Origin: Alphaproteobacteria bacterium
Lineage (GTDB): Bacteria; Pseudomonadota; Alphaproteobacteria; GCA-2731375
Assembly: GCA_965232515.1 (NCBI GenBank)
Contig: CBDDPY010000002.1
Location: 3,616,001 to 3,680,000, forward strand
Reading direction: 5' to 3'
Length of the DNA stretch: 64,000 nt
Part shown: in pieces, positions 1 to 64,000 of the stretch
How the letters are laid out: the number at the start of each line of letters is the position of its first letter
Position numbering within the stretch: position 1 is the first letter of the stretch
The notes under the pieces: generated by a model
The model's input: the letters and a program-made list of their open reading frames with translations, nothing else
Databases searched by the model: none
Told to the model about the DNA's origin: nothing
Translations under genes and position numbers: made by a program

Positions 1-1470
<1,470 letters not shown>

Positions 1471-1484
1471 TCACGACCGCCGCA

Positions 1485-1498
1485 TTGACCCAGATCAG
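1485..1498. promoter_or_regulatory. FNR/FixK-type box TTGACccagATCAG upstream of groEL
   Basis: Near-consensus TTGA(T/C)-N4-(A/G)TCAA, 72 bp upstream of the groEL start. Confidence 0.65.
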
Positions 1499-1953
1499 CC
1501 GGGCGAACCGCGTGAGATCGCCGCCAGATGCGCCGGCAGTTCATGGACCGGCAGGTTGGTCAGATCCTTGGCGAGCTGGCCGGCGAGCCGGTCGCTGACG
1601 GCCTTCGGCAATTCGTCGCGCAGATCGCCCAACGCCTGCGGCGGCGCCACCAGGATCAACCTGTCGAACGCGCCCCGCTTGGCCGCGGCAGCCAAAAATC
1701 CGGCCAGCTCTTGCGCGAAGCGGCGCTTCTCATGCCGCTTTGGGTCGGTGGGCGGCTGCATGGCGTGCCGCCCCTCGCCGGCGCGGTCGAAGGTGCGGCC
1801 CGGCCGGTCGCTGGCCAGATCGCGGCTGGGCCGGTTGGCGCCGTCGAATTCGCGCACCGGGGTCAGGCCGCCGCCGTCGCCGGGCGGCTCCTGCCGGACA
1901 AGCCGCGCCTTGCTGCCATCCGCGATCAACACCCACGTCGTTCCCTGACGCAT
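1495..1953 (-). CDS. Host attachment protein / baeRF12 release-factor-like family
   Basis: TWVLIADGSKAR, SDRPGRTFD, LILVAPPQALGDLR and AKDLT motifs; start taken at MRQGTTW. Confidence 0.85.
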   Translation of the reverse strand: MRQGTTWVLIADGSKARLVRQEPPGDGGGLTPVREFDGANRPSRDLASDRPGRTFDRAGEGRHAMQPPTDPKRHEKRRFAQELAGFLAAAAKRGAFDRLILVAPPQALGDLRDELPKAVSDRLAGQLAKDLTNLPVHELPAHLAAISRGSPG

Positions 1954-2031
1954 CGAACAGGCCTTTCGTCTGGCCGCCGCGCCAACGCGGCGGATCCTCA
2001 CGCCACGCTAGTCCGGTGGACGCGGCCGACG

Positions 2032-2045
2032 TTGACATGGGTCAA
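2032..2045. promoter_or_regulatory. FNR/FixK-type box TTGACatggGTCAA
   Basis: Perfect palindromic TTGAC-N4-GTCAA, 79 bp upstream of the host-attachment gene start. Confidence 0.75.
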
Positions 2046-2944
2046 ATCCGCCAGGGCGCGGCCAGCGTCTCGGCGACCTCCGCGGCACAATCGGCGAAGC
2101 TTGCGGCAAGCGGCGACGGCGCCCGCCCGGCCGGCCAGATCAAACCGTATTCGTAGGTCAACACCGGCGCCAGCGTCCGTATCTCGATGCCCTGCGGCCG
2201 CAGCGTATTGGCCACGAACGGGTCGATCATGGCGATGCCCAGACCTTCGGCCACGAGCTGGCCGGCCAGCAACATGGACGTGGTCTCGAACTTGACCCGC
2301 GGTTCGACACCGGCCGACAGGAACCGGCCGCGCACGCCAGGCTCGAACAGGCCGAACGGATCGAGGCTGATCAACGGTTCGTCGGCGAGGTCGGTGACGT
2401 GCACGCTTTCCCGCTCCGACAGCCGATGACCGGGCGGCAGCGCGACAACGACCGGAAAGCTGATGAACGGCTCGACATTCAGCGCCGGCTGCTCCACCGG
2501 CATCGCGGCCAGACCGAGATCGAATTGCTGGCCCGCCGTCCAGTGAATCAGTTCCCGCCGGCTGCGCATCGTCAGCGTGACCGCCGCCGTCGGATGCTGC
2601 TGCGAGAAGCGTTTCAGCGCCAGCGGCGCCAGGCCGTGCATCTGCGAGCTGAGCGCGACCAGGCGCAGGCGGGCGAACCGGTCGGTCCGGATTTCCTCGG
2701 CGATCGGCGAGAGCTGGTCGATGCCGGCCAGCAGCGGCTCCACCTCGCGAAAGAAGACCTCGCCGCGCGCGGTGATCTGCAGCCGGCCCCGGCGGCGCTC
2801 GAAAATGGCAAAGCCGATCTCATCTTCGAGCGCGGCGATCAGACGGCTGACGCCGGACTGAGTCAGCTTCATCAGGCCGGCCGCTTCCGTCACCGAACCC
2901 GACTCGATTACGGCCCGCAGCGCCTGCAAGCGCCGGAAGTTCAT
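2042..2944 (-). CDS. LysR-family transcriptional regulator
   Basis: N-terminal HTH (GSVTEAAGLMKLTQSGVSRLIAALEDEIG), 300 aa, divergent from the TTT operon. Confidence 0.95.
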   Translation of the reverse strand: MNFRRLQALRAVIESGSVTEAAGLMKLTQSGVSRLIAALEDEIGFAIFERRRGRLQITARGEVFFREVEPLLAGIDQLSPIAEEIRTDRFARLRLVALSSQMHGLAPLALKRFSQQHPTAAVTLTMRSRRELIHWTAGQQFDLGLAAMPVEQPALNVEPFISFPVVVALPPGHRLSERESVHVTDLADEPLISLDPFGLFEPGVRGRFLSAGVEPRVKFETTSMLLAGQLVAEGLGIAMIDPFVANTLRPQGIEIRTLAPVLTYEYGLIWPAGRAPSPLAASFADCAAEVAETLAAPWRI

Positions 2945-2962
2945 GGCTTAAACCTCTAATTC

Positions 2963-2977
2963 ATGAGTTTTACTCAT
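2963..2977. promoter_or_regulatory. Putative LysR binding site ATGAG-ttta(N5)-CTCAT (T-N11-A core)
   Basis: Palindrome atgagttttactcat in the AT-rich divergent promoter between lysR and tctC. Confidence 0.6.
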
Positions 2978-3105
2978 AGAGTCATCATAACTTGGCATTT
3001 GTCGTCATTACTACCGCTGTTTAGGCTTTCCCGGCCCAATGGGACACCGGCCCAATCCAGGCGCCGATCCGACCCGGCGGCAGCCCACAACAGGGAGCAA
3101 CGACA

Positions 3106-4068
3106 ATGGCAAAACATCGATTTCTGTTGCCCGCCATCCTCGGCGGCTTGGCAGTCATGGCGCTGGGACAGGCAGCGCTCGCCGACAGCTATCCATCGAA
3201 ACCGATCAAGCTGATCGTGCCGTACTCGGCCGGCGGCGGCGGCGACACCACGTCGCGCTTCATCGCCGATATGGCCAGCGACATCATGGGCGTGAACTTC
3301 GTGGTCGAGAACAAGACCGGCGGCGGCGCCACCATCGGCATCGGCGCGGTCGCCAAGTCCAAGCCGGACGGCTACACCATCGGCTTCATCTCGACCAGCC
3401 CGATCACCATCCGCACGCACATGATGAAGGCGCCCTACGATCCGCTGACCGATCTGACCTATATCGGCCAGTTCGTCTCCAGCCCGGTGCCCGTCGTCGT
3501 GCGCGCCGACAGCGACTGGCAGACGCTGGACGACCTGATGGCCTTCGCCAAGGCCAATCCCGGCGGCCTGCGCTGGTCGGCGGCCGTGCAGCGCGGCGGC
3601 CCGCACGTCGCCGTGCAGGCGGCCTTCGCCCAGGAGGGCGCGCAAACCACGTTCATCCCATCGAAAGGCGGCGCCAAGGCGCTCGCCGCATTGCTGGGCA
3701 AAACCATCGACATGGCCGCGATCACCGATTTCGCGGCACCGCTCGCCGACGGCAAGGTGCGGCTGCTGGCCGAGACCACGCCGAACCGCAATCCGGCCGC
3801 GCCCGACATGCCGACGCTGACCGAAGCCGGCTATCCGCTGGCCCCGGCAATCTTCTTCGGCCTCGCCGGACCGGCCGGCCTGCCCAAGGACGTCACCGAA
3901 AAGTGGGACACCGTGCTGGCCGAGATCGTCGCCTCGGCGAAGTTCCAGGACCTGCTGCAAAAGCTGAAGGCGACACCGAAGTTCGCCAACTCGGCCGATT
4001 TCACCAAGACCGTGCACGCCGATTACAAGGCCGCCGGCGAGGTGTTGTCGAAGATCGATCTGAATTGA
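3106..4068 (+). CDS. tctC: Tripartite tricarboxylate transporter substrate-binding protein (TctC/Bug)
   Basis: Signal peptide; YPSKPIKLIVPYSAGGGGD, VENKTGGGATIG and KPDGYT motifs. Confidence 0.93.
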   Translation: MAKHRFLLPAILGGLAVMALGQAALADSYPSKPIKLIVPYSAGGGGDTTSRFIADMASDIMGVNFVVENKTGGGATIGIGAVAKSKPDGYTIGFISTSPITIRTHMMKAPYDPLTDLTYIGQFVSSPVPVVVRADSDWQTLDDLMAFAKANPGGLRWSAAVQRGGPHVAVQAAFAQEGAQTTFIPSKGGAKALAALLGKTIDMAAITDFAAPLADGKVRLLAETTPNRNPAAPDMPTLTEAGYPLAPAIFFGLAGPAGLPKDVTEKWDTVLAEIVASAKFQDLLQKLKATPKFANSADFTKTVHADYKAAGEVLSKIDLN

Positions 4069-4105
4069 TCGGTCCGGCAAGACGGATAGCGAGCTGATTC
4101 CGGCG

Positions 4106-4621
4106 ATGTTGGCAACGCCGCGGCATCGGGAGGCGCTGCTGCTGATGGCGCTGCTGGCGGGCGTCGCCGGAATCGTGCTCTGGGTCGTGCCGGCCAGCGT
4201 CGAGGACCCCCAAGGCTTCGGCTACGCCCAGGGCCTGCCGCCCAGCTTCACGGTCTACCTGGTTGCCCTGCTCGGTGGCGCCGTGATGCTGGTGCGGCTG
4301 CTTCGCTTATGGCTGAACCCAGGCCTCGCCGTCGTCGAGGTCGACGCGAACGAGCGAGGCATCGGCCCACAAGCGCTGTCGGTCATCGGCGTCTGCCTGC
4401 TGTTCGCCCTTCTGCTCGTTCCGGGCCTCGGCTTCTATCCGTCGAGCCTGCTGTTCATCGTCGTGGCGTCGCTGATCCTGGGCGAGCGCCGGCCGGTCTT
4501 TCTGACGGCGCCGCCGGTGCTTGTGACCGGCGGGCTGTTCCTGGCCTTCGAGTACGGCTTCAACATCTTTCTCCCGCGCGGGCACTGGATCGAACCGTTG
4601 CTCGCGAACCTCGGCGGCTGA
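4106..4621 (+). CDS. tctB: TTT small membrane subunit TctB
   Basis: About 4 TM segments, C-terminal F..GFNIFLPRG, position between tctC and tctA. Confidence 0.85.
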   Translation: MLATPRHREALLLMALLAGVAGIVLWVVPASVEDPQGFGYAQGLPPSFTVYLVALLGGAVMLVRLLRLWLNPGLAVVEVDANERGIGPQALSVIGVCLLFALLLVPGLGFYPSSLLFIVVASLILGERRPVFLTAPPVLVTGGLFLAFEYGFNIFLPRGHWIEPLLANLGG

Positions 4622-4630
4622 GGACGCGGC

Positions 4631-6178
4631 ATGGACAGCATCATCGGCGGCATGCTGCTGGCGGCCTCGCCCGAGGCGCTGATTGCCGTCTTCGTCGGCC
4701 TGATCGCCGGCCAGATCCTGGGCGCGGTGCCTGGTCTGACGGCGTCCATGGCCGTCGCCCTGCTGGTGCCTTACACCTATTACCTCGATCCCTGGATCGG
4801 CATTCCCATGCTGCTCGGCATGTTCAAGGGATCGCTGTTCGGCAGCAGCATTACCGCCATCCTGGTCAAGACTCCCGGCGCGCCCGCCGCCGCCGCGACC
4901 GTGCTCGACGGCTATCCGTTGGCGCAGCAGGGCAAGGGCGGCAAGGCCATGAAAATGGCGCTCTATTCCTCGGTGTTCGGCGACGCCTTCAGCGACATCT
5001 GCCTGATCCTGGCCGCCGGTTCGCTCGCCGCCATCGCGCTGCATTTCGGGCCGCCGGAATACATGCTGCTGACCGCCTTCTCGCTGGTCACGCTCAGCGC
5101 ACTCTCCGGCCGCTCGCTGTGGAAGGGCCTGGTCGCCGTGCTGCTGGGCATGGGCATCGGCATGATCGGGCTCGACCCCATCGCCGCGACGCCGCGGCTG
5201 ACCTTCGGCAGCCTGGAGCTGGAGGAAGGCATCGGCCTGATCCCCATGCTGATCGGCATGCTGGCGGTCTCCGAAGCTCTGCGCCAGATGGAGCAGCCGC
5301 TGCACAAGCTCGCCCGGCAGACGGTCTCGTTCTCCGCCAAGCGGGCCGACAACCGGATCTCCTGGCCCGAGTTTCGCCGCTGCCTGCCGACGCTGGCGAA
5401 GTCGTCGGGCATGGGCACGCTGATCGGCGCCATGCCGGGCCTCGGCGCCACCGTGGCCGCGTTCCTGGCCTATGGCGAAGCCAAGCGCGCCTCGAAACAG
5501 CCGGAAAACTTCGGCAAGGGTGAAATCGAGGGCGTGGCCGCGGCCGAAGCCGCCAACAACGCCGTCTCCGGCTCGAACATGATTCCGCTGCTGGCCTTCG
5601 GCATTCCGGGCGACATCGCGGCGGCGCTGATCATGGGCGCCTTCCTGATCCAGGGCATCACGCTGGGGCCGGTTGTGTTCCAGGAAAACCCGATCGAGAT
5701 CTATGCCATCTTCACCGCCCTGCTGATCGCCAACTTCTTTAACCTGATCCTCGGCCACGGCCTGATCCGCATGGCCCGGCGCGTCGTCGCCGTGCCCAAG
5801 CGGCTGCTGTTTCCGGCCGTGCTGGTCATTGCGTCGGCCGGCGCTTATGCGCTGCGCGGCTCGGTGTTCGACATCCAGCTGGTGTTTCTGTTCGGCCTGC
5901 TGGGCTACGCTATGGGCAAGCTGGCGATCCCCACGGTGCCGCTGCTGATCGGCTTCATCCTGATGCCGATCCTCGAGGAGAACTTCCGCATCACGTTGCT
6001 GCTGGCCTCGTCGCATGACCTCAATCTCGGCTTCGTTCTGCAACGGCCGGCGTTTCTCAGCCTGCTGGCGATCATGGGCTTGGCCGGATTCCTGCTGATT
6101 CGCCGACGACGAGCCTTCCGCATGGCCGGCGCGCCAACGCTCGCGACCCGACCGCAAACCGAAAAGGCAGAGCCATGA
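4631..6178 (+). CDS. tctA: TTT large permease TctA
   Basis: GAVPGL, TPGAPAAAATVLDGYPLA, EAANNA and GIPGD motifs. Confidence 0.95.
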   Translation: MDSIIGGMLLAASPEALIAVFVGLIAGQILGAVPGLTASMAVALLVPYTYYLDPWIGIPMLLGMFKGSLFGSSITAILVKTPGAPAAAATVLDGYPLAQQGKGGKAMKMALYSSVFGDAFSDICLILAAGSLAAIALHFGPPEYMLLTAFSLVTLSALSGRSLWKGLVAVLLGMGIGMIGLDPIAATPRLTFGSLELEEGIGLIPMLIGMLAVSEALRQMEQPLHKLARQTVSFSAKRADNRISWPEFRRCLPTLAKSSGMGTLIGAMPGLGATVAAFLAYGEAKRASKQPENFGKGEIEGVAAAEAANNAVSGSNMIPLLAFGIPGDIAAALIMGAFLIQGITLGPVVFQENPIEIYAIFTALLIANFFNLILGHGLIRMARRVVAVPKRLLFPAVLVIASAGAYALRGSVFDIQLVFLFGLLGYAMGKLAIPTVPLLIGFILMPILEENFRITLLLASSHDLNLGFVLQRPAFLSLLAIMGLAGFLLIRRRRAFRMAGAPTLATRPQTEKAEP

Positions 6179-7119
6179 ACCACGGTCCCGCCGACCCGCG
6201 CGCCAAGATCAAGTCCGTCACGCTGAACGGCCAACGCGTGCCGCTGGCCGAGGCCAAGATTTCGGTGATGGCCCCGGGCCTGACCTACGCCGCGACGGTA
6301 TTCGAGGGCATCCGCGCCTACTGGAACGCCACGGCCGATCAGCTCTGGCTGTTTCGCCTCGACGAGCATATCGAACGGTTCGTCAATTCCATGCGCCTGT
6401 TGCGCTTCGACGACCCGCCGTCCTTCGAGGCCGTCCGCCGACAGGTCATCGACGACGTCGCCGCCAACGGCTATCGCGAGGACACCTATGTGCGCCTGCA
6501 GGCCTATATCGACGAGTGGGGCGATATGACGGCGACCGGCCCGGTCGGCATGGCGATCATTTCGCGGCCGCGGCCGCGCGTGCCGGCCTTCGAGACCGGA
6601 CGCGACTTCGGCGTCAGCTCGTGGCGGCGCCTCGCCGACAACGCCAGTCCGCCGCGCGTCAAGGCGACGGCGAACTATCTGAACGGCCGGCTCGCCGGTC
6701 TCGACGCCAAGGCCGCCGGCTATGACGGCGCCATCCTGCTGACCGAGCGCGGCACGGTCAGCGAGGGCCCCGGCGGCTGCATCTTCATCGTTCGCGACGG
6801 CATGCTGATCACGCCCAACGTCACCAGCGGCATTCTCGAGAGCGTTACGCGCGACACGCTGATCCTGCTCGCCCGCGCCAACGGCCTCGTCTGCGTCGAA
6901 CGAGAGATCGACCGCACCGAGCTCTACATCGCCGACGAGGGCTTCTATTGCGGCACTGGCCAGGAGATCGTGCCGATGCTGAGTGTCGACCGGCTGCCGG
7001 TCGGCGACGGCCGTCCGGGGCCAATCACCCGGCGGCTGCAGGCACTCTATGATGACGTGGTGCGCGGCCGGTCCGACGGTCATATGGACTGGCGCACGGC
7101 GGTTTACGAAACGGTATAG
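6175..7119 (+). CDS. PLP-dependent class IV aminotransferase (branched-chain/D-amino-acid type)
   Basis: VFEGIRAY, LFRLDEHIERF, catalytic K in RVKATANY, ILESVTR. Confidence 0.9.
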   Translation: MNHGPADPRAKIKSVTLNGQRVPLAEAKISVMAPGLTYAATVFEGIRAYWNATADQLWLFRLDEHIERFVNSMRLLRFDDPPSFEAVRRQVIDDVAANGYREDTYVRLQAYIDEWGDMTATGPVGMAIISRPRPRVPAFETGRDFGVSSWRRLADNASPPRVKATANYLNGRLAGLDAKAAGYDGAILLTERGTVSEGPGGCIFIVRDGMLITPNVTSGILESVTRDTLILLARANGLVCVEREIDRTELYIADEGFYCGTGQEIVPMLSVDRLPVGDGRPGPITRRLQALYDDVVRGRSDGHMDWRTAVYETV

Positions 7120-7131
7120 CGGGGGCGACGA

Positions 7132-8748
7132 ATGACGGACATCAGCCCGGTCCGACTGGGCCTGATCTGGCAACGGCTGAACGGCATGATCGACGAGGTC
7201 GCCGAGAGCTTCATCCGCACCTCGTTCTCCTCGGTGGTGCGCGAGAACTCGGACATGGCGTTCAGCCTGCTGGATCGGCAGGGCCGCCAATTCATCCAGA
7301 CACGGCGCAGCATCCCGTCCTTCATCGGCACGCTGCCGCGCACGCTGCAGGCGATCCTCGAGATCTATCCCGAGGACACGCTGCAACCGGGCGACGTGCT
7401 TATCTCGAACGATTCCTGGCTCGGCACCGGCCATCTGAACGACATCACCATGGTGCACCCGATCTTTCGCCATGGCCGCATCGTCGCCTTTGCCGGCAGC
7501 ACGGCGCACACGGTCGATATCGGCGGTGCGCCCTCGCCGACCGCCAAGGATTGTTACGAGGAAGGTCTCTGCATCCCGGTCTGCAAGATTGTCGAGGCCG
7601 GCGTCGAGAACCGGACCGTTGTCGCCTTTCTGCAGGAGAACCTGCGCGAGCCGGACGAGACGCTGGGCGACATCCGGGCCCAGTTCGCGGCCTACCGCAT
7701 GGCGACCGAGAAGCTGTTCCAGCTGCTCGACGACGAAGGCATCGAGGACCTGGACGCGGTGATCGCCGAGATCCTGTCGCGCTCGGAGGCCAGCATGCGC
7801 CGAACCATCGCCGACCTGCCCGACGGCGAATTCACCGACGAGATGACCGTCGACGGCTTCGATCACCCGCTGACCGTGAAATGCACGATCCGCATATCAG
7901 GAGACGAGATCGCCGTCGATTTCGCCGGCACCTCGCCGCAGATCGACCGTCCGGTGAACTGCGTCATGAACTACACCTATGCCTACGCCTGCTATGCGCT
8001 GAAATGCGCGCTCGACCCGACGGCGCCGAACAACGATGGCTCGTTCCGGCCGATCGCGGTGACGGCGCCCGACGGCTGTCTGCTGAACGCCCGACGGCCG
8101 GCGCCGGTCTGGGGCCGGCACCTGTCGGGCCACTACGTGCCGCCGGCGGTGTTCGGCGCGCTGGCCCGGGTGGTGCCGGACCGGGTCGCGGCCGAGTCCG
8201 GCTCGCCGCTGTGGAACGTCTATTTCAAGGGCCGCGACGAAGCCACCGGCAAGCCGTTCGTGAAGATGTTCTTCATGAACGGCGGGCACGGCGCCCGGCC
8301 CAACAGCGACGGTCCGGGCTGTCTCAGCTTCCCCAGTAACGTCTCGAACCAGCCGATCGAGCAGTTCGAGAACCAGGTGCCGCTGCTGGTCACCGAGAAG
8401 GCCTTCGTGCCCGGCACCGGCGGCGCCGGCCGCTTCCGTGGCGGGCCGGCGCAGCGGCTCTCGTTCAAGTCCGTCGCCGACAGCCCGATCACCATGACCA
8501 TCCGACACGAGCGCATTGTCTATCCGCCGCGCGGCCTCCTGGGCGGCGGGCCCGGCAGCCCCGGCCTCGATCTCGTCAACGGCGAGAAGATACCGGCCAA
8601 GGCGCAGGTCGCGCTCCAGCCGGGCGACGTCGCCACGTTCCAGACGCCGGGCGGCGGCGGCATGGGGCCGGCCGCCGATCGCCCGCCGGATCTGGCCGCG
8701 GCCGACCTGGCCGCCGGTCTCGTCACCCCGGACGGCGCGGCGTCATGA
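7132..8748 (+). CDS. Hydantoinase B / oxoprolinase beta-subunit family
   Basis: RTSFSSVVRE, GTGHLND, HTVDIGG, GGAGRFRGG and TPGGGG motifs. Confidence 0.93.
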   Translation: MTDISPVRLGLIWQRLNGMIDEVAESFIRTSFSSVVRENSDMAFSLLDRQGRQFIQTRRSIPSFIGTLPRTLQAILEIYPEDTLQPGDVLISNDSWLGTGHLNDITMVHPIFRHGRIVAFAGSTAHTVDIGGAPSPTAKDCYEEGLCIPVCKIVEAGVENRTVVAFLQENLREPDETLGDIRAQFAAYRMATEKLFQLLDDEGIEDLDAVIAEILSRSEASMRRTIADLPDGEFTDEMTVDGFDHPLTVKCTIRISGDEIAVDFAGTSPQIDRPVNCVMNYTYAYACYALKCALDPTAPNNDGSFRPIAVTAPDGCLLNARRPAPVWGRHLSGHYVPPAVFGALARVVPDRVAAESGSPLWNVYFKGRDEATGKPFVKMFFMNGGHGARPNSDGPGCLSFPSNVSNQPIEQFENQVPLLVTEKAFVPGTGGAGRFRGGPAQRLSFKSVADSPITMTIRHERIVYPPRGLLGGGPGSPGLDLVNGEKIPAKAQVALQPGDVATFQTPGGGGMGPAADRPPDLAAADLAAGLVTPDGAAS

Positions 8749-10823
8749 GCGAGGCGACCTATCGTATCGGCGTCGACATCGGCGGCACGTTCACCGACCT
8801 GGTGCTGCTTAACCAGGCGACCGGCGACTTGAAGAACGGCAAGGTGCTGACCACGCCGGACGATCCGTCGCGCGCCGTGCTCGACGGTATCCGCCGCCTG
8901 CTGCGGCAGCACGACGTGGCGCCGGCCGCCGTCGGCAACGTTATCCACGGCACGACGCTGGTGGCGAACGCGCTGATCGAGCGCAAGGGCGTGAAGACGG
9001 CGTTGATCACCACATCGGGCTTCCGCGACGTGCTGGAGATCGGCCGCGAGTGGCGCTACGACCTGTTCGACCTGCAACTCGAGATGCCGCCGCCGCTGGT
9101 GTCCCGGCAGAACCGTTTCGAGTTGGCCGAGCGTATGGCGCCGAACGGCGACGTGATCACGCCGCTTGACGATGAGGCCGTTGTCATCCTGGCACGGGAA
9201 ATGGCGGACAGCGATATCGCGGCCGTTGCCGTTGTCTTCCTGCACGCCTTCAAGAATCCCGCCCACGAGCGCCGGGTAAAGGCAATCTTCGCCGAGCACG
9301 CGCCCGGCCTGAACGTCTGCCTGTCGAGCGACGTCAGCCCCGAGATCGGCGAGTACGAGCGCAGCTCGACGGCCGTCGCCAACGCCTATGTGCAGCCGCT
9401 GTTCCGGCGCTACGTCGCCGACCTCGCCGCCGGCATCCATGATCTCGGCATCGCCCGCGATCTGTTCCTGATGCTGTCCGACGGCGGCACCGTGCACCAA
9501 AGCGCCGCCGTCGAATACCCGATCCGGCTGGTGCAGTCGGGCCCGGCCGGCGGCGCCCAGGCGGCCAGCCTCTACGGCCGGTTGGCCGGCGAGAGCGAGC
9601 TGCTCTGCTTCGACATGGGCGGCACCACGGCCAAGGCCTGCCTGATCGAGCAGGGCCGGCCGAGCCGCACCACCAGCTTCGAGGTGGCGCGCATGTTCCG
9701 CTTCGCCAAGGGCAGTGGCCTGCCGCTGCAGGTGCCGGTGGTCGACATGATCGAGATCGGCGCCGGCGGCGGCAGTATCGCCCGGCTCGACAAGATGGGC
9801 CTGATCCAGGTCGGCCCGGACAGCGCCAGCTCGGACCCTGGCCCGGCCTGTTATGGCCTGGGCGGCACCGAGCCGACCGTCACCGACGCCGATCTGCTGC
9901 TCGGCTACCTCGATGCCGACAGTTTTCTGGGCGGCGACATGCCCCTCGATGCCACGAAGGCCATGGCGGCGATCCGGGAGCGCATCGCCGAGCCGCTTGG
10001 CATTTCCGCCATCGACGCGGCCTGGGGCATCCACGAAACGGTCACCGAAAACATGGCTCAGGCCGCGACCATCCACGCGCTGGAAAAGGGCCGCAAGGTC
10101 GAGGGCTATCGCCTGGTGCCGATCGGCGGCGCCGGCCCCGTGCATGCCTGCAGCCTGGCGGCGAAGATGGGCATCGGCCGGCTGATCTGCCCCGCCGGCG
10201 CCGGGGTCGCCTCGGCGCTGGGGCTGCTCGCCTCGCCAACGGCCTTCGAGTTCGTGCAGGCAGACATGCAGCCGCTCGCGGGCCTGGATTTCGCCCGCGT
10301 CGACGCCATGGTCCGGGATCTCGCGGCGCGCGGCCACGAGCTGCTGGCGGCTTCGGGCGTCGCCGACGCGGACATGGCCGCCGAATACAGCGCCCTCATG
10401 CGCTATGTCGGCCAGGGCTATGAAGTCGAGGTGCCGGTCGATCTCGACACCATCGCCGCCGCCGACCGCACGGCGATCGAGAATCGCTTCGCCAAGGTCT
10501 ATCGCGATCTCTACGGCCGGAACGAGAACATGGCGCCGGAGGTCATCTCATGGCGCGTCGTCGTTTCCGGTCCGACGCCCGACCTGTCGCTCTCGGCATC
10601 GGCAACCGCCGCGGGACCGGCGAGCAAGGGCGAGCGGCAGGTCTACTTCGCCGAAACCGGCGGCTTCGCGCCGACGCCGGTCTACGCCCGCGACAGCCTG
10701 TCCGCAACGGACACGCTCACCGGCCCGGCCATCGTGGAAGAGCGCGAATCGACGCTCGTCGTGCCGCCGGGCTGGACCGTCCGCCTGCACGCCAGCGGCA
10801 GCCTGATCCTGGACCGGTCATGA
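8745..10823 (+). CDS. Hydantoinase A / oxoprolinase ATP-binding subunit family
   Basis: IGVDIGGTFTD, HGTTLVANALIE, SGPAGG, DMGGTT, IGAGGGSIA and PGPACYG motifs. Confidence 0.95.
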   Translation: MSEATYRIGVDIGGTFTDLVLLNQATGDLKNGKVLTTPDDPSRAVLDGIRRLLRQHDVAPAAVGNVIHGTTLVANALIERKGVKTALITTSGFRDVLEIGREWRYDLFDLQLEMPPPLVSRQNRFELAERMAPNGDVITPLDDEAVVILAREMADSDIAAVAVVFLHAFKNPAHERRVKAIFAEHAPGLNVCLSSDVSPEIGEYERSSTAVANAYVQPLFRRYVADLAAGIHDLGIARDLFLMLSDGGTVHQSAAVEYPIRLVQSGPAGGAQAASLYGRLAGESELLCFDMGGTTAKACLIEQGRPSRTTSFEVARMFRFAKGSGLPLQVPVVDMIEIGAGGGSIARLDKMGLIQVGPDSASSDPGPACYGLGGTEPTVTDADLLLGYLDADSFLGGDMPLDATKAMAAIRERIAEPLGISAIDAAWGIHETVTENMAQAATIHALEKGRKVEGYRLVPIGGAGPVHACSLAAKMGIGRLICPAGAGVASALGLLASPTAFEFVQADMQPLAGLDFARVDAMVRDLAARGHELLAASGVADADMAAEYSALMRYVGQGYEVEVPVDLDTIAAADRTAIENRFAKVYRDLYGRNENMAPEVISWRVVVSGPTPDLSLSASATAAGPASKGERQVYFAETGGFAPTPVYARDSLSATDTLTGPAIVEERESTLVVPPGWTVRLHASGSLILDRS

Positions 10824-12421
10824 CGTCGATGACCGTCGCCGAAGCCCTGATCGCGGCATTCAAGCGCCGCGGCGTGCAGCGGATGTTCGGAGTGCCCGGC
10901 GGCGGCAGCAGCCTCGACCTGATCGACGCCGCCGCCGAACAGGACATCGACTTCGTCCTTGCCCGCCGCGAGGATGCCGCCGTGATGATGGCCGCGGCCA
11001 CGGCCGAGCTGTCGGGCGCGCCGGGCGTGGCGCTGACCACCAAGGGGCCGGGCACGGCCAACGCCGTCAACGGCGTCGCCTATGCGTCGCTCGACCGCGC
11101 GCCGCTGATCCTGCTGACCGACGGCTTCAATCCGGCCCAGCAGGGCTATGTCACCCACCAGGTGTTCGACCAGCACGCCATGCTGCAACCGGTGGCGAAG
11201 GCGCACAGCCGGCTCGACGGCGCCGACGCGGCCGACGAGATCGACCGCCTGCTGGCTGTCGCAACGACGCCGCCCCTCGGTCCGGTCCACATCGAGCTGA
11301 CGGCCGTCGCCGCGCGCGCCGCCTGCGAGGTCGCCTCGCCGACAACCGTGCAACCGTCTGCACCCAAACCGTTCGATTCCACCGCCGCCCGCGAACTGCT
11401 GGCCGGCGCGCGCCGGCCCGTCGTCGTTGCCGGCCTGGAAGCGCGCGATCTGGCCGGGACGCAGGCTGTCGCGGCGCTGATCGCCGAGCTCGGCTGCCCG
11501 GCGCTGGTGACCTACAAGGCGAAGGGCGTGATCCCCGACGATCACCCGCAGTTCGCCGGCGTCTTCACCGGCGGTCAGGCGGAACGGGCCTGTGTCGACC
11601 GAGCCGACCTGATCCTGTTGCTGGGCGCCGATCCCGTCGAGTTCATCCTGAAGCCGTGGCCCTACGACAAAGCGATTGTCGAGGTCGGCCTGGCGCCGCA
11701 TCCCGTGCATTACGTGACGCCCACCGCCGGCATCTACGGCCCGCTCCACGCCGGCATCGCGGCGCTCCGCGGCGGCAACAGCGGCAGCGACTGGACGGCG
11801 GAAGAAATCGCGGATCTGCGGGCCGGCATGACGGCGGGGCTCGCCTATCCCGGCGCCGGTCCGCTCAACCCGCAGAGCGTCGTCGAAATCGCCCAGGCCG
11901 AGCTGACCGGCGATCCGCGCGTCACCGTCGACGCCGGCGCGCACATGATCTCGGCCATGGCCTTCTGGCAGGCCCAGCGCGCCAATGACATGCTGATCTC
12001 GAACGGCCTCGCCACCATGGGCTTCGCTCTGCCGGCGGCCATCGCCGGCGCGCTCGAAGATCCAGTGCGCGGCGCGCTCGCCTTTACCGGCGACGGCGGT
12101 TTCATGATGTGCGCCGGCGAGCTCGCCACCGCCGCCCAGCACGACGCCAACATCACGGTCGTGGTGTTCAACGACGGCGCGCTGTCGCTGATCGACATCA
12201 AGCAGCAGAGCCGCGGCCTGAGCCCGCGCGGCGTGCGTTGGCCGCGTTCAGATTTCGCCCGCGTGGCCGAAGGCTTCGGTTGCCGGGCCTGGCGCGTCGA
12301 CACGGTCGACGCCTACCGCGACGCGCTCGGCCAAGCGAACGAAACGCCCGGCCCCGCACTCATCGACGTCCACATCGATCCCGCCGGCTACCGCGAACAG
12401 CTCGCAGCCTTGCGGGGTTAG
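10820..12421 (+). CDS. Thiamine-diphosphate-dependent enzyme (acetolactate synthase-like family)
   Basis: FGVPGGG, conserved Glu (RRED), GPGTAN, GDG...NDG ThDP motif; ATGA overlap with the hydantoinase A stop. Confidence 0.9.
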   Translation: MTSMTVAEALIAAFKRRGVQRMFGVPGGGSSLDLIDAAAEQDIDFVLARREDAAVMMAAATAELSGAPGVALTTKGPGTANAVNGVAYASLDRAPLILLTDGFNPAQQGYVTHQVFDQHAMLQPVAKAHSRLDGADAADEIDRLLAVATTPPLGPVHIELTAVAARAACEVASPTTVQPSAPKPFDSTAARELLAGARRPVVVAGLEARDLAGTQAVAALIAELGCPALVTYKAKGVIPDDHPQFAGVFTGGQAERACVDRADLILLLGADPVEFILKPWPYDKAIVEVGLAPHPVHYVTPTAGIYGPLHAGIAALRGGNSGSDWTAEEIADLRAGMTAGLAYPGAGPLNPQSVVEIAQAELTGDPRVTVDAGAHMISAMAFWQAQRANDMLISNGLATMGFALPAAIAGALEDPVRGALAFTGDGGFMMCAGELATAAQHDANITVVVFNDGALSLIDIKQQSRGLSPRGVRWPRSDFARVAEGFGCRAWRVDTVDAYRDALGQANETPGPALIDVHIDPAGYREQLAALRG

Positions 12422-12429
12422 TGCCCGAA

Positions 12430-12443
12430 TTGATCTGCGTCAT
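12430..12443. promoter_or_regulatory. FNR/FixK-type box TTGATctgcGTCAT upstream of pncB
   Basis: One mismatch to consensus, 51 bp upstream of the pncB start. Confidence 0.65.
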
Positions 12444-12493
12444 CACGCCGGCCGCGCGGATCGCCTTAGCTCTGCCGGACGGGCGGCAAGGCG

Positions 12494-13831
12494 ATGACAA
12501 CGGACGGCTTCCTCACCGATCTCTATCAATTCACCATGCTGCAGGGCTATCTGGCGCGCGGCATGACCGAGACGGCGGTGTTCGAGTTCTTCGTGCGCCG
12601 GCTGCCGGCGCGGCGCAGTTTCCTGATCGCCGCCGGACTCGAGCAGGCCGTCGACTACCTCTCGAACCTGCAATTCACCGGCGACGAGCTCGACTGGCTC
12701 GCCGGCACCGGCCATGTCGACGACGCGGTGATCGACTATCTGGCCGCGTTCCGGTTTCACGGCGACGTCGACGCCATGCCGGAAGGCACGGTGTTTTTCG
12801 CCGACGAGCCGATCCTGCGCGTGACGGCGCCCTTGCCGGCGGCGCAGGTCGTCGAAAGCCGGCTGATCAACATCCTGCATTTCCAAACGCTCGTGGCCTC
12901 AAAGGCCGCGCGCATGGTGCTGACCGCGCCAGGCAAGCGGCTGGTCGATTTCGGGTTCCGGCGGGCGCACGGCGCCGAGGCCGGCCTGTTCGCCGCTCGC
13001 GCCGCCTACCTCGCCGGCTTCGCCGGCAGCGCCACCGTTTTGGCCGAACGCCGCTACGGCGTACCGGCCTACGGCACGGTCGCGCATTCCTTCATCCAGG
13101 CGCATGACGACGAGGCCGCGGCGTTCGAGAGCTTCGCCCGGTCGCGGCCGAAGAACGCGGTGCTGCTGATCGACACCTACGACACGGTGGCCGCGGCGCG
13201 AAAGGTCGTCGAACTGACGCCACGACTGGCCGCGGACGGCATCGCCATCGCCGGCGTGCGGCTCGACAGTGGCGACCTCGCCGCGCTGGCGCGCGATGTA
13301 CGCCGGGTCTTCGACGCGGCCGGCCTGCAGGACCTGTCGATTTTCGCCAGCAGCGGCATCGACGAATACCAGCTCGCCGAGCTGCTGGCGAAAGACGCAC
13401 CGATCGACGGCTTCGGCATCGGCACGCATCTGACGACCTCGGCCGATGCGCCCTATCTCGACTGCGCCTACAAGCTGCAGGAATATGCCGGCCGGCCGCG
13501 CCGCAAGCGCTCCTCGGGCAAGGCCACCTGGCCCGGCCGGAAACAGGTTTACCGCCGCCTCGACGGCGACGGCGTCATGAACGGCGACGTTCTGACGCTG
13601 ATCGGCGACCGCCCGTCGGGCCAGCCGTTGCTGCGGCCGGTGATGCGCGGCGGCGTGCATGTCGGTCCGGCCGAAAGCCTCGACGACATTCGAGGGCGCG
13701 TCGGCGCGCAACTGGCCGCATTGCCGGCGCCGCTCAAATCACTTGAAACGTCCGCGGCGTATCCTGTGGCCGTTGCGCCGGCCCTGCGTGCGCTGGCCGA
13801 GGAAGTGGACGAGGCAACCGGTGCGGCCTAG
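12494..13831 (+). CDS. pncB: Nicotinate phosphoribosyltransferase
   Basis: LTDLYQFTM, DFGFRRAHG, GTVAHS, LIDTYDT, GVRLDSGD and DCAYKL motifs. Confidence 0.95.
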   Translation: MTTDGFLTDLYQFTMLQGYLARGMTETAVFEFFVRRLPARRSFLIAAGLEQAVDYLSNLQFTGDELDWLAGTGHVDDAVIDYLAAFRFHGDVDAMPEGTVFFADEPILRVTAPLPAAQVVESRLINILHFQTLVASKAARMVLTAPGKRLVDFGFRRAHGAEAGLFAARAAYLAGFAGSATVLAERRYGVPAYGTVAHSFIQAHDDEAAAFESFARSRPKNAVLLIDTYDTVAAARKVVELTPRLAADGIAIAGVRLDSGDLAALARDVRRVFDAAGLQDLSIFASSGIDEYQLAELLAKDAPIDGFGIGTHLTTSADAPYLDCAYKLQEYAGRPRRKRSSGKATWPGRKQVYRRLDGDGVMNGDVLTLIGDRPSGQPLLRPVMRGGVHVGPAESLDDIRGRVGAQLAALPAPLKSLETSAAYPVAVAPALRALAEEVDEATGAA

Positions 13832-14085
13832 AGCCGCTTTTCTTCTTCCTCGACTTCGTCGGCCGTGACGATCTCGTAGACCTCGCCGACGACGCCGGCG
13901 GCCGGCTTCTCCAGTTCGCCCATGACGTCGTCCGCGCCGGCGATCCAGGCGCTCACCTCCTCGAGATCGCCGAGCGTCGCGCCCGTCGCCTCGATCGCGG
14001 CGACCTTCGCGTCGCTGAGTTCACCGAGGATGCGCAGGATGTCGTCATGCGTCGCTTTGCCGGCGTGCGGATTGGGCGTGGTCAT
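13828..14085 (-). CDS. Small acidic hypothetical protein (85 aa)
   Basis: MTTPNPHAGKATHDDILRILGELSDAKVAAIEATGATLGDLEEV...; preceded by an FNR box; convergent overlap with pncB. Confidence 0.7.
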   Translation of the reverse strand: MTTPNPHAGKATHDDILRILGELSDAKVAAIEATGATLGDLEEVSAWIAGADDVMGELEKPAAGVVGEVYEIVTADEVEEEEKRL

Positions 14086-14120
14086 GCCAACCAGGGTAGC
14101 CAAGCGCCGGACGGCGCGGC

Positions 14121-14134
14121 TTGATCTGCGTCAG
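14121..14134. promoter_or_regulatory. FNR/FixK-type box TTGATctgcGTCAG
   Basis: One mismatch; centre lies about 42 bp from the ATG at 14085. Confidence 0.65.
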
Positions 14135-14709
14135 GCCGCGGCCTGGCCGGCGGCGGACGGCGGCGATGCGAACGGGCGGTTCCACGGCATCAGCGCCAGC
14201 ATGCGGGCCATGCCGCAGAAGCCGGTCGCGCCGGCGAAGACCAGACCGGCGCCGACGAAGGCGCTGAGCCCCATGAACCAGGGCGAGACCAGCACGGCCA
14301 GCACAACGCCCAGCACCACCAGCGAGCCGGCCGCGATCTGCACCTGCCGCATGATGTCGATGGGCGCCTTCTTGCTCAGATGCACCGGGAAACCGGCTCG
14401 CTTCCAGCCCTCGAGCCCGCCGTCGAGGTGATAGACCTCGCGGAAGCCGGTGCGGAGGATGCTCTCGGCCGCCATCGCCGTGCGGTTGCCGGTGCGGCAG
14501 TGGAACACGGCGATCTTGTCGGCGTCGCGCGTGAAATCGGCCTGGTCGAAACCGGCGAGCGGCACGAGGCGCGCGCCGATGATGTGCTCGCGGTTGTATT
14601 CCAGCGGTTCGCGCACGTCGATCAGCACCGCCTTATCGTCCTCGAGCCAGCGATGCGCGGTCTTGGCGTCGATCTCATGCAGTTGCGCGGGCGCAGCGTT
14701 CGTCATCAT
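14131..14709 (-). CDS. Membrane rhodanese (YgaP-like, rhodanese + DUF2892)
   Basis: LIDVREPLEY...HI, active-site CRTGNR, LDGGLEGW, C-terminal TM hairpin with GFCGMA...MPWN. Confidence 0.9.
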   Translation of the reverse strand: MMTNAAPAQLHEIDAKTAHRWLEDDKAVLIDVREPLEYNREHIIGARLVPLAGFDQADFTRDADKIAVFHCRTGNRTAMAAESILRTGFREVYHLDGGLEGWKRAGFPVHLSKKAPIDIMRQVQIAAGSLVVLGVVLAVLVSPWFMGLSAFVGAGLVFAGATGFCGMARMLALMPWNRPFASPPSAAGQAAA

Positions 14710-14735
14710 CGTCAGTCCCTCGGTTCGTGGTGTGC

Positions 14736-15071
14736 TCAGCTCACGGTCTCGGCCAGTCGTTCGCTCTCCCGCCCGGCCGGCGCGCAATAGATTTCGTACA
14801 GCAGCTCGATCACCCGCCGCGCCGCTATGCCGTGAAGGTCGTAGTAGATCGTCTGCGCCTCGCGCCGCGGCGTGACCAAGCCGTCCTTGCGCAGCAACGA
14901 CAATTGTTGTGACGCCGCCGCCTGGCGCAGCCCGAGCGCGTCCGCGAGCTGGCCGACGGACTTCTCCCCGTCCGCGAGTTGGCAGAGGATCATCAGCCGG
15001 TTCTCATTCGACAGCGCCTTCATCAACTCGCTCGCCCGCCGGGCGGCCTGTTGCATATCTTTTATATTCAT
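14736..15071 (-). CDS. ArsR/SmtB regulator, BigR/SqrR/YgaV-like (persulfide sensor)
   Basis: LMKALSNENRLMILCQL...LYEIYC: Cys pair at the BigR/SqrR positions; upstream of rhodanese. Confidence 0.88.
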   Translation of the reverse strand: MNIKDMQQAARRASELMKALSNENRLMILCQLADGEKSVGQLADALGLRQAAASQQLSLLRKDGLVTPRREAQTIYYDLHGIAARRVIELLYEIYCAPAGRESERLAETVS

Positions 15072-15088
15072 ACATCTAGATATATGAA
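15067..15088. promoter_or_regulatory. Palindromic operator TTCATAcATCTAGATaTATGAA overlapping the ArsR start codon
   Basis: 22-bp near-perfect inverted repeat; minus-strand TTGACG -35 at 15107-15102. Confidence 0.65.
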
Positions 15089-15149
15089 CTTACAGGAGAA
15101 GCGTCAATAGCTCAGCTACCGCTCGCCGGCGTCTGCCCGGTAGACAAGC

Positions 15150-15163
15150 TTGATCCGTCTCAA
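15150..15163. promoter_or_regulatory. FNR/FixK-type box TTGATccgtCTCAA upstream of the USP gene
   Basis: One mismatch; CAGAAT -10-like hexamer at 15186-15191. Confidence 0.65.
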
Positions 15164-15253
15164 GGCCGCCCTGGCGGCGCGATATCAGAATGTTTCCTGC
15201 TCTGTCGGACAGCGGCGCGGCGCTGGCCATCGCCAACAACAGGACCGGACGTC

Positions 15254-15757
15254 ATGTTCAATTCCATCGTCGCCGCGATTGACGGCTCGGAACATTCCCG
15301 CAAGGCGCTTGCCGCGGCCATCGATATCGCCGTCAGGTACCGCGCCAAGCTGGCGATCGTGCATGTCCTGCTGCGCGGCGAGAGCCCCGATGCGGTCCGG
15401 GGCCTGGCCGAGACCGAACGTCTGGACGCGCCGATCGAGGTCAAGCCGGTGCGCACGGCGACCATTGGCATCGCCTTCTGGCCGGAATATGTCAGCGGCG
15501 ACTCGCTGGAGCGGCTCGGCAACGCGCTCCTGGAGAACGCCGTGGTACAGGCCCGCGAGCACGGGTTGACCGAGGTCGACGCCACGCTGGCCGACGGCGA
15601 CCCGGCCCGCACCATCGTGAAATATGCCGAATCCAGCGACATCGACCTGATCGTCATGGGCTCGCGCGGCCTGAGCAACCTGAAGGAGATCCTGATCGGC
15701 AGCGTCTCCAGCCGCATCCACGAGCTCGCCCACTGCGCCTGCCTGCTGGTGAAATAG
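15254..15757 (+). CDS. Universal stress protein
   Basis: IVAAIDGSEHS...DLIVMGSRG...IGSVS...CACLLVK. Confidence 0.95.
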   Translation: MFNSIVAAIDGSEHSRKALAAAIDIAVRYRAKLAIVHVLLRGESPDAVRGLAETERLDAPIEVKPVRTATIGIAFWPEYVSGDSLERLGNALLENAVVQAREHGLTEVDATLADGDPARTIVKYAESSDIDLIVMGSRGLSNLKEILIGSVSSRIHELAHCACLLVK

Positions 15758-15780
15758 GGCTACCCAGCTATGATGCTTAG

Positions 15781-15844
15781 TTCCGGTGACAGTAACCTTA
15801 ATTCAGTGTGCGATGCGCGCGAGATAAGGTTACTGTCACCGGAA
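15781..15844. repeat. Perfect 20-bp inverted repeat (TTCCGGTGACAGTAACCTTA / TAAGGTTACTGTCACCGGAA) with 24-bp spacer
   Basis: Read directly, between convergent USP and yhhJ genes. Confidence 0.85.
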
Positions 15845-15892
15845 TTTTCCTATAGAAGCAGCACCCCGCCGCCGACGTTCCACGCTGTCGGT

Positions 15893-17017
15893 TCAGCGCA
15901 TCGTGGCAATGCTGCGGCGGAAGCGGAGGGCGGCGAAGGCGAAGAACAGGCCGCCGATGCCGACCACCAGCCCGAATTTCGGCCAGACGATGTCGAGCCC
16001 GGCGCCGCGATAGAGGATCGACTGGGCGAAATTGACGAAGTGCACTGACGGCACCGCCTGCATGATCGCTTGAAGCTGCTTGGGCTGGCTTTCGATCGGG
16101 GTCTCGGCGCCCGACAGCATCATCATCGGCAGCGCCACCAGGATGAACAGCAGGCCGAACTGCGGCATCGACCGCGCGATGGTGCCGAGAAAGATGCCGA
16201 GCGCCGTGGCGAAGAACAGGTAGAGCACCGTGCCGGTCAGGAACAGCGGCCGCGAGCCGGCGACCGGCACCTGCAGCAGCGTCTCGACCACCACCCACAG
16301 CGACACCGCGACGGCGACCAGGATCACAAGACCGTTCGCCCAGACCTTGGCCATCATGATCTCGAACGGCGTCAGCGGCATGACCAGCAGATGCTCGATG
16401 GTGCCATGCTCGCGCTCGCGGATAAGCGCCGCGCCGGTCAGCACGATCGACAGCATGGTCACGTTGTTGATGATCTCCATGACGCTGGTGAACCAGGCGC
16501 CGGTCAGGTTCGGGTTGAAGGCATAGCGCACAGTCAGGCCGACGGGCGGTCCGTGAGGCGGTTGGGCGCCGGCGACGAACCGTGCGATCTCCTGATGCAG
16601 GATGTTGCCGATATAACCGTTGCCGATGCCCGCCTGCATCATCACGGTGGCGTCGATATTGACCTGCAGCCCGGGCTGGCTGCCGCTCAGGATATCGGCC
16701 TGGAACCCGCTCGGGATCACCAACACGAAGGTGTAGCGGCCCGAATCCAGCACCGCGTCGATGTCCGCGAAGTCGATCATCTCAGGTTCGTTGAAATAGG
16801 GCGGCAGGAAGGCCTCGCGGATCCGGGTCGAGAGCTGTGACCGGTCTTCGTCGACGATGGCGATGGCGCCGTTGTTGAGGTCATGCGACATGCCGGTCGC
16901 CGCGCTGTAAACCGACAGCGTGAAGGCCCAAATAATCAGCCCGAGCAGCACCGGGTCGCGGCGCAGGCTGAACAGCTCCTTTATGCCGAGGCGGTAGATG
17001 TTGCTGAGCGTCCGCAT
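15893..17017 (-). CDS. yhhJ: ABC-2 permease YhhJ-like
   Basis: LGIKELFSL.RD, IVDEDRSQLS, REREHGTIEHLLVMP motifs. Confidence 0.88.
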   Translation of the reverse strand: MRTLSNIYRLGIKELFSLRRDPVLLGLIIWAFTLSVYSAATGMSHDLNNGAIAIVDEDRSQLSTRIREAFLPPYFNEPEMIDFADIDAVLDSGRYTFVLVIPSGFQADILSGSQPGLQVNIDATVMMQAGIGNGYIGNILHQEIARFVAGAQPPHGPPVGLTVRYAFNPNLTGAWFTSVMEIINNVTMLSIVLTGAALIREREHGTIEHLLVMPLTPFEIMMAKVWANGLVILVAVAVSLWVVVETLLQVPVAGSRPLFLTGTVLYLFFATALGIFLGTIARSMPQFGLLFILVALPMMMLSGAETPIESQPKQLQAIMQAVPSVHFVNFAQSILYRGAGLDIVWPKFGLVVGIGGLFFAFAALRFRRSIATMR

Positions 17018-17018
17018 C

Positions 17019-19760
17019 TCAACGCGCCTGCTTGGGCAGCAGCGCAAGGCTCAGCAGGGTCAGAACCGGGATGAACGCCGCCAGCGCCAGGAAGTTGGGC
17101 GCCTGCTCGGCGAAGCCCAGCGCCTTGGTGAAGCTGCCGACGCTGATATGGATGAAGTAGGTGGTCGGAAACAGCGTGCCGACGACGGCGGCGCCGCCCT
17201 CCAGCGCCGAAACCGGCTGCAGCATGCCGGAGAACTGCACCGCCGGCAGCGTCGTGCCGATCGCCGTGCCGAACAAGGCGGCGGTCTGTGTCTTGGTGAA
17301 CGTCGAGATCACCAGGCCGAGACCGGTCGTCGCCACGACATATAACAACGCGCCCAGCGTCAGCGCCGCGACGCTACCCTTTACCGGCACTTCGAACAGC
17401 AGCACCGCCAGCAGCAGCATCAGCACGAAGTTGACCATGCCGACGGCCACATACGGCAGTTGCTTGCCGAGCAGGAACTCGAGACGGCTGACCGGCGTCA
17501 CGTACAGGTTGGTGATCGAGCCAAGCTCCTTCTCGCGCACGACTCCGAGCGCCATCAGGATCGCCGGAATGAAGATCAGCAGCAGCGCAATGTTCATCGG
17601 CACCATGGAGAACACGCTCTTGAAGTCCTGGTTGTAGCGGAACCGCGGTTCCAGCTCTAAGGGCGGCTCGGGCGGCGGCGCGACTTCGCCGCGGCGCGCC
17701 AGCTCGGCAAGGTAATGGTCGTGCAGCCCGGCGACGTAGCCGTAGATCGTCTCCGCCCGGAACGGCATGGCGCCGTCGATCCAGGCGGCGATTTCGGGCC
17801 GGCGATCGCGCAGCAGGTCCTTGCCGAAACCGGGCGGCACTTCGATCGCCAGCGTGATGTCGCCGCTCTTCAGGCGCCGGTCCATCTCGGCATGGTCGGC
17901 GACCGGCGGCTTTTCCAAAAAATAGCGCGAGCCCGCCAGCCCCTCGAGATAGGTTCGGCTTTCCGGCGTGCGGTCGCGGTCGAGGACGGCGTAGGTCATG
18001 TCCTCGACGTCGAACGAGATGCCGTAACCGAAGACCAGCATCAGGATCGCCGTGCCCAGCAGCGCGAAGGTCAGCCGGATCGGATCGCGCATCATCTCCA
18101 TGGCCTCGCGCAGGCTGTAGGCGAACAGCCGCCGGAGGCTGAACCCTTTCGCCGGCGCGCTATGGACGTCCAGGTCCGTCATCGGCGTCGCAATCGCGCG
18201 GCCATCGTCCGCTGGCGTTTCGCCGCCGGCGGCGTCCTCCAGATAGGCGATGAACGCTTCTTCCAGACCGTCGACACCCCGCGCCCGGGCCAGCGCCGCC
18301 GGCGTATCGCTCGCCAGCACTTGGCCCGCGTGCATCAGCGAGACGCGGTCGCAGCGCACCGCCTCGTTCATGAAGTGCGTCGAGATGAAGATCGTAACGT
18401 CCTGGTTCCGCGACAGGTCGATCAGCAGCTCCCAGAAACCGTCGCGCGCGATCGGATCGACGCCTGATGTCGGCTCGTCGAGGATCAGCATCTCCGGCTC
18501 GTGGATGACCGCGACGGCGAGCGACAGGCGCTGCCGCACGCCGAGCGGCAGATCGGCGGTCAGCGCGTCGATGTGATCGGCCAGGCCGAAGTGCTCGACC
18601 AGCTCGGCGATCCGCGCATCGCGGCGCTCAGCCGGCAAATGGAACAGCCGCGCGTGCAAGTCCAGGTTCTGCCGCACGGTCAGCTCGGCATAGAGCGAAA
18701 ATGACTGCGACATGTAGCCGACACGATTGCGCGTCGCCAGGTCGTGCGCGTCGACCGGAGCGCCGAACAATTGCGCATCGCCCTCGGTCGGCGGCAGCAG
18801 CCCGGTCAGCATCTTCATCGTCGTCGTCTTGCCGCAGCCGTTCGAGCCGAGGAAGCCGAAGATCTCGCCGCGCTCGATACGAAAGCTGACGTTGTCGACG
18901 GCGGTGAACTTGCCGAACCGCCGGGTCAGGCCGTGCGCCTCGATCGCCGGCGCGCCGTCATGCGGGCGGCGGGGCGGGATGGTGACCGCCCGGTGCCGCC
19001 GCCGCCGGTCTTCCGGGAGCAAATTCACGAAAGCCGCCTCCAGGTCGTCGGCGCCCGCCTGAGCCTCGATCTCGGCCGGCGTGCCGGTCGCCAGCACGGC
19101 GCCGTCGTTCATCGCCACCAGCCAGTCGAACTGCGCCGCCTCGTCCATATAGGCCGTCGCCACCAACACGCTGACATGCGGCCGCTGCGCCCGGATGCGG
19201 TCGATCAGGGCCCAGAACTGCCGCCGCGACAGGGGATCGACGCCGGTCGTCGGCTCGTCCAGGATCAGCAGATCGGGATCGTGGATCAGCGCGCAGCACA
19301 GGCCCAGCTTCTGTTTCATGCCGCCCGACAGCTTGCCGGCCGGCCGGTCCGGAAACGGATCGAGGCCGGTGGCCGCCAGCAGCGCCGCGATGCGCCGTTC
19401 GCGCTCCGCCTTGCCCTGGCCGAACAGACGCCCGAAGAAATGCAGGTTCTCGGCCACCGTCAGGTCCATATAGAGGTTCTTGCCCAACCCCTGCGGCATA
19501 TAGGCGATGCGCGGGCAAACGGTGCGGCGGTGCCGCCGGCTGCGCATGTCGCCGCCCAGCGCCTGCACCCGGCCGGTCTGGATCCGCCGCGCGCCGGCGA
19601 TCAGGCCCAGAAGCGTCGACTTGCCGACGCCGTCGGGACCGATGAGGCCGACCATGCGGCCGGCGGGAATGTCGAGCGTGATGTCGCGCAGGGCGTCGAC
19701 ATCGCCGTAGCGGTGCCGGACGCCGTCCAGCACCGCGGCCGATGCCTGCGGTTCGGTCAC
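17019..19760 (-). CDS. rbbA: Ribosome-associated ATPase / ABC transporter RbbA (two ABC domains + permease)
   Basis: [44 protein letters not shown]; GTG start overlaps the upstream stop. Confidence 0.92.
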
Positions 19761-20743
19761 GGCGCCGGCGGCAGGTTGACCGCCAGCCGGTCCGGCCAAA
19801 TAGCGTTCGCGCTCAACCGCACGAAGGCCTCGCCGGGCAGGCCGGTCTTCACCCGTTCCATGTGCTGGCGCAGCAGGTCGGGATCGATCTTCACCTTGAC
19901 CCGGAACATCAGCTTCTCGCGTTCCGTGCGGGTCTCGACCTCGCGCGGGGTGAACTGGGCTTCCGCCGCCACGAACGAGACCGTGGCCGGCACCACGTAT
20001 TCCGGCGCCGCGTCCAACACGATGCGCGCCTCCGAGCCGACCGAAACCCGGCCGACCTGCGCCGTCGGCAGGAAGATCGTCATGTAAACGTCGGTCAAAT
20101 CCAGAAGCGTCAGCACCCGGCCGCCGCCGTCCAGCACCTCGCCCGGCTCGGCCAGACGGTACTGCACCCGGCCGTCGCGCGGCGCCCGCAGCTCGGCTTC
20201 GGCGATCTGCGTGCGGATCCGCCGGGCCTCGGCCTCCGCGGCCTCAACCGCGCGTTTCGAGCTCGCGAGGTGCGCACGCGCGGCGGCCACCGCCGCCTTG
20301 GCGATATCGCGCTCGGACTGACGGCGGTCGGCCAGCTCGACCGAGATATGGCCTTTCTGGATCAGGAACAGCGCCCGGCCCAGTTCCTGTTCGGCAAACT
20401 TCAATTCGCTCTGTCGCTGGACGATGTCTGCCTTGGCCTCGGCCACTTCCTCCTGGGCTTGCGCGATATCGGCTTCGGCCCTGGCGAGACTCGCCTCCAG
20501 CTCGTCGACGTCCATCTGCGCCAGCACCTGGCCGGCCGTGACCATATCGCCTTCCTCGGCCAGCACCGTGACGATGCGACCGGGATACTTGGTCGCGACG
20601 TGAACTTCCTCGGCCTCGATGCGGCCGTTGCCGACGGCGATGTCGACCGGCAGCTTGTCCTGCTGGCTCTGCCACCAGTACCAGCCGCCGCCGGCAAGCC
20701 CGGCGACCAGGACGAGGGCAATGATGACGTTGCGTGTCCGCAC
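19757..20743 (-). CDS. yhiI: HlyD-family membrane fusion protein YhiI-like
   Basis: N-terminal [38 protein letters not shown]; probable GTG start with GGAG RBS. Confidence 0.88.
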
Positions 20744-20819
20744 GGCGACACTGAGCTCCGATCGGGCCGGCGAATTCGGCGGGAACGCCCCAACATGCCG
20801 CCGCCGGCGGCTCCGCAAC

Positions 20820-20833
20820 TTGACCCAAATCAA
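20820..20833. promoter_or_regulatory. FNR/FixK-type box TTGACccaaATCAA between divergent yhiI and DUF2267 genes
   Basis: Consensus match. Confidence 0.75.
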
Positions 20834-20909
20834 GGCCGACGCCGCCGTTCGGGCTTCGAATGGGCCGCAATCATTCGCCTTCGATATGGCACGCCGATGG
20901 AGGTCGCCG

Positions 20910-21347
20910 ATGTCGCGGACCGGTTTGGCCGTTTTCGACCGCACCCTGCAGGTCACCAACCACTGGCTGAACGAGCTCATCGCCGACCTGGACCTCAACG
21001 ACCGGCGGGCCGCCTACGACATCCTGCGCGTGGTGCTGCACGCGCTGCGCGACCGGCTGGTGGTGAACGAGGCCGTCGATCTGGCCGCCCAATTGCCGCT
21101 GCTGGTGCGCGGGATCTACTACGAGGGCTGGGTGCCGGCAAAAACGCCCACCAGGGAACGCCGGCAGGAACAGTTCCTGGCCCATATCGGCGAGGCCCTG
21201 CCGGCGAATATCGGGGTCAGCCCGGCCGACGCCGTCTTCGCCGTTTTCGCCATGCTGGAGACACATATCTCGGAAGGTGAGATGGAGCAGATCTACGGCA
21301 TGTTGCCGACGGAAATCCGCGCCCTGCGACCCACCGTGGTGGACTGA
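20910..21347 (+). CDS. DUF2267 family protein
   Basis: MSRTGLAVFDRTLQVTNHWL...VLHALRDRL...AAQLPLLVRGIYYEGW; GGAGG RBS. Confidence 0.88.
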   Translation: MSRTGLAVFDRTLQVTNHWLNELIADLDLNDRRAAYDILRVVLHALRDRLVVNEAVDLAAQLPLLVRGIYYEGWVPAKTPTRERRQEQFLAHIGEALPANIGVSPADAVFAVFAMLETHISEGEMEQIYGMLPTEIRALRPTVVD

Positions 21348-21454
21348 AAAACGCTGATTTTCCGCCGGTTTGCGTAGGAAGTGCGGCCTCGCTCTGCTAG
21401 TATTTCGGGGATCACATAACTGTCCCCAAAACACCCGAACGAGTACCCGCCAAA

Positions 21455-22612
21455 ATGGACTTTCAGTTAGCCGAAGAGCAGCGGTTGTTTCAGGAATCGG
21501 TGCGCGGTCTGGCGCGCCGGCATCTGGAGGCCGATGCCCTGAAACGCGCGCACGCGCCCGGATTTCCCTTCGACGTCGCCCGCCTGTTCGCCGAACAAGG
21601 CCTGATCGGCATTACCATCCCGGAGGCCGACGGCGGCCAGGGCGGCACGCTGATGGATGCGGTGCTGGCGATCGAGCAGGTCGCGCTGGTCTGTCCGCGC
21701 AGCGCCGACGTCGTCCAGGCCGGCAATTTCGGCGCCATCCGCACCATGGCGGAGTACGCGACGCCGGAACAGAAGGAACGCTATCTGCCGAAGCTGCTGG
21801 CCGGCGAGGCGATCATCGCGCTCGGCATGACGGAAGCCAACGCCGGCTCGGCCGTCACCGACCTCAGCACGTCAGCCCGGCCCGACGGCGACGGTTTCCG
21901 CGTTACCGGCGGCAAGGTCTTTACCAGCAATTCGCCCGACGCCGACGTCTTTCTCGTCTACCTGCGCTATGGCGAGGGCATCGGCGGCATCGGCTCGGTG
22001 CTGATCGAGCGCGGCATGGACGGCTTCGAGTTGGGCCAGCCGTCGACCTACATGAACGGCGAGGAATGGTGCGCGCTCTATTTCGACAATGTCTACGTGC
22101 CGCCCGAGAACGTGCTGCTGGGACCCGGCGGCTTCAAGCAGCAGATCGCCGGCTTCAACGCCGAGCGCATCGGCAACACCGCGCGCTCGCTGGCGCTCGG
22201 CCAGTTCGCCTTCGAAACCGCCCGCGAACACGCCATGACGCGCGAGCAGTTCGGCCGCCCGCTCTGCGATTTCCAGGGCATTCAGTGGAAATTCGCCGAC
22301 ATGCAGGTGCAGATCGACGCCGGCCGGCTGCTGCTCTACCGCGCCGCCATCAATGCCGACCGCGGCCTGCCGTCGGCGCAGGAGACCTCGATCGCCAAGG
22401 CCTTCTGCAACCGCGCCGGCTTCGACATCTGCAACGAGGCCATGCAGGTCATGGGCGGCACCGGCTATTCCAAGGAATCGCTGGTCGAATACTGCTTCCG
22501 CAAGTCACGCGGCTGGCAGATCGCCGGCGGCTCGACCGAGATGATGAAGAACCGCATCGCCGAAGGCGTCTTCGGCCGCCGCTTCTCCCAACGCCCGCCG
22601 AAGGCGTCGTGA
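21455..22612 (+). CDS. Acyl-CoA dehydrogenase family
   Basis: GMTEANAGS, GGKVFTS, REQFGRPLCDFQGIQWKFADM, IAGGSTE motifs. Confidence 0.95.
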   Translation: MDFQLAEEQRLFQESVRGLARRHLEADALKRAHAPGFPFDVARLFAEQGLIGITIPEADGGQGGTLMDAVLAIEQVALVCPRSADVVQAGNFGAIRTMAEYATPEQKERYLPKLLAGEAIIALGMTEANAGSAVTDLSTSARPDGDGFRVTGGKVFTSNSPDADVFLVYLRYGEGIGGIGSVLIERGMDGFELGQPSTYMNGEEWCALYFDNVYVPPENVLLGPGGFKQQIAGFNAERIGNTARSLALGQFAFETAREHAMTREQFGRPLCDFQGIQWKFADMQVQIDAGRLLLYRAAINADRGLPSAQETSIAKAFCNRAGFDICNEAMQVMGGTGYSKESLVEYCFRKSRGWQIAGGSTEMMKNRIAEGVFGRRFSQRPPKAS

Positions 22613-22628
22613 CCAGCGGGCCCGCAGG

Positions 22629-24716
22629 ATGACCGATCCGTCGCTGGCCCGGGCCCTGCTCAAACCGCGCAGCATCGCGCTGGTCGGCGCGTCGGCGGAT
22701 CCGGCCAAGACCAGCGCCCGGCCGCAGCGGTATCTGCAGAAACATGGCTATGCCGGCCGGCTGCTGCCGATAAATCCGGGCCGCGACGAGATCTTCGGCG
22801 TGCCGAGCTATCCCAGCCTCGGCGACGCGCCGGGCCCGATCGATCACGCCTTCATCATGCTGAACGGCGCGGCCGCGGTGTCGGCCATCGAAGACTGCGC
22901 CAAGCTCGGCATTCCCTGCGCGACCCTCCTGGCTGGCGGCTTCGCCGAGGCGGGCGCGGACGGGCAACAACGGCAGGACGCCCTGCTGGCGACGGCACGC
23001 GCGGGCGGCGTGCGCCTGCTGGGACCCAACAGCATCGGCCTGATCAACATCGCCGACCGCGTCACCTTGAGCGCCAATGCCATGCTCGAGCTGCCCGAGC
23101 TGACCGCCGGCCGCTTCGGCGTAATCTCGCAGAGCGGCAGTCTGATCGGCGCGCTGCTGTCGCATGGGCAGGCGCGCGGCATCGGTTTCTCGGCGCTGGT
23201 CTCCGTCGGCAACGAAGCCGATCTCGGCGTCGGCGAGATCGGCGAGATGCTGGTCGACGACCCCAATACCGACGCCATCCTGCTGTTCCTGGAAACGCTG
23301 CGGTCGCGCGAGGCCGTCGCCGCCATGGCCCGCCGCGCCGATGCCGCCGGCAAGCCGGTGATCGCCTACAAGCTCGGCCGCTCCGAGGTCGGCCAAGCAT
23401 TGGCGCAGTCGCACACCGGTGCCATCGCCGGCTCCGATGCGACCTTCGATGCCTTCGTGCGCCAGCACGGCATCGCCCGCGTACAGACCTTCGAAGCGCT
23501 GATCGAGACCGCGCCCTTGTTCGTCGGCCGCCAGCCACCGGCCGGCCGGCGCGTCACGGTCGCCACCACGACCGGCGGCGGCGCCGCCATGGTGATCGAC
23601 AATCTGGGCGCGCTGGGTATCGAGGTGCTGCCCGCGTCGGACGCCGTGCAGCAACGGCTCGCCGCGGCCGGCGTCCCGCATGACGGCGGACGACTGGTCG
23701 ACCTGACGCTCGCCGGCGCCAAGCCGGAGATCGTCAGCGGCGTGATCGGCGACCTGATGGCCATGCCCGATTGCGACGCGGTGGTGATGGTGGTCGGCTC
23801 ATCGGCGCAGTTCCGGCCCGAGCTCGCCGTGGCGCCGCTGGCGCAATGGGCCGACTCGCCCAAGCCGCTCGCGGTCTACCTCGCGCCCAAAGCCGCCGAG
23901 TCGCTGCGGCGACTGGTGTCCGACGGCATTGCCGCCTTCCGCACACCCGAATCCTGCGCCGACGGCCTCGCCGCCTTCCTGACCCGACGTCCGCCCACTG
24001 AAACGGCCGTCAGCGATACGGCCGCCGTCGCCAAGGCCAAACAACAGCTTGACGCGATCGCGCCTGACGCGCTCGATGAAGCTGCCGCCATGGCCGTGTT
24101 CGCGGCGCTCGGCATTCCCACCGCCCCAACCGAGCGGGTCGCCAACGCCGATGCGGCCATCGACGCCGCCGCGCGGATCGGCTACCCCGTCGCGGTGAAG
24201 GTCGCCGCCGCCAGCATCGCGCACAAAACAGAGGCCGGCGGCGTGGTGCTCGATATCGGCGACGCCGAGGCGCTGGCCGCGGCCTGCGGGCAAATCCTCG
24301 AAAAGGCGCGTGCCACGGCGCCGGACGCCGGCCTCACGATCCAGAAGATGGCGCGCGGCCGGGCGGAGGTGCTGCTGGGCTATCGCCACGATCCGCTGGT
24401 CGGGCCGACCGTCACCCTCGGCGCCGGCGGCGTGCTGGCCGAGATTTATGCCGACGCGGCCACGCGCCTCGCCCCGGTGTCGCGCAGCGATGCGCAGGCG
24501 ATGATCGAGGAGGTCCGCGGCCTCGCGCCGATCCGCGGCTATCGCGGCCTGCCGCCCGGCGATTGCGATGCGCTGGCCAACGCCATTGTCGCGCTGTCGG
24601 CGCTGGCCGAGATCGACGACATCGTCGAGGCCGAGATCAACCCGCTGATCGTCAACGCCGCCGGCGACGGCGTCGTCGCCGTCGATGGATTGATCGTGCG
24701 GCGAGCCACGGCCTAA
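22629..24716 (+). CDS. Acetate/acyl-CoA ligase (ADP-forming) family, fused subunits
   Basis: PRSIALVGAS, LGPNSIG, SQSG, SVGNEADL, SHTGAIAG, HKTEAGGV and EINPL motifs. Confidence 0.93.
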   Translation: MTDPSLARALLKPRSIALVGASADPAKTSARPQRYLQKHGYAGRLLPINPGRDEIFGVPSYPSLGDAPGPIDHAFIMLNGAAAVSAIEDCAKLGIPCATLLAGGFAEAGADGQQRQDALLATARAGGVRLLGPNSIGLINIADRVTLSANAMLELPELTAGRFGVISQSGSLIGALLSHGQARGIGFSALVSVGNEADLGVGEIGEMLVDDPNTDAILLFLETLRSREAVAAMARRADAAGKPVIAYKLGRSEVGQALAQSHTGAIAGSDATFDAFVRQHGIARVQTFEALIETAPLFVGRQPPAGRRVTVATTTGGGAAMVIDNLGALGIEVLPASDAVQQRLAAAGVPHDGGRLVDLTLAGAKPEIVSGVIGDLMAMPDCDAVVMVVGSSAQFRPELAVAPLAQWADSPKPLAVYLAPKAAESLRRLVSDGIAAFRTPESCADGLAAFLTRRPPTETAVSDTAAVAKAKQQLDAIAPDALDEAAAMAVFAALGIPTAPTERVANADAAIDAAARIGYPVAVKVAAASIAHKTEAGGVVLDIGDAEALAAACGQILEKARATAPDAGLTIQKMARGRAEVLLGYRHDPLVGPTVTLGAGGVLAEIYADAATRLAPVSRSDAQAMIEEVRGLAPIRGYRGLPPGDCDALANAIVALSALAEIDDIVEAEINPLIVNAAGDGVVAVDGLIVRRATA

Positions 24717-24768
24717 TAGACTGACGGCGGGGCAATCGCCACACATCGAGAGACGGCACACGTTGCTC

Positions 24769-24857
24769 CTGGATGCCCGTGTCAAGCACGGGCATGACGG
24801 ATAAGCTATTGAATTTTCTATCTATTCGTCATTGCCGGGCTTGACCCGGCAATCCAG
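24769..24857. repeat. Inverted pair of REP/RPE4-like palindromes
   Basis: ctggatgcccgtgtcaagcacgggcatgacgg (24769-24800) and tcgtcattgccgggcttgacccggcaatccag (24826-24857) flank an AT-rich spacer. Confidence 0.85.
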
Positions 24858-24885
24858 ATACCCGTGCTCTCAGCGGCGCATCCCC

Positions 24886-27800
24886 TCAATAGCGCCGCTC
24901 GAGCGTGACGCCGATGTCGCTGTCGGCGGTGGCGCCGACCGAGCTTTCGAGCGACAGCCAGGGCAGCACTTTGTACTCCAGCACCGCGCGCGAGCTTTGC
25001 GCCGTCAGGCCCTGGCGCATGCCGAGATAGACGTCGTCGGTGATGTACTTGCCGGCCCTCAGTGTCGCGCTCCCGACGCCTTCGCCCTCGCCGCTCTCGA
25101 TATCGAGCGCGTCCAGTCCCAACGACCGCCGGATGTCGCTGACGATGCCGCCGGAGCCGAGCTGGCCCGACAGCACCAGCGCCGACTGGCCAAGCTGAAA
25201 GGCCTGGACGGCGCTGAGCGAGCCGACATCCTTGCCGAACAGCACGCGCGACAGAATTTCATCCTGCGGCAGCGGCGGCGTCGACAGCAAGGTGACCTCC
25301 GGGCTCAGCACCGGCCCGTCGATGCGCACTTCGGCCGTGATGTCGGCGGCCTGCGCCGCCGCCTGCAAATCGAGATCGGCGTCGACATTGCCCCGCTCCG
25401 TTGTCGACACGTCGATCAGGCCGCGCTGGAACTCGAACGACCGGCCGGCCAGCGCAAACGTGCCGCGTACGATCTCGAGCTGGCCGTTGACGACGGGCCG
25501 GCTGAGCCAGCCGCCGACCTGGAAGCCGCCCCGCCACTCGGAATCGAGCCCCCGCCCGCGCACGAACACCTGGCCCGGCAAGTCGACCGTCACATCCAGT
25601 CTGACGTCGCCCTCGGCCTCATCCGTCGACGACGGAGCCGCCTCCGTCTCTCCAGTCTGACGGTCCGGCGGCAAGTTGATCTCGGTCACCTCGATGCTGC
25701 TGACGCTGACCGGCAGCTTGCTCGGGATCTCGATATCGGCCTTGTCCACGGTCAACGTGCCCGACAACAGCAGGTCGCGAAACGGCCCGGCCAGCCGCAG
25801 GTCGCCGCTCGTCGTGGCATGGACCTCGTCGATCCGGGCGATGCTCAGTGTCGTCAGGTTCACGGACAGATCGACGCTCCCGATGCCCCCTTCGCCGAAC
25901 GTGACAGCGCCACCGCCCGAGAGACGCCCGTTACTGTCGTCGGTCGCGGTCAGGTTCTGGAGCAGCAAGCGCCGCTCGTCGCCGGCGAGCCGCAGCCCGG
26001 CATCGCGTAGCACGAAACCGCTGGCGTCGTTGGCGTAGAAGCCATCCGTCAGGCCGCCCTCGCCCTCGACACGCGGCCGCGCCAACGTGCCTGCAACCGA
26101 GATCTCCCCGGCGAACCGTCCGGTCATGCTGTGGCCGTCGGGCGCGAACAACGGACTCAACCGCGCGATGTCGCCGTCGATCGTCAGGCGTACGTCCAAC
26201 GGCTCGGTCTCGGGCAGAGTGAAGCGATAGGCCACGAGATCGCCCCGCAGCGGCAGACTGCCCGCCACTTGCGCGGTCAGGCCATCGACCCCTTCGATGC
26301 CGGCCTGAAGCGTCGCCTGCCCATCGCGCCAGGCACTCTGCGCCGAGACGCCGATGGGCGGCAAGTCGCCTCCCGCCTGGTCGAGCAGCGTCAAGTCGGC
26401 GATCCTTAGCTCGGCCGTCAGATCCGGGGCCGTCGGCGTGCCGGTCAGCTTGACTTGTGCCGTCGCCGTGCCGTCGATCGCCGGCCCGCCGATCAACGCC
26501 GCGAACGGTCCGACCGTCAAGGCGTCGACCGCGATATCCGCCGCGACCCGTTCGGTGCCCAAGTCCAGACCGCCGCGCACCCGGCCGGCGCCGATGCCGA
26601 GATCCAGGTCCGCGACCGCAATGGCCGTGTCCGTTCGCGTCATCCGGACCGGCGCGGCCAGGCCTAGCGCTTCCCCAGCGAGACGACCGTTGAGCCGGTC
26701 CACGACCGCTTCCACCGTCTGCTCGCGCCAGCCAATGGCGCCACCGGCTTCCAAAACGGCGTCTAGGCTTTCGGGTCCGTTGACCCGCAGATTGAAATCC
26801 AGCGCATTGCCCGCGAGCGCAGCGCCGATGCCCAAGTCTTGCAGGCGCTGACCGCCGACATCGATTTCCCAGGCGACGGCCTGCAAGTCGCCCGCCGGCG
26901 CGTCGAACGGCCGCCGCAGATTGGCGCTCGCCTGCAGGCCGGCCGCGGTCAGTTCGTCCAGCCGCGGCGACATGGCCGTAACTTTGGCGGCCAGCGTCTG
27001 CACATCCGCATCGGCGGCCAGCGTCGCGTCGATCTCGGCGCTGCCGTCGAGATCGACGCCGGCCAGCGACGAAAGCGCCTGCAGGCGCGGCAGGCGCGCC
27101 TTGATCGGTCCGCTGACCAACCCGCGCGTCGTGTCGACCGTCAGATCCGCATCGGCGCTAAGGGCGTCACCGCTCACCTGAAGGCCGGCGATCTCGACGA
27201 TGTTGCCGTCGAGACGGAACGCACCTTGCGCATCCGCCGCCAGATCCCGCCAGGCCGCCGACACCGTCACCTCGCCGGCCGGCGCCGACACCGGCTTCGG
27301 CACATCAGCTGTAACGGAAACCGTGACGCCGTCGATGTCGGCAATCCGGATCTGCCGCCCGTCGGCATTCAGGACAATTGCCGGATCGGCGGGATCGCCC
27401 CGCAATCGCGCCCGGCCATTGACCGCGCCGGCCACATCGATGCCCAGCGCCGGCGTCAGCGGGGCCAGATCGGCAACCGTGACAGCCAGATCCGCCGTGA
27501 GGTCGACAAAGGCGCCATCGACGGCGGCATTGCCGGTCAGCGTAACGCCGCCGCCCGCGAGGCGCAGGGTCTCGACGCGCAATCCGGCGACCGCCGCATA
27601 GCGCGCCGATGCCCGATAGCCCACCTCTTCGCCGACAAGGGCGTCGACTGTTGCGATGCCGGTCGCGAACCGCTGCACCTCGCCGTCGAGCGCCATGCCG
27701 ATCTCGCCGTCGACGTTGCCCTCGATCCGGACGTTGGCGGCCGCGCTGCCCCGCAGATCCGGCAGGTCGTCCTTGGCGATTGTGGCAATGTCGGTAATCT

Positions 27801-29241
27801 CGACCGCGGCGGTCAGGTCCAACGCGCCGTCGGCCTCGATACGACCCGAGGCCGTCGCCGACAGCGGCGCCGCCGTTACGTTGATGGACGCGATCTGCAC
27901 GCCGCCGGCCGCCTCGACCGTCATCGTGTAATCGCCATTCACATCGCCGGCGATCACGGGCGGCGGCACGCCCTCGAGCGTCAGTCCGTCCGCCGCAAAG
28001 CGGCCGCGCAAGCCGATCTCCCCGCCGTCCGCCGCCTTGAAAACGGCATTGCCTTCGGTGCCAAACGTCCGCGCCACGAATGCGTCGACGCCGGCGTCCT
28101 GCGCGGTCACGGCATAGACGGCGGAAATATTCTCCAGATCGCCGTCGAGTTCGACCGCCGCGTCAAACGCGCCCTGCAGCGGCATCTGGGTCAGATCGCT
28201 GAACGGCGCGAGGCGGCCGGCGATTGTGACCTTTCCGGACAGGCGCTCGCCGATCGGATCAACGCGGCCCGAGGCAGCGGCGCGCAGCGCTTCGGTCTCG
28301 ATCCGGACGCTGTCGATATCGATCGGTCCGGTAGCGGAACGCGTCAGCGCCGCCTCGAACGAGATGTTCGGCCCGGCCACGGGCCGGTATGCAATCGGCA
28401 ACGCCGCCGCGATTGCGGCGTCGCCGGCCAACTGCGCCCGCAGGCCGTTTTCCACCCGCGCCAGCGTCAGTTGGGCCCGCGCCGAGGCGACGTCGCCGGC
28501 ATCGGCGTCGAGGGTGAGTGTCAGGTCGTCGACCGGACCCTCGCCCTTGGCCCGCAGACGCACCGCGGGCAGCCCCGGCAAATCAAGCAGGCGCGCCAGC
28601 AAACCGCCTTCCGGCTCCTCGGCCTCGACATCAAGCGACAAGCGGTTGGCGACCGCATCGTGTGTCAGCCGGACATCCGCCCTTGCCGGCGCATCCGTGC
28701 GGCGCAGCTTTGCCTCGACCGCGATGGCGCGGCCATCGCGCGGAATGTCGAGCGTGGCCTCGAGCGTCAATTCGGCCGGCACGCCCAGCACATCCACCCC
28801 AATATCGATCACCGGCACGGACAGATCGTTGACGGCGACATCGACCGGCGGCAGCAGGGCGGCCATATCGACCGGATCGTCGCCGGCGCCGGGCTCCGCC
28901 GATGGTTGCCGCTCGACGGTGATCCGCGCGGCCTGCAAGACGTCGATATCCAAACGACCCCGCAGCAGTCCGCTCGGCGACCAGTCGAGGCGCAGCTCGT
29001 CCGCCCGCAACCACACGCCATCCGGATCGCGCAGCTCGAGCCGCTCGACGGTCAGCCGGTCGGGCACGCGACCCGAGAGACCGGTGACGCGCGCATCTTC
29101 CGCTAAAAACCGGTTGATCAGGCCCTCGACGGCCGCACGCCCCGGCCCCGTATTCGCCGCCGCGAGCAGCAACAGCGGCAGCAAAACGACGAAAGCAAGG
29201 ACGCCCGAAACCCAAAAGGCGCGCCGCCTGATGCGGGTCAT
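24886..29241 (-). CDS. tamB: Translocation/assembly module TamB (DUF490)
   Basis: N-terminal TM, 1451 aa beta-rich, VFVRGRGLDSEW, S.PPLPQDEILSRVLFGK, GKYITDDVY. Confidence 0.92.
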   Translation of the reverse strand: MTRIRRRAFWVSGVLAFVVLLPLLLLAAANTGPGRAAVEGLINRFLAEDARVTGLSGRVPDRLTVERLELRDPDGVWLRADELRLDWSPSGLLRGRLDIDVLQAARITVERQPSAEPGAGDDPVDMAALLPPVDVAVNDLSVPVIDIGVDVLGVPAELTLEATLDIPRDGRAIAVEAKLRRTDAPARADVRLTHDAVANRLSLDVEAEEPEGGLLARLLDLPGLPAVRLRAKGEGPVDDLTLTLDADAGDVASARAQLTLARVENGLRAQLAGDAAIAAALPIAYRPVAGPNISFEAALTRSATGPIDIDSVRIETEALRAAASGRVDPIGERLSGKVTIAGRLAPFSDLTQMPLQGAFDAAVELDGDLENISAVYAVTAQDAGVDAFVARTFGTEGNAVFKAADGGEIGLRGRFAADGLTLEGVPPPVIAGDVNGDYTMTVEAAGGVQIASINVTAAPLSATASGRIEADGALDLTAAVEITDIATIAKDDLPDLRGSAAANVRIEGNVDGEIGMALDGEVQRFATGIATVDALVGEEVGYRASARYAAVAGLRVETLRLAGGGVTLTGNAAVDGAFVDLTADLAVTVADLAPLTPALGIDVAGAVNGRARLRGDPADPAIVLNADGRQIRIADIDGVTVSVTADVPKPVSAPAGEVTVSAAWRDLAADAQGAFRLDGNIVEIAGLQVSGDALSADADLTVDTTRGLVSGPIKARLPRLQALSSLAGVDLDGSAEIDATLAADADVQTLAAKVTAMSPRLDELTAAGLQASANLRRPFDAPAGDLQAVAWEIDVGGQRLQDLGIGAALAGNALDFNLRVNGPESLDAVLEAGGAIGWREQTVEAVVDRLNGRLAGEALGLAAPVRMTRTDTAIAVADLDLGIGAGRVRGGLDLGTERVAADIAVDALTVGPFAALIGGPAIDGTATAQVKLTGTPTAPDLTAELRIADLTLLDQAGGDLPPIGVSAQSAWRDGQATLQAGIEGVDGLTAQVAGSLPLRGDLVAYRFTLPETEPLDVRLTIDGDIARLSPLFAPDGHSMTGRFAGEISVAGTLARPRVEGEGGLTDGFYANDASGFVLRDAGLRLAGDERRLLLQNLTATDDSNGRLSGGGAVTFGEGGIGSVDLSVNLTTLSIARIDEVHATTSGDLRLAGPFRDLLLSGTLTVDKADIEIPSKLPVSVSSIEVTEINLPPDRQTGETEAAPSSTDEAEGDVRLDVTVDLPGQVFVRGRGLDSEWRGGFQVGGWLSRPVVNGQLEIVRGTFALAGRSFEFQRGLIDVSTTERGNVDADLDLQAAAQAADITAEVRIDGPVLSPEVTLLSTPPLPQDEILSRVLFGKDVGSLSAVQAFQLGQSALVLSGQLGSGGIVSDIRRSLGLDALDIESGEGEGVGSATLRAGKYITDDVYLGMRQGLTAQSSRAVLEYKVLPWLSLESSVGATADSDIGVTLERRY

Positions 29242-29247
29242 TGCCGG

Positions 29248-31086
29248 CTAAAACGCCTGTCCGAGACTGACATAGATCTGAAAATCGTCGTCGACGCTGC
29301 GCTTGTCCAGGGGCACCGCGACGTCGAGACGCAATGGCCCCACCGGCGTGAAGTAGCGGAATCCGACGCCGGCGCCGAAAAACAGCTCCTCGTCGAGGTC
29401 GGGCAGGTTGTCCTCGTAGACGTTGCCGCCATCGAGAAACACGACGCCGCCGAGCGTCTCGGTAATCCGGGCCCGAAATTCGATCGAGCCGGCGAGCAGC
29501 GCCCGGCCGCCCAATGGGTCGTCCTCCGCATCCAGCGGACCGACGAGCTGAAACTCGTAACCGCGAATGGTGTCGGCGCCACCGGCATAGAAACGCTTGT
29601 CCGACGGCACACCGCGACGGCTTTCGCCGACGATGCTGCCAATGGTGCCGCGGCCGGCGAGGATGAACCGCTTGTCGCGGTCGAGCGCCAGATGCGCGCT
29701 GTCCGAGAACCGCAGCACGGCGAAATTGGCATCGGTGTCGCCGATGCCGGTATAGGGCGTCGCCGAGAGCTGCGCCCGGCCGCCGCTGGTCGGGTTCAGA
29801 AGATCGTCCGTGGTGTCGCGGATCAGCGCCAGCGGCAGGCCGATCAGATTGAATTTTTCGTCGCCGAACTCGTCCTCCAGACGGGTGCGCTCGATGCTGA
29901 CGCCGGCGGAGCCCCGGAACGCTTCGCCAAGCGGCCGGTCGATCACCGCCGAGGCGCCGACCGTGTCGGCGTCGAACGCCTCCGGCCGCTCGCGCGACGC
30001 CGTCGCGCTCAAGATCAGCGACTGGCTGTCGGCCAAAAACGCCGGAATGCGCAGCGATGTCTCCAGCGACTGCGCCTCGGAAGCGGCCACGGCCTGCACG
30101 CGCAGGCGTTCGGCCGAGCCGAAGAAGTTGCGATGCTCCCAGAACGCGGTTGCGCCGAGTCCTTCGCTGGTCGATGCCTTCAGACCCGCGCCGACCGAGC
30201 GTGCCGCGTCCTCGATAAGCGCAATGCGCATGGGCGCCCGACCGTCCGGCGGCCCGGTCTGCGGATAGCTGACCGACACGGACGAAAACAGGCCGCTCCG
30301 CGACAGCGCCCGCCGCGTCGCCCGGACCTGCCGCAGATCGAACGGCGCGCCCTCCTGCCACTGCACGTCGCGGCGCACGACCTCGTCATCCACCGCCGCC
30401 AACCCGGCGATCTCGGTACCGCCGAATACCGTGTAGGCCCCCGGCGCCAGGACGAACGAGACCGAGACTGATGTCATGGCATGGTCCACCACGACCTCGC
30501 GGTCCGCGACCACCGCATAGGGATAGCCGGTCCAGCCCAGACGTTCGATCAGGCGCTGCTGCGCAGCCAGAATGTCCTCGGCCCGGGACCGGGCGCCCGG
30601 CAGCAGGCCCAGTTCGTCATAGTTCAAACCGCCGAGATCGGGCGTCGGCCCATCGCCGCGAAAGCGGATATCGACGCCTTCCAGGCTGAACGGCGGTCCG
30701 GTCTCGACATCGAGCGTCACCGCGAACGCGCCATCGGCCTCGACGGGCGGCTGCAGTTGAAACGCCACCGTGCCGGCATAATAGCCCTCGGCCCGCAACA
30801 CCTCGCGCAGGCGCGCGGTGTCGTCCCGCGCCCGCCGCCGCAGCACGCCTTCCGTCGCCACCGGCTCGCCCTTGCGGCGTTCCAGCTCGGACACCGCCAG
30901 CAGCAGCTCGGCCAAGCGGTCGTTCTCGATCTCCGAGAGCGTCACGTCATAAGTGATCTCGGCATGTGCCGGTCCCGGTGTCAGAACCAGCAGGACACCG
31001 ATGACGCACCGCGCGATCAGACGGCGAAATCGACGCGGCTCTGTGCTTCGCAAAACCAAACTCCGGCGGTATCGACGCCGTTCCAC
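29248..31086 (-). CDS. tamA: Autotransporter assembly factor TamA (Omp85 family)
   Basis: POTRA motifs (LRAEGYY), RFYAGG..IRGY, GVGFRYFTPVGPLRLDVAVPL, C-terminal YVSLGQAF; start uncertain. Confidence 0.92.
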   Translation of the reverse strand: MERRRYRRSLVLRSTEPRRFRRLIARCVIGVLLVLTPGPAHAEITYDVTLSEIENDRLAELLLAVSELERRKGEPVATEGVLRRRARDDTARLREVLRAEGYYAGTVAFQLQPPVEADGAFAVTLDVETGPPFSLEGVDIRFRGDGPTPDLGGLNYDELGLLPGARSRAEDILAAQQRLIERLGWTGYPYAVVADREVVVDHAMTSVSVSFVLAPGAYTVFGGTEIAGLAAVDDEVVRRDVQWQEGAPFDLRQVRATRRALSRSGLFSSVSVSYPQTGPPDGRAPMRIALIEDAARSVGAGLKASTSEGLGATAFWEHRNFFGSAERLRVQAVAASEAQSLETSLRIPAFLADSQSLILSATASRERPEAFDADTVGASAVIDRPLGEAFRGSAGVSIERTRLEDEFGDEKFNLIGLPLALIRDTTDDLLNPTSGGRAQLSATPYTGIGDTDANFAVLRFSDSAHLALDRDKRFILAGRGTIGSIVGESRRGVPSDKRFYAGGADTIRGYEFQLVGPLDAEDDPLGGRALLAGSIEFRARITETLGGVVFLDGGNVYEDNLPDLDEELFFGAGVGFRYFTPVGPLRLDVAVPLDKRSVDDDFQIYVSLGQAF

Positions 31087-31280
31087 CGCCCGGCTGCCGC
31101 GACGCCGCCAACGACCGATTCGGCCGAATCATCGCAAAACGCAGCGCCCGTTACCCGCGGTCCCAACTCCATCCCACCGGCAATAGCAGGTCGCATCGCC
31201 GTCCGACAAGCGTGCGACACGTCCTGTGCAGCGCCGGCAAGCCGGTCAGGCGCACCGGTTTCGTTCGTGGAATGTGGGAA

Positions 31281-31331
31281 AAGGATTGGCGCGCTCGGGA
31301 AGATTCGAACTCCCGACCCCCAGATTCGTAG
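31281..31331 (-). repeat. att site: duplicated 3' half of tRNA-Arg (51-bp direct repeat with 32646-32696)
   Basis: aaggattggcgcgctcgggaagattcgaactcccgacccccagattcgtag is identical at both positions; identity ends in the anticodon loop. Confidence 0.93.
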
Positions 31332-31511
31332 GTTTGAGATCGAGCTAGCGAAATCAATGGGTTAGCCGTTTCTTGCCCCGTTCTTGCTCCGACTATCATC
31401 TCTAAACTGACGATGCAGCCAGAGCGCATTCAAACACGTCTGCAAGAATCTGAAAAAAATTTGGCGAAGCACTGTTGTCAGTTCAACCAGCATCCCCAAC
31501 ATTGAGGCAAG

Positions 31512-31661
31512 TTGGCGCGAAAATCGCACCAACCGAGAAAAGGAAAAAAGAAATGGTAGTATAAACACGGCTATAAGCCGAAGAGAGGTCGAAGGCGGAT
31601 TGTCTTTGATCTGGAAGTGCGGATTCGCGGTTTAACGATTACGATCCGCATAAACTACTAG
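31512..31661 (+). pseudogene. Basic 49-codon small ORF interrupted by an in-frame TAG
   Basis: GAGG RBS, TTG start: MARKSHQPRKGKKKW*YKHGYKPKRGRRRIVFDLEVRIRGLTITIRINY*; followed by a terminator-like hairpin. Confidence 0.4.
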
Positions 31662-31664
31662 CCT

Positions 31665-31712
31665 GGCGAGGCCATGCTCGGGTCACGCTGTGAGTATGGC
31701 CACGCCTTCTTT
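31665..31712 (+). terminator. Hairpin + U-tract (putative intrinsic terminator)
   Basis: ggcg-a-ggccatgctc...gagtatggcc-a-cgcc followed by ttcttt. Confidence 0.5.
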
Positions 31713-31890
31713 AGTCATTTATATCTCAATGCCGCGTTGACAACACCTGTCTTTATTAAGAAGTTGCAGTCTACCAGTAAGGCGACTGTGGTCGACCACC
31801 AGTCATTCTTAAAGCCGAAATCGACGCTTAAGACCGCTCGACACCCTTAGTGCTGTGACCTGGTGCGAGCAAGACGTCGGGCCGGCCGGC

Positions 31891-32001
31891 TTAGGGGTTG
31901 GCGATCGCGGCAAGACGCCGGCGCAAGATCTCGGCCAGCAGGTAAACACTTCGGTCCGGCCTCGGCTGGATCGCCGCCCTCGTCTGGTCCTCCACGGCCA
32001 T
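31891..32001 (-). CDS. Possible 36-aa peptide MAVEDQTRAAIQPRPDRSVYLLAEILRRRLAAIANP
   Basis: ATG-TAA frame just downstream of the 147-aa cargo ORF; weak RBS. Confidence 0.25.
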   Translation of the reverse strand: MAVEDQTRAAIQPRPDRSVYLLAEILRRRLAAIANP

Positions 32002-32034
32002 CCAGAAACCTGCTCAAGAGACCTCGACGGGCAG

Positions 32035-32478
32035 TCAATAGACGTCTCGAAAAAACTGCAAGATCGCTATCACCAGTAGCCCAAAAGCGGCCGCGGCAGC
32101 AGCCCGTGCAGCTCGCGCGGCGGAACGCGCTGTATCGTGCTGTTCCTCGGCAAGCTGAAGCTGCTTTGCCGCTGTCTCGCGCTGCGCGGCTTCACGCCGG
32201 TCCTCGAGCTCGAGAGCAAAAGCCTCACGGCGGTCCTGCATTCCATCTTCGAACTTGCGCCGCCCAACCTCTCGCCGTTCGGCCACGTTCTCGAGCTCTA
32301 TCCGGTCTCGATGTTGACGGCGGTAGAGCTCGGCTTTGCTCTTCGCAGCACGAGCCGGCGCCCGCTCGTCGCTATCGATATAATAGTGAAGCTCGGCAAG
32401 CGTCAGGTCTGCATAGTTCCCATCTACTTCATCGATAGGGCTTCGTCTGATCTCAAAATCATCGCGTCCACTCGTCAT
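32035..32478 (-). CDS. Hypothetical coiled-coil protein with C-terminal membrane anchor (island cargo)
   Basis: Strong GGAGAGG RBS; E/R-rich helical body ending in AAAAAAFGLLVIAILQFF. Confidence 0.7.
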   Translation of the reverse strand: MTSGRDDFEIRRSPIDEVDGNYADLTLAELHYYIDSDERAPARAAKSKAELYRRQHRDRIELENVAERREVGRRKFEDGMQDRREAFALELEDRREAAQRETAAKQLQLAEEQHDTARSAARAARAAAAAAFGLLVIAILQFFRDVY

Positions 32479-32651
32479 CAATCACCTCTCCGCTTGCCCC
32501 GTCCCTTGCTCCGTAAAATTTTGGCATGGAAACGCAAGCGCCAAAATCCGCGAGATTTGCCCCGTCAAAACGGAGCAAGCGTACGGACAAAGTTCCGGCG
32601 CCGTTTCAGATGGCAAAACCACTAAGTCGTTGGGAATGTTCGGAGAAGGAT

Positions 32652-32728
32652 TGGCGCGCTCGGGAAGATTCGAACTCCCGACCCCCAGATTCGTAGTCTG
32701 GTGCTCTATCCAGCTGAGCTACGAGCGC
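32652..32728 (-). tRNA. tRNA-Arg(ACG)
   Basis: GCGCTCGTAGCTCAGCTGGATAGAGCACCAGACTACGAATCTGGGGGTCGGGAGTTCGAATCTTCCCGAGCGCGCCA: 77 nt, anticodon ACG, encoded CCA. Confidence 0.97.
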
Positions 32729-33026
32729 GCATCCCTTACGTTCCGCGCATCTTTGTCACGGAACCGCAAAGACGAGACTACCTACTGAAAACTTAACGGT
32801 ATGGCAAGATCCGCGTGGCTGAGATGCAACACGAATTGTGTTTGGAATTCGTCGCTTGTCCGCTGTGGGCGGTTTGGCTAATATCACGCCGCCTTAAAAG
32901 ATCAAAAGGTTAGCGTCGTTTTTTCGCACGCCGTTTTGCCGCCTGATGTTTTGTCGCCCAAAGATGAGACCGGCTTGACCCGCGCCACTGACAACGGCTC
33001 CGTAGATTGGGCTGGGGGAACCTATT

Positions 33027-34271
33027 TTGCATAGATCGACACTCGCTCTGTTCAGCGTGGCAGCGCTGCTGTCCGGCTGTTCGTTTGCATCCGATGCCTT
33101 GTGGCCGTCGCTGACCGGCGACGAACCGGCCGGCGAGGCTTCGCAGCAAGTCCCGATTCAACCCAGCGCCGCAGAGGCGAACCAGCAGCCGACGCTGGGT
33201 CCGACGGCGCAGGCGGCACCCGCGCCGCCCGGCCTGCCGGCGCCGCCACCGGCGCTCGGCACGACCAACTTCGCGCCGCAGCCGATCACCAACACGCCGA
33301 CCACCGGCACCTTCGTCGGCCAAAAGGTGGGCCAGTTGCGCGGCGAGCTGCGCCAGCTGCAGGGCCGCCTGAGCCAGCAGAACAGCGAACTGCAGCAGAT
33401 CCGTCAGACCACGACGCAGAACGCGCAGCGTTATCACGGCACCGTCGCCGCCGTCACGGCGCGGCTGCAGCTCGGCACCACGCCCGGCAATCCGGTGCTG
33501 GTCAGCCAGTGGAACGCCGCCCAGGCCGAGCTCGACCGGCTGAACGCCGATATCGCGGCCATGAACTCGCTCGCCAACCTGGTGGCGTCCAATTCGTCGC
33601 TCGCGGCCTACATCCTCGAATCGGCCCGCGCGTCCTACAGCCTGTCGGGCGCCATTGATGAGGATCACCGCCAGCTCGCGATCCTGGAGGACGAGACCAA
33701 CCGCACCGTGGTGCTGGTCGACCGGCTGCTGGCCGAGCTGAACGAAGACGTGTCGCGCCAGACCGCCTATGTCGGCAACGAACGCGCCAACCTGACGACG
33801 CTCTCGAACTCGATCAAGAACGGCGAGCTGTTCGGCAGCAGTCTGCTGGCGCGCGCCTACAGCACCGGCAGCGCCGGTGCGGGCGCGGGCGCCGGTATCG
33901 CCCCGGCCGCGGCGGCGCCGTCGCCGTTCGCGACCTCGTCGACGCCGCGCAGCGGCTTCAGCACCACGGGCCGGCGGCCGCTGGTGGTGATCCGCTTCGA
34001 CCGGCCCGATGTGCCCTACGAGCAGGCGCTTTACACCGCGGTGTCGCGTACGCTCGACCGCCGTCCGGACGCCCAGTTCGATCTGGTCGCGGTGGTGCCG
34101 GCGGTCGGCACCGCGTCCGAGGTCGCCGCGACCCAGTCACAGTCCAAGCGCAACGCCAACCGGGTGCTGCGCACGCTGACCGACATGGGCCTGCCGGCCA
34201 GCCGCGTGTCGCTGGCGTCCACTACCAGCCCGAACGCGTCCTCCAGCGAGGTGCACATCTACCTCCGCTGA
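33027..34271 (+). CDS. Hypothetical lipoprotein (Pro-rich linker, coiled coil, possible OmpA-like C-terminal fold)
   Basis: Lipobox LSGC; Q-rich coiled coil; C-terminal LVVIRFD...ANRVLRTLTDMGLPASRV. Confidence 0.8.
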   Translation: MHRSTLALFSVAALLSGCSFASDALWPSLTGDEPAGEASQQVPIQPSAAEANQQPTLGPTAQAAPAPPGLPAPPPALGTTNFAPQPITNTPTTGTFVGQKVGQLRGELRQLQGRLSQQNSELQQIRQTTTQNAQRYHGTVAAVTARLQLGTTPGNPVLVSQWNAAQAELDRLNADIAAMNSLANLVASNSSLAAYILESARASYSLSGAIDEDHRQLAILEDETNRTVVLVDRLLAELNEDVSRQTAYVGNERANLTTLSNSIKNGELFGSSLLARAYSTGSAGAGAGAGIAPAAAAPSPFATSSTPRSGFSTTGRRPLVVIRFDRPDVPYEQALYTAVSRTLDRRPDAQFDLVAVVPAVGTASEVAATQSQSKRNANRVLRTLTDMGLPASRVSLASTTSPNASSSEVHIYLR

Positions 34272-34298
34272 CGGCCGCCGCTGTCACCTGAACAAACG

Positions 34299-34339
34299 AA
34301 ACCCCGCCGCCCGCGTGCAAGCGGACGGCGGGGTATTTT
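34299..34339 (+). terminator. Intrinsic terminator
   Basis: aaaccccgccg...cggcggggt followed by atttt. Confidence 0.7.
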
Positions 34340-34356
34340 GTTGGATGCGAGCTTTG

Positions 34357-34481
34357 CCCTCACCCCAACCCTCTCCCGCAAGCGGGAGAGGGAGCTGCTA
34401 TTGCCGCGGTTTGTAACCCCTCTCCCGCACGCGGGAGAGGGAGGGACCCAATCAGCGCTAGCTGGTTGGGAGGGTGAGGGC
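34357..34481. repeat. Pair of CCCTCTCCCGC-NN-GCGGGAGAGGG palindromes flanked by CCCTCACCC / GGGTGAGGG (second REP-like family)
   Basis: Palindromes at 34369-34392 and 34418-34441 in a convergent intergenic region. Confidence 0.8.
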
Positions 34482-34498
34482 CGACGCCAGTAGCCGGC

Positions 34499-35980
34499 TT
34501 AGCTCTCCCAGCGCATGGTCGCGACTTCGTTGATGAAGGCGGGCCAGTTGTTCCAGAGGCCGGTCAGGCCTTTCTTGGCGACGCCCAGCTTCGACAGCTC
34601 GTACATGAAGCCGTTGACCGCGTCTTCCGCCAGCTTGCGCTGCGCGGCCTGCAGATACTTGGTCTGCTCGTCGACCGTGGTGGCGCTGTCGGCCTTGGCC
34701 AGGATCGCGCGGAACTCGGCGCTGTCGTAGTTGAAGTAATAGTTCTCGCGCGCGTAGATGCCGAGGTCCATGGGCTCGACATGGCTGATGATGGTCAGGT
34801 CGTACTGCTTGTTCTTGTAGACCTGATCCAGCCAGACCGGCCATTCGACATTCTCGATCTTGGTGGCGATGCCGACCTTGCCGAGCATGTCGGCGACGAT
34901 CTCGCCGCCACGCCGGGCGTAGGAGGGCGGCGGCAGCTTCAACGACAGCTCCAGCCCATCGCCATAGCCGGCCTCGGCCAGCAATGCCTTGGCCTTCTCC
35001 GGATCGTAGGCCGACATCGCGGTCAGATCGACATAGGCCGGATGGTGCGGCGCGAAGTGCGTGCCGATGGGCGTGCCGTAGCCGCCGGACGCGCCCTCGA
35101 TCACGGCCTCGCGGTCGACGGCGTGCATGATCGCGCGGCGCACCCGCACATCCGATAGCGCCTCGCTGCCGTTGTTCATGGCGATGATGGTCTCGCCCTC
35201 GGTCGTACCTTGGAGGGTGTTGAATTCCGGATGGGTCTCGAACTGGCCGAACATCTCGGACGCGCTCAACGCCGGCATGTAGTCGAGGTCGCCGGCCAGC
35301 AGGGCCGCGACCTGCGCCGCCGAGTCATTGATGAAGCGGAAAGTCGCCCGTTCCATCTGCACATCAGCGGCGTTGCGGTGGTCGGCGAACTTGACCATGG
35401 TCACCGAGTCGCCCTTGACCCACTTGTCGAACTTGTAGGGGCCGGTGCCGACCGGATTGGTCTCGTTGCTGGCGGCCGTCTCCGGCGCGACGATGGCCGA
35501 GACCGCCTGGGCCAGATCGAAGGTCAGCAGGCTGTAGGGCGCGTCCAGCGTGATCTGTACGGTGTGCGAATCCGGCGCCGAGATCGAGATCATCTTCTCG
35601 AACGTCTTCTTGCGCTTGTTCTTGCTGTCCGGGCCCTTGTTGCGCTCGAAGGTAAAGACCACGTCCTCCGCGTCGAAATCGCTGCCGTCGTGGAACTTCA
35701 CGCCCTTGGCGAGCTTGAAGGTATAGCTCAGGCCGTCATCGGAGATGGTCCAGCTCTCGGCCAGCATGGGGTGCACCTTGCCGGTGTTGTCGAGCTTGGT
35801 CAGCGTTTCGAAGATGTTGTAGGTGGTGACCTGGCTGATCGCGGCCGCCGCGCCCGTGGTCGGGTCCAGCGCCGGCGGCTCCAGCCGCATGCCGATGGTT
35901 ACGGTCTTGCCGGCGGCCTGCGCCGCGATCGGCAGCGCGAATGCCGCGGCCACCGCCACGGTCATGAGAATACGCCTCAT
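34499..35980 (-). CDS. ABC transporter substrate-binding protein, family 5 (peptide/nickel)
   Basis: Signal peptide; LDP, LAESW..SDDGLSYTFKL..GVKFHDGS, PVGTGPYKF, VRRAI.HAVDRE; no permease genes adjacent. Confidence 0.92.
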   Translation of the reverse strand: MRRILMTVAVAAAFALPIAAQAAGKTVTIGMRLEPPALDPTTGAAAAISQVTTYNIFETLTKLDNTGKVHPMLAESWTISDDGLSYTFKLAKGVKFHDGSDFDAEDVVFTFERNKGPDSKNKRKKTFEKMISISAPDSHTVQITLDAPYSLLTFDLAQAVSAIVAPETAASNETNPVGTGPYKFDKWVKGDSVTMVKFADHRNAADVQMERATFRFINDSAAQVAALLAGDLDYMPALSASEMFGQFETHPEFNTLQGTTEGETIIAMNNGSEALSDVRVRRAIMHAVDREAVIEGASGGYGTPIGTHFAPHHPAYVDLTAMSAYDPEKAKALLAEAGYGDGLELSLKLPPPSYARRGGEIVADMLGKVGIATKIENVEWPVWLDQVYKNKQYDLTIISHVEPMDLGIYARENYYFNYDSAEFRAILAKADSATTVDEQTKYLQAAQRKLAEDAVNGFMYELSKLGVAKKGLTGLWNNWPAFINEVATMRWES

Positions 35981-36011
35981 CGTCCTAGTCCTCCCTTTGG
36001 CGCCGGCCGTC

Positions 36012-37010
36012 TTACCCGGCATGGACGGTTCGATAGCTTGGAATCTCGCCTAAATCCTCGGCCGCGTAAACCGCGCGCGCGACGGCCCGGGCGACGCAGT
36101 CGGCGGCGATCATGCCGATACGCGCGATTTCGCCTTCCGCCGCCGCCCTCGGCGGCCGCGCGCCCGTCGCCACCACGAACAGGCAATCGCCGTCGAAGGG
36201 CGTGTGCACCGGCCGGATCGCCCGGGCGAGACCGTCATGCGCCATCACCGCGACGCGCTTCGCCTCGGCCTTGCTGAGCTCGGCATTCACCGCCACCGCG
36301 CCGATCGTGGTATGCGCCTGCAGCCGGGCTTCCGACGGCATTTCCAGCTCGGCCGGGCCGTAGCCGGCGGGCGGCCGGCGGCCGCCGAATTCACCGTTCT
36401 GCTCCAGCGGCCAGGCCCAGAAGGCATCGCAGCCCGGCATCACGACCGAACCGGTCGGATTGGCCGCGATCAGCGCCCCCACCGCCAGGCCATCATCGTC
36501 AATCGCCGATGCGCTGCCGAGCCCGCCCTTCAGGTTGCCGGCGCGCGCGCCCAGGCCGGCGCCGACATTGCCGAGCGCGAAATCGGTCGCGGCATTGTCC
36601 GCCGCCCGCCGGCCGAGTTCGCGGTAGGGCGGATCCGCGCCCCAGTTCTTGTCGCCGCCACTCGCCATATCGAACAGGATCGCGCCCGGCACGATCGGCA
36701 TGCGCCAGGCGCCGACGGCGAAGCCGCGCTTGCGCTCGGCCAGCCAGGAAACGACGCCGTCGCCGGCGGCAAGCCCGAAGACCGACCCGCCGCTCAAGAC
36801 GATGGCGTCGACCCGGTCGACCTTGTTGTCGGCGCGCAGCAGCTCGGTCTCGCGCGTGCCCGGCGCGCCGCCGCGCACGTCGACCGCCGCCACCGCCCGT
36901 TCGTCCGGCAGCAGTACCGTGCTGCCCGTATGCGCGGCAGGGTCCTCGGCATTGCCGACCCGGATTCCGGACACGTCGGTGATCAGATTGCGGGGGCCCG
37001 GCCGGATCAT
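36012..37010 (-). CDS. P1/S58 family peptidase (DmpA-like)
   Basis: ITDVSGIRVG, DVRGGAPGTRET, LSGGSVFGL, GNVGAG, HTPFDGD motifs. Confidence 0.9.
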   Translation of the reverse strand: MIRPGPRNLITDVSGIRVGNAEDPAAHTGSTVLLPDERAVAAVDVRGGAPGTRETELLRADNKVDRVDAIVLSGGSVFGLAAGDGVVSWLAERKRGFAVGAWRMPIVPGAILFDMASGGDKNWGADPPYRELGRRAADNAATDFALGNVGAGLGARAGNLKGGLGSASAIDDDGLAVGALIAANPTGSVVMPGCDAFWAWPLEQNGEFGGRRPPAGYGPAELEMPSEARLQAHTTIGAVAVNAELSKAEAKRVAVMAHDGLARAIRPVHTPFDGDCLFVVATGARPPRAAAEGEIARIGMIAADCVARAVARAVYAAEDLGEIPSYRTVHAG

Positions 37011-37735
37011 GTGGCGATCCCGACCTCGGCGCCGAGGTCCAGGTTCAACACATCGGCGGCGCGGCCGCGATTGACGGCGATCTCGGCCAAGCCGTTGGCG
37101 TTTTCGTACCAGAAGGCCGTGCCCTCGGGCACGTCGGAGAAGATCCGCGCCCGCTGCAGCCGCCGACCGGCGACCTCGAGCAGCGCATCGGCCGGCACCT
37201 CCGACGCGCGCAGGCCGGTCATGGCGTTGCCGAAGCGGTCGAAGTAGACGATTTCCGCCAGATCGTCCGGCCAGTCCGGCCGGTCGAGCGCCGACGCCGG
37301 CTGTGGCGGTTCGGTGGGGGTCTGCCCGCAAGCCAGCCGCGCGGCTGTCGGCGCGAACAGATCGCGGCCGTGGAACGAGGCCGACAGACGGTCCGGCCGC
37401 CAGTCGATCGGCCACCAGCGCACGTCGACGGCCCGCCGCGCGATCATCGCGAACAGCCCGTTCTCCGGACCGACAAACCAATGGCCGTCGGCCATGACCA
37501 TGGCCGGCGTGCGGTCGCCGCCGACGCCCGGATCGACCACACACAGGAAGACGGCGTCGGCCGGAAACCCGGCCGCATAGGCCGGCAGCAGATAGGCGGC
37601 CGCCCGGGGATCGTGCGTCGGCGCATCGGCGAAGAGATCGATCACCGGCACGCCGGGCGCACCGGCCTGCAACACCGCCTTCATCTGGCCCACGTAAGGT
37701 CCTTCCAGCCCGAAATCTGTGAACAAGACGATCAT
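37007..37735 (-). CDS. SAM hydrolase / SAM hydroxide adenosyltransferase (DUF62, chlorinase/fluorinase family)
   Basis: LFTDFG, VVDPGVG, GPENG, SASFHGRDLFAP, DRFGNA motifs. Confidence 0.9.
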   Translation of the reverse strand: MIVLFTDFGLEGPYVGQMKAVLQAGAPGVPVIDLFADAPTHDPRAAAYLLPAYAAGFPADAVFLCVVDPGVGGDRTPAMVMADGHWFVGPENGLFAMIARRAVDVRWWPIDWRPDRLSASFHGRDLFAPTAARLACGQTPTEPPQPASALDRPDWPDDLAEIVYFDRFGNAMTGLRASEVPADALLEVAGRRLQRARIFSDVPEGTAFWYENANGLAEIAVNRGRAADVLNLDLGAEVGIAT

Positions 37736-37751
37736 TTCGGCGGCGCGGCGG

Positions 37752-38522
37752 TCAAGCGCCGGCAATCGCGATCATGAACAGGCGGCGGAACGGGAACAGC
37801 GTGCGGCCGTCGGACTGCGGCGGATAGGCCGCCGCGATGCGGCCGGCATAGTCTGCCTCGAAATCGGCGCGCTGGTCGGCCGGCAGCGCATCCAGCAACG
37901 GCTTCAACGCCGAGCCGCGCGTGAACTCGACCACCGGATTGTCGCCGTCCAGCACCTGGATGTAGTCGACCTCCCAGATGTCGAGGACGGCGCAGTGCGG
38001 CCGCAGGATGTCGTAGTAGACCGCCGGCGCGGCCACAGGCGACGCGCGCAGCAATGGCCGCAACGTCTCGGCCCAGGGCCCGGCCTCGGCCGCGGCGACC
38101 ATCTCGGTATGCGACGGCGCGCCGTGATTACGCGGCATCTGCACCGCCAGCACCCCGTTCGGCGCCAGCATGCCCAGCAGGCGCGGAAACAGCCCGGCAT
38201 GGTTGTCGAGCCAGTGCAGCGCGGCGTTGCTGTAGATCACGTCGACCGCCGCGGCCGGCCGCCAGTCGGCCACGTCGATCTGCTCGAACCGGGTGTCGGG
38301 CAGAACCTTGGCCGCCTTCGACAGCATCTCCGGCGAGGAGTCGACCCCCGTCAGGTCGGCCGCCGGCCAGCGCTCGCGCAACAGCGCCGTGACGTTGCCG
38401 GGCCCGCAACCGAGATCGTAGACGACGGCCGGATTCCCGGCCGGCACGCGCGCCAGCAACTCGGCCGCCGGCCGCAGCCGCAGGTCGGCGAAGCTCAGGT
38501 ATTTCTCGGGGTCCCAGGCCAT
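37752..38522 (-). CDS. tam: Trans-aconitate 2-methyltransferase
   Basis: WDPEKYL.F...RLRPA, DLGCGPGN, SNAALHWL, TLFPFRRLF motifs. Confidence 0.9.
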   Translation of the reverse strand: MAWDPEKYLSFADLRLRPAAELLARVPAGNPAVVYDLGCGPGNVTALLRERWPAADLTGVDSSPEMLSKAAKVLPDTRFEQIDVADWRPAAAVDVIYSNAALHWLDNHAGLFPRLLGMLAPNGVLAVQMPRNHGAPSHTEMVAAAEAGPWAETLRPLLRASPVAAPAVYYDILRPHCAVLDIWEVDYIQVLDGDNPVVEFTRGSALKPLLDALPADQRADFEADYAGRIAAAYPPQSDGRTLFPFRRLFMIAIAGA

Positions 38523-38555
38523 GGCGCGCGATTGTGGCGCGCGCCGCCGCGCATA

Positions 38556-38933
38556 TCAATCCTGGGAGAACAGGCGCTCCCAGACCGGCCGTTTCTCCGC
38601 ACCGGCGGCGACGCCGGTCTCGCCGGCATTGACCCACATCTCGCGACTTTCCTGCTCTTCTACGGTCGGTCCAGTGGACCGCCGGCCGCCCGGGTCGGGC
38701 ACGTCGTAACATTCGACGTCGCCAAGGGTGTTGTAGCAATAGACCGGCGGCGGCGCGCCGACGGAACGCTTGTTGCAAACCGCCTCGCCGAACAGCAGGT
38801 TCTTGGCCGCGCAGTCCGCCTCGGCATAGGCCGATAAGGTTTCGTCAACCACGTTTTCGACCACGACGGACGTGCAACTGGTCGAACCGACCATAACCAG
38901 CACGGCAAAGGCAAACAAACGGCCCCCAGGCAT
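38556..38933 (-). CDS. Small Cys-rich hypothetical (lipo)protein
   Basis: Hydrophobic N-terminus + STSC; C...C...VYCYNTLGDVECY. Confidence 0.65.
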   Translation of the reverse strand: MPGGRLFAFAVLVMVGSTSCTSVVVENVVDETLSAYAEADCAAKNLLFGEAVCNKRSVGAPPPVYCYNTLGDVECYDVPDPGGRRSTGPTVEEQESREMWVNAGETGVAAGAEKRPVWERLFSQD

Positions 38934-38996
38934 CGCGAGCGGCTCCGCTTCGAGAAAAGATTGGCCAGAAACCAAGCTATTCTGGCGTTGGGCGCC

Positions 38997-39012
38997 CTAA
39001 TGACGGGTTAAC
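38997..39012. promoter_or_regulatory. CtrA-like site CTAA-N7-TTAAC
   Basis: One mismatch to TTAA-N7-TTAAC, upstream of the Cys-rich lipoprotein gene. Confidence 0.45.
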
Positions 39013-39013
39013 A

Positions 39014-40438
39014 TCATCCAGCCTGCCGCGCCGGTTGGCTGGCAGCCGCGGCGCCTGGCAGATGAATCCGGAAGGTGGTGCCGCTGGCGTCGCTTTTCGC
39101 CAGCGCCAGATCGCCGCCATGCGCCTGCACCAGCTCGCGGGCGATCACCAGGCCCAGGCCGATACCCCCCGCCCGAGCCGAACCGGCAAAGGGCTGGAAC
39201 AGGTTTTCCTTCGACTTCTCCGGCAGTCCCGGGCCGGTATCCACGACCTCGATGATGACATCAGTGCCGTCGCTCTTTGCCCGGATGCAGACCTCGCCCG
39301 TCGTCTGCATCGCTTCCACGGCATTGCGGCCGAGGTTCAGCAGCACCCGGAACAGGTGCTCCCTGTCGGCGTCGACGGCGAAGTCGCCGACCACCTCGTT
39401 GCACCATTGCACGTGCCCGTCCGGCGGCAGGCCGACATGCGCGGCGACGTCGTCGATCAACTCGGCCAGCACGAAGGTCCGACGGTTCGGCGGGCTCTCA
39501 TCGGCCCGCCCGAAATTGAGCGTCTGCGTACACAGACCGATGGCCCGGTCGATCGCCCCGATCAGGGTCGGCGTCACCCGGCGGACCTCGGGATCGTCGC
39601 TGCCGCTCAGCCGGTCCGAGACCAGATGCGCCGTCGCCAGCATGTTGCGCAGATCGTGGTTGATCTTGCTGACGGCCGAGCCGAGCGCCGCCAGCCGGGT
39701 CTTCTGCTTCAACGCCGTCCTGAGATCGCCCTGCATGGTCGCCAGCTCGCGCTGCGCCGTGCCGATCTCGTCGCCGCGCGTGCTTTGGGCGATGACGCTG
39801 CTGCCGGCCTCGGGCGCCTTGCGGAACGCCACCATGCTTTCGGTGATCCGGCGCATCGGCCGGACCATCAGGATATGCAGAGACAGATAAACCAAGGATG
39901 CCGTCAGCAGCGAGATCACGATCGACAGATTCAGGATGTTGACGGAGTATTCGATCATGGCCGCGCGCAACGGCCCCTCGTCCATCACCACCTCGATGAA
40001 GCCCTCGCCCTCCGGCACGTGGCCGACGACGCGGATCACGCGCTCGCCTTCCAACAGTGCCTCGAAGGCATCCACGATCAGGCCCATGGGCTCGGCGCCA
40101 CGCATGTCGAAGGTGGCGTCGATCGTCGGCGGCATTTCCTCGCCCAGCATCAGGGTGCGGAATTCCGGCCGCTTCAGCACGATCATGTGCACATCGGCAT
40201 TCTTCAACAGCTCGCCCTCGAGCTCGGCGCTGACCATGTAGTCCGGCGTCGCCTTCAGGGCCAACGAGGCGAGAAAGGCGGAGTCGAGCTGCGCATCGAA
40301 GTAGGTCATGCGGAAACGCGCGATCGACGGCACGTAGATCAGCACTTCGCTCAGCATGACGAAGAAGATCGTCAACACCAGCAGCCGCGACGACAGGCCG
40401 GTGGTCCATGACGGCAACGCGTGGCGCTCCCCACTCAT
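39014..40438 (-). CDS. Orphan HAMP-domain sensor histidine kinase
   Basis: 2 TM, HAMP (GDEIG), H-box HDLRN, N-box NLGRNA, DTGPG, GIGLGL. Confidence 0.92.
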   Translation of the reverse strand: MSGERHALPSWTTGLSSRLLVLTIFFVMLSEVLIYVPSIARFRMTYFDAQLDSAFLASLALKATPDYMVSAELEGELLKNADVHMIVLKRPEFRTLMLGEEMPPTIDATFDMRGAEPMGLIVDAFEALLEGERVIRVVGHVPEGEGFIEVVMDEGPLRAAMIEYSVNILNLSIVISLLTASLVYLSLHILMVRPMRRITESMVAFRKAPEAGSSVIAQSTRGDEIGTAQRELATMQGDLRTALKQKTRLAALGSAVSKINHDLRNMLATAHLVSDRLSGSDDPEVRRVTPTLIGAIDRAIGLCTQTLNFGRADESPPNRRTFVLAELIDDVAAHVGLPPDGHVQWCNEVVGDFAVDADREHLFRVLLNLGRNAVEAMQTTGEVCIRAKSDGTDVIIEVVDTGPGLPEKSKENLFQPFAGSARAGGIGLGLVIARELVQAHGGDLALAKSDASGTTFRIHLPGAAAASQPARQAG

Positions 40439-40501
40439 GCCGCAAACAATAGCCTGAAAAGGCTTGCGAATTAAGGCTTTAACCCGAATTCACAGGCACG
40501 T

Positions 40502-41926
40502 TCAGCCGAAGGCGTTCAGGAAACGGACGATCTTGCGGGTCCGGTCGCTGAACAGCGACGGCGTGAAGTAGCTGCCGGCGGCGCGCTTGCTGACCTCGCC
40601 CAGCGTCGGGTAGGGCGCGATCATCGAGGCCAGCTTCGAGATCTTCATCTTGTTCGACACCGCCAGCACCCAGGGCTGGATCAGCTCGCCGGCATGCGCG
40701 CCGGCGATCGTCGCGCCCAGAATGCGGCCGTTCTTGGCCGTGATCGCCTTGATCAGACCGTCGGTCAGCCGCTCGGCCTGGGCCCTGTCGTTCTCGGCAT
40801 AGGGCCAGCGCAGCACCCGGATATCGCCGTGCTTCTCTTTCGCGTCCGCCTCGTTGAGGCCGACATGGGCCAGCTCCGGATCCGTGTAGGTGACCCACGG
40901 CACGGCCGAGTGGTCGGCCTTGGCCGGCAGGCGGAACAGGATATTGCGGATCGCGATGCCGGCGTGATAGCCGGCGACATGGGTGAACTGATGGCCGCCG
41001 GCACAGTCGCCGATGGCCCAGATCTTCTTGTTTGTCGTGCGCAGCCGCGCATCGACCTCGATGCCCGTCGGCGCATAGGAAACACCGGCGGCTTCCAGGC
41101 CAAGATCCTCGACATTGGCCTTGCGGCCGGCCGCCAGCAGCAGATGCGTGCCCTCGACCGCGCGCCCGCCGTCGCCGTTTTCGACATCGACGCCGATGCC
41201 GGTGGCGGTCTTGCGCACGCCGACGACGCGGCTGCGTTCCTGAATATCGATACCGTCGCCACGCAGCCGGTTGCGGATCACGGCGACCAGTTCCGGATCG
41301 TCCTTCGGCAGGATGTCGAACATCTCCAGCACCGTCACTTCGGCGCCGAGGTTGCGGTGCGCCTGGGCCATTTCCAGCCCGATCGGGCCGCCGCCGATGA
41401 CGATCAGGTGCTCGGGCACGGCCGTGTTGTCGAAAATCGTCTCGTTGGTGGCGTATGGCACGTCGTCGAGGCCCGGAATCGGCGGCACCAGAGGCCGCGA
41501 GCCGGTGGCGATGACGAAACGCCGGGCCTGGATTTCGCGGTCGTCGGCCCTGATCCTGTCGCGGGCGATGAACTGGCCGGCGGCCTCGATCACGTTGACG
41601 CCCAGGCCCTCGAAGCGTTCGACCGAATCCTGCGGCGCGATGGCGGCGATCACGCCATGCACATGGTCGTGCACCTTCTGGCCGTCGATTACCGGCGCCG
41701 CGCCGTTGACGCCGAAGGCGGCGCCGTGGCGGTGCGCGGCCGCGGCGTGCCCGGCCGCCAACAGCGCCTTCGACGGCACACAGCCGTAGTTCAGGCAGTC
41801 GCCGCCCATCTTGTGCTTTTCCAGCAGCACCACGGAGGCGCCCAACTGACTGGCGCCGGCCGCGACCGAGAGGCCGCCCGAGCCGGCGCCGATAACGCAG
41901 AGATCCACCTTCAGCGCGTCGGCCAT
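40502..41926 (-). CDS. Pyridine nucleotide-disulfide oxidoreductase (dihydrolipoamide dehydrogenase/mercuric reductase-like)
   Basis: GAGSGG, GGDCLNYGCVPSK, GGGPIG, YPTLGE motifs. Confidence 0.9.
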   Translation of the reverse strand: MADALKVDLCVIGAGSGGLSVAAGASQLGASVVLLEKHKMGGDCLNYGCVPSKALLAAGHAAAAHRHGAAFGVNGAAPVIDGQKVHDHVHGVIAAIAPQDSVERFEGLGVNVIEAAGQFIARDRIRADDREIQARRFVIATGSRPLVPPIPGLDDVPYATNETIFDNTAVPEHLIVIGGGPIGLEMAQAHRNLGAEVTVLEMFDILPKDDPELVAVIRNRLRGDGIDIQERSRVVGVRKTATGIGVDVENGDGGRAVEGTHLLLAAGRKANVEDLGLEAAGVSYAPTGIEVDARLRTTNKKIWAIGDCAGGHQFTHVAGYHAGIAIRNILFRLPAKADHSAVPWVTYTDPELAHVGLNEADAKEKHGDIRVLRWPYAENDRAQAERLTDGLIKAITAKNGRILGATIAGAHAGELIQPWVLAVSNKMKISKLASMIAPYPTLGEVSKRAAGSYFTPSLFSDRTRKIVRFLNAFG

Positions 41927-41979
41927 CTACACTCCCTAATAAACAAACGAATGCTAGGTGCCGGGAAATTAATCTCGCG

Positions 41980-42720
41980 TCAACCGGCCGCCTGTTTCCG
42001 CGCCTTGATGCGCTTGTAAACAACCGGGATCAGCGCCAGCACGGCGAGGCCGATAATCGGGCCCAGAATTTCCGGCTTGAAGATGATTCCGAGATCCGGC
42101 GTCTCGCCGGCGTCGAACACCGCGCCCAGGCCGTTGCCGACGCTGGCATAGACGAACGTGCCGGGCATGATGCCGAAGAAGGTGCCGATCACGTAGGTCC
42201 TGAGCGGCACGCCCAGGAACGCCGGCACCAGATTGACCACGAAAAAAGGAAACAGCGGCACCAGGCGCAGCACCAGCAGATAGCTGAGCGCGTTTTCCTG
42301 GAACCCTTCTTCCATCTTCCGCACCCAGGGCCCGGCCTTGGCGCGCAGCACGTCGCCAAGCGCGGTCTTTGCGGCGATGAACAGGATGGTGGCGCCGATG
42401 GTGGCGCCGATGACGACACATATCCCACCCAGCCAGACGCCGAACAGAAAACCGCCCAGCAGGGTCATGACCGCGCCGCCCGGCAGCGAGAACGCCACCA
42501 CCACGATGTAAGCCGCGAGAAAAATCACAACTGCCAGCACGGCATTGGCGGCGACATAGTCCGTCAATGCCACCCGGTGCTCGCTCAGCACCTCGAATGA
42601 CAGGTAACGCTGGCCGCCTGCGGCAAAGAACGCAACCAGACCCGCCGCCAGGATCAATACCGGCAACAGGCGCTTGAACGAAAAGCCTCCCTTGTCGCCG
42701 TCGGAGGATGGCTCGCTCAT
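41980..42720 (-). CDS. TVP38/TMEM64 (DedA/VTT) membrane protein
   Basis: SLPGGAVMTLLGGFLFG, LRLVPLFPFFVVN, GIMPGTFVY motifs. Confidence 0.92.
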   Translation of the reverse strand: MSEPSSDGDKGGFSFKRLLPVLILAAGLVAFFAAGGQRYLSFEVLSEHRVALTDYVAANAVLAVVIFLAAYIVVVAFSLPGGAVMTLLGGFLFGVWLGGICVVIGATIGATILFIAAKTALGDVLRAKAGPWVRKMEEGFQENALSYLLVLRLVPLFPFFVVNLVPAFLGVPLRTYVIGTFFGIMPGTFVYASVGNGLGAVFDAGETPDLGIIFKPEILGPIIGLAVLALIPVVYKRIKARKQAAG

Positions 42721-43586
42721 GGTTCCACCTTTTTGTCCATCATGACGAATTCGGCGTGGTTATTCACGTCGTTCAGCATCCAGTCGTAGCTGTCGCCGCT
42801 GATCCGGCGGATGCCGTCAAGCTGGGCCAGCAGATCGGGCTTGGCGTACTTCTTGATATGCGCGATGACGCCCGCGTCGTTGCCGCCGAAGTCGACTTCG
42901 AACCAGTCATAGATGCTCGAGACCCTGAGTTTGCCCCGCCGCACCCGCACACCGCGCGGATTGTTGATGAAGGCAACCGCGCCCGCGTCCAGCATCGTGT
43001 CCAGGGTGGCGCTCGTATAGGCCGTATCGGCCAGGTTCGGACAGCCGACGGCGGCGCAGTTGACGCCATAGTGAATGCGGGGATCTTGCCATATCGGCCG
43101 CAGGATGCGGTGCTCGATGTCGTCCAGGCTCAGCTTTTCACCCTCGACCGTCACCAGCTTGGCGCCCCAGGGGCCGGACGAGAAGAAGCCCGGCGAGATG
43201 CGGATGTCCTTGATCGACTCCACCGGATAGTGCTCGAGAACGGTCTGGATGGTCAGTGCGTTGTAGAGGTTAATCCAGTAGGCCTTCTGCTCGGTCCGGT
43301 TCAGCTTGCTGACCTCGGTCCGGGCGAGGCCGTCGATATAGCTGTCCAGCACCTTGCTTTCGTCCCGATCGACGGCCTGGTAGTCGAACCGGTTGACGCC
43401 GCTGATGTCGGTCTTGATGTAGCGACCCAGCAGCCGCGACCAGACCGAGTGGTCGATGATTTGGGTGGAATTGGCGTCATGCGCCGTCCAGCGCTCCCAC
43501 AGATCCGGCTTTGGCGCGGCCTGCGCGGAATTCACGACCAGAAAAAAGACGGCGGCGGTGGCGACAGCGAAGCTACGAATACGCAT
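42717..43586 (-). CDS. DUF547 domain secreted protein
   Basis: AYWINLYNALT, SLDDIEHRILR, DPRIHYGVNCAAVGCP, YDWMLN motifs. Confidence 0.92.
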   Translation of the reverse strand: MRIRSFAVATAAVFFLVVNSAQAAPKPDLWERWTAHDANSTQIIDHSVWSRLLGRYIKTDISGVNRFDYQAVDRDESKVLDSYIDGLARTEVSKLNRTEQKAYWINLYNALTIQTVLEHYPVESIKDIRISPGFFSSGPWGAKLVTVEGEKLSLDDIEHRILRPIWQDPRIHYGVNCAAVGCPNLADTAYTSATLDTMLDAGAVAFINNPRGVRVRRGKLRVSSIYDWFEVDFGGNDAGVIAHIKKYAKPDLLAQLDGIRRISGDSYDWMLNDVNNHAEFVMMDKKVEP

Positions 43587-43932
43587 CACGATTACGGCCC
43601 TCATTTAGTGACTACAGTCATGTCTGCCGGGAACTTGCCGTTTTCGTACGCGGATCGCACGGTTTGCTTTCCGTGACCGCGGCGGTCGTCCCCTTCCACC
43701 CAGATGTATTATGCATTTCGGCGCCCGATTTCAGCGACGATAAAGCAAACGTGAAAGTACGGGCGGCAAGCGTGAGCGGGCCGTGAGACCCGCCGGATCC
43801 GGCGGTCCCGGCCAGCGTCGGCACGCCCGGGGACGACGGTGGGCGGCGTTGACTCGGCCCTGGCGAGCGCTTATACAGCGGGCCTTGATTTCGGCGCCAT
43901 GGGGCCGAAGTCGGAACCACGGAGTCGTACCG

Positions 43933-44067
43933 GTGAAACGGACCTATCAACCGAGCAAACTCGTGCGCAAACGGCGCCACGGCTTTCGGGCCCGCATGGC
44001 GACCGTCGGCGGCCGCCGCATCGTGGCCAACCGCCGCGCCAAGGGTCGCAAGCGCCTCTCGGCCTGA
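43933..44067 (+). CDS. rpmH: 50S ribosomal protein L34
   Basis: GTG start; [23 protein letters not shown]...KGRKRLSA. Confidence 0.97.
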
Positions 44068-44071
44068 CCGC

Positions 44072-44488
44072 ATGCCGGCCGCCGTCGGCCGCCTGAAACG
44101 GCGGGCGGAATTCCTGCGTGTCGCCGGCGCCAAGCGCCGGTTCATCACTCCCGGCCTGGTCTTGCAGATGCGTCCGTGGGCCTCGGACGCGCTGGAAGGG
44201 GACGAACAGGTGCAGCACAGCCTCCGGCTCGGCTTTACCGTCAGCAAGAAGGTCGGCAACGCGGTCGAACGGAACCGCGCCCGCCGCCGGCTGCGCGCGG
44301 CGGCCGCCGACGTCATGGGGCATTGCGCCGAACCGCGTCGCGACTATGTAATCATCGGACGGCGGGCCGCCCTCTCGCGACCGTATCCGGCTTTGCTGCA
44401 GGATCTGAAAACGGCGTTGCGCAGGCTGAAGGCCTGCCGGGCCGATGCGGGTGGCGAGGCTGGGCCGGCCCCTGACCGCCAGCCGTGA
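44072..44488 (+). CDS. rnpA: Ribonuclease P protein component
   Basis: RLKRRAEF, LGFTVSKKVGNAVERNRARRRLR. Confidence 0.96.
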   Translation: MPAAVGRLKRRAEFLRVAGAKRRFITPGLVLQMRPWASDALEGDEQVQHSLRLGFTVSKKVGNAVERNRARRRLRAAAADVMGHCAEPRRDYVIIGRRAALSRPYPALLQDLKTALRRLKACRADAGGEAGPAPDRQP

Positions 44489-44500
44489 GGCCATGATCCG

Positions 44501-44737
44501 ATGAGTCTCCTCGCGCATTTTCTGACGCTGCTTGTCCGCGGCTATCAGCTGTTGCTGTCGCCCTATCTCGGCGGCACCTGCCGATATCAGCCGAGCTGTT
44601 CCCGCTACGCCCTCGACGCGCTGCGTCGGCACGGCGCGCTGCGTGGCGGCTGGCTCACGTTGCGCCGCCTGGGGCGCTGTCATCCACTCGGCGGCATGGG
44701 CTACGACCCGGTGCCGCCGGCCAAATCAGCCGAGTAG
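44501..44737 (+). CDS. yidD: Membrane protein insertion efficiency factor
   Basis: [16 protein letters not shown]...RCHP..G.GYDPVP. Confidence 0.95.
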
Positions 44738-44742
44738 AACGC

Positions 44743-46482
44743 ATGGCCGACCAACGCAACCTGATCATGGCGATCGTGATTTCGCTCGCGATCCTGGTCG
44801 GCTGGACGATGTTCTTCGAACAGACGCTGGTGCCGCCGCCGCCCACGACGGAACAGCAGGCCGGCACGCAGCAGGCGCCCACGGGCGACGCCACGGTTCC
44901 AGTGCCGACCGCGCCGACGGGCGCGCCCACCGTGCCGGGCGTACCGCCGACTGCCGATCCTTCGGCCGTCCGCGACGCGGCGCTCGCCGAGGTGCCGCGA
45001 ATTCGCATCGAGACGCCCCGGCTCAGCGGCTCGATCTCGCTGCGCGACGGCCGCATCGACGACCTGACGCTCAACGAATACAAGGTCAACCAAACACCCG
45101 ACAGTCCCGACGTGACGCTGCTGTCACCGCGCGGTAGCCAGTTGCCCTACTTCGCCCGCTTTGGCTGGGTCGCGCCGGCCGGCGCCGAGCTCAAGCTGCC
45201 CGACGGCGATACGGTCTGGACCGCCAACCGCGACGTACTGACGCCCGAGACGCCGGTCACCTTGACTTGGGACAATGGCGAGGGCTTACGCTTCGTCCGC
45301 GTCTACGAGCTGGACAAGGACTACATGTTCACGATCCGCCAGCGCATTGTGAACAACTCGGACCAGCCGATCAGCCTACACCCGTTCGGCCTGGTGCAGA
45401 GGACCGGTCAGCCGGACACGTTCCAGCTCTACATCCTGCACGAAGGGCCGATTGGCGTCATGAACGAGACGCTGGACGAGGTCGACTACGACGACGTGCA
45501 GGACGCCGGCAAGATCGAATACCGGACGCCGAACGGCTGGATCGGCATCACCGACAAATACTGGCTGACCGCGCTGGTGCCGGACCAGGACAGCGAATTC
45601 ACCGCCGCCCACCGCTATCTTGAGGGCGACCGGTTCCAGTCCGACTATCTGAGAGACCTGGAGACCGTGCCGGCCGGCGGCAGCGCCGAGGTCGTCAACC
45701 GGCTATTCGCCGGCGCCAAGGTCGTCAATCTGCTCGACAGCTATCGCGACCGCTACAACATCCCGCTGTTCGACCGTGCCGTCGACTTCGGCTGGTTTTT
45801 CTTCCTGACCATTCCGCTGTTCCACGTCCTGCACTACTTCTACCTGCTGATCGGCAACTTCGGCCTGGCGATCCTGCTGCTGACGGTCTGCGTCAAGCTG
45901 GTGTTCTTCCCGCTCGCCAACAAGTCCTACAAGGCGATGAGCAAGATGAAGGCGCTGGCGCCGGAGATGACCAAGCTGCGCGACAAGTACGGCGACGACC
46001 GGCAGAAGATGAATCAGGAGCTGATGGCCCTCTACAAGAAGGAGAAGGTCAATCCGGCCTCCGGCTGTCTGCCGATCCTGATCCAGATCCCGGTGTTCTT
46101 CGCGCTCTACAAGGTGCTCTACGTCACCATCGAGATGCGGCACGCGCCGTTCTACGGCTGGATCCAGGATCTGTCGGCGCCCGATCCGACGACCATGTTC
46201 AACCTGTTCGGCCTGATTCCCTGGTCGCCGCCGGACTTCCTGATGATCGGCATCTGGCCGCTGCTGATGGGCATCAGCATGTTCGCCCAGCAGAAGCTGA
46301 ACCCACAGCCGACCGATCCGGTGCAGGCCAAGGTCTTCCTGCTCATGCCGATCCTGTTCACCTTCCTGCTGGCGCAGTTCCCGGCCGGTCTGGTGATCTA
46401 CTGGACCTGGAACAACCTGCTGTCCATGGCCCAGCAGTACCTGATCATGAAACGCATGGGCGTGCCGATCGGAAACAGCTAG
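44743..46482 (+). CDS. yidC: Membrane protein insertase YidC
   Basis: DFGW, NFGLAI, NPASGCLP, WIQDLSAPD, PAGLVIYWTWNN motifs. Confidence 0.97.
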   Translation: MADQRNLIMAIVISLAILVGWTMFFEQTLVPPPPTTEQQAGTQQAPTGDATVPVPTAPTGAPTVPGVPPTADPSAVRDAALAEVPRIRIETPRLSGSISLRDGRIDDLTLNEYKVNQTPDSPDVTLLSPRGSQLPYFARFGWVAPAGAELKLPDGDTVWTANRDVLTPETPVTLTWDNGEGLRFVRVYELDKDYMFTIRQRIVNNSDQPISLHPFGLVQRTGQPDTFQLYILHEGPIGVMNETLDEVDYDDVQDAGKIEYRTPNGWIGITDKYWLTALVPDQDSEFTAAHRYLEGDRFQSDYLRDLETVPAGGSAEVVNRLFAGAKVVNLLDSYRDRYNIPLFDRAVDFGWFFFLTIPLFHVLHYFYLLIGNFGLAILLLTVCVKLVFFPLANKSYKAMSKMKALAPEMTKLRDKYGDDRQKMNQELMALYKKEKVNPASGCLPILIQIPVFFALYKVLYVTIEMRHAPFYGWIQDLSAPDPTTMFNLFGLIPWSPPDFLMIGIWPLLMGISMFAQQKLNPQPTDPVQAKVFLLMPILFTFLLAQFPAGLVIYWTWNNLLSMAQQYLIMKRMGVPIGNS

Positions 46483-47141
46483 TGGCGGATCCAGCCACCG
46501 AAGCCGAGGCGGCGGCCGCCGCCGCGATCGAACGCGGCCGTCTGCTGTTCGCCCGCGCGAGCGAATTCGTCACCGGCGTCGCCCGCATCGATCAACTGCC
46601 CGATTCCGACCTGGTGGAGGTGGCCTTCGCGGGCCGCTCGAACGTCGGCAAATCGAGTCTTTTGAACGCCGTGACCGGCCGCAAGGCGCTGGCCCGCACC
46701 TCGCACACGCCGGGCCGCACGCGCGAGATCAACTTCTTTTCCGTCGATGGCCGGCTCCACCTGGTCGACCTGCCGGGCTACGGCTATGCGCGGGCGTCGA
46801 AGACCGACATCGCCCGCTGGACCCGGCTGATCCACGACTACCTCAGAGGCCGGCCGCAGCTCCGGCGCGCCTTCCTATTGATCGACGCCCGCCACGGCAT
46901 CAAGGACACCGACAACGCGGTCATGGACCTGCTCGATACGGCGGCCGTCAGCTACCAGGCGGTGCTGACCAAGGCCGACAAGGTGAAACCGCAGGCGCTG
47001 GAAGCGGTCGTCGCGGCCACAGCGGCGAAACTCGCGAGCCACGGCGCCGCTCATCCCGAGATCATCGTCACCAGCACGGTCAAAGGCGCCGGCATTGCCG
47101 AGCTCAGGGCCGCGCTGGCGCCCCTGGCGGACGGGGCCTGA
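46482..47141 (+). CDS. engB: GTP-binding protein YihA/YsxC
   Basis: GRSNVGKSS, TPGRT, DLPGYG, TKAD motifs. Confidence 0.96.
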   Translation: MADPATEAEAAAAAAIERGRLLFARASEFVTGVARIDQLPDSDLVEVAFAGRSNVGKSSLLNAVTGRKALARTSHTPGRTREINFFSVDGRLHLVDLPGYGYARASKTDIARWTRLIHDYLRGRPQLRRAFLLIDARHGIKDTDNAVMDLLDTAAVSYQAVLTKADKVKPQALEAVVAATAAKLASHGAAHPEIIVTSTVKGAGIAELRAALAPLADGA

Positions 47142-47210
47142 GGGGCCGATCGATCCCGCGCCGGCAACGGCATTTCCAATCGGACACCGACTGCGCTATA
47201 AGGCGCCGCC

Positions 47211-48113
47211 ATGAGCACTGGCGCCCACGATAGCGACCACCTCGCGACCGCCCGGACCCTGTCCGAGGCGTTGCCGTATATGCGCGAGTATGCCGGCGCG
47301 ACCTTCGTTATCAAGTATGGCGGCCACGCCATGGGCGACGACGACCTGGCGGCCCGTTTCGCCCGCGACGTCGTGCTGATCAAGCAGGTCGGCATCAATC
47401 CGGTCGTTGTGCACGGCGGCGGGCCGCAGATCGGCGACATGCTGGAACGGCTGGCGATCAAAAGCGAGTTCGTGGACGGCCTGCGAGTCACCGACAAGGC
47501 CACCGTCGAGATCGTCGAGATGGTGCTCTCCGGCTCGATCAACAAACAGGTCGTCACCGAGATCAACCGCGCTGGCGGCACCGCCATCGGCCTCTCCGGC
47601 AAGGACGGCCGCCTGATCGAGGCCCGGCGGTTGCGGCGCAGCAAACGCGATCCGGATTCGAATATCGAGCGCGTGCTCGATCTGGGCTTTGTCGGCGAGC
47701 CGAGCCAAGTCAATCCCAAGCTGCTGCGCACGCTTGCCGAATCCCACGTGATCCCGGTGATCGCGCCGATCGGCGTCGGCAACAACGGCGAGACCTACAA
47801 CATCAACGCCGACACCGCGGCCGGCGCCGTCGCGGCGACGCTCGGCGCAGCCAAGCTGATCATGCTGACCGATGTCGCCGGCGTGCTCGACCAGGACGGC
47901 GAATTGATTTCCGAGCTGACGCCCGAGCAGGCCGCGACCCGCATGACCGACGGCACCATCACCGGCGGCATGATCCCGAAGCTGGAGACCTGTCTGCAGG
48001 CGGTGGATCAAGGCGTCGATGCGGCCCACATCCTGGACGGCCGCCTGCCGCACGTCCTGTTGTTGGAAATCTTCACCGAAGCCGGCGCCGGCACGAAAAT
48101 CCACCGGTTCTAG
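47211..48113 (+). CDS. argB: Acetylglutamate kinase
   Basis: IKYGG, VHGGGP, GLRVTD, NINAD, GGMIPK motifs. Confidence 0.97.
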
Positions 48114-48142
48114 CTAGCGCTCGGCAAACGCTTCGGTCGCGT

Positions 48143-48220
48143 CTGGATTGCCGGGTCAAGCCCGGCAATGACGAACTTGTGCGACTTGCGCTAACCCATT
48201 CGTCATGCCCGGACTTGATC
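48143..48220. repeat. REP/RPE4-like doublet; second copy split by the IS (remainder at 49483-49502)
   Basis: ctggattgccgggtcaagcccggcaatgacga (48143-48174); tcgtcatgcccggacttgatc|IS|gacttgatccgggcatccag. Confidence 0.88.
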
Positions 48221-49482
48221 CACTGTTGTCCGGTTTAGCCATGGGTGAAGTTGATTTTGAGCTGGCCATTGGATTTGGGCTTGTCGGGCGGTGGGTCGAA
48301 GAGGTGGGCGAGCGGCCTGCGCTGGAAGCTCGTCTTGGCGACCAGTCGGGCGATGGCTTGGAGCCCAAGGCTGGTGCCGGTTCTGATCTGGGCCAGACGC
48401 AGCAGCAGATAAGCGATCAGCGCGGTGAGGATCTGGATGCGCACGGCATTCTCGTTGCTGCCCAGGAAGTGCCGGATCTTCAGGTTCTGCTTGATCCACT
48501 TGAAGAACAGCTCGATCTGCCAGCGTTGTTTGTAAAGCGTGGCGATCTCGCTGGCCGGCGCCGTCAGATCGTTGCTGACGAGCGTGATCTCGCGGCCGCT
48601 GTCGATCACCACGCGGACCAGCCGGACCGGCTTGTCGAACGGGTTCCGGCGGTTGCGCGCCAGCCGTTCGGACAATCGCACGACCTGATCAGCCCGCACC
48701 GGCCCCTCGGCCGCCAGCGGCCGGGTCTCGATCAGCCGCACCGGCGAATTGCGCTTTAGCCGGGTGACGAACCGGCAACCGCGAGCATCGAGCGCGGCCC
48801 AGAAGCCGAAGTCGTAGTAGCCCTTGTCGAACACATAGGTGGCGCCGGCCTCAAGCGGGAAGCGCTTGGCCGGCGTGATGTCGTTGACCTGGGCCGAGGT
48901 CACGGCAAAACACACCGGCCCCGCTACCTGCGGGTCGTAGACCACGTGCAGCTTCACACAGCCATCGGCCTGCCAGCTGCTGATCCGCTTGCCGACCACG
49001 ACCCGGGTCGCATCGATCAACCGCAGCATCTCCCGGCGGCAACGCCCCGACACCTGCTGGTCCAACTGCGCCACCAGCGCCTGCAACACAGCCTCGAACA
49101 ACGCCACAGGCCGCTGCCGATTGGCATCCGACAAGGTCGACCGCCGCACCGGCTTCAGACCCAGATGTGCATGACTGCCCGGAAACCGCTCCATCGCGCC
49201 GACCACCTCGCGCAGAGACTGCGACCCCGACAGCTGCGCAAACACCATGCTCAGAAACTGCGTCCAGCAGGGCAGACGCCGTACCCGGTGGTCGGCTCCG
49301 TGAGCGGTGACAAACTTTTCAAACCGCCAGCGCGGAAAGGCCTTCATCAAGCCGCCGAAAACCGTATCCTGATAGCGCATGGCTTGGGCTCCTCACCGAG
49401 CTTCAATTCAACCGATCGTTCCCAAAATCAGTTGAATCCAAGCCATGCAGCCTGTCCACAAATTCTAAACCGGACAACAGTG
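48221..49482 (-). mobile_element. IS4-family insertion sequence, 1262 bp
   Basis: Perfect 18-bp TIRs CACTGTTGTCCGGTTTAG (48221-48238) / CTAAACCGGACAACAGTG (49465-49482); 9-bp TSD GACTTGATC at 48212-48220 and 49483-49491. Confidence 0.95.
48235..49380 (-). CDS. IS4-family DDE transposase
   Basis: RSTLSDAN, LIDAT, FDKGY, YKQRWQIELFFKWIK (YREK signature); stop codon lies inside the TIR. Confidence 0.95.
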   Translation of the reverse strand: MRYQDTVFGGLMKAFPRWRFEKFVTAHGADHRVRRLPCWTQFLSMVFAQLSGSQSLREVVGAMERFPGSHAHLGLKPVRRSTLSDANRQRPVALFEAVLQALVAQLDQQVSGRCRREMLRLIDATRVVVGKRISSWQADGCVKLHVVYDPQVAGPVCFAVTSAQVNDITPAKRFPLEAGATYVFDKGYYDFGFWAALDARGCRFVTRLKRNSPVRLIETRPLAAEGPVRADQVVRLSERLARNRRNPFDKPVRLVRVVIDSGREITLVSNDLTAPASEIATLYKQRWQIELFFKWIKQNLKIRHFLGSNENAVRIQILTALIAYLLLRLAQIRTGTSLGLQAIARLVAKTSFQRRPLAHLFDPPPDKPKSNGQLKINFTHG

Positions 49483-49535
49483 GACTTGATCCGGGCATCC
49501 AGCGGCATTGATGGCCGGCCAACGCCCGCGCGTCC

Positions 49536-50786
49536 TCACGCGAACGCGTCGAGCTGCCACTTCATGTCTTCTTCGCTCATCGGATAATCGGTGCCGTTGC
49601 GCGCGTAGAGCATCTTGTTCGGCGGCACCTTGCCGGCCTTGCTTTGCAGGCGCATGGCCGTGCGCATGGACAGCCCGGCCTTCCAGCTCAACGCGGTGAT
49701 GGCCTTGGCGCTGCCGGAATTCAGCAGCTTGCGGACGCTCTCCAACGACACCTGGCCGCGCATCGACAGCGCGTGCACGACGAAATCGATCTGACCGACA
49801 TCGATCGCGCCGCTGATGGTTTCATCGTCGAGCTGGCCGGACTTGAACAGCTCCCGGGCACGGGCCTCGTCGGCCGCCTCGACTTCACCGCCAGTCTGAT
49901 CCAGGCGTTTCTTCACGGCCTCCGCCAGCTCGGCCGCCGTATGGTCGTCCAGGTCGTTGCGCTCGGCCAGAATGCTGACCAGGGAAGAGGCGACAAAGCC
50001 GGCGATCCGCCGCACCGCCCGCATCGACAGTTCCGGGCGCATGACCAGGGGCTCGTGCCAGCTGTCGACCTCGGCGGCGTTGTCGATGATGCGGTCCAGC
50101 GTCTCTTCCCGGATCTGCGCGCCCTTGTTGGTCAACAGCGCCGCCACGGCCGGCACGTCCAGCGACGCGACAACCGCATCGGCGACATCGGCGCCAACGT
50201 CGCTGCGCCTGGCGATCGCCGTCATCGCGCCCTGGGCGGTGCCGGCGGCGATGATTTCCAGCAGATCGGCGTCGTTCAACAGCGGCGAGTATTCCAGCAC
50301 CGGCGCCGAGACGATCAGCTCGACGTCCCTGGCGAGCCGGGTGATCACGTTCTTCGGCACATTCGCCGCGGCCTTCAATTGATCTGACAGGATCGCGCGG
50401 ACCCGCGGCAACTGGTCCTGCGCCAGCAAGTCCAGCACCTCGATCGCCTGTTCCCGAACCCGGTTCTGTTCGTCCTCCGGCATATCCGGCACCAGCCGGG
50501 CGATCTTGAGCGCCAGGTCGCAGCGCACCTGGTCGTCGACATCCGTCGCCAGCAGCGCGTCGGCCTGCGCGGGCGTCGACTCGTTGGCGGCGATCGCCCG
50601 CCGGACATCCGGGGAATCGTCCTCGGCCAGGTAATACAGGATCTCCGGCCGGGCATCCGTCCGGCTCGCCAGGTCCAGGCGGACGCTGGCATCGGCATTC
50701 TGAATCTGCTGCCGCTGCTCCTCGTAGCTCAAAGACAGCTGCTCGTCGGCCAGTTTACGCTTGCGGCTGAAAAGCTTCCTCAGCAT
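49536..50786 (-). CDS. DUF2336 domain protein (HEAT-like N-terminus)
   Basis: LARDVELIVSAPVLEYSPLLNDADL..I, AIARR, LLTNKGAQI pattern. Confidence 0.85.
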   Translation of the reverse strand: MLRKLFSRKRKLADEQLSLSYEEQRQQIQNADASVRLDLASRTDARPEILYYLAEDDSPDVRRAIAANESTPAQADALLATDVDDQVRCDLALKIARLVPDMPEDEQNRVREQAIEVLDLLAQDQLPRVRAILSDQLKAAANVPKNVITRLARDVELIVSAPVLEYSPLLNDADLLEIIAAGTAQGAMTAIARRSDVGADVADAVVASLDVPAVAALLTNKGAQIREETLDRIIDNAAEVDSWHEPLVMRPELSMRAVRRIAGFVASSLVSILAERNDLDDHTAAELAEAVKKRLDQTGGEVEAADEARARELFKSGQLDDETISGAIDVGQIDFVVHALSMRGQVSLESVRKLLNSGSAKAITALSWKAGLSMRTAMRLQSKAGKVPPNKMLYARNGTDYPMSEEDMKWQLDAFA

Positions 50787-50798
50787 CCGGTTTCCCCA

Positions 50799-52502
50799 CT
50801 ACCTCTCGGTATCCTCGTCAACGCCGGCCAGCACCACGGCGCCCTTGCCGGCTTGCTTCGCCCGGTACATGGCGGCGTCGGCGGCGGCGATCAGGCTGTC
50901 GACGCTGCAGTCGGCGTCGGGCGCGGCGACCGCGACGCCGATCGACACCGTCAGCGGCCGATCGTCGCTGCCGGAATGGCGTCGCAGCTTGGCGGCGTCC
51001 GCCAACAGCGCCGTCGCCTTGGTCATGGCGCCCTCGGCGCCGGTTTCCTCCAGCCAGATCGCGAACTCGTCACCGCCAATGCGGCCGGAAATGTCGCCGC
51101 GGCGCGTGCTGTCGTTGCTCATCAGCCCGGCCAGCTCGCTCAGGGCCGCGTCGCCCCGGGCATGGCCGTGCATGTCGTTGACCGCCTTGAAATTGTCGAG
51201 ATCGAGATACAGCAGCGCGCCGACCCGACCCATGCGGCGATGCTGCGCGATCCGCTGCGACACCGCCTCGACGAAGGCTCGCCGGTTCAATAGCCCGGTC
51301 AGCTCGTCGGTGCGCGACAGGTATTCCAGTCGGTCCTGCACTTCGGCCTGGGCGATGGCAATGCCGATATGGCCGGCGATATCGGCCAGCACCGACTTGT
51401 CCTCGGCCTCGTCGCGCGGGGCGTCGCCCTGCCAGACCACGCACAACCGGCCCTTCAACTCATGTTGATAGCGGCACCGCGCGATCAGCGTCCGACGCGC
51501 GCCGTGGGCAATCAGATCGACATCGGCCCCGTCGCCAGCGTCGGCGGCCGGCAACTCATCGGGCGCTGGCGCCAGCCCGGCATCGCCGAACGTGGCCGCC
51601 ACCTCGGCCGCGCCGCGGTCGCCGTCGCGAATGATCGTCACCTGGGACGCCTGCATGGCCTGCGCCGTCAGCTTCGCGGCGGCGGCGAACATGGCGTCCG
51701 GCGTCAGTTCGTTGCGGATCGAGTCGACAATCCCGCGGGTCAGCTCCTGGCGCGTCCGGGCGCGGCTCAGCTCGGCCTCGCGCTCCCGCGCATCCGTCAC
51801 GTCGCGGCAGACGCCGCGCCCACCGCACCAGTTGCCGTCGTCGTCCAGCACCGGCAGGCTCGACACCAGCACGCAGGCCGGACGCCCATCCGACCGCTTC
51901 AGCCAGACCTCGACGCCATTCTGCGGCTCGGGGCTCTCGAACGGCCAGGGTTCCGGCGGCGAGTCGGGATCGGGCGCCAGCAGACGCGCGGGATGGTCGG
52001 CCAACTCACGCGCGTCGTAGCCGAGCGCGCCCTGCGGCGAGACGAAGGCGAAATTGCGGTCGGCCCCGATCTCCCAGGCGAAATCGGCCGAGCAGGTCAC
52101 CAGATCCTTGAACAATTGCCGCGACAGCACCACGGCCTCGGTGAAATGCACGTCCAGCGTGCTGTCGCGCCCGACCGCCAGCACCGCCGCGTCGCCGCCC
52201 TCGGCGACTGGCAGAAAGGCGAGATCGAAGACCCGGCCGGCATATTCGCCGGTCAGCTTCAGGCGCTCCAGGCTCGGGCGCCGGTCGCGGATCACCCGCA
52301 GCAAGGTGTGCTTGATCGTCGGATTTGTCTCGAGCACCGAGATCACCGGCTCGATGGCCGGGTTGCAGGCCAGCACCGCGCCGTTCGCGTCGACGCAGAA
52401 CGCCGGTCCCGGATAGGCGGCCACCAGGCCCGCGGGCGAGTGATCGGCCACCCCCGTCGACGCCCCCTCGAGCAGCTGTTGCGACTGGGAAAGTGGCGGC
52501 AT
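50799..52502 (-). CDS. PAS-GAF-GGDEF diguanylate cyclase
   Basis: DELTGLLNRR, DLDNFKAVND..GH..GD, RRGD I-site, GGDEF, AD.AMY.AK..GK. Confidence 0.93.
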   Translation of the reverse strand: MPPLSQSQQLLEGASTGVADHSPAGLVAAYPGPAFCVDANGAVLACNPAIEPVISVLETNPTIKHTLLRVIRDRRPSLERLKLTGEYAGRVFDLAFLPVAEGGDAAVLAVGRDSTLDVHFTEAVVLSRQLFKDLVTCSADFAWEIGADRNFAFVSPQGALGYDARELADHPARLLAPDPDSPPEPWPFESPEPQNGVEVWLKRSDGRPACVLVSSLPVLDDDGNWCGGRGVCRDVTDAREREAELSRARTRQELTRGIVDSIRNELTPDAMFAAAAKLTAQAMQASQVTIIRDGDRGAAEVAATFGDAGLAPAPDELPAADAGDGADVDLIAHGARRTLIARCRYQHELKGRLCVVWQGDAPRDEAEDKSVLADIAGHIGIAIAQAEVQDRLEYLSRTDELTGLLNRRAFVEAVSQRIAQHRRMGRVGALLYLDLDNFKAVNDMHGHARGDAALSELAGLMSNDSTRRGDISGRIGGDEFAIWLEETGAEGAMTKATALLADAAKLRRHSGSDDRPLTVSIGVAVAAPDADCSVDSLIAAADAAMYRAKQAGKGAVVLAGVDEDTER

Positions 52503-52553
52503 GTACTTGATCTGCGGCGGAATTTCGTATTTCCGGACCCTAGCCGGGGAAGC

Positions 52554-52569
52554 TTAAGGCGGCCTTAAC
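52554..52569. promoter_or_regulatory. CtrA consensus site TTAA-ggcggcc-TTAAC
   Basis: Perfect TTAA-N7-TTAAC, 52 bp upstream of the diguanylate cyclase start. Confidence 0.7.
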
Positions 52570-52643
52570 CCGTCCCGCGTTTGATCAGGACAACCGCCGG
52601 TTTTCCCTTGCCCTCGGCGACGCCAGCCACCAGAGTCCTTCGC

Positions 52644-53324
52644 ATGCCGCAAGCCGCCTCCACCGACCCCGACAGCTTCGATCATGTCGAGGTCTGGATC
52701 TTCGATCTCGACAACACGCTTTATCCGCGCCGCTGCAATCTGTTCGATCAGATCGACCGGCGCATGGGTGAGTTCATCGCCGGCTATATGGGCGTCGACT
52801 TCGACGAGGCGCGCCGTCTGCAGAAGGATCATTTCCGCCAGCACGGCACCACGCTGCGCGGCCTGATGGTCGAACAGGATATGGACCCGCAGGCCTTCCT
52901 CGATTACGTGCACGAGATCGACCTGTCGGGCATCCCGGCGGACATCGCGCTCAACGCCGCGCTCGACCGCCTGCCCGGCCGCAAGCTGATTTTCACCAAC
53001 GGCACCCGCGAACATGCCGCCCGCGTCACCGATCGGCTCCGCATCCGGCATCATTTCGAGGACGTGTTCGATATCGTCGATTCCGACTATCTGCCGAAGC
53101 CGACCATGGATCCGTACGAGAAGATGCTGGCCCGGCACGGCATCGATCCGCTGAAGGCGATCATGTTCGAGGACATGGACCGCAACCTGGCGCCCGCCGC
53201 GGCGCTCGGCATGACCACGGTCTGGGTCTCCGACGCGCCCGACAGCCCGGCCCGCGCCGCCGACGCCGACCACGTCCACCACCACACATCAGACCTGACG
53301 ACCTGGCTGACGGCGTTGCCCTGA
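52644..53324 (+). CDS. Pyrimidine 5'-nucleotidase (HAD superfamily)
   Basis: WIFDLDNTLY, HGTTLRGL, IFTNG, PKP, MFEDM.RNL motifs. Confidence 0.92.
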   Translation: MPQAASTDPDSFDHVEVWIFDLDNTLYPRRCNLFDQIDRRMGEFIAGYMGVDFDEARRLQKDHFRQHGTTLRGLMVEQDMDPQAFLDYVHEIDLSGIPADIALNAALDRLPGRKLIFTNGTREHAARVTDRLRIRHHFEDVFDIVDSDYLPKPTMDPYEKMLARHGIDPLKAIMFEDMDRNLAPAAALGMTTVWVSDAPDSPARAADADHVHHHTSDLTTWLTALP

Positions 53325-53391
53325 CGCCGGTTGACTGGCGCGGCGCTGTCACTATGGTGCGCCCGTTCGCCAACGCGTGAGAGGGGCCGCC

Positions 53392-54237
53392 ATGAGCACC
53401 GACAGTCTGCAAACCGCGATCGACGCCGCCTGGGAAGACCGCGAGAACATCGGTCCCGGCACCACGGGCGCCGTGCGCGACGCCATCGAGACGGCGCTGA
53501 CCGCGCTCGACGGCGGCGAGATGCGCGTCGCCGAGAAGCGCGACGGCGGCTGGCAGGTGAACCAGTGGCTGAAAAAGGCCGTGCTGCTGTCGTTCCGGCT
53601 CTACGACATGGCGCCCATCGACGGCGGCCCCGGCGCACGCACCACCTGGTTCGACAAGGTGCCGTCGAAGTTCGAGGGCTGGGGCGACAACCAGTTCCGC
53701 GCCGCCGGCTTCCGCGCCGTGCCGAACTGCGTGGTCCGCCGTTCGGCCTATATCGCGCCCGGCGTGGTGCTGATGCCGAGCTTCGTCAACCTCGGCGCCT
53801 ATGTCGATTCCGGCAGCATGGTCGACACCTGGGCCACGGTCGGCAGCTGCGCCCAGATCGGCAAGAACTGTCACATCTCCGGCGGCGCCGGCATCGGCGG
53901 CGTGCTGGAGCCGCTGCAGGCCAATCCCGTGGTCATCGAGGACGACTGCTTCATTGGCGCCCGCTCGGAAGTGGCCGAGGGCGTCATCGTCGAGCAGGGC
54001 GCGGTGCTGTCCATGGGCGTCTATATCGGCGCCTCGACCAAGATCGTCGACCGCGCCACCGGCGAGGTGCATTACGGCCGCGTGCCGGCCTATTCGGTCG
54101 TCGTGCCGGGCTCGCTGCCGGGCCAGCCGTTGCCCGACGGCAGCCCCGGGCCCAGCCTCTATTGCGCCGTTATCGTCAAGCAGGTCGATGCCGGCACCCG
54201 GGCCAAGACGTCGATCAACGAACTGCTGCGCGATTGA
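53392..54237 (+). CDS. dapD: Tetrahydrodipicolinate N-succinyltransferase
   Basis: [38 protein letters not shown] motifs. Confidence 0.98.
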
Positions 54238-54314
54238 TTCAATCGGCGATAGTCGACCGGCTGGCCCTTTAAGGACAGTTGACCGGATTTCGGGCAGAAG
54301 CTAAGACCCGAAGC

Positions 54315-55472
54315 ATGGATGCAAACGCGCGGATCGATCCGCTGGATCTCGCCCGCGCGCTGATCCGTCGGCCCAGCGTGACGCCGACGGACGCCGGCGC
54401 GCTCGACGTCTTGCAAACGACGCTCGAAGGACTGGGCTTCGTCTGCCACCGGCTGGTGTTTTCCGAGCCCGGCACGGCCGACGTCGACAATCTCTATGCC
54501 CGGTTCGGCGACGGCCGGCCGAATTTCTGCTTCGCCGGCCATACCGACGTCGTGCCGGTCGGCGACGCGGCGGCCTGGCAGGTCGATCCCTTCGCCGGCG
54601 AACTGATCGACGGCGCGCTCTGGGGCCGCGGCGCCAGCGACATGAAAGCGGCCATCGCCTGCTTCGCCGCCGCCGCCGCCGGCTTCCTGACCGACCACGG
54701 CGAGGGCTTCGGCGGCGCCATCAGCCTGCTGATCACCGGCGACGAGGAAGGCCCGGCGATCAACGGCACCGAGAAGGTGCTGGCCTGGCTCGACGAACGC
54801 GGCGAGGCGATCGACCATTGCCTGGTCGGCGAGCCGACCAATCCCGGCACGCTCGGCGAGATGATCAAGAACGGCCGCCGCGGCACGCTCGGCGGTAAGC
54901 TCGTGGTGCGCGGCACCCAGGGCCATGTCGCCTACCCACACCTTGCCGACAATCCGATCCCGCGCCTGCTCGCCATGCTCGACCGGTTGCTGGCGCGCAG
55001 GTTCGACGACGGCAACGCGCATTTTCAGGCGACCAACCTCGAGATCACAACCGTCGATGTCGGCAACCCGGCCAGCAACGTGATTCCGGCCGAGGCGACG
55101 GCCGCCTTCAACATCCGTTTCAACACCAGCCAGCGCGGCGACGAGCTGTGCGACTGGCTGCGCCGCGAGTGCGCCGACGTCGGCGGCGACTATGACCTCA
55201 GCCTGCGCGTCGGCGGCGAGCCGTTCCTGACCGCGCCCGGCGACTTCACCGACATGCTGCGCCAGGCCATTGAGGCCGAGACCGGCGTCGCGCCCGAGCT
55301 CAGCACGACGGGCGGCACGTCGGACGCGCGCTTTATCAAGAACCATTGCCCGGTGGTCGAGTTCGGCATGGTCGGCCGCACCATGCACAAGGTCGACGAG
55401 CATGTCGCCGTCGCCGACATCGAAACCCTGACCAGGATCTACCGGCGCGTGCTGCAGCGCTATTTCACCTGA
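54315..55472 (+). CDS. dapE: Succinyl-diaminopimelate desuccinylase
   Basis: [41 protein letters not shown] motifs. Confidence 0.97.
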
Positions 55473-55473
55473 C

Positions 55474-56052
55474 ATGCCGCCGCGCAGCGAGATCGAAGGA
55501 TCGCTCTACGGCGCCTGGCGCCTGGTCCTGCGGGATCCGGACAGCCTCAACTATTTCAACATATCAGCCGACGGCTTCTGGCGTTCGTTCTTCGCCGCCG
55601 CCATCGTCGCGCCCCTGTTTTTCATCAGCAGCCTGCTGTCGTTGAATCTCGTCGCCGACGACGCCGCCGCGGCGGCACCGGCATTCAGCTTCGTCGCGCT
55701 CGCGTTCAACTTCGTCGTCGCCTGGGTCGGCTACGTGGTGCTCATGTTTCCGGTCACGCGGCTGCTCAATCTCGAGTCCCGCTATGCCGCCTATGTCATC
55801 GTCTGGAACTGGACCGCCGTCCTGCAGGTCGCGTTGCTGTTCGCGGCCGCGCTGTTGCGGGGCTCGGGACTGTTTTCGGGCGGTGTCGGCGACGCGGCGC
55901 TGATCGCCGCCGTGCTGACCTCGCTCTACATCGCCTATCTGGTCGCGCGCGCCGCGCTCGGCTGCGATATCCCGGTCGCGATCGGCCTGGTGATCTTCGA
56001 GAACCTGCTTCACCTGGCCATCGACCGCACCGGAAACGCGCTATTCGGCTAG
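55474..56052 (+). CDS. Conserved hypothetical membrane protein
   Basis: GAWRL...[12 protein letters not shown], multiple TM segments; follows dapE. Confidence 0.8.
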
Positions 56053-56820
56053 CTCTTTGAGTTCGGCGGAATCGGCGTCGCCAGGATAGAACACGGCGTC
56101 GAGATAAAGCCCGTCCGGCGGCGCCACGGGGCCGCACCGCGCGCGGTCGCGGGCCGCCAGCGCCGCCGCGATCTCGCCTTCGGCCCAGCGGCCCTCGCCG
56201 ACCTTCTTCAAACTACCGACCATGGACCGGACCTGGTTGTGCAGGAACGACCGGGCCAGCGCCGTGATCCGCACCTCCTGGCCGTCCCGACTGACGTCAA
56301 GCGCGGTCAACGTCTTCAGCGGCGACTTCGCCTGACATTGCACCGAACGGAAGGTCGTAAAGTCGTGCCGGCCGACCAGCGCCTGCGCCGCGCGGTGCAT
56401 GGCGTCGGCGTCGAGCGGCGGCACCACGTGCCAGGCCCGGCCGCGCAGATAGGTCAGCGGCGCCCGCCGGTTGACGATGCGGTAGACATAACGCCGGCCG
56501 ATGGCGCTGAACCGGGCATGGAAGTCGTCGTCGACCTCGACCGCGGACAGCACGGCCACTGGCCGCGGCTTCAGGTGGAAGTTGGCGGCGTCCCGCACGT
56601 TGTCGGCCGGCATCGCCTTCGCCAGATCGACATGCACGGTCTGCGCCGCGGCATGCACGCCGGCATCCGTGCGGCCCGCCGCGAAAACCGCCGCCTCGTG
56701 CCCGCAGAAGGCGCCGATCGCGGCTTCCAGGGCGGCCTGTACCGACGGCCCGTTGTCCTGTCGCTGCCAGCCGACGAAGTCCCGGCCGTCATATTCGACC
56801 GTCAGTCGGTAGCGTGGCAT
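56041..56820 (-). CDS. truA: tRNA pseudouridine(38-40) synthase
   Basis: [34 protein letters not shown] motifs. Confidence 0.97.
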
Positions 56821-56840
56821 GGCTCCCCCGGAGACCGTCG

Positions 56841-57767
56841 TCAGCCCAGCCGCGTGCCGGCCGGGATCGGGAAGCCCCGCAACAGCGCGTCGGCCGCCAT
56901 CGGCGCCTTGCCGGCCCGCTGCAGCTCCAGCAGCCTGAGCGCGCCGTCGCCGCAGGCCACCGTCAGGCGATCGTCCATCGCCGTGCCCGGCGTCCCCGAA
57001 ACGTCGGCCACCGGTTCGGCCAGCAGCACCTTGATGCGGGCGCCGTCATGTTCGAACCAGGCGCCGGGAAACGGCGACAGGCCGCGGATCTGGCAATCGA
57101 GCGCGGCCGCCGGCCGCGACCAGTCGATGCGCGCCTCCGACTTGTCGATCTTGTCCGCGTACGTCACGCCCCTCTCGGCCTGCGGCCGGGACGTCAGCCG
57201 GCCGTCTGCCAGTCCCGCCAACGCCTCGACCATCAGCGGCGCGCCGAGGCGCGCCAACGCGTCGTGGAGATCGCCGGCCGTGGTCTGCGGCCCGATCGAC
57301 ACCCGTTCCTCAAGCAGTATCGGTCCGGTATCGAGTCCCGCCTCCATCTGCATCACGGCAATGCCGGTTTCGCCGTCGCCGGCCATGATCGCGCGCTGGA
57401 TCGGCGCCGCCCCACGCCAGCGCGGCAGCAGCGACGCATGCAGGTTGAGGCAGCCGAGCCGCGGCGCCGCCAGGACCGGCGGCGGCAGGATCAGGCCATA
57501 GGCGACGACGACGGCGGCATCCAGTCCCAGATCGGCGAACGCCGCCTGCGCCTCGGCATCCTTCAGATGGACGGGTGTCCTGACGTCGATGCCGCGAGCT
57601 TCTGCGACCCGCTGGACCGGCGACGGTCGTGGCTGCTTGCCCCGGCCGGCCGCGCGCGGCGGCTGGGAATAGACGGCGGCGATGTCGTAGCCGGCCTCGA
57701 TCAGCGCCGTCAGCGTCGGCACCGCGAAGTCCGGCGTTCCCATGAAGGCGAGCCGAAGGCGGCTCAT
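56841..57767 (-). CDS. fmt: Methionyl-tRNA formyltransferase
   Basis: [35 protein letters not shown] motifs. Confidence 0.98.
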
Positions 57768-57773
57768 ATCGCG

Positions 57774-58292
57774 CTAGGCGGACGCTTTTTGCCGGCGGGC
57801 CTTCACCAGCTTGCGGAGGATCATGCTGCGCTTTATGGCCGAGAGATGATCGACGAACAGAATGCCGTCGAGATGGTCCATCTCGTGCTGAATGCAGCGC
57901 GACAGCAGGCCGGTGGCGTCCAGTGACTGCGGCCTGCCGTCCCGGTCCAGGAATTCGACCGTGATCCCTTCCGGCCGTTCGATCTCTGCGTAGTGCTCCG
58001 GCAGCGACAGGCAGCCTTCGTTGTAGAGCGCCATGTCGTCGGAGAACCGCACGATCTGCGGATTGACCAGGAACAGCGGCTCGCGTGGTTTGTCGTCGGG
58101 CGCGACGTCGGTCACGATCACGCGTTTCGTCACGCCGACCTGGATCGCCGACAGCCCGATACCCGGCGCCGCGTACATCGACTCCAGCATGTCGTCCATC
58201 AGCTTCCGGACGTGGTCGTCCACGGTCCCGACGGCCTCGGACAGCACCTTCAAGCGCGGGTCGGGCGCGGTAATGATCGGCATCAACGCCAT
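57774..58292 (-). CDS. def: Peptide deformylase
   Basis: GIGLSAIQ, EGCLS, QHEMDHLDG motifs. Confidence 0.98.
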   Translation of the reverse strand: MALMPIITAPDPRLKVLSEAVGTVDDHVRKLMDDMLESMYAAPGIGLSAIQVGVTKRVIVTDVAPDDKPREPLFLVNPQIVRFSDDMALYNEGCLSLPEHYAEIERPEGITVEFLDRDGRPQSLDATGLLSRCIQHEMDHLDGILFVDHLSAIKRSMILRKLVKARRQKASA

Positions 58293-58441
58293 GATTCGCT
58301 GGCCACCCTGAAAACTCCTTGCCATGCAGTACCTAGTATCTGCCTGGAAAACCGTCAAGTTCGCGGGAAAACCGGCAATTTCCGGCACGGCGTGCTAGGC
58401 TTGTTCCGGTTTTGATCCACAGATTCGAGGCCTGCCGTTCG

Positions 58442-59599
58442 ATGGAGCCCACTCTGCTGATCATCGGCGTCGTCGCGGCGCTGCTCGTGGCCGCCGCGGC
58501 CGTCGCCGCCGTGCTGATCGTCGGCCGACAGGACCGGCGGGCCCGGCAGGACGCCGAAGCCCGCATCGCCCAGCTCGGCGACGCCGCCGCCGCCCTCGCC
58601 GCCGCGCAGCAGGAGATCGGCGGCCGGCTGTCGCAGATGGCCGAGCAGAACGCGGCCGAACGCGCCGAGCTGACGCGCAGCCTGCAGGAACGCCTCGACG
58701 GCGTCAGTAAGCGCATGGGCGACAGCCTCGAGCAATCCTCATCGAAAACGGCGGCCAGCCTCGGCGAGCTGCGCAAGCATCTGGACGTCATCGACCACGC
58801 CCAGAAGAACATCGCCGAGCTCACCGGCCAGGTCATCGGCCTGCAGGACATCCTCGACAACAAGCAGGCCCGCGGCGCCTTCGGCGAGGTGCAGTTGCAG
58901 GATCTGGTGGGCGCCATCCTGCCGCCGTCGGCCTACGCCTTCCAGGCCCAGCTCGAGAACGGCCGGCGGGTCGACTGCCTGGTGCGCCTGCCGCAGCCGC
59001 CGGGGCCGATCGGCATCGATTCCAAGTTTCCGCTGGAGAGCTATCACGCGCTGCGCGCGGCCCAGGACGAGACGTCCGAAAAGCGGGCGCAGCGCGACTT
59101 CCGGACCGCGATCCAGAAGCACATCACCGATATCCGCGAGCGTTACATCGTCGCCGGCGAGACGGCGGATTCGGCGCTCATGTTCCTGCCCTCGGAGGCG
59201 GTCTACGCCGAGCTGCACGCGAACTTCGCCGATCTGGTCGAGCTGTCCTACCGCGCCCGAGTCTGGATCGTCTCGCCGACGACGCTGATGGCGACACTCA
59301 ACACGGTGCGCGCGGTGCTGAAAGACGCCCGCATGCGCGAGGCCGCCGGCGTTATCCAGACCCAGGTCCAGCTCCTGCTCGATGATGTGCGCCGGCTCGA
59401 CGACCGGGTCGACAATTTGAAGCGGCACCATGCCCAGGCCGAGAAGGATCTGAAGGACATCGGCATCTCCTCGACCAAGATCATCAACCGGGCGGAAAAG
59501 ATCGAGGACCTGCAGCTCGACGACGACACCGACGCCGCCGAAGCCGTCGAGGATGCCCTCGCGGCCCCCCGCCCCGCCACCGCCCTGTCCGGCGGCTGA
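58442..59599 (+). CDS. rmuC: DNA recombination protein RmuC
   Basis: RGAFGEVQL, IDSKFP, MFLPSEA, SPTTLMA.L motifs. Confidence 0.93.
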   Translation: MEPTLLIIGVVAALLVAAAAVAAVLIVGRQDRRARQDAEARIAQLGDAAAALAAAQQEIGGRLSQMAEQNAAERAELTRSLQERLDGVSKRMGDSLEQSSSKTAASLGELRKHLDVIDHAQKNIAELTGQVIGLQDILDNKQARGAFGEVQLQDLVGAILPPSAYAFQAQLENGRRVDCLVRLPQPPGPIGIDSKFPLESYHALRAAQDETSEKRAQRDFRTAIQKHITDIRERYIVAGETADSALMFLPSEAVYAELHANFADLVELSYRARVWIVSPTTLMATLNTVRAVLKDARMREAAGVIQTQVQLLLDDVRRLDDRVDNLKRHHAQAEKDLKDIGISSTKIINRAEKIEDLQLDDDTDAAEAVEDALAAPRPATALSGG

Positions 59600-59682
59600 T
59601 GCCTCTGCGGTGAAGAATCAGAGCGGTTCCGCGAGCGCCGCGGCGCAGACGGACTACGCCCACCTGAAAACGCCTCACCATT

Positions 59683-59771
59683 CTGGATTGCCGGGTCAAG
59701 CCCGGCAATGACGGATTTGCGAGTTTTTTCAACGTGTTGATGTCATCACCGGGCTTGACCCGGTGATCCAG
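59683..59771. repeat. Inverted pair of REP/RPE4-like palindromes
   Basis: ctggattgccgggtcaagcccggcaatgacgg and gtcatcaccgggcttgacccggtgatccag. Confidence 0.85.
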
Positions 59772-59923
59772 GGCGGGCGCGCCAACGGCTCTGATCACAT
59801 TTCGTTTTATATATCATTTCGATATATTGATTAACGCGATATGTGAGTCATATCTAGTTAGCCAAGGCCGCGGTCTGGCCTGGCGGCACGGGCGGCGGAT
59901 ACGCCCGATTTGGAGATGATGAG

Positions 59924-60145
59924 ATGAGTAGCAACGACCCGAAAGCCTTCGCCCTTTGGTTCGGTCTTTGGCTCTTGGGCTTGGTCGTTCTGGGCCTGGT
60001 TTCACTGGTCGGCAGCAGCGCCGCCGACGAGATGAACGACGCCGGCCGCGTTTATGTGACGACGGGACTGTCCTCGGTCGAACAGACGATCGACGGCGGC
60101 CTGACCGTTTATTCGCGCGCCATTCGGCCGGTAATCGGCTGCTGA
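59924..60145 (+). CDS. Small hypothetical membrane protein (73 aa)
   Basis: GGAG/GAG RBS, hydrophobic N-terminal helix, AT-rich upstream promoter region. Confidence 0.55.
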   Translation: MSSNDPKAFALWFGLWLLGLVVLGLVSLVGSSAADEMNDAGRVYVTTGLSSVEQTIDGGLTVYSRAIRPVIGC

Positions 60146-60155
60146 GCCGGCCGCG

Positions 60156-60749
60156 TCAGAGCGACTTGCGCGCCTTCAGCGCGGCGGCCAGCGTACCGTC
60201 GTCGAGATAATCGAGCTCGCCGCCCACGGGCACGCCGTGGGCCAGTCCCGACACCTTCACATCGCAACCGGCCAGACGTTCGGTGATGTAATGCGCCGTC
60301 GTCTGGCCGTCGACCGTGGCGTTGGTGGCCAGGATCACCTCGTGCACCTCGGGCGCGGCCGCGCGCTCCAGCAGGCCGGCGATGTTGAGGTCCTCCGGCC
60401 CGACGCCGTCTAGCGCCGACAGCGTGCCGCCCAGCACGTGATAGCGGCCGCGGAACACCGCCGCCCGCTCCAGCGCCCAGAGGTCGGCCACGTCCTCGAC
60501 CACGCAGATCGCCGCCGCCTCGCGGCGCGGATCGCGGCAGATGCTGCAGGGATCGCTGGCGTCGAGGTTGCCGCAGGTTGCGCAAGCGCGCACGTTCTCG
60601 GCCGCCGCCCGCAGGCTCTCGGCCAGCGGCGCCAGCAGCGTATCCTTGCGTTTGATCAGGTGCAGCGCCGCCCGCCGCGCCGACCGCGGCCCCAGCCCCG
60701 GCAGCTTGGCGAGCAACTGGATCAGCCGCTCGATCTCCGGTCCCATCAT
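60156..60749 (-). CDS. recR: Recombination mediator RecR
   Basis: [12 protein letters not shown]4 zinc finger, [23 protein letters not shown] motifs. Confidence 0.98.
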
Positions 60750-60777
60750 GACGCGATATCGGTGCCCTGGTCCCTAT

Positions 60778-60860
60778 CCGTCATACCCGGACTTGATGCG
60801 GGCATCCATGCGGCATCTCAAAAAGCACCTGGATTGCCGGGCCAAGACCGGCATTGACGG
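60778..60860. repeat. Degenerate REP/RPE4-like pair between ybaB and recR
   Basis: ccgtcatacccggacttgatgcgggcatcca and ctggattgccgggccaagaccggcattgacgg; a further short palindrome aaatggggacggtccccgttt at 60876-60896. Confidence 0.75.
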
Positions 60861-60912
60861 ATGGTTGAGCCGTGAAAATGGGGACGGTCCCCGTTTCGGT
60901 GGGCATAGAGCG

Positions 60913-61236
60913 CTAGAACGGCAGCTTCATGCCCGGCGGCAGCTGCAGGCCGCCGGTCAGCTTCTGCATTTCCTCGGCCGTACGCTCCTCGACCCGGCGC
61001 TTGGCGTCGTTGTGGGCGGCGACCAGCAGGTCTTCCATCACCTCGGCCTCTTCCGGCTTGCACAATGACGGATCGAGCTTGATGCTCCGCATCTCGCCCT
61101 TGCCGTTCAGCGTTACCTGGACCATGCCGCCGGCGGCGCTGCCGACGATCTCGATATTCTCGAGCTGCGCCTGCATTTCGGCCATCTTGGTCTGGAATTC
61201 CTGCGCCTGCTTCAGCATCTGGCCCAGATTCTTCAT
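60913..61236 (-). CDS. ybaB: YbaB/EbfC nucleoid-associated protein
   Basis: MLKQAQ...GSAAGGMV...[11 protein letters not shown]...PPGMKLPF. Confidence 0.96.
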
Positions 61237-63068
61237 CGTCCGTCCTTATCGCTCGCCGTCTGTTTCAAGGCCGGCGCGTCCTCCGGCGGTGCGTCTTCGT
61301 CCGCCTCGTCCGCGCCTGACCCGTGCATATCACGCACGGCGCCGATTTCCGATCCCGGAAACACGTCGAGCGTCGCCTGCACCAGGGGATGCGCCGCGAT
61401 CTCGGCCGCCGCCGCCTCGGCCGCCGCCCGGCTCTGTTCGGCCAGCGTCGGCGCGCCGTCCGCCTCGTTGTTGATGGTCACGACCCAGCTGTCGCCGGTG
61501 CACGCCTCGGCGAAGTTCTTCAGCATCACCGCGAGGTTCGCGGGCGCGTTCGGCCCCGGATGGAACTCGAGCTGACCCGCCGAGAAGCTGACGAGGTGCA
61601 CATCCTCCCAAATGTGGTGGAACAGGATGCCCTGCTTGCGTTCCTCGGCCAGCGCCGCGAGCTGCGCGAAGTCGCGCAGAACAACTGTCGGCGCCGCCGG
61701 CGCGATCGGTTCGGCCGGCTCCAAGTCGGCGGGTGGCGGTTCGATCGGGGGCGGTTCTTCGACCGGTGGCATGTCCGCGGGCGGCGCTTCCACGGGTGTC
61801 TGCGCGACCGGCGCTGTCGACGCCGGCGCGGTCGCAGCGGTCGGCACGGCCGGCGCGCGCGCGGCGGCCGGATCGTCCTGCAGTTTAGCGACCAGATCGC
61901 CCGGCGGCGGCAGGTCGGCGCTGTAGGTCAGCCGCACCAGTATCATCTCGGCCGCCGCCAGCGGCGTCGGCGCCACGCGCACTTCGCCCAGGCCCTTCAG
62001 CAGCATCTGCCAGGCCCGTGCCAGCACCGGCATCGACAGCCGCCCGGCCATGTCCCGGCCACGGTCGCGTTCCTGCGCCGAGACCGTCACGTCGTCGCCG
62101 GCGTCCGGCGTCAGCTTCAGCCGCGTCAGCCAGTGCGTCAGCTCCAGCATGTCCTGCAGCACCACGACCGGATCGGCGCCGAGGTCGTATTGCGCCTTCA
62201 GCGAGGTCAGCGCGCGGCCCGTGTCGCCCGCCATCACCGCGTCGAACAGATCGAACACCTGGGCCCGGTCGGCGAGCCCCAGCATGTCCCGCACCTGCCC
62301 GGCATCGACCTTGCCGCCGGCATGCGCGATCGCCTGATCCAGCAGCGACAGGCCGTCGCGCGCCGAGCCGTCGGCCGCCCGCGCGATCAGCCGCAGCGCC
62401 TCGTCGTCGGCCGTGGCGCCTTCCTGCGCCAGAACGTGCGTGAAATGCGCGACCAGCGCGTCCGGTTCGATGCGGCGCAGATCGAAGCGCTGACAGCGCG
62501 ACAGCACCGTCACCGGCACCTTGCGGATTTCGGTGGTGGCGAAGATGAACTTCACATGCTCGGGCGGCTCCTCCAACGTCTTCAACAGCGCGTTGAAGGC
62601 CGCCGTCGACAGCATATGCACTTCGTCGATGATGTAGACCTTGTAGCGGGCCGAGACCGGCAGGTAGCGCACGCCGTCCAGCAGCTCGCGCATATTGTCG
62701 ACGCCGGTGCGGCTGGCCGCGTCCATCTCCAGCACGTCGACATGGCGCGATTCGGCGATGCCGACGCAGGCGTCGCAGATACCGCAGGGCTGCACCGTGG
62801 GCCCGCCATCGCCGTTTGCGCCGGTGCAGTTCAGCGCCCGGGCGATGATCCGCGCGGTCGTGGTTTTACCGACGCCGCGCACGCCGGTCAGGATGAAGGC
62901 GTGCGCGATGCGGTTCTCGGCGATCGCATTCGAGAGCGTCCGCACCATGGCGTCCTGGCCGATCAGCGCGTCGAAGGACTGCGGCCGGTACTTCCGGGCC
63001 AGGACCTGATAGGCGGGCGCCGCGGTCTCGGACGTTGGCTCAGGCGGACTGCTGGAAAGATCCGTCAT
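61233..63068 (-). CDS. dnaX: DNA polymerase III subunit gamma/tau
   Basis: [35 protein letters not shown] motifs. Confidence 0.98.
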
Positions 63069-63137
63069 GCGGGCTGCAGGTGTCGGCCTCCGGCCTGCCG
63101 TCGATTGGTTTTGGCTTCGGTATTCTGGCAGGCAGCT

Positions 63138-63232
63138 GGGAGATTGGACAACGACCCGAACCGGTCTCGTTACGGCTGCTTCCTTCCGGACCTGACCGGG
63201 TTGGCGAGGGGTCCGTCCGCCACCAACCTCCC
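63138..63232 (-). ncRNA. ffs: Signal recognition particle RNA (4.5S)
   Basis: Minus strand contains the CCGGTCAGGTCCGGAAGGAAGCAGCC domain IV motif; terminal GGGAG/CTCCC pairing; canonical position upstream of dnaX. Confidence 0.93.
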
Positions 63233-63383
63233 AACCGCACTATATCAGCTTTTCCGCGCGCCGATGCAAGGCCGCCGGCGAGCACGATTGCCCTTGTCGG
63301 CTGCTTTGTGCCACCCTGCCGGCCCGCCCCGCGAACCGGTCCAAAACCAAACCCGGAACGTCCGAAGGAACGCCGTCATCGTC

Positions 63384-64000
63384 ATGGCCCATATTCATAC
63401 ATTCGCCGGCAGTCCACTGGACCGCGCCGGCAATCAGCGCCGCGACCCGGACTGGCTGGCGCAGCAATACGCCGCGCCGGACAGCCGCTTCCTGCCGCTC
63501 TGGCAGTTGCGAGCGCTGATGCGCACCGACGGCCAGCCGACGATATCCTGGCTGCCGGCGGCCGAGGTCCAACCGTTCGTCGAGCAGGGCGCCATGCTGC
63601 TGTTCCTCGGCCTGAACGACGGTCGCGCGCATTTCGCCGTCGACGTCTCGGGCGCCGGGTCCGAGCGCGAGCACCAGCCGTTCCGCGAGCACGGCCGCTG
63701 GCTCGACGTGCGCAGCGCCGCCATGCAGTGCCCCGGCCCCGACGCGGCGATCTTGGCCCAGGCGCGTTCGCTGATCGACTGGCATGCCCGGCACGGTTTC
63801 TGCGCCGTCTGCGGCCAGCCGACGGCGCCCAAGGAGGCCGGCTATGCGCGGCAGTGCACGGACGAGGCCTGCAAGGCGCAGCACTTTCCCCGCACCGATC
63901 CCGTCGCCATCATGCTGGTGTTCCACCAGGGTGACGTGCTGCTCGGCCGGCAGCAATTCTTCCCCAAGAACTCCTATTCCGCGCTCGCCGGCTTCCTGGA
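63384..64000 (+). CDS. nudC: NAD(+) diphosphatase NudC (partial)
   Basis: MAHIHTFAGSPLDRAG...WHARHGFCAVCG...C....C..QHFPRTDP...YSALAGFL. Confidence 0.92.
   Translation, partial: MAHIHTFAGSPLDRAGNQRRDPDWLAQQYAAPDSRFLPLWQLRALMRTDGQPTISWLPAAEVQPFVEQGAMLLFLGLNDGRAHFAVDVSGAGSEREHQPFREHGRWLDVRSAAMQCPGPDAAILAQARSLIDWHARHGFCAVCGQPTAPKEAGYARQCTDEACKAQHFPRTDPVAIMLVFHQGDVLLGRQQFFPKNSYSALAGFL

Follow-up and report, generated by a model that had tools for sequence, protein, structure and literature searches.

A 1.3-kb islet at a tRNA-Arg gene has a lambda-like attachment-site layout and is probably the remnant of a ~38-kb integrative element

The tRNA-Arg gene and its displaced 3' fragment

The window, that is, the whole 64,000-nt stretch of DNA analysed here, contains tRNA-Arg(ACG) as its sole tRNA gene, on the minus strand at 32652-32728. 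This gene is present in one copy genome-wide, among the five tRNA-Arg genes of the 7.39-Mb genome. The 3' part of the working gene (32646-32696, minus strand) constitutes the proximal copy of a core repeat, and the distal copy, at 31281-31331 on the same strand, corresponds to a displaced tRNA-Arg(ACG) 3' fragment running from the anticodon loop to CCA plus 6 nt. Together they form a 51-bp direct repeat, identical at 51 of 51 positions. A previous sequence-only reading of this DNA had the length and the coordinates right and gave 1365 bp, which is the spacing of the copies, as the enclosed length; 1314 bp lie between them. Its placement of the repeat in the 3' half of the tRNA also stands, but a repeat "ending in the anticodon loop" needs amending: its start is at raw tRNA position 33, where the loop begins, and it therefore covers the entire 7-nt anticodon loop. 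The intact tDNA and a displaced fragment on the same strand, 1365 bp downstream of its 3' end, correspond to the tDNA configuration sought by Islander.

Beyond the CCA, a looser likeness of both repeat copies extends ~27 nt further, and this extension resembles the flank downstream of tRNA-Arg in the same-genus genome G001, as does the flank below 31280. The GC content is 0.48-0.52 at 31300-31899 vs 0.65-0.72 in the flanks, and the 1314 bp between the repeat copies are, judged by this composition, foreign. The chromosomal flanks comprise tamB and an Omp85/POTRA gene on the left, and a solute-binding protein gene and a peptidase gene further right. The TamB-like gene (1451 aa) and the Omp85/POTRA gene (612 aa), a translocation-and-assembly pair on the minus strand at 24886-31086, end 195 nt from the displaced tRNA fragment; the adjacency of this pair to tRNA-Arg is absent from G001 and from a further genome, G008.

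Candidate arm-type and IHF sites at both ends

Scanning with the degenerate 10-mer YTTGYYCCGW revealed six matches in the 64-kb window, all of them in the ends of the element (plus-strand starts at 31372, 31383, 32493, 32505 and 32556, minus-strand at 32570), compared with a shuffle mean of 1.49 and with 0 of 100 shuffles reaching six. Genome-wide, the motif has 87 matches in 7.39 Mb, and at least two fall within 150 nt only at both element ends. On the left, two putative arm-type sites, CTTGCCCCGT and CTTGCTCCGA, stand in tandem (31372-31392, plus strand, 11 nt start to start), 40 nt from the core and with no supported gene close by. On the right, CTTGCCCCGT and CTTGCTCCGT likewise form a tandem of putative arm-type sites (32493-32514, plus strand, 12 nt start to start), which ends a few bases ahead of the ribosome-binding site of the cargo gene. 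It is accompanied by a putative inverted pair (32556-32579) in which TTTGCCCCGT (plus, 32556) faces CTTGCTCCGT (minus, 32570-32579), and the good motif copies of the right end, four in all, lie no more than 153 bp from the core. The six copies are where they had been reported, but a seventh, the degenerate third copy beside the inverted pair (32583-32592), has two mismatches and falls at background level; two-mismatch sites in the window number 87 vs 128 expected. Degenerate inner copies at 31905 and 31918, with two mismatches each, are likewise at background level and were rejected. The sequence GCAAGAYNYCGG, present three times (31869, 31910 and 31923; window 31865-31934) and straddling block A and the 64-nt junction described below, has GCAAG in common with the reverse of the arm motif and is not above background.

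A perfect IHF consensus, AATCAATGGGTTA (31352-31364, plus strand), is found at the left end, between core and motif pair. It is the only match to WATCAANNNNTTR in the 64-kb window, and at least one such match occurs somewhere in 21 of 100 shuffles. The weaker inverted IHF site that had been proposed at 32623-32635 did not hold up: it has two mismatches in the ATCAA core and adds nothing, because its stretch resembles the chromosomal tRNA flank of a relative.

A lambda-type attP consists of a core, IHF sites and arm-type sites, and the ends of the element resemble it: next to the core come an IHF consensus and a tandem of 10-mers at one end, and at the other several 10-mers within ~150 bp. An attP restored from the two ends would measure ~276 bp with arms and core, which is the scale of a lambda-type site. 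The ends differ from lambda attP in that the sites are proposed from sequence and that the integrase that would read them is not in this genome. Among the integrase sublocation classes that Williams is said to have distinguished in 2002, crossover in the anticodon loop is reportedly typical of one class. We infer that the repeated 10-mers are integrase arm sites, and the pattern of an anticodon-loop core, an IHF consensus and 10-mer clusters on both sides supports a lambda-like att layout of the element ends. The view of the sequence-only reading, an integrated foreign element without an integrase, yet with such a layout, is supported.

Gene content of the element

The part of the element at 31393-31839 is an AT-rich spacer (GC ~0.48) without a supported gene or RNA; a scan that included it found no promoter-like site and two terminator-like sites vs 2.4 expected. 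The integrase profile PF00589 has no match in the window and 13 matches genome-wide. Pfam searches of 15 stop-to-stop frames of the element with E up to 5 returned nothing, an excisionase-like domain included, and the best tblastn match of 16 integrases had an E of 0.021, which is not significant for that many queries. By these three approaches the element contains, as had been claimed, no integrase, nor any integrase fragment. The traits of phage satellites (an integrase of their own together with replication or helper-hijacking genes) are lacking as well, with no such domains detected and 1314 bp in total. A transposable element or MITE was considered and rejected, the ends being a 51-bp direct tRNA repeat without terminal inverted repeats.

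The single credible gene of the element is the cargo gene ORF148 (147 aa; 32035-32478 with the stop included, minus strand), whose ATG at 32478 is preceded by GGAGAGG 6 nt upstream. Of the "one or two tiny cargo genes" proposed before, one is therefore credible and none is supported in the AT-rich spacer. In the structural model (mean pLDDT 82.5), residues 41-146 of the product form a single long helix with a hydrophobic stretch at its end, and the product is predicted to be a tail-anchored helical membrane protein. An exhaustive search of 1.84 billion representatives yielded four distant homologues (E 1.7e-12 to 1.6e-5), which align along the conserved helical core and relative to three of which ORF148 is full length; no match at E up to 0.01 was found among 2452 word-sharing candidates. 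The best homologue, P0001, has 48% identity and comes from contigs of which the longest is 37,631 nt.

Among 401 genomes of the class, ORF148 is found only in this genome, plus a weak match in G395 (E 8.6e-5). Viral and metagenome scans with the family alignment and with the homologues P0002 and P0003 gave none; with P0001 the metagenome scan gave none, and the IMG/VR scan reported four stretches encoding a relative and 0 loci. A tblastn search with ORF148 against phages found none, comparison with Pfam, PHROGs, PADLOC and NCBIfam gave nothing near the cut-off, and in the Atlas the protein falls in unnamed clusters only.

A 37.6-kb element at the same tRNA repeat in a relative

Three public runs of one study contain the stretch, with shares of 0.98, 0.98 and 0.72, and may be its source. 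The relative considered here comes from X1 and X3, two runs whose labels name other organisms, the small-share runs X4-X17 being left out. Contigs of four runs were aligned to window 30000-34000, and the element of the relatives was compared by alignment coordinates. In the chromosomal flanks, X1/X3 differ from the window 122 times over 942 nt of tamA (the Omp85 gene) and 83 times over 1303 nt on the right.

The X1 contig (37,612 nt) is collinear with the window element, and in X3 this arrangement is spread over two contigs (22,937 and 14,690 nt). The first 188 nt of the X1 contig correspond to window 32677-32491 with 27 differences and one gap, and are followed by 488 nt in place of the window's 492 nt of the cargo gene. 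Just downstream of the cargo gene, block B (31953-31998) comprises 46 nt in common with the relatives' element, with three differences. At the adjoining junction (31889-31952), the presumed site of an internal deletion, the window has 64 nt and the relative 36,736 nt. Block A (31840-31888), whose 49 nt recur at the far end of the 37.6-kb element of the relatives, has eight differences, and the X1 contig ends 105 nt past it, the last 37 nt being back on the core repeat. From the record coordinates, ~68 nt separate the repeat from block A in the relatives, and their extra DNA begins ~117 nt from the displaced tRNA fragment. At 85% likeness, the ~447 nt at window 31393-31839 are not seen in the relatives' element, and the window's 64-nt junction DNA is absent beside either junction in the relative.

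Since the right arm, the cargo gene homologue and both blocks are collinear, a sister lineage carries a 37.6-kb element at the same tRNA repeat. The identity between the window and the relatives' element is ~85% in the right arm, 84-93% in the blocks and 48% for the cargo protein. Because the common parts are thus a mosaic, the ancestor of the window's element would have been a different family member and not the X1/X3 element itself. To the left of window 31280, X1/X3 have maybe ~4.6 kb from the Omp85 gene to the tRNA repeat vs the window's 309 nt (from the joint at 30970 to 31280); this estimate comes from record coordinates, and additional DNA may separate tamA from the displaced fragment in the relatives.

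tRNA-Arg sites in the genus and family

In the same-genus genome G001 (81% complete), the right flank is 91% identical, and tRNA-Arg is followed directly by PepSY_TM, TonB-receptor and FecR genes. The site is therefore empty in this genome, and the occupancy of tRNA-Arg varies. Stray tRNA-Arg 3' fragments occur in other genomes of the family, and three were fetched (G030, G006 and G007). In all three, the stray fragment is followed after 94-157 nt by the start of an integrase gene, which encodes Arm-DNA-bind_3 and Phage_integrase domains and reads away from the fragment. These DUF4102-type (Arm-DNA-bind_3) islands share the target tRNA with the element, and two of the three fragments end at the same anticodon-loop base as the window repeat. 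They differ in the repeat motif: at locus L091, the three short tandem repeats that separate tRNA fragment and integrase gene are of the GGTAGCTA type, not YTTGYYCCGW. Because this 94-157 nt layout is found in three of three family islands, the integrase of the relatives is expected near the start of their 36.7 kb; by this analogy it would begin ~117 nt from the repeat, where the extra DNA starts.

On contig C5 of G030 (locus L089), tRNA-Arg 3' fragments at 3083-3124 and 16869-16915 lie 13.8 kb apart. The segment between them encodes a hydantoinase, a monomeric isocitrate dehydrogenase, a gamma-glutamyltranspeptidase and an amidase, with no integrase among the 10 long ORFs scanned, and a DUF4102-type integrase gene follows the second fragment. 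Here an integrase-less segment and an island may stand in tandem.

Searches for further copies and for a helper

Searches of the genome itself with the whole element, with either arm and with blocks A and B found no second copy. There is no second arm-motif cluster in the genome, and neither an internal tRNA fragment nor a cluster marks a second att site in the window. Integrases beside the same arm motif, for which the sequence-only reading had suggested a search, did not turn up: none of the 13 genomic PF00589 matches has the motif nearby. Between the four DUF4102-like integrases of this genome and the two family integrases sharing the boundary (G030 and G006), identity reaches 32% at most, the G007 integrase is at most 47% identical to any integrase of this genome, and the tRNAs near its integrase loci are tRNA-Ser and tRNA-Leu only.

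Outside this genome, element DNA was found in none of the other 60 of 61 genomes searched (the relatives and this genome), apart from a chance-level match of 34 nt in G033, and in the entire order (33 genomes, one family) it is absent from all 32 others. A blastn search against plasmids and phages gave none, and the viral and metagenome collections contain no further copy. The exact tandem motif pair has 17 loci in genome_contigs, about the chance expectation and in no case with a tRNA or further motif clustering, and one, then six loci in viral_contigs, all unrelated. Elements with the same ends and different cargo, another expectation of the earlier reading, were met in none of the genome, family, plasmid, phage, viral and metagenome searches.

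Origin of the islet

The islet is probably a decayed integrative element of the CIME type, in which an internal deletion of ~36.7 kb took away the integrase and left both att sites. In such a scenario, a ~38-kb family member, prophage or island, would have entered tRNA-Arg(ACG) by means of a tyrosine integrase, with strand exchange in the anticodon loop. The element's own copy of the tRNA 3' part would now complete the gene, with the original 3' part displaced by 1365 bp. A later internal deletion, with its scar within 31889-31952, would have removed ~36.7 kb, presumably together with the integrase. What remains would be two att arms, with the repeated CTTGCYCCGT sites and the left IHF site, the AT-rich spacer and an intact end gene. 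Such an islet would have no mobility of its own, and excision would be possible only with a cognate integrase, for example that of an incoming full-size family member.

We infer that the change was a deletion here rather than an insertion in the relative, and the missing 36.7 kb would, by analogy with the family islands, have held the integrase. The outcome named beforehand as refuting a satellite is largely what was observed: relatives have a large element at this place (37.6 kb, with 36,736 bases vs 64), and homologues with variable cargo did not turn up, but integrase fragments, also named there, are not present inside the islet. The contrary view taken there, of a satellite mobilised in trans rather than a product of decay, is disfavoured by the large collinear element at the same tRNA in the relative and by the single copy here. 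Against decay speak the lack of an integrase fragment marking the deletion, the distal repeat, which is unconstrained and still matches at 51 of 51 positions, and the intact arm sites and cargo gene, as do the mosaic of common parts and the ~447 nt of the window that the relatives' element does not display at 85% likeness. The intact repeat, arm sites and cargo gene fit either a recent deletion or maintenance by selection.

The best-surviving alternative, which we consider unlikely, is a working mini element: a 1.3-kb unit with one cargo gene, moved in trans by the integrase of a full-size family member and maintained as a minimal hitchhiker of ~38-kb tRNA-Arg elements, perhaps travelling in tandem with its helper. 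The complete att layout at both ends with its 51/51 core repeat is compatible with this, as is the intact cargo gene, with its strong ribosome-binding site and its full length relative to three of four homologues. The related large element of the sister lineage could supply the enzyme, and integrase-less elements with attL and attR are described as being moved by a related element (PMC5704250). However, the element is single-copy in a genome with no resident integrase beside the same motif; it is found in 0 of 32 other genomes of the family and order and in none of the plasmid, phage, viral and metagenome scans. Homologues with other cargo did not turn up, and the 37.6-kb form was the sole related element encountered.

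It is quite improbable that the small form is the older one and that a 36.7-kb mobile element was inserted in the relative between blocks A and B, or in tandem. The replacement of 64 nt by 36,736 nt gives by itself no direction. Tandem build-up at tRNA sites is described as common (PMC5704250), the Islander table has 125 tandems (PMC4383910), and the two tRNA-Arg fragments of G030, 13.8 kb apart with an integrase after the second only, are in line with it. A plain insertion would, however, have kept the window's 64 nt, which are absent beside both junctions of the relative at 85% likeness. The start of the extra DNA ~117 nt from the fragment, near the integrase start of all three family islands (94-157 nt), and the lack of an internal tRNA fragment or motif cluster as a second att site in the window also argue against it. 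Finally, it is very doubtful that the repeated 10-mers, instead of being arm sites, act as operators through which a regulator controls the cargo gene or genes now lost: the 32493-32514 pair does end a few bases before the cargo gene's ribosome-binding site and the inverted pair at 32556-32579, with its 4-nt gap, is like a dimer operator, but the same tandem pair recurs in the same orientation at the far end, 40 nt from the core, after the IHF consensus and away from supported genes, and L091 has a comparable set of three tandem short repeats between tRNA fragment and integrase gene.

Relation to known systems

As a probable decayed integrative element, the islet is of a kind already known and is notable only for its small size and clean layout. 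Integration at chromosomal dif is the mark of Xer-dependent integrative elements (IMEX); the islet here occupies a tRNA gene. Cis-mobilizable elements (CIMEs), as described for streptococcal ICE-related elements, have lost the integration genes and kept attL and attR (PMC5704250). Like a CIME, which has no integration or transfer genes, the islet encodes no recombinase, its one gene belonging to an unnamed family, and has putative att sites in the form of an exact core repeat and motif clusters at both ends. Unlike them, it measures only 1.3 kb, its parent was probably a ~38-kb element and not a known ICE, and no related helper resides in the same genome.

Displaced tRNA fragments are described as pervasive (PMC9897764). 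In the Islander account, 2083 of 3919 islands have an anticodon-centred attP site, and an integrase gene is required inside the island (PMC4383910). With such islands the islet shares a regenerated tRNA gene, a displaced 3' fragment in the same orientation and an anticodon-loop core; it differs in having no tyrosine integrase gene inside, and islets like this one would be filtered out by Islander because the tool demands that gene.

On the decay reading, the islet illustrates how far a large integrative element can be reduced, with hardly anything left beyond the two attachment sites. For an uncharacterised family of tRNA-Arg integrases, it also presents a compact candidate set of core, IHF and arm sites, and could therefore serve as a ready-made substrate for the integrase of the relatives once this is cloned. 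Its practical value is modest, and it opens no new question.

Other observations in the genome

On genome contig C2, inverted pairs of TTGTTCCG, 63-64 nt apart, occur near 556178, 3380508, 3710493 and 6664083. These four loci are outside the window and look like a dispersed repeat unrelated to the element. The genome contigs C3 (5516 bp) and C4 (10862 bp) have GC contents of 0.46 and 0.42 vs 0.655 for the chromosome, and could be small foreign replicons, phage DNA or contamination.
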